From the IMG/VR virus record IMGVR_UViG_3300031519_000133, positions 1-31,704 of that record: 31,704 nucleotides of DNA. One strand, given 5' to 3'. Positions 1 through 31,704 of the stretch are shown here, in pieces. The stretch's first letter is position 1. Each line of letters begins with the position of its first letter. The DNA comes from a virus (taxonomy: Duplodnaviria > Caudoviricetes). Both the position numbers and the translations under genes were made by a program. The notes beneath the pieces are model-generated. The model was given only the letters and a program-made list of their open reading frames with translations, was not told the origin of the DNA and did not search any database.

Positions 1-257
1 TCATCTAAGCCTAAGATAAAATCTGGAAAATACTTATGATATTTATTATCGAGAGGATTAAAATATTTTATACAAAGGGATTCTGATGACCACCATACTA
101 TTTTAGTAGTCCTTTCGCAATACATGCAAAATTTCTTTTCCCAAGAAGATCGATAAATTATAGGTCCAGCTCCTTTATATTTAGTCGCTTCATTTAAAGG
201 GAAGTATCCCTGAAGAAATTTAGATTTTTTTGAAGGTTTGTTGTTTTTTATATTCAT
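1..257 (-). CDS. gp4: T4 gp4-like head completion nuclease (TnsA-N-like), 3' end runs off the window; missing from the ORF track
   Basis: Manual translation from ATG at 257: MNIKNNKPSKKSKFLQGYFPLNEATKYKGAGPIIYRSSWEKKFCMYCERTTKIVWWSSESLCIKYFNPLDNKYHKYFPDFILGLD. YRSSWE, WSSE and YFPDF are gp4 hallmarks. Confidence 0.9.
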   Translation of the reverse strand, partial: MNIKNNKPSKKSKFLQGYFPLNEATKYKGAGPIIYRSSWEKKFCMYCERTTKIVWWSSESLCIKYFNPLDNKYHKYFPDFILGLD

Positions 258-265
258 AAAAAATA

Positions 266-655
266 TTATTCCTCTTCACTCTTGTCTGGTTTTTCTTCTT
301 TATCTTCTTTTTTCTTAAATGGATTTGGCTTTTCAACACTAGGGTCATCTTCTAATTCTTTTCCTTTTTTTGTAGCTACGGCTACTTCTTTTTTAGAAAT
401 CTCTTCAGGTAACTCTAATACAGAAGGCGATTCGTTAGTGAATACTTTATCTCTTCCATAATCGTAAATAAATAAAAACTTTTTGTTTTTACTTACGTTA
501 ATAGTCTTATTTAAAGCATCCTCTTCAATATCATATAAATCCTTATTTATAGACGATTTCCAAATCTCCCACCATTCTGCATTTACGTCATAAACTCTAT
601 CAGTTTCTTCAGAATTTTCATTAAGCCATTCTGTGTATTTTTTTAATTTCTTCAT
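266..655 (-). CDS. Hypothetical protein with shared leader MKKLKKYTEWLNE and a highly charged C-terminus; candidate internal head protein
   Basis: ORF track; leader matches the window-wide motif; start overlaps the gp55 stop (ATGA). Confidence 0.6.
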   Translation of the reverse strand: MKKLKKYTEWLNENSEETDRVYDVNAEWWEIWKSSINKDLYDIEEDALNKTINVSKNKKFLFIYDYGRDKVFTNESPSVLELPEEISKKEVAVATKKGKELEDDPSVEKPNPFKKKEDKEEKPDKSEEE

Positions 656-1011
656 ATTGAATATATTCCTTCACTGTCACTACTAGATCCACCTTCTAGC
701 GATAAAGTTCCTTTATATTTTCCAGGATGTATTTTGTTCCATCCTTTGGCATATCCATTTTTAGCTACTTGAGTATAAAATGAAAATGCATTTTTAGTTT
801 TCCAAGGTTTAAATCTATCCCAATATTTGAATAAATCTAAAAGTGCAAACTGTATGCAATCTTCTTTATCTTGTGGATTGTTATAATATAACCTATTATT
901 AGCTCTTTCTGCTATCAAAATTAGCATATCTCTAGCTTTTATTGTTAGCTTCTTTTGCTCTAACGAAATACAAATCTCCTCGTATAATTCTTTATTTTTG
1001 ACATATGCCAT
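652..1011 (-). CDS. gp55: gp55-like late-transcription sigma factor (short, 119 aa)
   Basis: YVKNKEL N-terminus, 'EDCIQFALLDLFKYWDRFKP' and 'KNAFSFYTQ' match the gp55 family pattern (YVxNxE...FDP.K..NxFAYFTQ). Confidence 0.8.
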   Translation of the reverse strand: MAYVKNKELYEEICISLEQKKLTIKARDMLILIAERANNRLYYNNPQDKEDCIQFALLDLFKYWDRFKPWKTKNAFSFYTQVAKNGYAKGWNKIHPGKYKGTLSLEGGSSSDSEGIYSI

Positions 1012-1050
1012 AATTCTTTTACTTATTTTATGTAAAAACCTTAAGAATTA

Positions 1051-1143
1051 CTAACAGCTACAACAGCTACAGTTACATGAAGATTTACACTCACATAAGG
1101 TGCAATCACAAGATTCGTTTAGTTGAGTTTTTAAATTTTTCAT
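1051..1143 (-). CDS. Unannotated 30-aa Cys-rich metallothionein-like peptide, MKNLKTQLNESCDCTLCECKSSCNCSCCSC
   Basis: ATG at 1143-1141, 5 nt after the upstream stop; TAG at 1053-1051 followed by TAA; 9 Cys in the last 19 residues (CxC and CC); fills the apparent intergenic gap; starts with the shared ...LNE leader. Confidence 0.75.
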   Translation of the reverse strand: MKNLKTQLNESCDCTLCECKSSCNCSCCSC

Positions 1144-1148
1144 GCTGA

Positions 1149-2498
1149 TTATAAATTGTTTTCTGCTAAAATACATTCAAGTTCAGCTTTTTGTTCATTG
1201 ATTTTATCTAACAAAAATTTAGTAGCTTTAACTATTTTAGGATTGTTTTGATCCGCGTCATTTAATTTGTTTAGGTTTTCATTTAAAAACTTTATACGAG
1301 ATTCAATTTTATCGGTTTCTTTAGATATTTTTATAGTTTCGTTAGTTTCGTTTTCTAATAAACTAGAAACTGAATTAGTTATGTCATAGTTTATGAAGTC
1401 TTTAACTATTTGAATACCTTCGGATGAAGTTTCGGCTTCGATCAGTTCATTTTGTTTCATTGCATGATTAACCTTTTGTATATAAAGTTTATCACCGATT
1501 GTAAAAATATTTGCACATACACCTTCAAATAAATTAGAACTTATTCTATAGCCTAAATCAATTTCCTTGATTTTATGAGATTCTTTTATTGCTTGTTCAA
1601 TAAAAGCTATTTTATTAGTTTCATTCATTTTAACATAACCACCAGCAAATAGATGAGAATTAACATCTTCTGATTTAAGAATTTTGTTATTTAATTTAAT
1701 GACTGCCTCGTTTTCGTTAACTTCTATATCTAAAAATGATTTAGTATTTGGATATATTCGTATACCTTTAGCAGTAAATTTGCAATTCTCTGTGATTTTG
1801 TAGAGAGATATAAAATTATTAGATGGTAATTTATCACTAACCTTTAGAGATGAATCTGTATATTCTAACAGAATACCCGAAGATACGAAGCCATAAACAT
1901 TTTCAGATAAAACATCAATAGGTGAGTGTATTTTACTAATCGTGAAATTAGGATTTTCACCGCTATATTCACCTCTTTTTGTAATAGCATGTTCATGTAA
2001 TCGTTTAATCAGAGGAATCCATTTATGAGCTTCCATTTCATTAACTAAATCATTTACTTGATTATCATTCTTTGATATCTTTCTCAAAGTTTCAACTGCT
2101 GATTTGTAATATGATTTAGAATTACTAGATTCTAGATCATAAATAACCTGCTCAATTAAAATGGCTATCTCGTTTTCTTTCAAGAGCTTAGACGTCTCGT
2201 TGATGAATGTAGAAATTTGATCCATCCACTTATAAGAGCTTAGTTCATTAACTAGGCTATTTAATTTAGCTATTTTATATACTAAAATAGAGTTAGATTC
2301 AACTGAAGGTCTATCCGAGGATTTATTAAAATCTTCATTTATTTTTATTTTATCTTCGTTTATGGCTAACTCACAAAAAGATTTATAATATCGTTCTATT
2401 ATAATTTTGCTAGCATTATTTTTATCAAGATTCTCTAATAAGAATATTAGATCTTTCTTAATAGAAGCCGAATCTATTTTTTTGTTTAAAATTGACAT
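1149..2498 (-). CDS. Hypothetical 449-aa protein with C-terminal coiled coil; possibly virion or prohead-core related
   Basis: Long ORF with no catalytic motif recognised; many [ILV]NE tripeptides; downstream of a GATATATA site. Confidence 0.5.
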   Translation of the reverse strand: MSILNKKIDSASIKKDLIFLLENLDKNNASKIIIERYYKSFCELAINEDKIKINEDFNKSSDRPSVESNSILVYKIAKLNSLVNELSSYKWMDQISTFINETSKLLKENEIAILIEQVIYDLESSNSKSYYKSAVETLRKISKNDNQVNDLVNEMEAHKWIPLIKRLHEHAITKRGEYSGENPNFTISKIHSPIDVLSENVYGFVSSGILLEYTDSSLKVSDKLPSNNFISLYKITENCKFTAKGIRIYPNTKSFLDIEVNENEAVIKLNNKILKSEDVNSHLFAGGYVKMNETNKIAFIEQAIKESHKIKEIDLGYRISSNLFEGVCANIFTIGDKLYIQKVNHAMKQNELIEAETSSEGIQIVKDFINYDITNSVSSLLENETNETIKISKETDKIESRIKFLNENLNKLNDADQNNPKIVKATKFLLDKINEQKAELECILAENNL

Positions 2499-2523
2499 AT
2501 TTTATCTTTATTTGTTGTTTGTT

Positions 2524-2823
2524 TTATTTATTTGAGATTTCATCCTCTTCTAGGATTTCATTCTCTTTTGAGATTTCATCCTCTTTTAGGGTTTCATCTA
2601 TTTCAGGAATATTATTAACATCGCCAAAAATTTCAATAAGAACTTTAGACTGTCTTTCTTTATCAACTCCTATAATATTTAAGAATCTTTCAACTTCGGC
2701 TAAAGTTTTACCTTCGCTTGCTAATTTATTTACTAAAGGAAATAACGAACCTTGACCATAGTATGAGTATTGTCCAATTAGATTTTCGTTAACAAAATCC
2801 TTATACGATTTTAATTTCATCAT
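2524..2823 (-). CDS. Hypothetical protein with shared leader (M)MKLKSYKDFVNE and an acidic repeated tail
   Basis: ORF track; leader motif; GATATATA 11 nt upstream. Confidence 0.6.
   Translation of the reverse strand: MMKLKSYKDFVNENLIGQYSYYGQGSLFPLVNKLASEGKTLAEVERFLNIIGVDKERQSKVLIEIFGDVNNIPEIDETLKEDEISKENEILEEDEISNK
2531..2597. repeat. Two-copy direct repeat with a 36-nt period encoding ExL[KE]EDEIS
   Basis: tttgagatttcatcctcttctaggatttcat (2531-2561) vs tttgagatttcatcctcttttagggtttcat (2567-2597). Confidence 0.9.
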
Positions 2824-2834
2824 TATTTTTTTAT

Positions 2835-2842
2835 TATATATC
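2835..2842 (-). promoter_or_regulatory. Putative late promoter GATATATA
   Basis: Octamer recurs at gene boundaries; 11 nt upstream of the ATG at 2823. Confidence 0.65.
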
Positions 2843-2846
2843 TTAG

Positions 2847-3710
2847 TTAATATGTTCCACCTGAAGGAGGAAATTCACCTTTTACTGAAGTAGGCCAAAC
2901 CGGTCCTATAACTTGAGTATCGGATGAAGCTCCGGTTACGCCTGAAGCCGGTGGATCACCTATATTTCTACTTAATGCGGTTGATCCCATTACAAGAGGA
3001 GGTATGTATATATTAGAAACCATAGTTTCCATTCTAGCTCCAGCGAATAAGGTAGTGCCTTCTTTAAACACCGGTAAATGAGCCTGTACATCAATTGAAA
3101 ATGTCACTTTAAATTCCTTTCTATCGGTAAATCCGAATTCTATTGGCCTTTCATAAGACTGATCATCAGAGAATGTAGCTAAACAAGGTATTCTAATATA
3201 GGCAGTGTCTATTTGAAATATTTTATTTTTAAAAAAAGTTCTTATTACAGATTCTGTGCATTTTAATTGATCTAACATCGAATCCGTGTAAACTACAATA
3301 TCTAAGCTAAAAGTTATAGGCACCATAAAAGCTTCGCTATTATATGTATTAAGAGATCCATCATCTTCTTGTATTTGATGATTCATTCTAATGTATTTAT
3401 TAACAATAGATCCACCATCTACTGAAATGCTTGACAGATCTACTATACCTCTTGGTATACTATTATAAAAAGTTTCAGCTAATTTTCCTTCACTATCATA
3501 GTCTACGTTATTAAGGAAATTATTTTGTAAATACCTTTCTGTGCCTGTAGTGCTAAAATAAAAAGGAATATTGACTTTTTGTTTTTGTGAAACTTCAGTT
3601 CCTATTTGATTATACCAATATACATTGTCGTGTAGCGTAGCTAGTAAACCTATTAATATATTTCTAATAGTAACATCATCTTTATTAAAATGTAAATCGT
3701 AAACCGACAT
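2847..3710 (-). CDS. gp15: T4 gp15-like tail terminator / sheath stabilizer
   Basis: 'TIRNILIGLLATL', 'KVNIPFYF', 'IPRG' and 'VPITFSLDIVVYTDSMLDQLKCTESV' parallel gp15 motifs; size fits. Confidence 0.7.
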   Translation of the reverse strand: MSVYDLHFNKDDVTIRNILIGLLATLHDNVYWYNQIGTEVSQKQKVNIPFYFSTTGTERYLQNNFLNNVDYDSEGKLAETFYNSIPRGIVDLSSISVDGGSIVNKYIRMNHQIQEDDGSLNTYNSEAFMVPITFSLDIVVYTDSMLDQLKCTESVIRTFFKNKIFQIDTAYIRIPCLATFSDDQSYERPIEFGFTDRKEFKVTFSIDVQAHLPVFKEGTTLFAGARMETMVSNIYIPPLVMGSTALSRNIGDPPASGVTGASSDTQVIGPVWPTSVKGEFPPSGGTY

Positions 3711-3725
3711 AACTATGTTTTTTTC

Positions 3726-3733
3726 TATATATC
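3726..3733 (-). promoter_or_regulatory. Putative late promoter GATATATA
   Basis: 15 nt upstream of the gp15-like start, in a short intergenic gap. Confidence 0.65.
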
Positions 3734-3737
3734 AAAT

Positions 3738-5408
3738 TTATGATACATCCTCGATTATAATAGTGGAGAAACCTCCTTCTCTAATTGCTTCAACTCGTTT
3801 ATCAAATAATTCTAAAGGAAGTTCAGAGTGATTAATAACCCATGTATTTAAGTTATTCTCTTGAGTCGTTTCTTTAAGAATTTTTATAATTTCATAAATA
3901 CCAGAAGAATCTATTGATGAAAATATTTCATCTAAGAATAAAATATTAATTGAAGGATATCTCAACTTTAGCATTTTCAATAAAGCGATAATTATTATAA
4001 AATCTACTTTTTTTCTTTCACCAGTTGACATACTCTTTGGTCTAACCTCTTCGCCAATAGCCTTTATTATACAATCAAATTTTTCATCAAATTTTATTGT
4101 ATATGGAAGATGTATTTGATTTCCCATATTTTTAATTGATTGATTTAATGGTGGTAATATGGATTTCATAGCCATATTTTTTATACCATCCTCACCTAGT
4201 ATATTCTCTACTATCAATAAGAAATTGTCATTATTTTGATCTTTTATTTTTTTAGAATATCTATTTTTATTTTTATCTCGATTTTCTTCTATTAAATCTT
4301 TTAGATACTTTTCGTTATTTTCTTTAAGATTGTTTTGAAGTTTAACAACTTCACCTTTGTATTGATTTATTCGCATATTAGACCTAATAGAACTATCGTT
4401 TAATTCTTTTAGTTTAGTCTGGATTTTATCTAAAATATTTGAGGTCTGTTTTATTTTAGAATCTATTATTATTTTTTCTTCGGTTAGATCTAATTCCTTC
4501 TCAACCAAAGTTTCTTTTATTTTTTTATGCGAAGTTCCAGTTATATCAGAACTACATGTTGGACATTTTGAATTAGAATATAATTTCAATTTTTTATTAA
4601 TTTGAACTAATTCGCTATTAATCAAAGAAGATTCTCTTGATTTATTATCTAATACATCTTTTACTTCTATTCTTTTACTTTTTATTTTATCTAATAATAA
4701 TTCTATTGATTTCTTGCTTTCGTTTAATTCTTTTATTTTTTCTACGTACTCTTTTGCTAGTTTTATTTTATCAGACTCGTTAGTTTTTGCTAACTCTTTG
4801 ATTTTATGCTCAATAGATTCAATAGACTCTGATATTACTCGTAACTCATCGTTTATGGTTTTGATAGATATTTTTAATGATTTTCTTTCTTGCTTTACTC
4901 GGTCTCGCATTTGATTAACTATAGACAATCCAAATAATCTATCAATAATATTACGTTTATCTGAATTAGACATTGTTAAAAATGATCTAAAATCATTTAC
5001 TGATAATACTAAAATATTTTTGAATACTTGATATGGTATTTCATATATTTCTGTTTCTAGATAAGTTTGTACATTTGAATTACCTGAAGTGTCATAAGGC
5101 TCAGAGTCAATAATAACAGATAACAAACCTGGAGATATTCCTCGGGTTATCTCAATGTATTTGCCTTTAGATATCAATTTAATTCGACACCAAAGATTTT
5201 TATTTATTCTATTAACTAAATCTGATTTATTTTTATTGTCGACTTTACCGAACAAACTATATGTAATAACTTCAGATATTGTACTTTTTCCATTGCCGTT
5301 GCCGCCTAAAAGTAGATATAAACTAGGTTTATCTTTTTTGAAATTTATACTCTGTATCGTATTACCATAAGAGTTAAAATTTTTCCATTCAATCGATTGT
5401 ATATTCAT
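3738..5408 (-). CDS. gp46: gp46 / SbcC / Rad50-like recombination ATPase
   Basis: Walker A GGNGNGKST, coiled coils with CPTC zinc hook, signature MSTGE, Walker B LFLDEIFSSID, H-loop INH. Confidence 0.95.
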   Translation of the reverse strand: MNIQSIEWKNFNSYGNTIQSINFKKDKPSLYLLLGGNGNGKSTISEVITYSLFGKVDNKNKSDLVNRINKNLWCRIKLISKGKYIEITRGISPGLLSVIIDSEPYDTSGNSNVQTYLETEIYEIPYQVFKNILVLSVNDFRSFLTMSNSDKRNIIDRLFGLSIVNQMRDRVKQERKSLKISIKTINDELRVISESIESIEHKIKELAKTNESDKIKLAKEYVEKIKELNESKKSIELLLDKIKSKRIEVKDVLDNKSRESSLINSELVQINKKLKLYSNSKCPTCSSDITGTSHKKIKETLVEKELDLTEEKIIIDSKIKQTSNILDKIQTKLKELNDSSIRSNMRINQYKGEVVKLQNNLKENNEKYLKDLIEENRDKNKNRYSKKIKDQNNDNFLLIVENILGEDGIKNMAMKSILPPLNQSIKNMGNQIHLPYTIKFDEKFDCIIKAIGEEVRPKSMSTGERKKVDFIIIIALLKMLKLRYPSINILFLDEIFSSIDSSGIYEIIKILKETTQENNLNTWVINHSELPLELFDKRVEAIREGGFSTIIIEDVS

Positions 5409-5409
5409 T

Positions 5410-6516
5410 TTATTTTATTGATTCTAAATAAAGAGTATTCAATTTTTTTAGTAAATTTTTCTTAATAGCATCGTCATATGCATTTAACTCATTTACATGC
5501 TTTTTACATAAATCGTATATATTATATGTAGAGCTAGTATCTATAATAACGCTACTTTCATTATAATCCTCATCTTCGAAAGTTATTATTTCAAGTTTTT
5601 TGCATATTTTAGAAACGCCATCTATAATCGGATTAAGGTCAAACTTAACTAAATACGAAGTAGGTATATACAAATCTACTCTATTTTTTTTACATAAAGA
5701 TTTAAGTTCACTAAAAGGCTTCTCTATCCATTCGTTAATATAGACTTTTATAAATTTCGGAGAGAAATCGTTTTCTATAAACCTACTACTACCATCGTCA
5801 AAATCTAATATATACCAACCCTTTTTATTACCTAAATCAGATCTAGTCATTTGATAAGGATTCCCTATCATTGTAATATTTTCTCTTTTTTGTTGCCAAT
5901 GTATATGACCAGAATATACTTGCTTAAATTTAACTAAATCGGATTTCCCTATACCTTCATCGACCTTTCGATATTTATCAAAACTTAAATTCCTTATATT
6001 AGTATGACAAAATAAATATTCACACTTCCATGTTTCATATTCTTTTATACACGATCTTTCTTCTTTTTCGCTTGTTCTCCATGGCATAAAAAGAACTATC
6101 AATTCTCGTGAATTAGTTTTTATTGTAGCTTGTAAAGGCTCTTTAAAAATATGAACGTTAGGGATATATTTTAAAGAATCTAAAGAGGATACGTCATTTG
6201 TGGTTTTCCTCATAACATCATGATTACCTGCAATAACATATATACCATCAACAAATATTTTAGATAGTTCTTCAAATATGCTTATGCCATTATGAAGAAC
6301 TAATAAATTAACAGATTGACGGTTATCAAAAACATCTCCGCAATGAATAAGTATATCTCCTGGTTTATATTCTTTCTTTACCTTAGGTATAAAATCAAGC
6401 ATTATCCATTCATGCATCATTTCTAGCCATTCAATTGAATTTGATCTAGCTCCTAAATGAGTATCTGATAATATAAAGGCTCTGTTTGCTTTTATTATTC
6501 CGTGATTTTTAGACAT
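5410..6516 (-). CDS. gp47: gp47 / SbcD / Mre11-like nuclease
   Basis: Metallophosphoesterase motifs SDTHLG, GDVFD, GNHD, GHIH; adjacent to gp46. Confidence 0.95.
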   Translation of the reverse strand: MSKNHGIIKANRAFILSDTHLGARSNSIEWLEMMHEWIMLDFIPKVKKEYKPGDILIHCGDVFDNRQSVNLLVLHNGISIFEELSKIFVDGIYVIAGNHDVMRKTTNDVSSLDSLKYIPNVHIFKEPLQATIKTNSRELIVLFMPWRTSEKEERSCIKEYETWKCEYLFCHTNIRNLSFDKYRKVDEGIGKSDLVKFKQVYSGHIHWQQKRENITMIGNPYQMTRSDLGNKKGWYILDFDDGSSRFIENDFSPKFIKVYINEWIEKPFSELKSLCKKNRVDLYIPTSYLVKFDLNPIIDGVSKICKKLEIITFEDEDYNESSVIIDTSSTYNIYDLCKKHVNELNAYDDAIKKNLLKKLNTLYLESIK

Positions 6517-6971
6517 TAAAATAGTGGTTTTCTTGGTTTTAGATATCCTCGGTTTCTTAATTCTATTATCAATTCAGTTTTGAAAGTATTTGATAAAGAT
6601 TCATAGAATTTTTCAGGAGTTATATCAAAATATTCAGTCAATTCAGAGAATGCCTCTATTTTTGAAATTTGCTTTAGGTTTGTTATTATCAATGAATATA
6701 TTTGATTGATATCGCTTTTATTAATTTTAGGCATAGATCCAGTCTCCGTCAAGGTTACAAAGCCTTTAAATCTATCATCTCTCTCGACAAACTCTGTTAT
6801 AAGATCAAATGCTATCCTTTCGTCAATAATTTCATCTATAGGTTTATCTTTATGCTTAAGATTAAAACTACTAGGTTTATCTCGAGACTCTGTACTCATA
6901 TATTCATTATCGAATATTTTGTCTCTATAAACATCTTTTTCTTCTTCTTTATTATCTTCTTCTTCTTTCAT
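6516..6971 (-). CDS. Hypothetical protein (151 aa)
   Basis: ORF tightly coupled to gp41 and gp47; no motif recognised. Confidence 0.6.
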   Translation of the reverse strand: MKEEEDNKEEEKDVYRDKIFDNEYMSTESRDKPSSFNLKHKDKPIDEIIDERIAFDLITEFVERDDRFKGFVTLTETGSMPKINKSDINQIYSLIITNLKQISKIEAFSELTEYFDITPEKFYESLSNTFKTELIIELRNRGYLKPRKPLF

Positions 6972-6973
6972 TT

Positions 6974-8275
6974 TTATATGTTTATTACATGATCCGTTTC
7001 GGTTAATCTCATATAGCTATAATCTATTTGATATAAGCATCTACTATTTTTACCACTACCATTTCTTACTTTTAAAAGCTTTAGCCAATACTCTCTATTT
7101 ATATGCATTGAAGTGTCTTGTATAATTCCATATATAAGATCTGCCGTATGAGATAGTCCAGCAGATTCTGCAATATGACCCATTGTCAATTCAGTTGAAT
7201 CATATCCACCTCTATTTATTTGAGTTGCTGTTATAACCACCCATTCATTCCTAACAGCCATAGCCCTAAGATCTTCAGCTATTTGTTTAACTTTCATATA
7301 GGTGTTTTCTGAATTAGGATTTCTGTGATTACATAAGATGTTTATATAATCAATTACAACAACTCGTAATTTAACAGATTTTACCGTTTCTAATTCTCGT
7401 AAATAAGATTCTATTTGAGGTACCGTTGCTTGAGATGTAGGATATTCTTTAATAAATAAATTACCAGGAGGTATTATTCCATTAGATATTCGAGATAATT
7501 TATCTTTAATATAACCAGGCTTCTTGCAATTTCTTTCATATTCGCTTATTTTTATATCTAATACGTTAGCACCTATACGATGTATGAAATCCACGTCGGC
7601 CATTTCTGCGGTAATTACAGCAACATCTTCACCGGCTCTAATATAATTAGCCGCGTCGTTTGCTAGCCATATAGATTTACCAATATTTTGTTCACCAGCA
7701 TATACAATTAATGATTTATTTCTATATCCACCAGTGAATTGATCTATCCAATTATGACATGTAGTTATCTTTGAATTTATCTCAGGTATATGTGAAGATT
7801 CATCAAAAAAGCTTTTTCCTAAATCTTCGTCAAATGTTATATTATTTCTCTCATTAATAAGAGATTTGGCTTTAGAGATTATATCTCTGACGTTATTAGG
7901 TGTAACTTTTGTTGATTTAACGAATTGATATGTGTCAATAAGAGATTCATCAAAATTCTTCCATAATATCCAGCACTCAGCAGTTTCTTTGATCCATTGT
8001 TGATCGTATGAGTCGTAAGGTTCATCAAAAATAATTTCAATTAATCCATCAGTCACAGAATCTTTAAATTTATCTTGTTTTATGACTAATTTCAATTGCT
8101 CTTTAGTTGGAATCTCCTGGAATTTAGTAAAGAAAGCTTTTGTAATCTCAGTTAAAGTTTCTATTTCAGTGGAATCAAAAAATCCAGATTGTAGAGTTTT
8201 TAAATATTTTGGATTACGTCTAACGTATAAATAAAATAGTTTTTCAAAATCCGGTGTATTTATCGAAGTAGTCAT
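6974..8275 (-). CDS. gp41: gp41 / DnaB-like replicative helicase
   Basis: Walker A GEQNIGKS, ITAEM, IKEYPT, VVIDYINI, AEDLRAMAV, TATQINRGG, AESAGL. Confidence 0.95.
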   Translation of the reverse strand: MTTSINTPDFEKLFYLYVRRNPKYLKTLQSGFFDSTEIETLTEITKAFFTKFQEIPTKEQLKLVIKQDKFKDSVTDGLIEIIFDEPYDSYDQQWIKETAECWILWKNFDESLIDTYQFVKSTKVTPNNVRDIISKAKSLINERNNITFDEDLGKSFFDESSHIPEINSKITTCHNWIDQFTGGYRNKSLIVYAGEQNIGKSIWLANDAANYIRAGEDVAVITAEMADVDFIHRIGANVLDIKISEYERNCKKPGYIKDKLSRISNGIIPPGNLFIKEYPTSQATVPQIESYLRELETVKSVKLRVVVIDYINILCNHRNPNSENTYMKVKQIAEDLRAMAVRNEWVVITATQINRGGYDSTELTMGHIAESAGLSHTADLIYGIIQDTSMHINREYWLKLLKVRNGSGKNSRCLYQIDYSYMRLTETDHVINI

Positions 8276-8284
8276 TTTTATTTA

Positions 8285-8632
8285 TTATATGATTTCGTAA
8301 TAGGTTGTGAATTTTGTATTTTTGTTAATTTTTAATTGATTAGTTTCTATCAAATCTGTAATTATCTTTTCCATTGATATCTTATCGCCGTTTAATTTCT
8401 CTAAAATTTTATCATCCGGAAAAATAACTGCATTTATATCAGCTATACCTCGATATTCATGTATAAAATCATTACCGCCTTCTGCGTAATACCAATGATT
8501 AACTAGAAAGAGAAAATCTTCCTTTGTTGGAAAATCTTCTCTATCTCGATATTCACCAATTAAATATTTGATTTTTACTTGATCTCGGTAGTTTTCAATT
8601 AAATGATCGTTTTTAATTTGGTTTTTATTCAT
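8285..8632 (-). CDS. Hypothetical protein (115 aa)
   Basis: ORF between uvsX and gp41; no motif recognised. Confidence 0.55.
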   Translation of the reverse strand: MNKNQIKNDHLIENYRDQVKIKYLIGEYRDREDFPTKEDFLFLVNHWYYAEGGNDFIHEYRGIADINAVIFPDDKILEKLNGDKISMEKIITDLIETNQLKINKNTKFTTYYEII

Positions 8633-8635
8633 ATT

Positions 8636-9808
8636 TTATTCGTTTTCATCATCTAAAAAAGCTTCGATGTCATCTCCGCCGGAGACACTATAACTAAACT
8701 TCCCTAATATGCATTTTTCATTAATTTCAGTTAAAACCTCTTTAGTCCAAACTTGTGGAGTAAATAATTCGGTTGCCTTTACTCCTATTCCTAGATGTTT
8801 AACAATATATCGTTGAGCTGTATCTTTTCCTAAAAAGTACATTTTATTTCCTTCGAACTCAAATTCTTTTACATCTTTACCAGTCTCGATAGCTTTATCA
8901 GCATCTTTTTTAGATAATATATTACCTCGTTGAATTCCACAAATATCCCAATCCATATATTCTTCCATGCCTATATATGGATTCATTCCTTTATCCCAAC
9001 CTATATGAAATTTTATAGGAATAGGCTTAGAGAATCGATTTTTTAAAGTTTTAACCGTTACTATAATACCGGTTTGTAATTTACCTTCTTTCATTTTAGC
9101 TTTTGATAATGCTAGAATAACTGAAGCAGAATAAACTAACCCTCCACCGCCAGAAATATTAATCGTAGGAAACATTCCTGTTGATGCATAAGTATGATTA
9201 GTGAAAACAAAAGGTATTCCTAGTCCTGTGAGATCCGATGTGATTATTCTAAATATAGATCTAATCATTTTAGCTCTAGTCATATCTGATTTATCACTCC
9301 CAGATATTGCATCATTAACCTCTTTTGTAGTTGCGAGCATACCTAAAGAATCTAAAGCTAAGAATATTTTAGGGAGTTTATATCCTTTAGTTTTAGCCTC
9401 TATCATTTTTTTAATAAGAGTTGTAATAGAAGTTCTAAATATAGCCAAATCTGACATAGGTTGATGATCAAACCGATCAGGATCTACTCCGAATTTACTA
9501 GCGGTTTCCATATCGACAGCGCCTTCAGTGTCATAATATATTACATAATAACCTTTCTTTTGTGCCTCTCTACACATATTTAAAAGAAGAAAAGTTTTAC
9601 CACTACCAGATTCACCGGCTAAACAGATAGTTCTATTATTCGGAATACCTCCAAAAAGATCTCCGCTAAAAACTGCGTTTAAATGATAATTACCAGTGTC
9701 AACGAACTCAGTAACTTTAGAGAATTCACTTTTAGAAAGTACACTCCCGAATGGATTGATGTTTTTAAGCTCTTTCTGTATATCAGTTAGAGAAAATTCT
9801 TTTGCCAT
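8636..9808 (-). CDS. uvsX: UvsX / RecA-like recombinase
   Basis: DTGNYHLN, Walker A GESGSGKT, YDTEGA, LDSLGML, DMTRAK, TNHTY, SGGGGLVYSAS, KNRF. Confidence 0.95.
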   Translation of the reverse strand: MAKEFSLTDIQKELKNINPFGSVLSKSEFSKVTEFVDTGNYHLNAVFSGDLFGGIPNNRTICLAGESGSGKTFLLLNMCREAQKKGYYVIYYDTEGAVDMETASKFGVDPDRFDHQPMSDLAIFRTSITTLIKKMIEAKTKGYKLPKIFLALDSLGMLATTKEVNDAISGSDKSDMTRAKMIRSIFRIITSDLTGLGIPFVFTNHTYASTGMFPTINISGGGGLVYSASVILALSKAKMKEGKLQTGIIVTVKTLKNRFSKPIPIKFHIGWDKGMNPYIGMEEYMDWDICGIQRGNILSKKDADKAIETGKDVKEFEFEGNKMYFLGKDTAQRYIVKHLGIGVKATELFTPQVWTKEVLTEINEKCILGKFSYSVSGGDDIEAFLDDENE

Positions 9809-9837
9809 AATTTTTATTTATTTTTTATATGATGGTT

Positions 9838-11031
9838 TTAAAATAAAGAGCCTATCGTATAAGCTAAGCTCGGATTTAAGGGTGGAAGTCCTGTCGGAGT
9901 TAAAATTCTATTTAATGGATCTATTATAGTTGCTTGAAATTGTCTTTCTAGATCGATTTTAGGTGCAATTTCGTATGGATATCCACCTGATTTATAAGAA
10001 AAAACTGAATTGAAATTGCTTTTTGTATGATACCATTTAACTTTATCTCCTCCTCTAATTAATTCGTATTTATTTTTTAATTCTACATTCTGGTTTAATA
10101 GATAATTATGATGAGCGCCGCCTCTAATATGTATTGGACACCCTTTACCTAAAACAAAATCATCAACATCATTTAATACAAATTTCTTAAAATTCGATAT
10201 TCCTCGATTCATAGATATTTTTTCAATGTTAGAAAGATTAAATTCTTTTTTCATAGATTTGATTAAACTAACTAATTCTGGATTATGTTTAGTAGTTAAC
10301 TTTTTCTTAGAAAAGATAAATTTCACAGCTTCGATTAATTTATTTCTACAAAATAAAGGAGTACTTGATTGAATAATTTCTAATCCAGTAGTTTTTATAT
10401 AGGAAAGTTTTTCATAATCTTTACCATCTTTCCAAACAATATTTTGGACGTATTTTTTCTTAGCTACCCAAATAGCATTTTCTGCTATAGTTTCTAATTC
10501 AAAATCTAAATAATTATCTACACCGAAAGAATCTGCATAACTAGTCAAAATCTTTTTAAGGAATTTAGCTAACCTAAAATCATTTAGTCGCATAACAAAA
10601 TCTTTAACAGACCCTTCCCATTTAACCGCTTCCATGCATTCTTCAAATATTAAATATCCTGAATCTGTATCTGTATATTTCCATACGTTACCTTTAATTT
10701 TAGGAACCGAATCAAAATCAGTTACGCCTAAATGCTCAAGTAAAGGTTTATCTTTATGAAAATATTGTTTAAAATACTTATCAACCTGTTTTTCTGTAAA
10801 TTTAATAGCATCTTGTCCTTGTAATGTTACAGTTTCAGCTATAGCAATATTATAGAAATGGAAATATTCATTTGCAAAAGCTCCATAAATACTATTAATA
10901 CTTAATTTTATTGCTTGTTCATGAGCTGAGCATTTAGCAGAAAAAGTCCTTATTTCATCTAATTCGCTTGGACTTAATTTACTAAAATCTAATTCTTCAA
11001 TTTGCTCTAATGTATATTCTTCTATATTCAT
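9838..11031 (-). CDS. gp43: Family B DNA polymerase, C-terminal subunit (fingers helix, palm motif C, thumb)
   Basis: Motif B KLSINSIYG, motif C YTDTDS, AKKKY, GLEIIQSSTP, PIHIRG; no exonuclease or motif A. Confidence 0.93.
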   Translation of the reverse strand: MNIEEYTLEQIEELDFSKLSPSELDEIRTFSAKCSAHEQAIKLSINSIYGAFANEYFHFYNIAIAETVTLQGQDAIKFTEKQVDKYFKQYFHKDKPLLEHLGVTDFDSVPKIKGNVWKYTDTDSGYLIFEECMEAVKWEGSVKDFVMRLNDFRLAKFLKKILTSYADSFGVDNYLDFELETIAENAIWVAKKKYVQNIVWKDGKDYEKLSYIKTTGLEIIQSSTPLFCRNKLIEAVKFIFSKKKLTTKHNPELVSLIKSMKKEFNLSNIEKISMNRGISNFKKFVLNDVDDFVLGKGCPIHIRGGAHHNYLLNQNVELKNKYELIRGGDKVKWYHTKSNFNSVFSYKSGGYPYEIAPKIDLERQFQATIIDPLNRILTPTGLPPLNPSLAYTIGSLF

Positions 11032-11036
11032 ATTTT

Positions 11037-11789
11037 TTATTCAGTGATTGCTAAATTAAGAGCAACTTTAGTTACAGAATCAATTGAATCAAGGACTAGT
11101 TTATTTTCACATACAGAAATTTCATAAGATTCTTTATCGATTCTAGTGAAAAATGATTTAAATGTATTACTCATAATAGTCTTTTCTTCAAATATTTTAT
11201 TATCATCAACAACTAGATCAAAAACGCTTGTTTTTATATGAACACCATATTCATCGCCATATATTGAAAATAAATCCGTTTGATCCATTGAAAGCATTGA
11301 TCCGATTTTTGTAAAATCTTCTCTGGGTAAAGTAAAAGAATATTGCTCAGTTGATTTATCTAAAGCTCTACTTATTTGTTCTTCTGAGAGATAAGTGAAC
11401 CCTAAAGATTGATCTTGGCAATATATTTCCATATTTAATCTAGTATCTGATAATGTTATTTTATCAGAAAAATAAGATCCATCGTCTTCTTGATATAAAG
11501 ATATTTCTGCAGTTAATTTATGAGGATCGAAATAAGAAATACATGATAACAATTTTTGGCCAGAAAAGAATGACATTTTAATAGTTATATCACCTAATTC
11601 TGAATCAAATTGAAAAATATCAGAAGTTGGAATTGAATATGATTTTACAACATCCTTTGATGGTATATAAACATTTGAATATGTATTCTGTGAATCGATA
11701 TTTATGTATACCGAAGTGTCCATTAAAAGCATTCGCTTAATCAACGAATTCAAATAAGGAACCGAAATCTTAGTCGCAGTAATTTTCAT
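11037..11789 (-). CDS. Probable sliding clamp (gp45/PCNA-like)
   Basis: 250-aa acidic protein with a two-fold helix/strand pattern, immediately upstream of the polymerase subunit. Inferred from size and context; no diagnostic motif. Confidence 0.45.
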   Translation of the reverse strand: MKITATKISVPYLNSLIKRMLLMDTSVYINIDSQNTYSNVYIPSKDVVKSYSIPTSDIFQFDSELGDITIKMSFFSGQKLLSCISYFDPHKLTAEISLYQEDDGSYFSDKITLSDTRLNMEIYCQDQSLGFTYLSEEQISRALDKSTEQYSFTLPREDFTKIGSMLSMDQTDLFSIYGDEYGVHIKTSVFDLVVDDNKIFEEKTIMSNTFKSFFTRIDKESYEISVCENKLVLDSIDSVTKVALNLAITE

Positions 11790-11810
11790 TTTTTTATAAG
11801 TTTTTAGTTA

Positions 11811-12038
11811 TTATATGTTAATATTATTTGCTTGGATTTCCCATCCAGAAGCTTTAAACGACTCTAACCAATCATCTAAATCTGAACGAATTATCATATA
11901 TGTTTTTTTAATTTCTCCGGTGGTTTTCCAAATGTATTTAATGTCAATAAACCACGGATCTTTAGGATCCATCCAATGATTAACGTCAATTTCTATTTTA
12001 TACCTAGAAAGAGAGTTTTTGTTTTCTAATTTATACAT
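11811..12038 (-). CDS. Hypothetical protein (75 aa, Trp-rich)
   Basis: ORF track; A-rich start context like its neighbours. Confidence 0.55.
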   Translation of the reverse strand: MYKLENKNSLSRYKIEIDVNHWMDPKDPWFIDIKYIWKTTGEIKKTYMIIRSDLDDWLESFKASGWEIQANNINI

Positions 12039-12058
12039 TTTTTATAATAATATGAAAG

Positions 12059-12116
12059 TATACTCAATAGGGTATAAATATTCACATACTATTTAAAATA
12101 TACCTCTTAGGGTATA
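12059..12116. promoter_or_regulatory. Paired palindromic TATAC-N8-GTATA sites 40 bp apart (operator-like)
   Basis: tatactcaatagggtata (12059-12076) and tatacctcttagggtata (12099-12116). Confidence 0.45.
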
Positions 12117-12124
12117 TTACACAA

Positions 12125-12163
12125 ACAACAAAAGCGAAGATTTTACTCTTCGCTTTTCGTTGT
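12125..12163 (-). terminator. Intrinsic terminator downstream of nrdJ
   Basis: 11-bp stem aaaagcgaaga (12130-12140) / tcttcgctttt (12147-12157), 6-nt loop, T-rich tail on the minus strand. Confidence 0.8.
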
Positions 12164-12191
12164 TATGTATGTATTTTTTTTTCGATATAAT

Positions 12192-12199
12192 TATATATC
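12192..12199 (-). promoter_or_regulatory. Putative late promoter GATATATA overlapping the nrdJ stop
   Basis: Part of the 16-mer GATATATAATTATATC, which also occurs at 27301-27316. Confidence 0.5.
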
Positions 12200-14280
12200 T
12201 AAAGAATTTCACAGGCTCCGCCAGCACATGCAATCTCACCTTTAAGATCTGTATTATCATCGTACTCTAATACTGATTTTAAATCTATTTCAGGAATCAA
12301 TGATTTTAATCTAATAAATTCTTCTTTTGTTATATCTTCAAATGGTGCTTGTTTATAAGATCCTCCGTCATAAGGGAGTACGGATAGTCCATTATAACAA
12401 TTACGGTTCTTCCACATCCATTCTCCAACAGATTCCCATTCATTCTTTTTAATTGATACAGTTGCAGATATGTTATGAGTATTCATTCCATCAACATGTC
12501 CTGGCGTTATCCACGATTCATATACAGTTTTAACTCTATTTAAAAGATCTAATGCACTTTCCGATCGTAAAATAGAATCATCCGGAGCTTTTTGTGGAAT
12601 TTTTAATATTGACGTTGAATGAGGTGAAAAGAAATCATCTTCGATAAAATCAGGCATATTTTTCAATAAATATCCATAGATACTTTCGTTTTTGCCTATT
12701 CTCATTCTTCTAATATAATAGTCGTTATGCCAAGCGTGTATTCCGGAACTAGAGCCAACTACCATAGAAGAAGTTCCGCTAGGTTTAACCGTTGTGCATC
12801 TAGCTGCGGATTTTATTCCAATTAATTTAGCAATTCTAATATTTTCGAGCTTAACTATATTTGCAGTAAGTTTCATGTCGTATTTTAAAACTTTACCAGA
12901 GCCAATTCCTGTCATACCAACTCCAATTAATGCATCCTTTTCTGTAGTCTTTTTCCAAATATCTCGAAGATAATGGAAATCAGTATATCCTGCTTGAAGA
13001 GTTCCTATAAATGCGGCAGCCTTAGCTCGTTCGTTTAAATCTTCTTGGGATTCTATATTACTTACGTTAACTTCGCATAGATTACAAAATTGATAAGGTC
13101 TTAATGCTATTTCGCAACATGGATTAGTTCCCCAATCTTTATCATTAGTTAGATAAAATCCAGGTTCACCTGATCCACTACTTTCAACCTCTTTCCATAA
13201 TTCTATAAACTTCTTTTTAGTAACTCTAGATCTAACTAAAACAACTGAATTATTCGATCTACCTCTTTGTGGTTGAAAATAATACCAAGGAAGTACTCCG
13301 TTTTCTAAATATTTTTTTATATCGGATTCAGGTACCCATTCAAGAATTTTTTCAGATTCGCCATATTGAGGTTCTGTATATGTGACTTTAATATCATAAT
13401 ATGTATTACCTACTTGATCTATATGAGTTGCTTTAACTTTTGTAGGTTCACCGGCTTCATTAACTGGACCATTTACGTAAGTATAATCCCAATCATTTAT
13501 AGTAAACATACTTTTAGCGTTAAGCATATTTTTATCCTTTGCACTGAATAAAGAAATTAAAGCGGCTCGTCTAATTCCGCCAGCTAGAACCGCGTCAGCT
13601 ATAAAACAAACTATATCATGAACTTCTATTGGATTTAAAAATGATCCGGTCTTTTTGTTATTTAGTAAAGATTGTAAGGACCCTAAACAAGATTTTAATG
13701 GTTCGGCTCCTGGCGCCTTTCCGCCAGATGTAACTAATTCAGCACCTTTTTCTCGTATATCAGAATAATCAAAATGTATTGTTGCAGTGCCTCTAAAATA
13801 AGATTTCATTAAAGCCTTAATTGCATCTGCCCAACCTTCTATATTATCACTAATCAAAAATCTTTTAACTAAATCAGGTCTTGGTTTTCTTATTTCTGGT
13901 AGTTTTTCTATATGATGTCTTTGAACTGAATAGCCAACACCAGTTCCACCTAATAAAAGAAACATAACTTCACCAAAAGATCTCCAATCGTCTATAGGAA
14001 GATATGCGCAATTATATATTCTATTAGGTGATGTTTGTATAGGCTTACCTCCAAATTGTAAACTTCTCATTGACGGTAAAACTTTTTTATCATATACAAA
14101 TTTATAAACAGATTCTATTTCTTTTTTTAATTTAGGGTATTTTTTTATATGCATTTGTTTATTCCTATCAACAATCTCCTCCCATGATTCTCTTCTATTT
14201 AAATCTTTTCTATATCTTGCATATTTAGTAAATACTGTAATATCACTCAATACATCAATTGTTTGATCTCGTCTATTCAT
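12199..14280 (-). CDS. nrdJ: Class II (adenosylcobalamin-dependent) ribonucleotide reductase
   Basis: KYARY..RRESW, LPSMRSLQ, NCAY, GTGVG, GGIRRAALI, GSGEPG, TNPCCEI, TTVKPSGT, C-terminal CAGGACEI; no small-subunit gene nearby. Confidence 0.93.
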   Translation of the reverse strand: MNRRDQTIDVLSDITVFTKYARYRKDLNRRESWEEIVDRNKQMHIKKYPKLKKEIESVYKFVYDKKVLPSMRSLQFGGKPIQTSPNRIYNCAYLPIDDWRSFGEVMFLLLGGTGVGYSVQRHHIEKLPEIRKPRPDLVKRFLISDNIEGWADAIKALMKSYFRGTATIHFDYSDIREKGAELVTSGGKAPGAEPLKSCLGSLQSLLNNKKTGSFLNPIEVHDIVCFIADAVLAGGIRRAALISLFSAKDKNMLNAKSMFTINDWDYTYVNGPVNEAGEPTKVKATHIDQVGNTYYDIKVTYTEPQYGESEKILEWVPESDIKKYLENGVLPWYYFQPQRGRSNNSVVLVRSRVTKKKFIELWKEVESSGSGEPGFYLTNDKDWGTNPCCEIALRPYQFCNLCEVNVSNIESQEDLNERAKAAAFIGTLQAGYTDFHYLRDIWKKTTEKDALIGVGMTGIGSGKVLKYDMKLTANIVKLENIRIAKLIGIKSAARCTTVKPSGTSSMVVGSSSGIHAWHNDYYIRRMRIGKNESIYGYLLKNMPDFIEDDFFSPHSTSILKIPQKAPDDSILRSESALDLLNRVKTVYESWITPGHVDGMNTHNISATVSIKKNEWESVGEWMWKNRNCYNGLSVLPYDGGSYKQAPFEDITKEEFIRLKSLIPEIDLKSVLEYDDNTDLKGEIACAGGACEIL

Positions 14281-14287
14281 ATTTAAT

Positions 14288-15682
14288 TTATTTTTTTAGT
14301 TTTGAAAGTTTTAATTCTATTTCCAAATGTTTTTTCTTGTGCACCTTTCTTTTATTATAAAGATTTGTTAAAATCTTTTTTAAGACTGAAGTTTTTGTAT
14401 TATCATAGACTGCTCCAGTAACTGAAACGATATAATCTGGATCATTTAGATATTTTTTTAATGAAGCCTCGTTAGTGAATTTACCAATAAAAGAATCTGG
14501 TGAAATATTGTATTGACGCATTATTGATGGATATAGAGAAGCATAATCATAACAAGAAGCCGCTCTGAATATACCCTTTTCAGGTTCTTTTACATAAGCA
14601 CCTTCGTAAGTTCCTTTAGGTGTATCAACTTTTTTATCTGCGATCACTTTATTATCTTCGTAATATCCTTGCCATATAAGAGCTTCAGTTAAATTAACCG
14701 CTGATGATGCTTTATATATAGGTAAGTTACACATATTAGACATAGAAAAAATAGTATTTGTAGTTTTTAATTTTTTATGTATCAAACATACTAAAGCCGC
14801 ATCGATAGCGTTATACAAAATATATTTATCATAATCCTCTTCGTATAATTGTTGTAGGCTTCCGTTGTATTTTAGTTTAGTAACACCTAACACTGCTCCG
14901 GCGACAAAATCTAATTTGTTACTTTCTTTAATAGCGACAGTTCTGTCCCATCTTTTATACATATCCATATAATCAATCATACCTACATGAAGTGGTACAT
15001 CATCATTACCTCTAAGTTTTCTTGACGGAGAAGCCATTTTAACATCGATTCCTAATTTAGCACATCTTGTTGAAATATATTTCCAATCAAATCTCATGAA
15101 ATTCCAACCTATAGCTAAAGAGAATTTTGGCATAAACTTATTTATGAAAGTATACATCATATTAAATTCATCCTCAAAGCAAACATACTTAAATTTCCAA
15201 TCTCCGTACTTTTTTAAATATTTTGCGTGCTCGTCGTAAATTTTCTTTTCTTGATCTTTAGTTATAGGTTTCCATCCCATAACTAATGTTGAATTAGCTT
15301 CTGTAGATATTGCAATAGTTGTAATTCTCTCCTTAGCTATCTCCGGATTAGGAAATCCATCAATAACTTCTGTTTCGATATCAATAGATTGTACTTTAGG
15401 GAAATTTAATGCCTGTAACTCCTTTTTGTCTTCTTCAGGAAGGTTTTCTATAAACTCATAAAGTGACCATTTATTTAATCTTTTATCAGGGACTTTTTTA
15501 ACAGATCGACCATCCCAATTTACAAAATCTGTTGATTTATCGGGATCTCTATCTGAACAGGTTTGCCAGTTTTTTATGTCACGATATTTATCTAATGGAA
15601 ATTTCTTAATCGAAACCGCTCCTTGTTTATTAAAATAGGATATGATTAACTCGTATCCTTTATTTTCAATGTTCAATATCAT
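14288..15682 (-). CDS. gp43: Family B DNA polymerase, N-terminal subunit (3'-5' exonuclease plus motif A)
   Basis: ExoI DIET, ExoII GWNFMRFDWKY, ExoIII YNAID, YEGAYVKEP, motif A DYASLYPS, NISPDS; ends after the first fingers helix. Confidence 0.93.
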   Translation of the reverse strand: MILNIENKGYELIISYFNKQGAVSIKKFPLDKYRDIKNWQTCSDRDPDKSTDFVNWDGRSVKKVPDKRLNKWSLYEFIENLPEEDKKELQALNFPKVQSIDIETEVIDGFPNPEIAKERITTIAISTEANSTLVMGWKPITKDQEKKIYDEHAKYLKKYGDWKFKYVCFEDEFNMMYTFINKFMPKFSLAIGWNFMRFDWKYISTRCAKLGIDVKMASPSRKLRGNDDVPLHVGMIDYMDMYKRWDRTVAIKESNKLDFVAGAVLGVTKLKYNGSLQQLYEEDYDKYILYNAIDAALVCLIHKKLKTTNTIFSMSNMCNLPIYKASSAVNLTEALIWQGYYEDNKVIADKKVDTPKGTYEGAYVKEPEKGIFRAASCYDYASLYPSIMRQYNISPDSFIGKFTNEASLKKYLNDPDYIVSVTGAVYDNTKTSVLKKILTNLYNKRKVHKKKHLEIELKLSKLKK

Positions 15683-15709
15683 TGAGTATATTTTTAAATG
15701 GTTATAAAA

Positions 15710-16153
15710 TTATTTTATGCCTGTAGAACCAAATTTACCTTCACCTCTTTCAGTTATCTCTCCTTCCCATAATTTATCTTCTGATTCAACTAAATTAATA
15801 GGCTCATAAGAAACAGGGAGTAATAGGAATTGTATAATCTTATCTCCAGAATTGATAATAGTTGAAGAATTAGTGACGTTAGTTAAGTGTATATGTATTT
15901 CTCCTTGATAGTCTTCATCAACAACACAAGCGCCAACTTGTAATCCTCGCTTAGTGGCTATTCCTGATTTATTATTTGCAATAAATACATGATCTTCCGG
16001 TATATTAGCCTTAATACCTGAAGGTATAACCACTGAATCTCCTGGATCTAAAATAGTATCTTTGAAATCTTCAGGTACGAAAAAATCAACACCTGCACTT
16101 TTAGAAGTTCCTCTATTAGGAGTCTTAACATTTCTTGTTTTGTAAAATTTCAT
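15710..16153 (-). CDS. dut: Trimeric dUTPase; start revised from 16192 to the ATG at 16153
   Basis: SAGVDF, NKSG, VVDEDYQGEI, GDKIIQ, RGEGKFGSTG. The longer track start would overlap the upstream terminator region. Confidence 0.93.
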   Translation of the reverse strand: MKFYKTRNVKTPNRGTSKSAGVDFFVPEDFKDTILDPGDSVVIPSGIKANIPEDHVFIANNKSGIATKRGLQVGACVVDEDYQGEIHIHLTNVTNSSTIINSGDKIIQFLLLPVSYEPINLVESEDKLWEGEITERGEGKFGSTGIK

Positions 16154-16187
16154 TTTTTTATAATGTTTAATTTTTATATGTAAGAGA

Positions 16188-16220
16188 TGCAAAAAGAGAA
16201 CTTAAAAAGTTCTCTCTGCA
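16188..16220 (-). terminator. Intrinsic terminator closing the leader-protein array
   Basis: Stem agagaactt (16195-16203) / aagttctct (16207-16215), followed by TTTT on the minus strand. Confidence 0.7.
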
Positions 16221-16259
16221 ATAACAAAAAGTAATTGTCTGTATTTCTTTTTGTATCTG

Positions 16260-16865
16260 CTAATTTTTATTTAAATTTTCATTAACAAACTCGTCGAATC
16301 TTTTAAATCGATTCTTTCTTTTCTTCTTTTTCTTTTTAGGCAAATCTTTAGATAAAGTAAATGGAATATCACCAGAACCAGTCTTCTGTGAAACAAAAGA
16401 ACTTTGAGAGCCAGGATCTCCTGGAAAAGACACGACTCCCATTCCATTAACTGACCCAACCGTCGCTGAGGCCGAGTTTTCGAATGCAGATTTAGCTATT
16501 TTAATTGCATCCGGTTCATCAATAAGACCGGCTTTATACAATTTTGAATAATAATTTGGATCTTCTCCTAAATGATCGTTCGCAATTTTCTCAGCTTCTT
16601 TAGGGTCTTTAGTATGTTCCATTTCTACGGCAATACCTAATTCTAGCTCTATTTCAGAGGATTCTTTTAATTTACCAAACTCTACATCAATCATTTTATT
16701 AACCTCTTTAGGATCTATTTTATTAGCAAGATCTTCTATTTGTTTTCTCCACATATCGTCTATTTTTTTAGGATCTAATCCTTCTTTACCTTTAGAGGAT
16801 TTCCATTTCTGAACTCCTTTCACTTGACTAAAAAGTCTAAACTGAGATTTAGTTGTAGCAGGCAT
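16260..16865 (-). CDS. Modular hypothetical protein with DUF5661-like segment; leader-like motif at the C-terminus
   Basis: 'LGIAVEMEHTKDPKEAEKIANDHLGEDPNYYSKL' fits DUF5661 as recalled; ends KKKKKKRKNRFKRFDEFVNENLNKN. Confidence 0.6.
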   Translation of the reverse strand: MPATTKSQFRLFSQVKGVQKWKSSKGKEGLDPKKIDDMWRKQIEDLANKIDPKEVNKMIDVEFGKLKESSEIELELGIAVEMEHTKDPKEAEKIANDHLGEDPNYYSKLYKAGLIDEPDAIKIAKSAFENSASATVGSVNGMGVVSFPGDPGSQSSFVSQKTGSGDIPFTLSKDLPKKKKKKRKNRFKRFDEFVNENLNKN

Positions 16866-16868
16866 ATT

Positions 16869-17546
16869 TTATTTTTTTACGTAAGATAAGAATTTCTTAT
16901 GATATTTTTTTGGTATATGGTCGGATAACAGGTAATTTATAAGATCTTCTCTACTCATCCATTGTTGTCCAGCAGCATCATTAGCAGTAGAAGTAAACAT
17001 TCCAGCAGCATCTAATATGTCAAATACTTCATCTGGACTAACCGCATCATATGCTTCGGTTACTCGATTATATAATTGTTCATCAGGGCTCCATGTCCAA
17101 TCGTTAGAATCAAATCCTTTAATCTTTTTTTCTTTTTGGTATTCGTCTGATGAGATTTTGTTGGCCTTCGTTAGACCTTCGTTCAAAGAATTCTTAAACA
17201 GTCCGATTGATTCATTTATTGTATCATCTTTTTTATTTATGAATTCGTATACTCGTTTTCCGTATTTAGAAAGAGCCCAAACTTTATGTCCTCTATTATT
17301 AAAAGATTCAAAGAACTTAGAATTTCTTTTGAACCAGGTTTTTGTATCAGTACCTCTTCCAGTTTCTTCCATTAGTTTAGCTAAGAAGTTTTCCATCTGT
17401 TTTTCGGTAACAAACTTATTTCCTATGAACTTAAGAATTTCATTTCGTACTGGAGCTTTTTCGTTAACTCTAATTCTTCCGTAATCTCCATATTTTCTCT
17501 TTACCTGAGACCGGCCTTCGTTTAAGTTTTTAAATAATCCTTTCAT
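16869..17546 (-). CDS. Hypothetical protein with leader MKGLFKNLNE, repeated internally
   Basis: N-terminal MKGLFKNLNEG; internal INESIGLFKNSLNEG. Confidence 0.6.
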   Translation of the reverse strand: MKGLFKNLNEGRSQVKRKYGDYGRIRVNEKAPVRNEILKFIGNKFVTEKQMENFLAKLMEETGRGTDTKTWFKRNSKFFESFNNRGHKVWALSKYGKRVYEFINKKDDTINESIGLFKNSLNEGLTKANKISSDEYQKEKKIKGFDSNDWTWSPDEQLYNRVTEAYDAVSPDEVFDILDAAGMFTSTANDAAGQQWMSREDLINYLLSDHIPKKYHKKFLSYVKK

Positions 17547-17561
17547 TTTTTTATCTTTTTT

Positions 17562-17765
17562 TTATATTCCTAGTTCTTTATGTAGCACTTTCATGAAAGG
17601 TCCATAATTATTTGATCCGTATTGGTCTTTAAGAATTTTAGCTATTGCAATAGCGAAATCTGAATAAGATAGAGATTCGTCTATTTTATCGATCGATTTA
17701 AGTATCTCCTTACTCAAAGCATCAGAGTCTTTTGATTCGTTTAAGTTTTTAAATAAGCCTTTCAT
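17562..17765 (-). CDS. Hypothetical 67-aa protein with leader MKGLFKNLNE
   Basis: First 30 nt are 29/30 identical to those of the neighbouring gene. Confidence 0.65.
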   Translation of the reverse strand: MKGLFKNLNESKDSDALSKEILKSIDKIDESLSYSDFAIAIAKILKDQYGSNNYGPFMKVLHKELGI

Positions 17766-17783
17766 ATTTGTTTTTTTGTTTTT

Positions 17784-18146
17784 TTATACTGTTACTAAAC
17801 CTTTTTGGATTAGTTCATTTATGTCTTTTAAAGAAAACCCATAAGGTTCACGCATCCCTTTGTATTCTGCATAGACCCCGACACTTTTATCGCCATCCTG
17901 TTTATATTCAACTGAGTTATGATCTAATCTCAAAGTTCTACCTTTATTAAAGAAATCAACTGTATCGTTACTTGATTTATCAGTCCATTCAAAACTATGA
18001 TAATTTTTTGTTGACCCTAAACCAGAACCGAAATTATCTCTTATACCCTTTCTCCAAGTCTCTTTGACGAATTTTAAAGTATTAGGGAATTGTGAAAGCT
18101 GTTTTGCTTCATTTAAGAACTCATTAAAGTTTTGTAAATTTTTCAT
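17784..18146 (-). CDS. Hypothetical protein with leader MKNLQNFNEFLNE
   Basis: Leader motif; GATATATA 21 nt upstream. Confidence 0.65.
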   Translation of the reverse strand: MKNLQNFNEFLNEAKQLSQFPNTLKFVKETWRKGIRDNFGSGLGSTKNYHSFEWTDKSSNDTVDFFNKGRTLRLDHNSVEYKQDGDKSVGVYAEYKGMREPYGFSLKDINELIQKGLVTV

Positions 18147-18167
18147 ATTTGGTTTTTGTCGTTTTTT

Positions 18168-18175
18168 TATATATC
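18168..18175 (-). promoter_or_regulatory. Putative late promoter GATATATA
   Basis: Overlaps the upstream TGA stop and heads the four-gene array 16260-18146. Confidence 0.65.
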
Positions 18176-19352
18176 AATCTTTTATCTTGTAAGATTTTGT
18201 TTTTTTGTTCTCTAAATATTCCTTGAATGTAATCAGAGAATCATCTTTTATTACAACTTCGTTTAAATACGATTTCATACTTTTAACAATACCTTTCAAA
18301 TCATTTATTAACATTTCTGTCAACGTTCCAGACACTTTCCTCTTCGGTTTTGTTATGCTCGATAAAAGAATCTTAAATATATGTTCATTAATAGAAGATC
18401 CTTTAATATACTCTTTAGTTTTTTCGTTAGTCAACAAATCTAAATTTATTTTGAATTTAGGATTTGAAGCAAATTCCATAGGCTCTATATCTAAACCTTC
18501 ATACTTCTTGTGATTCCTTCTAATATAATCATTGAAAATTTTAGAAACTAATGAAATAGTCTTTTCGTCTAAATCTTCTTCGTACACTTTATATTTCTTT
18601 ACTCCATTGATTTTTATAAACTCAACTAAATCAGAAAGGATAATCCCATAAAGATCTTGTGGTTCTCTTTTATTAATTTTATTCTCCATTATTGGATTCG
18701 ATATTTTTGTATTCACTCCATCTTCGTTAAGAAATGTTATCATCAACGAGTTTGTATTTCCAGAAGATTCGTTGATATATGACGGAATAATAGAAGGATC
18801 TACTAATGATATAACATAATCAGTAAATGTTGTTTTTATTTTAGATGATATTACGGATTCACTTAATCTTAAATATTCTAAAATTTTTATTTTTTGAATA
18901 CCATCTAATTCTCCTTCCCATAAGATTGGTGGAGGACTAACCGATAAAGATTGAGCAATCTCATTTAGGTAAGTAATGTCATTTAAAAATTCCTTTGTAG
19001 ATAAATCTTGTATGTCTGTTAAAATTAAATTATTTAAAGAGTTCGTTAAGGACTCGTTAATGAAAACTCTGAATCCATACCTAAATCCAGGCTTCAAATA
19101 ATTAATTAATTCGTTTGGTTTATCCAAAAAGAAATTAATAGGATCTTCATATAATCGAGTGGACACTCTATCAAATTTAGTGATAACTCCATCTCTCTTA
19201 AAAAAGACTAAATCTCCATTATTAAGTCTTTCTACTAAAAAACGAGTTTCGTTTATTTTTTCTGAGATAACGATCGGACTTTCTAATAAAGTCTTTACGT
19301 AACTCATTCCTTTATCTTCGAAAATGTCCCTAAGAGATTTTAATTTACTCAT
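18174..19352 (-). CDS. Hypothetical protein, possibly a divergent RNA-ligase/nucleotidyltransferase fold
   Basis: 'VISEKINETRF' resembles ligase motif I (EKxDG); 'VSPPPILWEG' resembles an Rnl2-like segment; C-terminal LITFKEYLE. Confidence 0.4.
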   Translation of the reverse strand: MSKLKSLRDIFEDKGMSYVKTLLESPIVISEKINETRFLVERLNNGDLVFFKRDGVITKFDRVSTRLYEDPINFFLDKPNELINYLKPGFRYGFRVFINESLTNSLNNLILTDIQDLSTKEFLNDITYLNEIAQSLSVSPPPILWEGELDGIQKIKILEYLRLSESVISSKIKTTFTDYVISLVDPSIIPSYINESSGNTNSLMITFLNEDGVNTKISNPIMENKINKREPQDLYGIILSDLVEFIKINGVKKYKVYEEDLDEKTISLVSKIFNDYIRRNHKKYEGLDIEPMEFASNPKFKINLDLLTNEKTKEYIKGSSINEHIFKILLSSITKPKRKVSGTLTEMLINDLKGIVKSMKSYLNEVVIKDDSLITFKEYLENKKTKSYKIKD

Positions 19353-19558
19353 ACGTTTTTTGCTTTTCTATATTCCCTGATTGAATTCCAAAATTCTTCG
19401 GATTGTTCTAGTGATAGCTCTGCAGGATCGATAGCTTCATATTTACCTAAAGCTTCGGTGTAGAATTTTAAATACTTTTTTGCAGAGGCATCTTTATCTT
19501 TTTGTTCTTTAACTGCCTTTCTATTTTTATTGAAAGCTTTGAACTTTAATAGAGCCAT
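19349..19558 (-). CDS. Hypothetical 69-aa protein, probably late/virion
   Basis: Directly follows a GATATATA site; partial leader (LLKFKAF). Confidence 0.55.
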   Translation of the reverse strand: MALLKFKAFNKNRKAVKEQKDKDASAKKYLKFYTEALGKYEAIDPAELSLEQSEEFWNSIREYRKAKNV

Positions 19559-19563
19559 ACTTT

Positions 19564-21081
19564 TTATTTATATATATCTAATAAATTGACTGGTCTAATT
19601 TGATAAGGAAATTTTTGTTCATCGTAGATTACTTGTCTGGCTTTTGAGTGCTTATATAAATAGTTTTTAAATTTACCACTACAAAAGTTATCAACAAAAT
19701 CTACTATAATAAGTTTCTTTTTATCTTTATGGAGTCTGAGGCCTCTACCTATAGATTGTCTTATTATAACTTCAGATTTAAATGATTCTGTTAAATAAAT
19801 TGTATGAATATTTTTAATATTTATTCCAGTAGAAAACGTTCCATAAGATGCTATTAAAATTTTCTCTTCTCCGGTTTCTAGTTCATCTTTTTGTATGGCC
19901 CTTAAATCTTTCGAAGTACCTCCATCTATGTAGAATATTCTCCGGTTAGTCTTTTGTCTAAGCATATCATAAATTTTATTACCATATTCTATTCTAAAAA
20001 ATAATACTAAAGCATTTTTCTTATTTTTTAATATCATATCTGTGATAAAATTAAGTCTTAAATGATCGCTTATTGCATAATCCTGTTCTAGTTTTAATAG
20101 CTTTTTTCTATCAGTTTCTGATTTATAATAAAGAGACTTAAAACCATCTTTTATATCTTTTTGTACATAATCCATTTCTAATACAAGAACTTCACAAGGA
20201 GTAATATATCCCTTTTTAATTAAGTAACTTGCATCAATCGAGGTTATTAAAGGTCCAGTATAAGCCATTATCGTTAATCTATCTAATGTTCCTTTTTTAG
20301 GAACGGTTCCGGATAATCCGAATTTCCTATCGGCATAGTCACACTTCTCTAAAATACTTTTTATAGAGACAGATTTCGCCTTATGAGTCTCGTCTACTAT
20401 TACAGTATCAAATTGATCAAAATAATCCTTTTTCTTCTTAACTAAAGACTGATAAGTTCCTATTACAATATTTGATCTATTTCTTATTGTAGATCCTGAA
20501 TATATTTGTTGTATTTCTAAGTTAAGTTTAACTGCAGTCTCGTTGTATTCGTAAAAATCTTCACAGCCTTGTATGACAAGATCAACTGTCGGAACGATCA
20601 TTAATATTTTCTTAGAAGTTCCTTGCTCTAAAAGATATGAAATAACCATATAAGTTATTAAAGTTTTTCCTGCAGATGTAGCTAATTCGGCTATACATGA
20701 TTTATATTTTATAATATTAAATGCAGTCTCTATTTGATAATCTCTAGGTTTCATCTCGGAATCTTTCCATCGATCATTAACCCAATCGACAAATAAATCT
20801 TTATTAACACTTCTATCAAATCGGTTATTAATACCTTCTATATCTAATTCAAAATCATAATCTCTACACATATCAACAACCTCATTCCATAGACCTGATG
20901 GCAAATATTTGTTTGATTTAAAATATGAAATTTTACCATCCCACCAGCCTTTCTTTACTCGAGGGTCCCATTTTGCATTAGGCGATAGTCGAGTAAAGGT
21001 AAGTTGAGTTTGTTCAATTTCAATTTCAGTAGCCTCAACTAAAGTTAAAAACTTACCTTCATGAGTTATTGTCCATTTCAT
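19564..21081 (-). CDS. uvsW: UvsW-like SF2 helicase
   Basis: WDGKI, PRDYQ, LATSAGKT, IVPT, TYQSL, VDETH, GLSGT, ASYGTFSTGINI, QSIGRGLR. Confidence 0.95.
   Translation of the reverse strand: MKWTITHEGKFLTLVEATEIEIEQTQLTFTRLSPNAKWDPRVKKGWWDGKISYFKSNKYLPSGLWNEVVDMCRDYDFELDIEGINNRFDRSVNKDLFVDWVNDRWKDSEMKPRDYQIETAFNIIKYKSCIAELATSAGKTLITYMVISYLLEQGTSKKILMIVPTVDLVIQGCEDFYEYNETAVKLNLEIQQIYSGSTIRNRSNIVIGTYQSLVKKKKDYFDQFDTVIVDETHKAKSVSIKSILEKCDYADRKFGLSGTVPKKGTLDRLTIMAYTGPLITSIDASYLIKKGYITPCEVLVLEMDYVQKDIKDGFKSLYYKSETDRKKLLKLEQDYAISDHLRLNFITDMILKNKKNALVLFFRIEYGNKIYDMLRQKTNRRIFYIDGGTSKDLRAIQKDELETGEEKILIASYGTFSTGINIKNIHTIYLTESFKSEVIIRQSIGRGLRLHKDKKKLIIVDFVDNFCSGKFKNYLYKHSKARQVIYDEQKFPYQIRPVNLLDIYK
19571..19578 (-). 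promoter_or_regulatory. Putative late promoter GATATATA within the uvsW 3' end
   Basis: 12 nt upstream of the ATG at 19558. The minus strand reads GATATATATAAATA, which also contains the T4 late consensus TATAAATA. Confidence 0.6.
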
Positions 21082-21093
21082 TATATTTAAAGT

Positions 21094-21546
21094 TTAGTAA
21101 ATCTTATTATTAAATTCTTCTATTGATATTTTAGCCTTAATAGCGAATCCCATTTTATCTAAAGTTTCTATGCATTGCTGATAATAATTAATTTGAGCTT
21201 CTAATAAAGATTTCTGTCTGTTTCTTAAAGCCATATCAGAATTTATGAATTGCGTGATTTCTCGATAATCTAATCTTAAGTCATGTTTTGTTTTGTAATA
21301 TTCATGTCTATTTTTTCTAAAATTTTCATTATTAGCTCGACGTCTATATAATCCTGATTTAAGAGTTATCATCTTATCAACTAATATATGTCTATATGAC
21401 AGCATTAAAACCTGAGATTTAGAAAGAGTCGAAAAATCATTAATTAATTTAATTATATCAGATATTTTCTTTGTTAAATCATGCCTTTCTGTTTCTAAAG
21501 CCTTATCTAAATTTTCAGTTTTCTCTTCTTCTAACGGTGATTCCAT
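21094..21546 (-). CDS. uvsY: UvsY-like recombination mediator
   Basis: Helical 150 aa; 'RHEYYK', 'FINSD' and 'INYYQQCIETLDKMGFAIK' parallel the UvsY C-terminus; adjacent to uvsW. Confidence 0.7.
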   Translation of the reverse strand: MESPLEEEKTENLDKALETERHDLTKKISDIIKLINDFSTLSKSQVLMLSYRHILVDKMITLKSGLYRRRANNENFRKNRHEYYKTKHDLRLDYREITQFINSDMALRNRQKSLLEAQINYYQQCIETLDKMGFAIKAKISIEEFNNKIY

Positions 21547-21557
21547 TTTTTATAATT

Positions 21558-21773
21558 TTAAAATAATTGTCCAGTTTTTCCTTTATTTTTTAAGGATTTC
21601 ATATCTACTAGTTTAGGCTTTTTTTCTACAACAGGCCTAGATTTTTTTACAGCTTCATCTATTAATAGTTTTTTATTATTATAAGTCGCTTTTGAATTAA
21701 AATCCACAAATAACTTAAGATTTTCTGATATCAAATCTTCTGGTATAAAAAAATCAATATGTTTATTTTTCAT
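21558..21773 (-). CDS. Hypothetical protein (71 aa)
   Basis: ORF abutting the primase stop. Confidence 0.5.
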   Translation of the reverse strand: MKNKHIDFFIPEDLISENLKLFVDFNSKATYNNKKLLIDEAVKKSRPVVEKKPKLVDMKSLKNKGKTGQLF

Positions 21774-22835
21774 CTATATAAGTCTAATATCAATAGGTTC
21801 ATCAGTAAAATATTCATTGATATTTCTTAATGCATCGTTTTGATTTTTCCAGCAATAAATAATCAATTCATTAAAATCTTTAATTTTTTTTCTTATCTTA
21901 TAATCACGTACTAGCTTTCCCCACATAAAAACATTTTTTTTACATCTTAATTTCTTTTCCATTATTTTTCTTCCTATTGAATCATTATCAAATAAGTATC
22001 TAACTGTCGGAATTTCATCGAACATCTGTGTTGGTTTATCTGCACCTGATAAGGCTATTGAATTTCCTAATAATAATGAGTCGATAGGTCCTTCAAAAAT
22101 AGTAACCGGCCTAGTAAAATCTGCAAACATTATTCCAAAATATAAAGATAATGTATTAATTTTAGAAATTTGAGCAGACTCTAATTCAATGTTTCGGTTT
22201 TTAACCAATATGTTTATTTTTTCAATTGTATATGAGATATATTTTTGCCGATATTGAGAAAAATTCCTTATTTGATAACCTAGAACATTTCCTGCAGAAT
22301 TTAAGTTTAATATATATAGCTGATTTTGTTCTTGGCTAAACAAAAAATTATTTAAATTTTTATGTAGTAACCTACCTTTTAAATAAGCTAAGCATCGTTT
22401 ATTCTCTTTTGGATGAATTAAATTAAATTTAGCCTTTAATTCCTGTATTGTTATTGAATATTCGTTTAGATTACTAAAAACTTCATATTGAAGATAATCT
22501 TTAGATTCTATATTAACTCGATTATACTCAATATATTCAAGGAAGAATGAGAGATCTTTTATATTCTTTATTGGTTGATCAAAGTCTCTCATAAAACTTA
22601 CAAGAGTAGTGTGTTTTTTAGAACAACCTCCATTGTAGCAATGATATTGTAGAGTTTTCCAATAGAGGTTACCTCTTTTTTTATATTTATTATCAGAATC
22701 TAAGCAATAAGGACATGCTATATTTAATCGATCTCTGAAAATACTAACTTCGCTTTTAGGTCCTGAAAAAATTTTTCTTTGTATTAATTCAACTTTACGT
22801 ATAATATCAGATTGCCTATCTGTAGTAATTTCCAT
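21774..22835 (-). CDS. gp61: gp61-like DNA primase
   Basis: Zn finger CPYCLDS...HCYNGGC, YLKGR, GYQIR, TOPRIM FEGPIDS and FDND, KDFNE. Confidence 0.92.
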   Translation of the reverse strand: MEITTDRQSDIIRKVELIQRKIFSGPKSEVSIFRDRLNIACPYCLDSDNKYKKRGNLYWKTLQYHCYNGGCSKKHTTLVSFMRDFDQPIKNIKDLSFFLEYIEYNRVNIESKDYLQYEVFSNLNEYSITIQELKAKFNLIHPKENKRCLAYLKGRLLHKNLNNFLFSQEQNQLYILNLNSAGNVLGYQIRNFSQYRQKYISYTIEKINILVKNRNIELESAQISKINTLSLYFGIMFADFTRPVTIFEGPIDSLLLGNSIALSGADKPTQMFDEIPTVRYLFDNDSIGRKIMEKKLRCKKNVFMWGKLVRDYKIRKKIKDFNELIIYCWKNQNDALRNINEYFTDEPIDIRLI

Positions 22836-22856
22836 ATTTTCATTTTTTGTATCTTT

Positions 22857-22890
22857 AAAAAGAGCAGTGGATATGTTTATCCACTGCTCT
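22857..22890 (-). terminator. Intrinsic terminator downstream of the SSB gene
   Basis: Perfect 13-bp stem agagcagtggata (22861-22873) / tatccactgctct (22878-22890), 4-nt loop, then TTTT on the minus strand. Confidence 0.88.
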
Positions 22891-22913
22891 CAAAAATTTA
22901 AATATGCTAATTA

Positions 22914-23849
22914 TTATTTAGTAGTTTCTCCGCCTATATTAAATTCACTTAACCAATCGTCAATATCTCCAGAAGATTCTGTAGTATTTTGTGATTCAGC
23001 TTTTGCAAGTTGTTTATTATCGGCGTTTAATGCTGGTTGAGATTCTTTTTTAGTGTGAGATGTTACTTTATTAAGAGAAGCTCCAGGATTTCCTGTTAAT
23101 TCTGCTAAGTAATCATTAACTCTAGATTGAATATCGTCAGTCCATGGTCTAAAATCATGTTCCATAAGAGAATTCACGTTATCATAAAGTTTCATTATAG
23201 TAGCTCTGCTTTCAGGGTTATTATCCATTACTACTCCATCAATTTTTATAGGACCAGATTTAGCAGCGAACTTAGATTCTTCATAATTCCAATAGCCACC
23301 TTTAAGAGTAACCTTTAAAGAAAAGTCTTTTCCGGCAAAGAAGTCGAAAATGTTATTAGGTTCTACTCCCATTTCAATATCATCAATTTCTGGAGATAAT
23401 TGAGCATCAACTAATTTTTTTATTTGTCGAGGATATCTCATAATTTGAACAGTACCATCTAATTCTGGTCTAATAAAATCTTTTACAATATAAACATAAG
23501 AATAGTAATACTCTTTACGTTTTAATTTTTCTGCTTGTTTTTTATCGAACGCAGACTCAGATTTATATAGCTTCCAGAATGTGTCTTGAATAGGTGATTT
23601 TTCGTTAATACTAGATGGACAATCTACGTAAAACCCCTTTCCGTCAGGTCCTTGTAGCCAATAGCTATATTTTTTTATTGTCGATTTTCGTGGATTAACA
23701 TTATTAGAAATGAAACGGACGACTGCTCTATAAACAGAATCGCTTGCCATAGTTGGAGCCGGTTTGTAAACGTTGTTTGTTTCTTTTTTAGGCTCGTTTG
23801 TGATAAAATCCTCTGATGAGAGGTTAAATAAATCAAATTCTTCTTTCAT
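22914..23849 (-). CDS. gp32: gp32-like single-stranded DNA binding protein
   Basis: AVVRF, CPSS, KRKEYYYSYVYIVKD, FDFFAGKDFSLKV, WNYEESKF, acidic tail DIDDWL. Confidence 0.88.
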   Translation of the reverse strand: MKEEFDLFNLSSEDFITNEPKKETNNVYKPAPTMASDSVYRAVVRFISNNVNPRKSTIKKYSYWLQGPDGKGFYVDCPSSINEKSPIQDTFWKLYKSESAFDKKQAEKLKRKEYYYSYVYIVKDFIRPELDGTVQIMRYPRQIKKLVDAQLSPEIDDIEMGVEPNNIFDFFAGKDFSLKVTLKGGYWNYEESKFAAKSGPIKIDGVVMDNNPESRATIMKLYDNVNSLMEHDFRPWTDDIQSRVNDYLAELTGNPGASLNKVTSHTKKESQPALNADNKQLAKAESQNTTESSGDIDDWLSEFNIGGETTK

Positions 23850-23944
23850 ACTTACGTTTTTTTACTTTATTTATTAATTAATTATTTACTTAATTTATAT
23901 GAATATATTTTATAAAAAATTCATATTTTTACTTACTTATTTAC

Positions 23945-24277
23945 TTACTTAATCTTTTTGTACTTATATTTACCATTACGTATTTGATTCCAAAACCTAG
24001 TACCATAAGTACCTTCATTAGTTTCTTTCTTTAATAATTTTTTTGCTTTCTTTTTTACATAACTACCAGCCTTTCCTAATAAAGTTTTCTCGTCGGCAAA
24101 TAACCTAAAAACTTTTTTGGGAACGTCTTCATACTGATAAACCGATCCATCACGAAATTCAATCACAAGAATTTCAGTTTTATCGTCATATTTTATATCT
24201 GTCAAATGACTGGATTCTATTTCTTTATTCCATTTTTTTTCTAATAAAAAATCTTCGTATTTTAAAAACTCGTGCAT
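23945..24277 (-). CDS. KTSC-domain protein with leader MHEFLKYEDFLLE
   Basis: 'ESSHLTDIKYD...LVIEFRDGSVYQYEDVP' is the KTSC pattern. Confidence 0.8.
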   Translation of the reverse strand: MHEFLKYEDFLLEKKWNKEIESSHLTDIKYDDKTEILVIEFRDGSVYQYEDVPKKVFRLFADEKTLLGKAGSYVKKKAKKLLKKETNEGTYGTRFWNQIRNGKYKYKKIK

Positions 24278-24306
24278 TTAATAGTTTGTATATTTTATAT
24301 GATGTA

Positions 24307-24654
24307 TTATGACTTTTTATTCTTATCGATCCATGTTCTAAAAATCTTCATTGCATCTCGCATCCCTTGAGTTTGATGTTTATGTAATTTAGCTCGAGTT
24401 TCCATTGTTGTTGCTATAGACATAGCCCATACATTTTCATCTTGCTTTAACAGCTTATCTAGCTCTTTTATTGTAAATTCAGCCTTTTCTTTATTTGCAT
24501 ATCCAGTACCTTTAATAGCATCTTTTCCTCCTTTTGAGTATAGACCTATGTCTGGTGGATCTGATTTATAATCTTTCTTTTTTCTCGTATGTCCAACCGT
24601 AGGTTTCTTTTTAGCTTCGTTTAAAAAGTCCTCGTAAGTTATTAAATTTTTCAT
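24307..24654 (-). CDS. Basic hypothetical protein with leader MKNLITYEDFLNE
   Basis: Leader motif; body (IKGTGY...A.TMETRAK) has no assignable function. Confidence 0.65.
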   Translation of the reverse strand: MKNLITYEDFLNEAKKKPTVGHTRKKKDYKSDPPDIGLYSKGGKDAIKGTGYANKEKAEFTIKELDKLLKQDENVWAMSIATTMETRAKLHKHQTQGMRDAMKIFRTWIDKNKKS

Positions 24655-24671
24655 TTTTTATTTATCTTTTA

Positions 24672-25010
24672 TTATGGTTTAGGACCATCTCCTTTTAACC
24701 ACTTAGCAACATCGGAGTCTGATGTTTTATAAGCCTTTCTTTTATCTATGAATGCATTTAATCGAGCATAACCCCATGCATTTAATGCAGCCGGTTTACC
24801 TAATTTTTTTATTTCAGGCCTAACAGCTCCCCAATTAGTTTGAGCAGCCCCGTAACCTCTTTTAAAAAGAATCATAAAAGCATATTTCAAATCTTCTATA
24901 TTAGATGTACCCATAGCTTTTTGATTTTTAGTATCTTTAGCTAAATCTAAAATCCTATCATCAACTTTTGATTCTAATAAAAAGTCTTCGTATTTTAAAA
25001 ACTTATTCAT
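24672..25010 (-). CDS. DUF5824-like protein with leader MNKFLKYEDFLLE
   Basis: 'FKRGYGAA...RP...AWGYARLNAF' resembles DUF5824 (RG.AA...RP...WGYARV.SF) as recalled. Confidence 0.55.
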   Translation of the reverse strand: MNKFLKYEDFLLESKVDDRILDLAKDTKNQKAMGTSNIEDLKYAFMILFKRGYGAAQTNWGAVRPEIKKLGKPAALNAWGYARLNAFIDKRKAYKTSDSDVAKWLKGDGPKP

Positions 25011-25027
25011 TTAGTAATTTGTTTATT

Positions 25028-25984
25028 TTAATTCCATCCACCAGAGTAATAACTAGATCCTAATTGAACGTCTTTAAATTTGAAAGATTTACCATTAAAC
25101 TTAACATCAACATCATAATAGTAGTATGTACTAAACGAAGAAGCTACAACTGAACTGTGATCAGATTTAGTCATCTTAGTTTTAGCTGTAAACTTTTTCC
25201 AAACATCCCTTCCGGCTTGTCCTTCCGTCATCAATTCTTTCATATAGGCAAATAATTCAGGCATTCGCCCTATATTAGCAGCCACATTTGCTTCGTCTGA
25301 ATTTTTATCATGCCAAATACCAACCTCTCTATTTATTGCATCTTTGAATAATTTATCGTCTATTCCTTTGATAACCCTTTCAAATTTCTTTTTTGTCGAT
25401 TTTTGTAAAAATGCCCTTTCTTCCTGTGGCAAATCAGCAACTGTAATACCATATTCTCTTAATTTACGAGCATCCGATGACATCATATAATAATTAAACG
25501 GATAAGTTCCTTTTTCGAACCGTTCTCTGATATACAAAGCCTGGCCTAAATAATCATGTGGATCTTCGTTTCGGTCAGGTAGTTGTGGCCATTTACCAAA
25601 AGCTTTCAAAAACTCCTTGATGAACTTCTTATTTTTCGATTTACCTTTAAATCCAGTCATTGATAATATCACCGTCTTAAATTCATCATATAGGTCATCA
25701 AAACCTGGTAGATTCGGCAGATCTGCAAACTTCACAGTCGTATCATCCTTAAGCTTCATATCATATCTAAAAGCTGAAACTAACGTTTCTTTATCGTATT
25801 TGTTTTCTTTTGACGAATTCCTAGGAAAATTTTTCTTAGTTACAATTTTATTAGCAAATTTTTCTAATGTAGTATATGTCGGTCGGTATCTATAGGACTT
25901 ATCACCCGGACCGCGAAATTTCTTCTTTGCTTCAGTTAAAGAAGACTCGTTAAGATATTGCTCGTAAGTTTTTAATTTCTTCAT
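25028..25984 (-). CDS. Basic hypothetical protein (318 aa) with leader MKKLKTYEQYLNE
   Basis: Leader motif followed by a second LTE site; first gene after the GATATATA at 26036. Confidence 0.65.
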   Translation of the reverse strand: MKKLKTYEQYLNESSLTEAKKKFRGPGDKSYRYRPTYTTLEKFANKIVTKKNFPRNSSKENKYDKETLVSAFRYDMKLKDDTTVKFADLPNLPGFDDLYDEFKTVILSMTGFKGKSKNKKFIKEFLKAFGKWPQLPDRNEDPHDYLGQALYIRERFEKGTYPFNYYMMSSDARKLREYGITVADLPQEERAFLQKSTKKKFERVIKGIDDKLFKDAINREVGIWHDKNSDEANVAANIGRMPELFAYMKELMTEGQAGRDVWKKFTAKTKMTKSDHSSVVASSFSTYYYYDVDVKFNGKSFKFKDVQLGSSYYSGGWN

Positions 25985-26035
25985 ATTGTTTTTTTGTTAT
26001 ACTTTTACTATTTTTTCTTCTCCTTTAGGATAAAG

Positions 26036-26043
26036 TATATATC
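26036..26043 (-). promoter_or_regulatory. Putative late promoter GATATATA
   Basis: 51 nt upstream of the four-gene leader array 23945-25984. Confidence 0.6.
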
Positions 26044-26187
26044 TTAATAAAAAGAGATCAATATTGAATCTGATCAGATCTAAAAGTCATATAACTATTA
26101 TCTAGTAGTTAAAGTTGAAAGGAAATCTAGTATACAGTTACAGTTAAGATAATCTATCTAATCTCTACTGAAAAACAGGAAATTCTG

Positions 26188-26808
26188 CTATTCTTTTATT
26201 TGTAAACTAAACTCTACTTCGGTTAAGGCTATAGCATCTACCAGATCATCAATAGGTTTAGGTATAAAGAATTTCTTACCTTCTATAATATCTAATGAAT
26301 TTATTAAATCTCTTAATTCAGATTTAGTATTATCTACGTAATGAGTTAACATAAAGCATTTATTAGCATTACCATTTCCTGAATACCTTTTCTTTAAAGT
26401 CTTAGGCGGCACTATGAAAATAGAGTCACCTACTCTCTCGTATAATTTACACCTTAAAAAAGAATTGTACATCACTATATCTATAAAGGAATTGCCACTC
26501 GAAGAATACGAGAAACCTTCAATATTAATTTGAGTACATTTATCTAAATAAGGCTCTAACTTTTCCATGATTATATCGCTTAATCTATTAGCATTCCTTA
26601 TCTTAATTTGTTGAGTTTCTAATGGATCTTTGGTATTACCTTCTTTTATATATGAGAATATTTGGACAAGGTCTTTTATTTTCTCGTGAGTCCTGAATCC
26701 TTTTAGGTGACTCTTGTAATTAGCCGAGAATGACATTAATATTAAATCATCCTTTGTCTTAATTGCTACTCCTGTTGAATTTATGGAAAAATCTATTCCG
26801 ATAATCAT
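26188..26808 (-). CDS. RuvC-like (RNase H fold) nuclease / Holliday junction resolvase
   Basis: IIGIDFS (Asp), INIEGFSY (Glu), PPKTLKK..SGNGNANK, DDLVDA (Asp pair). Confidence 0.8.
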   Translation of the reverse strand: MIIGIDFSINSTGVAIKTKDDLILMSFSANYKSHLKGFRTHEKIKDLVQIFSYIKEGNTKDPLETQQIKIRNANRLSDIIMEKLEPYLDKCTQINIEGFSYSSSGNSFIDIVMYNSFLRCKLYERVGDSIFIVPPKTLKKRYSGNGNANKCFMLTHYVDNTKSELRDLINSLDIIEGKKFFIPKPIDDLVDAIALTEVEFSLQIKE

Positions 26809-26820
26809 ATTATTAGTAGT

Positions 26821-27285
26821 CTATTTTATATTTTTTTTAACAAAACGTTCTATCCAACCTTTTAGCTCCTTAGCTGCTGGATTAATATGAGACGGCTCAG
26901 TTAAAGGACCAGCTTTCCATTCATCCCAATATCTAGCAATCTTTCCGAGTGCATTAGCTATTTCATCATAGTTCATTGCCTCTATCCAACCAGCTCCCTC
27001 GTTAACGGATTCTTTAGCCATCATAATAGACAGACTATCAGATATATGTTTATTAATAATTTCTTCAGTTTTCTTGTAGTCTTTTTTATCTACATTAATA
27101 ACAGATAAAGTCATAGATAATCTATTAATTTTATATTTAATCTTCGCTCCATCTAAATCTTTTGTTAAGGAATCTAGACCTTTAATAGCCGCTTCGCCGT
27201 CAGTTTTTATACCGAAGGTACTTTCATTAACAGATTCAATTTTTCCTTCATTTAGAAATTCATCAAAATTCTTTAAATTTTTCAT
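26821..27285 (-). CDS. Hypothetical protein with leader MKNLKNFDEFLNE and two internal ESVNE motifs
   Basis: Leader motif; GATATATA 23 nt upstream. Confidence 0.65.
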   Translation of the reverse strand: MKNLKNFDEFLNEGKIESVNESTFGIKTDGEAAIKGLDSLTKDLDGAKIKYKINRLSMTLSVINVDKKDYKKTEEIINKHISDSLSIMMAKESVNEGAGWIEAMNYDEIANALGKIARYWDEWKAGPLTEPSHINPAAKELKGWIERFVKKNIK

Positions 27286-27308
27286 ATTGTCTTTTTTTTT
27301 GATATAAT

Positions 27309-27316
27309 TATATATC
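27309..27316 (-). promoter_or_regulatory. Putative late promoter GATATATA
   Basis: Intergenic; lies within the 16-mer shared with 12184-12199. Confidence 0.65.
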
Positions 27317-27318
27317 CT

Positions 27319-28143
27319 TTAAGCTTCTTGAACTTGTTTGTTTAAACTCCAGGCCCTAGCAAGTCTGGTTAGTCCTATTCCTCCACCAAATCTAGGAAAG
27401 AAATCAAATTTTAAAAAATCTTCTAATTCCTTTTCAACTCGATCTTTTCCGAATAGTTCGAATAATTTGGCTGAATAAGTCTCATCCATTATAGAATAAA
27501 AAATAGATTTCATCTCTTCTTTGCTACAAGATCTTTCTGCGGATCCTATAGTTTCTTGTCCAAATAAAATAACATCTGCTTTATTGAAAGTTCCGTCTTG
27601 ATTCTTTTTCATATTCCAAAACGGAGAAGTTCTTTCAGGGAATTTAGTCAAAAATACATTATCACCTCTTTCTTTCCAAAGTCTAGATTCGTGTTCATCT
27701 TCTATCGTATCTATTCCTCCATACTCTTCACATACCTCATCGTATATACAATCAAAGCCCTTTCCAAAACCTAAATATTCGCAAAGTTCTTTTTCAAGTT
27801 CTATAAGCGCTTCGAAAGATCCTTTTGCCTCGAATTCGAACATTGGAAATATTTTTTCATGTCGACCAGGAATTGGATCTTTTTCATCTCGATAAGAAGT
27901 TGAAATACAAAAACATCCATCCCAATCAGGATTTTTTAGAAGTTCATATTCTAACCACATTTGGCCGGTTTGAGGTAATGGCCAGCGTAATCCATTGTAT
28001 TCGAAAGTTGCTATTGAGAAAGGATTTTCGCAAGCTGCGAGAATTGAAAGTCTTGATTGAGTTGGTACCTCGATGTAATTTTTAGACAAAAAAAATTTGC
28101 GAAGTTTTTGAACTACTTCATTATAAACTGTTGTGTTTTCCAT
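27319..28143 (-). CDS. Class IIb (Asp/Asn/Lys) aminoacyl-tRNA synthetase catalytic-domain paralog lacking the anticodon domain
   Basis: Motif 1 LRKFFLSKNYIEVPT, LPQTGQMWLE, motif 2 SYRDE...GRH..FPMFEFE, ETIGSAER, motif 3 GGGIGLTRL; 274 aa only. Confidence 0.85.
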   Translation of the reverse strand: MENTTVYNEVVQKLRKFFLSKNYIEVPTQSRLSILAACENPFSIATFEYNGLRWPLPQTGQMWLEYELLKNPDWDGCFCISTSYRDEKDPIPGRHEKIFPMFEFEAKGSFEALIELEKELCEYLGFGKGFDCIYDEVCEEYGGIDTIEDEHESRLWKERGDNVFLTKFPERTSPFWNMKKNQDGTFNKADVILFGQETIGSAERSCSKEEMKSIFYSIMDETYSAKLFELFGKDRVEKELEDFLKFDFFPRFGGGIGLTRLARAWSLNKQVQEA

Positions 28144-28149
28144 TTGTTT

Positions 28150-28157
28150 TATATATC
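28150..28157 (-). promoter_or_regulatory. Putative late promoter GATATATA
   Basis: 6 nt upstream of the synthetase-paralog ATG, in a 15-nt gap. Confidence 0.55.
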
Positions 28158-28158
28158 T

Positions 28159-28725
28159 TTACTGAGTTTGAAAGTTAATATCTAGGTCATTAAACGCAAA
28201 AGTGCATTCGAATGTTGAAAATTCCGGAACTATTTCTGAGTACGATAAAGTGAATTCGTTTAATCCTGTGAATAAACAATCTCTAAATAAAGTAGTATAC
28301 ATACAATTACCTTCGGCGTCGAAAATCCTAAGAGGAATGTCAACAGAAAATGGATTTTTAGTTGAATAACTATAATAATGAAAGAAAGTTTCTAGCATTA
28401 TCCAGTAATTAATATTTCCATCTAGTAATTGAAAAGTTATGTTAATAGACCTATCAATTAATAATTCTTGAGATAACGAGGTTCTCCATTTTCTAGTGGT
28501 TCCTCGTTTCCTTTCATTTATACCAGCTTGAGATTGTTCAATAGGGTCATAATTAAAATTAGGCACCGTTATACTCTGTATTGAATAATTTATTAAATCT
28601 GATATATCATCAATAGGTGTAGGTAGCCTAAAAACATAAGGCTCGTAACGCTTCTTGATGCTCTCTGGTATAAAAATTTTAGGCAGTTCTACCTTAAATA
28701 AATCATTTCTGTTGTTCAGTATCAT
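28159..28725 (-). CDS. T4 gp3/gp19-fold tail tube or tail completion protein
   Basis: 'IQSITVPNF', 'INITFQLLDGNINY' and 'LRIFD...LFRDCLFTGL...FECTFAF' follow the gp3 / tail-tube strand pattern; 188 aa. Confidence 0.6.
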   Translation of the reverse strand: MILNNRNDLFKVELPKIFIPESIKKRYEPYVFRLPTPIDDISDLINYSIQSITVPNFNYDPIEQSQAGINERKRGTTRKWRTSLSQELLIDRSINITFQLLDGNINYWIMLETFFHYYSYSTKNPFSVDIPLRIFDAEGNCMYTTLFRDCLFTGLNEFTLSYSEIVPEFSTFECTFAFNDLDINFQTQ

Positions 28726-30914
28726 TAGTCAAAATTTGATCCTTTAGAATCTTTTGGATTAGTTTTAAGATTTTTAGAAGTCTTATCAAAAAATTGATCA
28801 GATGGTTCTATTTTACTTTTTCTATTATTAAAAAATTCAGTTGTGTTATTAATTGTAGATGATTGAGGCAATCCTATATTTTTTTGAATTTGAATAACCG
28901 TATCGTTTACTACGCTATTTATTTCTATTATTTTTTTATTTAATTCATTAATTGTTGATTGTAATATAACAAGTCTATTATCGCTACCTAATTCAGCAGA
29001 TAGTGTAGATTTAGCTTGACTTAGTAATTTATTTATAGTATCTTGCTGAGTTGCTATAGTTTCTTGTGAAGATGAGGCTAAAGAATTTGATAGATTTATT
29101 TGATTTTGATAATCTGTTAATTTATCTTTTTCAGTCAATTCTTGATATTCATTTAAAGAATAAAACTTTCCGCTATATAACAAAGAGCTTTCTCCTTGTT
29201 CATTATTTAAGTACAATCCAAAAGATCTATTACTATATTTTAATATATCAGATGATTGATTTTTAGTTAATCTAAATGCTATTTCACCAGAAGATTTATC
29301 AACAAAGGTTGTAGGAACTTCTTCTATAAGTAACTCCTCTTCGTTGTTATTTTTAAATGATATAATAAAACTTCCTAATCCTGAAACGTTAATAGCCTCA
29401 TTAGAACCACCTCTACCGTTTTGATATAAACTAAATTTCAAATAAGCATTACTATCAGGTATAAGTATTCTAGCTAATCCATTCTCGTATATAACTTTAC
29501 CGTTACCACCTCTCTCTATAACTGATTGATTTTCATTCGGAACTGTTGAATCATCAGAGGATATGGGATTAACCGTTTGATAAGAAATAGAAACCGAATT
29601 GCTATTTATAAATGAAGTTACGTATTTTGTATTATTAATAATCGGTGTATCTAATCTATTTATTGTAATTTCTTTAATAACCTTTTTGTTGTATATCTTA
29701 GTCTGAACCGGATTAGACCCTAAATTAATTGATTGTAATTTTCTACCATACTTAGCAGGAGAATTTGATAAAAATGAAGAAGTTTTCCATATCTGAGTAT
29801 TAGTACTTCTATCAAATAATCTTATAATATAATCAATTTTATAGGATATAGTAGATGCATTTTTAATCACTGGACGATATACGTTAGGTAAGTCATAATC
29901 ATTAGTTTGAGATATTTCTAACTTATCGCTAACTATCCAGTTATATCCACTAACTCCATCATATACGTATTCAGATACTGATAGATCGTGTAATAAAATA
30001 AAATCATATCCACTTCTATTCAAATCCGTTATAAAATCTTCTATAATAATTCCATTATATGCTCCATAAAATTCTATATAATCTCCACCAGAACTTTCTT
30101 TAATTACTGCTGATATAGTAGAAAATTGGTCTTTTAATGGGAGATCAACCTCTATTCCATCATAAAATGTAATGTAATCTTGTTCATCTATTTTAGTTTT
30201 TTCTTTCATCCAAGAAAAACTAGTTTGTATTAATTGATCTTGTTTAAGGCCATTATTGCTGGTAATTCTTTCTACAACAGTATCTCCTGTTAAAACTCCG
30301 GTCCAATAATCAGCTATTAAATTAAAAGAACTTAAGACTCTAACTTCTATATATGATGCATATACCTTACCGCCAAAGAAGAATGGCGAAGGGTTTAGAG
30401 TTTCCCAAGTGTTTGTTTTATTATAAACTAAATTAAGCAAATTTAATTTACCTTTACTTAGTCTTTCTATGTCTATTGTAAAAATAAAACCAAGATTTCC
30501 TTCAAAATTAAATCCTTGAACTAAATGTAATTTAATAGTATCATAAACTGGAGACTGTGGATCATTAAAGACTATAGGAAGCGAACTAGTATTTGTTAGA
30601 TTAGCTGCATAATCATTATAAACAGTAATTTTATCTATATCTAGAAGAGCTCCTTTAAAATTCGATATTGACGCAAATGAATTATTTCTAACATTAGCTG
30701 TACCTAAAGGCGAACCAATAATTAAATTACCAGATGAATCCGAATTAAATATCTGAGGAATCTTCGTAATAGTATTCTCCATTTTCCAAATAGGAGTTGT
30801 TGAAGTACTTAACCTAAATTCGTTACTAGGAACATTAATCTGCGATTGATCAGCGTAAATATATTCTAATAAAATAGAACTAGATAATTGTATGTATCTT
30901 GATGACGTAGCCAT
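28725..30914 (-). CDS. Large hypothetical protein (729 aa), beta-rich with C-terminal coiled coil; probably structural
   Basis: S/T/N/I-rich composition; coupled to the tail-like gene; no family recognised. Confidence 0.45.
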   Translation of the reverse strand: MATSSRYIQLSSSILLEYIYADQSQINVPSNEFRLSTSTTPIWKMENTITKIPQIFNSDSSGNLIIGSPLGTANVRNNSFASISNFKGALLDIDKITVYNDYAANLTNTSSLPIVFNDPQSPVYDTIKLHLVQGFNFEGNLGFIFTIDIERLSKGKLNLLNLVYNKTNTWETLNPSPFFFGGKVYASYIEVRVLSSFNLIADYWTGVLTGDTVVERITSNNGLKQDQLIQTSFSWMKEKTKIDEQDYITFYDGIEVDLPLKDQFSTISAVIKESSGGDYIEFYGAYNGIIIEDFITDLNRSGYDFILLHDLSVSEYVYDGVSGYNWIVSDKLEISQTNDYDLPNVYRPVIKNASTISYKIDYIIRLFDRSTNTQIWKTSSFLSNSPAKYGRKLQSINLGSNPVQTKIYNKKVIKEITINRLDTPIINNTKYVTSFINSNSVSISYQTVNPISSDDSTVPNENQSVIERGGNGKVIYENGLARILIPDSNAYLKFSLYQNGRGGSNEAINVSGLGSFIISFKNNNEEELLIEEVPTTFVDKSSGEIAFRLTKNQSSDILKYSNRSFGLYLNNEQGESSLLYSGKFYSLNEYQELTEKDKLTDYQNQINLSNSLASSSQETIATQQDTINKLLSQAKSTLSAELGSDNRLVILQSTINELNKKIIEINSVVNDTVIQIQKNIGLPQSSTINNTTEFFNNRKSKIEPSDQFFDKTSKNLKTNPKDSKGSNFD

Positions 30915-31703
30915 TTAATTTTGTATTAGATTTTTTTTCTTAAATAATTTTTTAAAGTGTTTATTTAAGTTGTATGTTATACTCAATCCTATTGATATAG
31001 TAGGACCGAATGTTTGATTTACGTGATTATATCCAAGTCCATATCCAATATAAGGACCGAACACTACATCACTTTCGTTACTCTCTTGCATAAACCTTTT
31101 CTTATCTAAAATAGCTCCTTCGATGCTATTGAATACGAGTCCAGGATAATCAGACTTAATAAATATTTGATAACTATTATCTAATTCAGTAAGGCCTGTT
31201 ATTATGTTAAATTTAATCTCATCTTTTATTAATTTAGTATTAATATTAGTAATTAATCCAAAACTATCAACATTAAACGAAGTAGATCCTTTGAAACTCC
31301 TAGCGTTCTTTTTGTTATATGATGTATCCAACGACCAGACTATAGTAGAAGATCCATCCGGCTTATGGATTAAAGTGTCGTGAATTTCTATATATTTAAT
31401 AAGAGTATCCGTAGTATTTATAGTGTCATATATTGTGTTTATAGTTCCACTAGAACTCTGAAAAAATAAAACATCTCCTATTAATCTTTCTACTTCTATT
31501 CCTAATTCTTTATTAACTTTTTCTAATTTCTTCTTATCGCTAATGTATACATTTTTTATCCCAATCTCCTCTCCTAAATTATTTTTAACAATTCTCAATG
31601 TATCAGTTGCAGCCAAAAAGTTTTGATTACCAACTCTTAACTCGGTCCTTAAATTATTATTACTATTGCATTGATACATTAGTAATAAAATAAGAATTAT
31701 TAA
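30915..31703 (-). CDS. Membrane-anchored protein, 5' end beyond the window; possible lysis (spanin-like) component
   Basis: The frame stays open upstream of the track ATG (LIILILLL-MYQC). The C-terminus has an amphipathic beta hairpin GPYIGYGLGY...PTISIGLSITYNL and a basic tail. Confidence 0.45.
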   Translation of the reverse strand, partial: LIILILLLMYQCNSNNNLRTELRVGNQNFLAATDTLRIVKNNLGEEIGIKNVYISDKKKLEKVNKELGIEVERLIGDVLFFQSSSGTINTIYDTINTTDTLIKYIEIHDTLIHKPDGSSTIVWSLDTSYNKKNARSFKGSTSFNVDSFGLITNINTKLIKDEIKFNIITGLTELDNSYQIFIKSDYPGLVFNSIEGAILDKKRFMQESNESDVVFGPYIGYGLGYNHVNQTFGPTISIGLSITYNLNKHFKKLFKKKNLIQN

Positions 31704-31704
31704 T

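Follow-up and report, generated by a model that had tools for sequence, protein, structure and literature searches.

We report a 30-codon open reading frame (ORF) in an uncultured marine phage that joins a nine-cysteine core to a leader-like N-terminus. It lies in a 31.7-kb contig of 29% G+C, hereafter the window (the whole stretch of 31,704 nucleotides that was analysed); its genes, T4-like replication and late genes among them, are nearly all encoded on the minus strand. The core belongs to a family of metallothionein-like peptides, about 20 residues long, that gene callers have missed; the family is common among abundant Bacteroidota of the ocean and present in at least six unrelated phage gene neighbourhoods. 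The explanation that we favour, at roughly an even chance of being right, is that the core, likely a metal-thiolate cluster like that of a one-domain metallothionein, was captured into a head-cargo slot and acts mainly in the infected cell. If a chain of this length proves able to hold three metal ions in a cluster, the family would be an overlooked metal sink in marine microbes and viruses.

A nine-cysteine ORF upstream of the late sigma gene

The original prediction had placed a hidden 30-aa ORF in the gap between a 449-aa gene and a gp55-like gene. It is present there, in the following arrangement:

652..1011, minus strand: late sigma factor gp55-like gene (PHROG 234, E 1.2e-8), downstream anchor of the slot
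1051..1143, minus strand: leader plus nine-cysteine peptide gene, ATG to TAG, 30 codons, stop TAG at 1051-1053
1054..1110, minus strand: 19-residue core, C-x-C-x2-C-x-C-x3-C-x-C-x-C-C-x-C, the family signature, followed by the stop
1114..1143, minus strand: 10-residue leader-like N-terminus, ending in L-N-E (a predicted prohead-protease site), without aromatic pair
1144..1176, minus strand: 5-nt spacer and alternative in-frame ATG, the latter at 1176 inside the 449-aa gene
1149..2498, minus strand: 449-aa gene, upstream anchor of the slot; the peptide ORF starts 5 nt after its stop

Minus-strand translation of 1051-1143 reads MKNLKTQLNESCDCTLCECKSSCNCSCCSC, 30 aa with all 9 Cys within the last 19 residues; the plus strand of the same interval is not open (four stops). 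The gap from the end of the peptide gene to the late-sigma gene is 39 nt. The best 20-residue window of the whole stretch, in any frame, is that of the ORF, with 9 Cys; once the ORF is excluded, the best value elsewhere is 4, and 200 third-order Markov copies of the window gave a maximum of 6. The nine-cysteine ORF is real, far above chance. A cut after LNE had also been predicted to release a 20-mer with 9 Cys, which agrees with the sequence; the predicted product has a mass of 2082 Da.

The ORF is not an assembly artefact, because a contig from a different study (X2) spans 935-1185 with 0 differences to the window, and partial coverage of the ORF by the runs X3, X4 and X5 showed 0, 1 and 0 differences, respectively, all at low depth. 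The ORF lies outside what runs X6 to X8 cover, and X1 is possibly the run from which the window itself comes. A low-complexity artefact was excluded, as the ORF possesses a start (ATG) and a stop and its residues are of the family type; a fusion to the 449-aa protein by frameshift was also rejected, inspection by eye having shown no slippery heptamer at the end of the 449-aa gene. The runs that match the window DNA are brine and seawater metagenomes; no RNA dataset is among those listed.

Gene starts in the window are A-rich and without Shine-Dalgarno sequence, and 27 of 38 genes have an A at −3; an A at this position is described as a positive determinant in Bacteroidetes, and starts of this kind would fit a Bacteroidota host (PMC6847099). 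The base at −3 is A for the start at 1143 and T for the one at 1176. The latter would yield a 41-aa product, which, given the weaker start context, is likely not used.

Both the 30-aa and the 41-aa products are missing from about 15 billion called proteins, among which a control look-up found 4 of 4 other window proteins. The peptide gave 0 matches by phmmer against 1.84 billion protein representatives, and the 41-aa form gave 0 in a word search. Against cultured and deposited phages, tblastn gave 0 matches for the peptide and 0 for one family member. A search of the ESM Atlas returned only unnamed clusters, under 0.8, and Pfam, PHROGs and PDB held no useful match for the peptide.

One putative expression signal was considered:

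2835..2842, minus strand: GATATATA, tentative late-promoter motif upstream of a 99-aa gene

The gene run behind this copy is 99 aa, 449 aa, peptide, sigma. The motif occurs 8 times on the minus strand of the window (2835, 3726, 12192, 18168, 19571, 26036, 27309 and 28150), each time (8/8) on the coding strand near a gene start, the total being not above chance; it was associated with 11 of 105 leader genes (see below) versus 39 of 991 others. We put it forward, tentatively, as a candidate late promoter of the window's phage lineage. No minus-strand terminator-like site was found in 200-4000, and a sigma-70 promoter scan gave matches not above chance. Translation of the peptide would start at the 1143 ATG of a late transcript and be coupled to the 449-aa gene.

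A family of nine-cysteine micropeptides in marine Bacteroidota and their phages

A DNA pattern made of the nine-Cys spacing and the stop gave 120 viral loci in 13 of the 64 parts of the collection (about 620 estimated overall). Sixty-six were dropped, mostly poly-Cys antisense repeats, and 54 were clean small ORFs of 20-23 aa ending at the last Cys. A narrower pattern, run over one genome per species, gave 39 loci. Four were set aside (three repeats and one different archaeal peptide) and 35 were family members, 34 of them in Flavobacteriales, Cytophagales and other Bacteroidota, amid housekeeping genes, the remaining one on a phage-type contig in a bin. One member without ATG start and one 36 aa long were the exceptions to the family format. 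Carriers are nearly all marine Bacteroidota and their phages. The viral ORFs sit in gaps, in the same direction as their neighbours, and the genes around them, in no fewer than six unrelated settings, include phage markers (major head protein and clamp loader, terminase and GroES, primase, tail tube, exonuclease, dCMP deaminase).

All 9 Cys are invariant in 57 aligned members, the spacing being the selection criterion. Since the pattern itself fixes the cysteines, selection was tested on a spacing-independent set, chosen via a 163-aa gene downstream of one member (78 usable loci). The ORF lies directly upstream of this gene in 32 of the 78 loci, in 13 distinct DNA versions, where 116 of 117 Cys positions are retained and the codons toggle between TGT and TGC (pS 0.50, pN 0.13, pN/pS 0.27); in the other 46 it is missing at that position, mostly with a clean join. 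In this set the cysteines are the most conserved positions and are under purifying selection. The family ORF is a coding, selected, mobile accessory gene with cassette-like gain and loss among phages. The metallothionein-like CxC/CC spacing that had been noticed thus belongs to a real, conserved small gene with selected cysteines. The conserved cysteines with synonymous variation that had been proposed as a check are found in the family elsewhere, not in the syntenic gap, where no Cys-rich ORF was present at any of 80 late-sigma loci.

The window core keeps all nine Cys and is among the most diverged, as only 1 of 95 members scores lower. Its non-Cys residues nevertheless beat 19,957 of 20,000 random fills (43 score as high), and at least 6 of its 10 non-Cys positions differ from every known member. 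In the window peptide the first Cys is preceded by 11 residues, compared with 1-3 in 93 of the 95 others. The 95 family peptides together contain 1 Tyr, 0 Phe, 0 Trp and 1 His. The family is unannotated and belongs to no modelled family, and a search of the open-licence literature found no description of it; what is new in the window is the leader-type N-terminus on the core. It had been claimed that no phage metallothionein of this kind was described. This stands for the present family, but metallothioneins are mentioned among the auxiliary genes of fumarole and soil viruses (PMC13317609, PMC12917443); in the parts of these papers available to us the mentions are at annotation level, with no 20-30-aa nine-Cys family and no leader.

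Several loci deserve mention on their own. The 36-aa member (L125, 2504-2611, minus strand) has a duplicated N-terminal Cys block and 13 Cys. In the neighbour-chosen set, a single member (L412, just upstream of 3001) has Cys replaced by His at one ligand position, as a metal ligand swap would look. At L116, L127 and L140 the gene upstream of the nine-Cys ORF encodes a 208-424-aa protein that starts M-C-x-C-G-C-N-T-C and continues to an L-N-E site, a predicted Cys-rich propeptide ahead of a protease cut. An inverted-repeat element (about 25 nt, around 'ttcatagcc') is conserved between the peptide gene and a dehydrogenase gene, directly downstream of the nine-Cys ORF, at L083, L101, L110, L119, L129, L136, L147, L151 and others; it is possibly an RNA structure or an operator. 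Finally, an archaeal bin (L225, about 3001-3100) carries a different Cys-rich small ORF between cysteine desulfurase and DUF1858/NifU-like genes, near an ArsR-type regulator.

The slot and its relatives

The locus is syntenic with its closest relatives. Orthologues of the 449-aa protein, 30-47% identical, were found by local tblastn in 29 of the 30 closest late-sigma loci; Pfam and PHROG gave no match for this protein, and a back-translated search found no relatives where local tblastn did. For the late-sigma protein, the closest deposited relatives (23 records, all below 60% identity) come from uncultured jumbo phages, from Lak phages of Prevotella, and from PAU and Chryseobacterium phages. 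Among 17 distinct relatives, 9 carry a full-leader gene in the slot, immediately after the 449-aa orthologue and ahead of the sigma gene; in the other 8 the slot contains no separate gene. The small domain usual in the slot (about 60 aa) is missing from the window. Nor was the core pattern found in whole related contigs (0 of 35 with the exact pattern, 0 of 24 with 2 mismatches; 52 distinct contigs, none 90% complete), and there was no such Cys-rich ORF in about 790 kb of five relatives. The simplest history would be an exchange in which the body of the cargo gene in the slot gave way to the core.

The usual slot domain has no start codon in L008, L009 and L018 (nor in L010, L011, L019 and L020), about 217 nt before the late-sigma gene; in loci of the L008 type it follows, in another frame, a nine-A run that ends a 468-aa gene. 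L023 to L030 have it fused in frame, and in L003, L005, L014 and L021 it forms a leader gene of its own. The nine-A run is a candidate site of programmed frameshift or slippage that would give two protein forms.

A shortened cargo leader on the peptide

Leaders were collected from the window and five related contigs, giving 105 full-leader genes against 990 other ORFs. The full leader of the lineage is aromatic-x-x-aromatic-L/I/V-x-E, usually ending at residue 13; its aromatics, at −6 and −3, align with the ten-residue T4 capsid-targeting sequence at both aromatic positions. Related contigs carry 5 to 32 full-leader genes each, in tandem arrays. As a set of internal cargo, this is much larger than T4's. 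The leader genes of the window, apart from the peptide gene, are:

266-655, 2524-2823, 17784-18146, 23945-25984, 26821-27285, minus strand: eight full-leader genes, with a T4-like leader
16869..17765, minus strand: two genes, 225 aa and 67 aa, the only other 10-residue leaders in the window

The first five residues of the peptide are shared, as opening residues, by 6 full-leader genes out of 105 and by none of the 990 other ORFs, and L8-N9-E10 followed by S is the commonest cut site among the lineage's leaders. With a two-block leader profile the peptide scores 10.0, above 988 of the 990 other ORFs and below all 105 full leaders (lowest 12.1). Because the aromatic pair defined the 105 training leaders, its invariance is partly circular; it is present in 83 of 101 ORFs with an early L/I/V-N-E. 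On these sequence grounds the N-terminus is taken to derive from the T4-like capsid-targeting leader of the lineage, and it looks like a full leader that has lost three codons and both aromatics. The cargo leader of the original prediction is therefore upheld as to kinship and the L-x-E end, but in a 10-residue form that lacks the two aromatics of the 13-residue leader.

The T4 IPI-III sequence has, like the peptide leader, ten residues, a start M-K and an end L/I-x-E; residues 4 and 7 are reported to carry targeting and residues 8 and 10 processing (PMC9026906). T4 IPI-III have an aromatic at both targeting positions (Y, F in IPII and IPIII; F, F in IPI; NC_000866), unlike the peptide, which has L and Q. 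The 10-residue leaders of the 225-aa and 67-aa genes have L at 4 and N at 7, to be compared with L and the amide Q in the peptide, and one body of this pair bears a 10-residue leader in the window and a full leader in a related contig (L472). The major head protein and orthologues of the 225-aa gene likewise start with a short stretch that ends in L/I-N-E and lacks aromatics; there it may be no more than a cut site. The 10-residue leader is predicted to be cuttable but is probably poor at head targeting.

Leader-fused nine-Cys copies were looked for elsewhere with patterns that require exact spacing and particular codons, so that rare copies can be missed: none was found among 7, 8 and 68 viral matches, and the only one among 96 metagenome matches was the window's own record. 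None of the 95 other distinct family peptides carries a leader. The window copy thus offers a natural experiment on cargo gain by T4-like phages, with the leader captured, the cut site kept and the aromatics lost, and makes the rules of head-targeting sequences in T4-like phages of Bacteroidota testable.

These data bear on a second reading, which we consider rather unlikely, namely that the short leader works: the peptide would be loaded into the prohead and cut after E10 by a gp21-type protease, leaving in the virion a 20-mer that acts as a metal or thiol reservoir, protecting head contents or being injected into the next host. The length of 10 and the processing residues L8 and E10 match the T4 sequence, the peptide gene occupies a leader-gene slot, and a gp21-type protease (PF03420, over cut-off) is encoded in 4 of 4 related contigs, the window's own contig stopping short of the head genes. 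Short leaders may indeed work in the window's phage, because the same body has a full leader in L472 and a 10-residue one here, and the small size of the product would suit passage through the portal. Against it, the aromatic targeting residues are missing, and the aromatic-less L-x-E of the major head protein and of the 225-aa family indicates that the motif can be a cut site alone. Targeted pattern scans found the fusion in the window's phage only, and so give no sign that selection keeps it. Finally, the 20-200 tagged proteins reported per T4 head would make a small reservoir (PMC9026906).

Its fuller version, a head-loading tag on a 19-residue metal-cluster peptide, i.e. a prohead-clipped virion metallothionein bringing Zn/Cu or thiols into the next host, made from a host micro-gene recruited by leader capture, seems slightly less probable again. 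If the peptide is packaged, it would be a metal-carrying virion cargo, of a kind not found in the open-licence literature searched; the account of T4-type internal proteins in the available part of PMC9026906 names no metallothionein-type cargo. Virion packaging as the purpose of the family, as first envisaged, is not borne out, given 0 of 95 other members with a leader and no aromatics at the T4 targeting positions of the window leader.

Likeness to metallothioneins

The peptide has 9 Cys in 30 residues, all 9 within the 19 of the core, arranged as four CxC pairs and one CC; it has no aromatic residue and no signal peptide, and its Cys number is odd. Published sequence criteria for metallothioneins are Cys in CC/CxC motifs, few aromatics and a short N-terminus, with domains usually of about 30 aa (PMC13168519). 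A lone nine-Cys domain is reported to work in ticks (the one-domain MT1), and nine-Cys domains to bind 3 Zn/Cd or 4, 6 or 10 Cu(I) (PMC13168519, PMC13107397). The vertebrate beta-domain (M3Cys9) and tick MT1 resemble the peptide in having nine Cys in CxC/CC, no aromatics and a short N-terminus. They differ in length (about 30 residues versus the 19-residue core), and the core comes from bacteria and phages, without significant profile or PDB match. The best match to Pfam metallothionein models was PF01439, with E 0.54, in 1 of 57 members; NCBIfam metallothionein models had 0 matches in the 57, and the best PDB match was 2KAK, with E 5.7. These comparisons reveal no detectable descent from known metallothioneins, and point to likeness, not to shown descent. 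An AlphaFold2 model had a pTM of 0.23 and no secondary structure.

The nine-Cys family is presumably less than half the length of bacterial metallothioneins, going by SmtA and MymT. Like SmtA/BmtA, Pseudomonas MT and MymT it consists of small Cys-rich bacterial peptides, and like the cellular copies of the family Pseudomonas MT is described as having no adjoining metal regulator; it differs in using Cys9His clusters, the 95 family peptides containing a single His (PMC7387436). Around the cellular copies (49 of 75 neighbour clusters scanned) there was no shared metal regulator or metal transporter. Common neighbours there were glutamine synthetase, Na/Ca exchanger and pirin genes, with one HupE/UreJ gene.

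Metal-thiolate binding would be expected rather than disulfides, because the nine Cys stand in CxC/CC, aromatics and signal peptide are absent and the Cys count is odd. The nine thiolates would then hold about 3 Zn/Cd(II) or 4-6 Cu(I) per peptide. From sequence features, we regard metal binding as probable if the gene is translated, and translation as very probable.

We judge quite improbable a third reading, in which the cysteines have a different chemical role (a redox buffer of thiol/disulfide or persulfide type, an iron-sulfur carrier or the precursor of a modified peptide) and metal binding is incidental. It would agree with the lack of homology to known metallothioneins, with the lack of a shared metal regulator or transporter at cellular loci, with the commonest phage neighbour, an FAD-type dehydrogenase gene (16 of 63 loci), and with a methionine sulfoxide reductase near 8 of 35 cellular loci. 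However, nine Cys cannot all pair and the peptide has no signal peptide, the cytoplasm being a reducing compartment. No modifying enzyme recurs beside the gene among the neighbours scanned, and the leaderless members, with their 1-3 residues before the first Cys, leave no room for a precursor leader.

Proposed role

We return to the favoured reading, a likely metal-thiolate cluster that acts mainly in the infected cell. The core would have been substituted for the body of the slot's leader gene, which relatives retain, and the shortened leader would have stayed, with its predicted cut site kept and its head targeting probably poor. The job of the family would lie in the cell, because the 95 other family peptides do without leader; like these leaderless relatives, the peptide would be a metal and thiol buffer in the infected cell during phage multiplication, any packaging being partial or incidental. 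The family itself may be an auxiliary gene that phages acquire for buffering metals or thiols.

Least probable of all, if by little, is a decaying passenger, a family gene drifting behind a broken leader with little or no function: it would account for a core more diverged than all but one of 95, a leader three codons short, the absence of the core from the related contigs (all incomplete) and the 46 of 78 neighbour-defined phage loci without the ORF, but nine Cys, start, frame and stop after the last Cys are intact despite at least 6 of 10 non-Cys positions unlike every known member, and the ORF is unchanged in the runs of other studies (X3 to X5 being partial and of low depth, with one difference in X4).

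Two further roles had been suggested for the peptide. Thiolates do not bind Mg2+, which most nucleases use. For this reason, and because 20-200 tagged proteins per T4 head (PMC9026906) would amount to at most some hundreds of ions, starvation of host nucleases is unlikely. Nothing found here speaks for delivery of Zn to primase or gp46.

As a minor observation from elsewhere in the window, 27319-28143 (minus strand) encodes a 274-aa protein whose sequence, by eye, looks like a class II (Asn/Asp-type) aminoacyl-tRNA synthetase catalytic domain.
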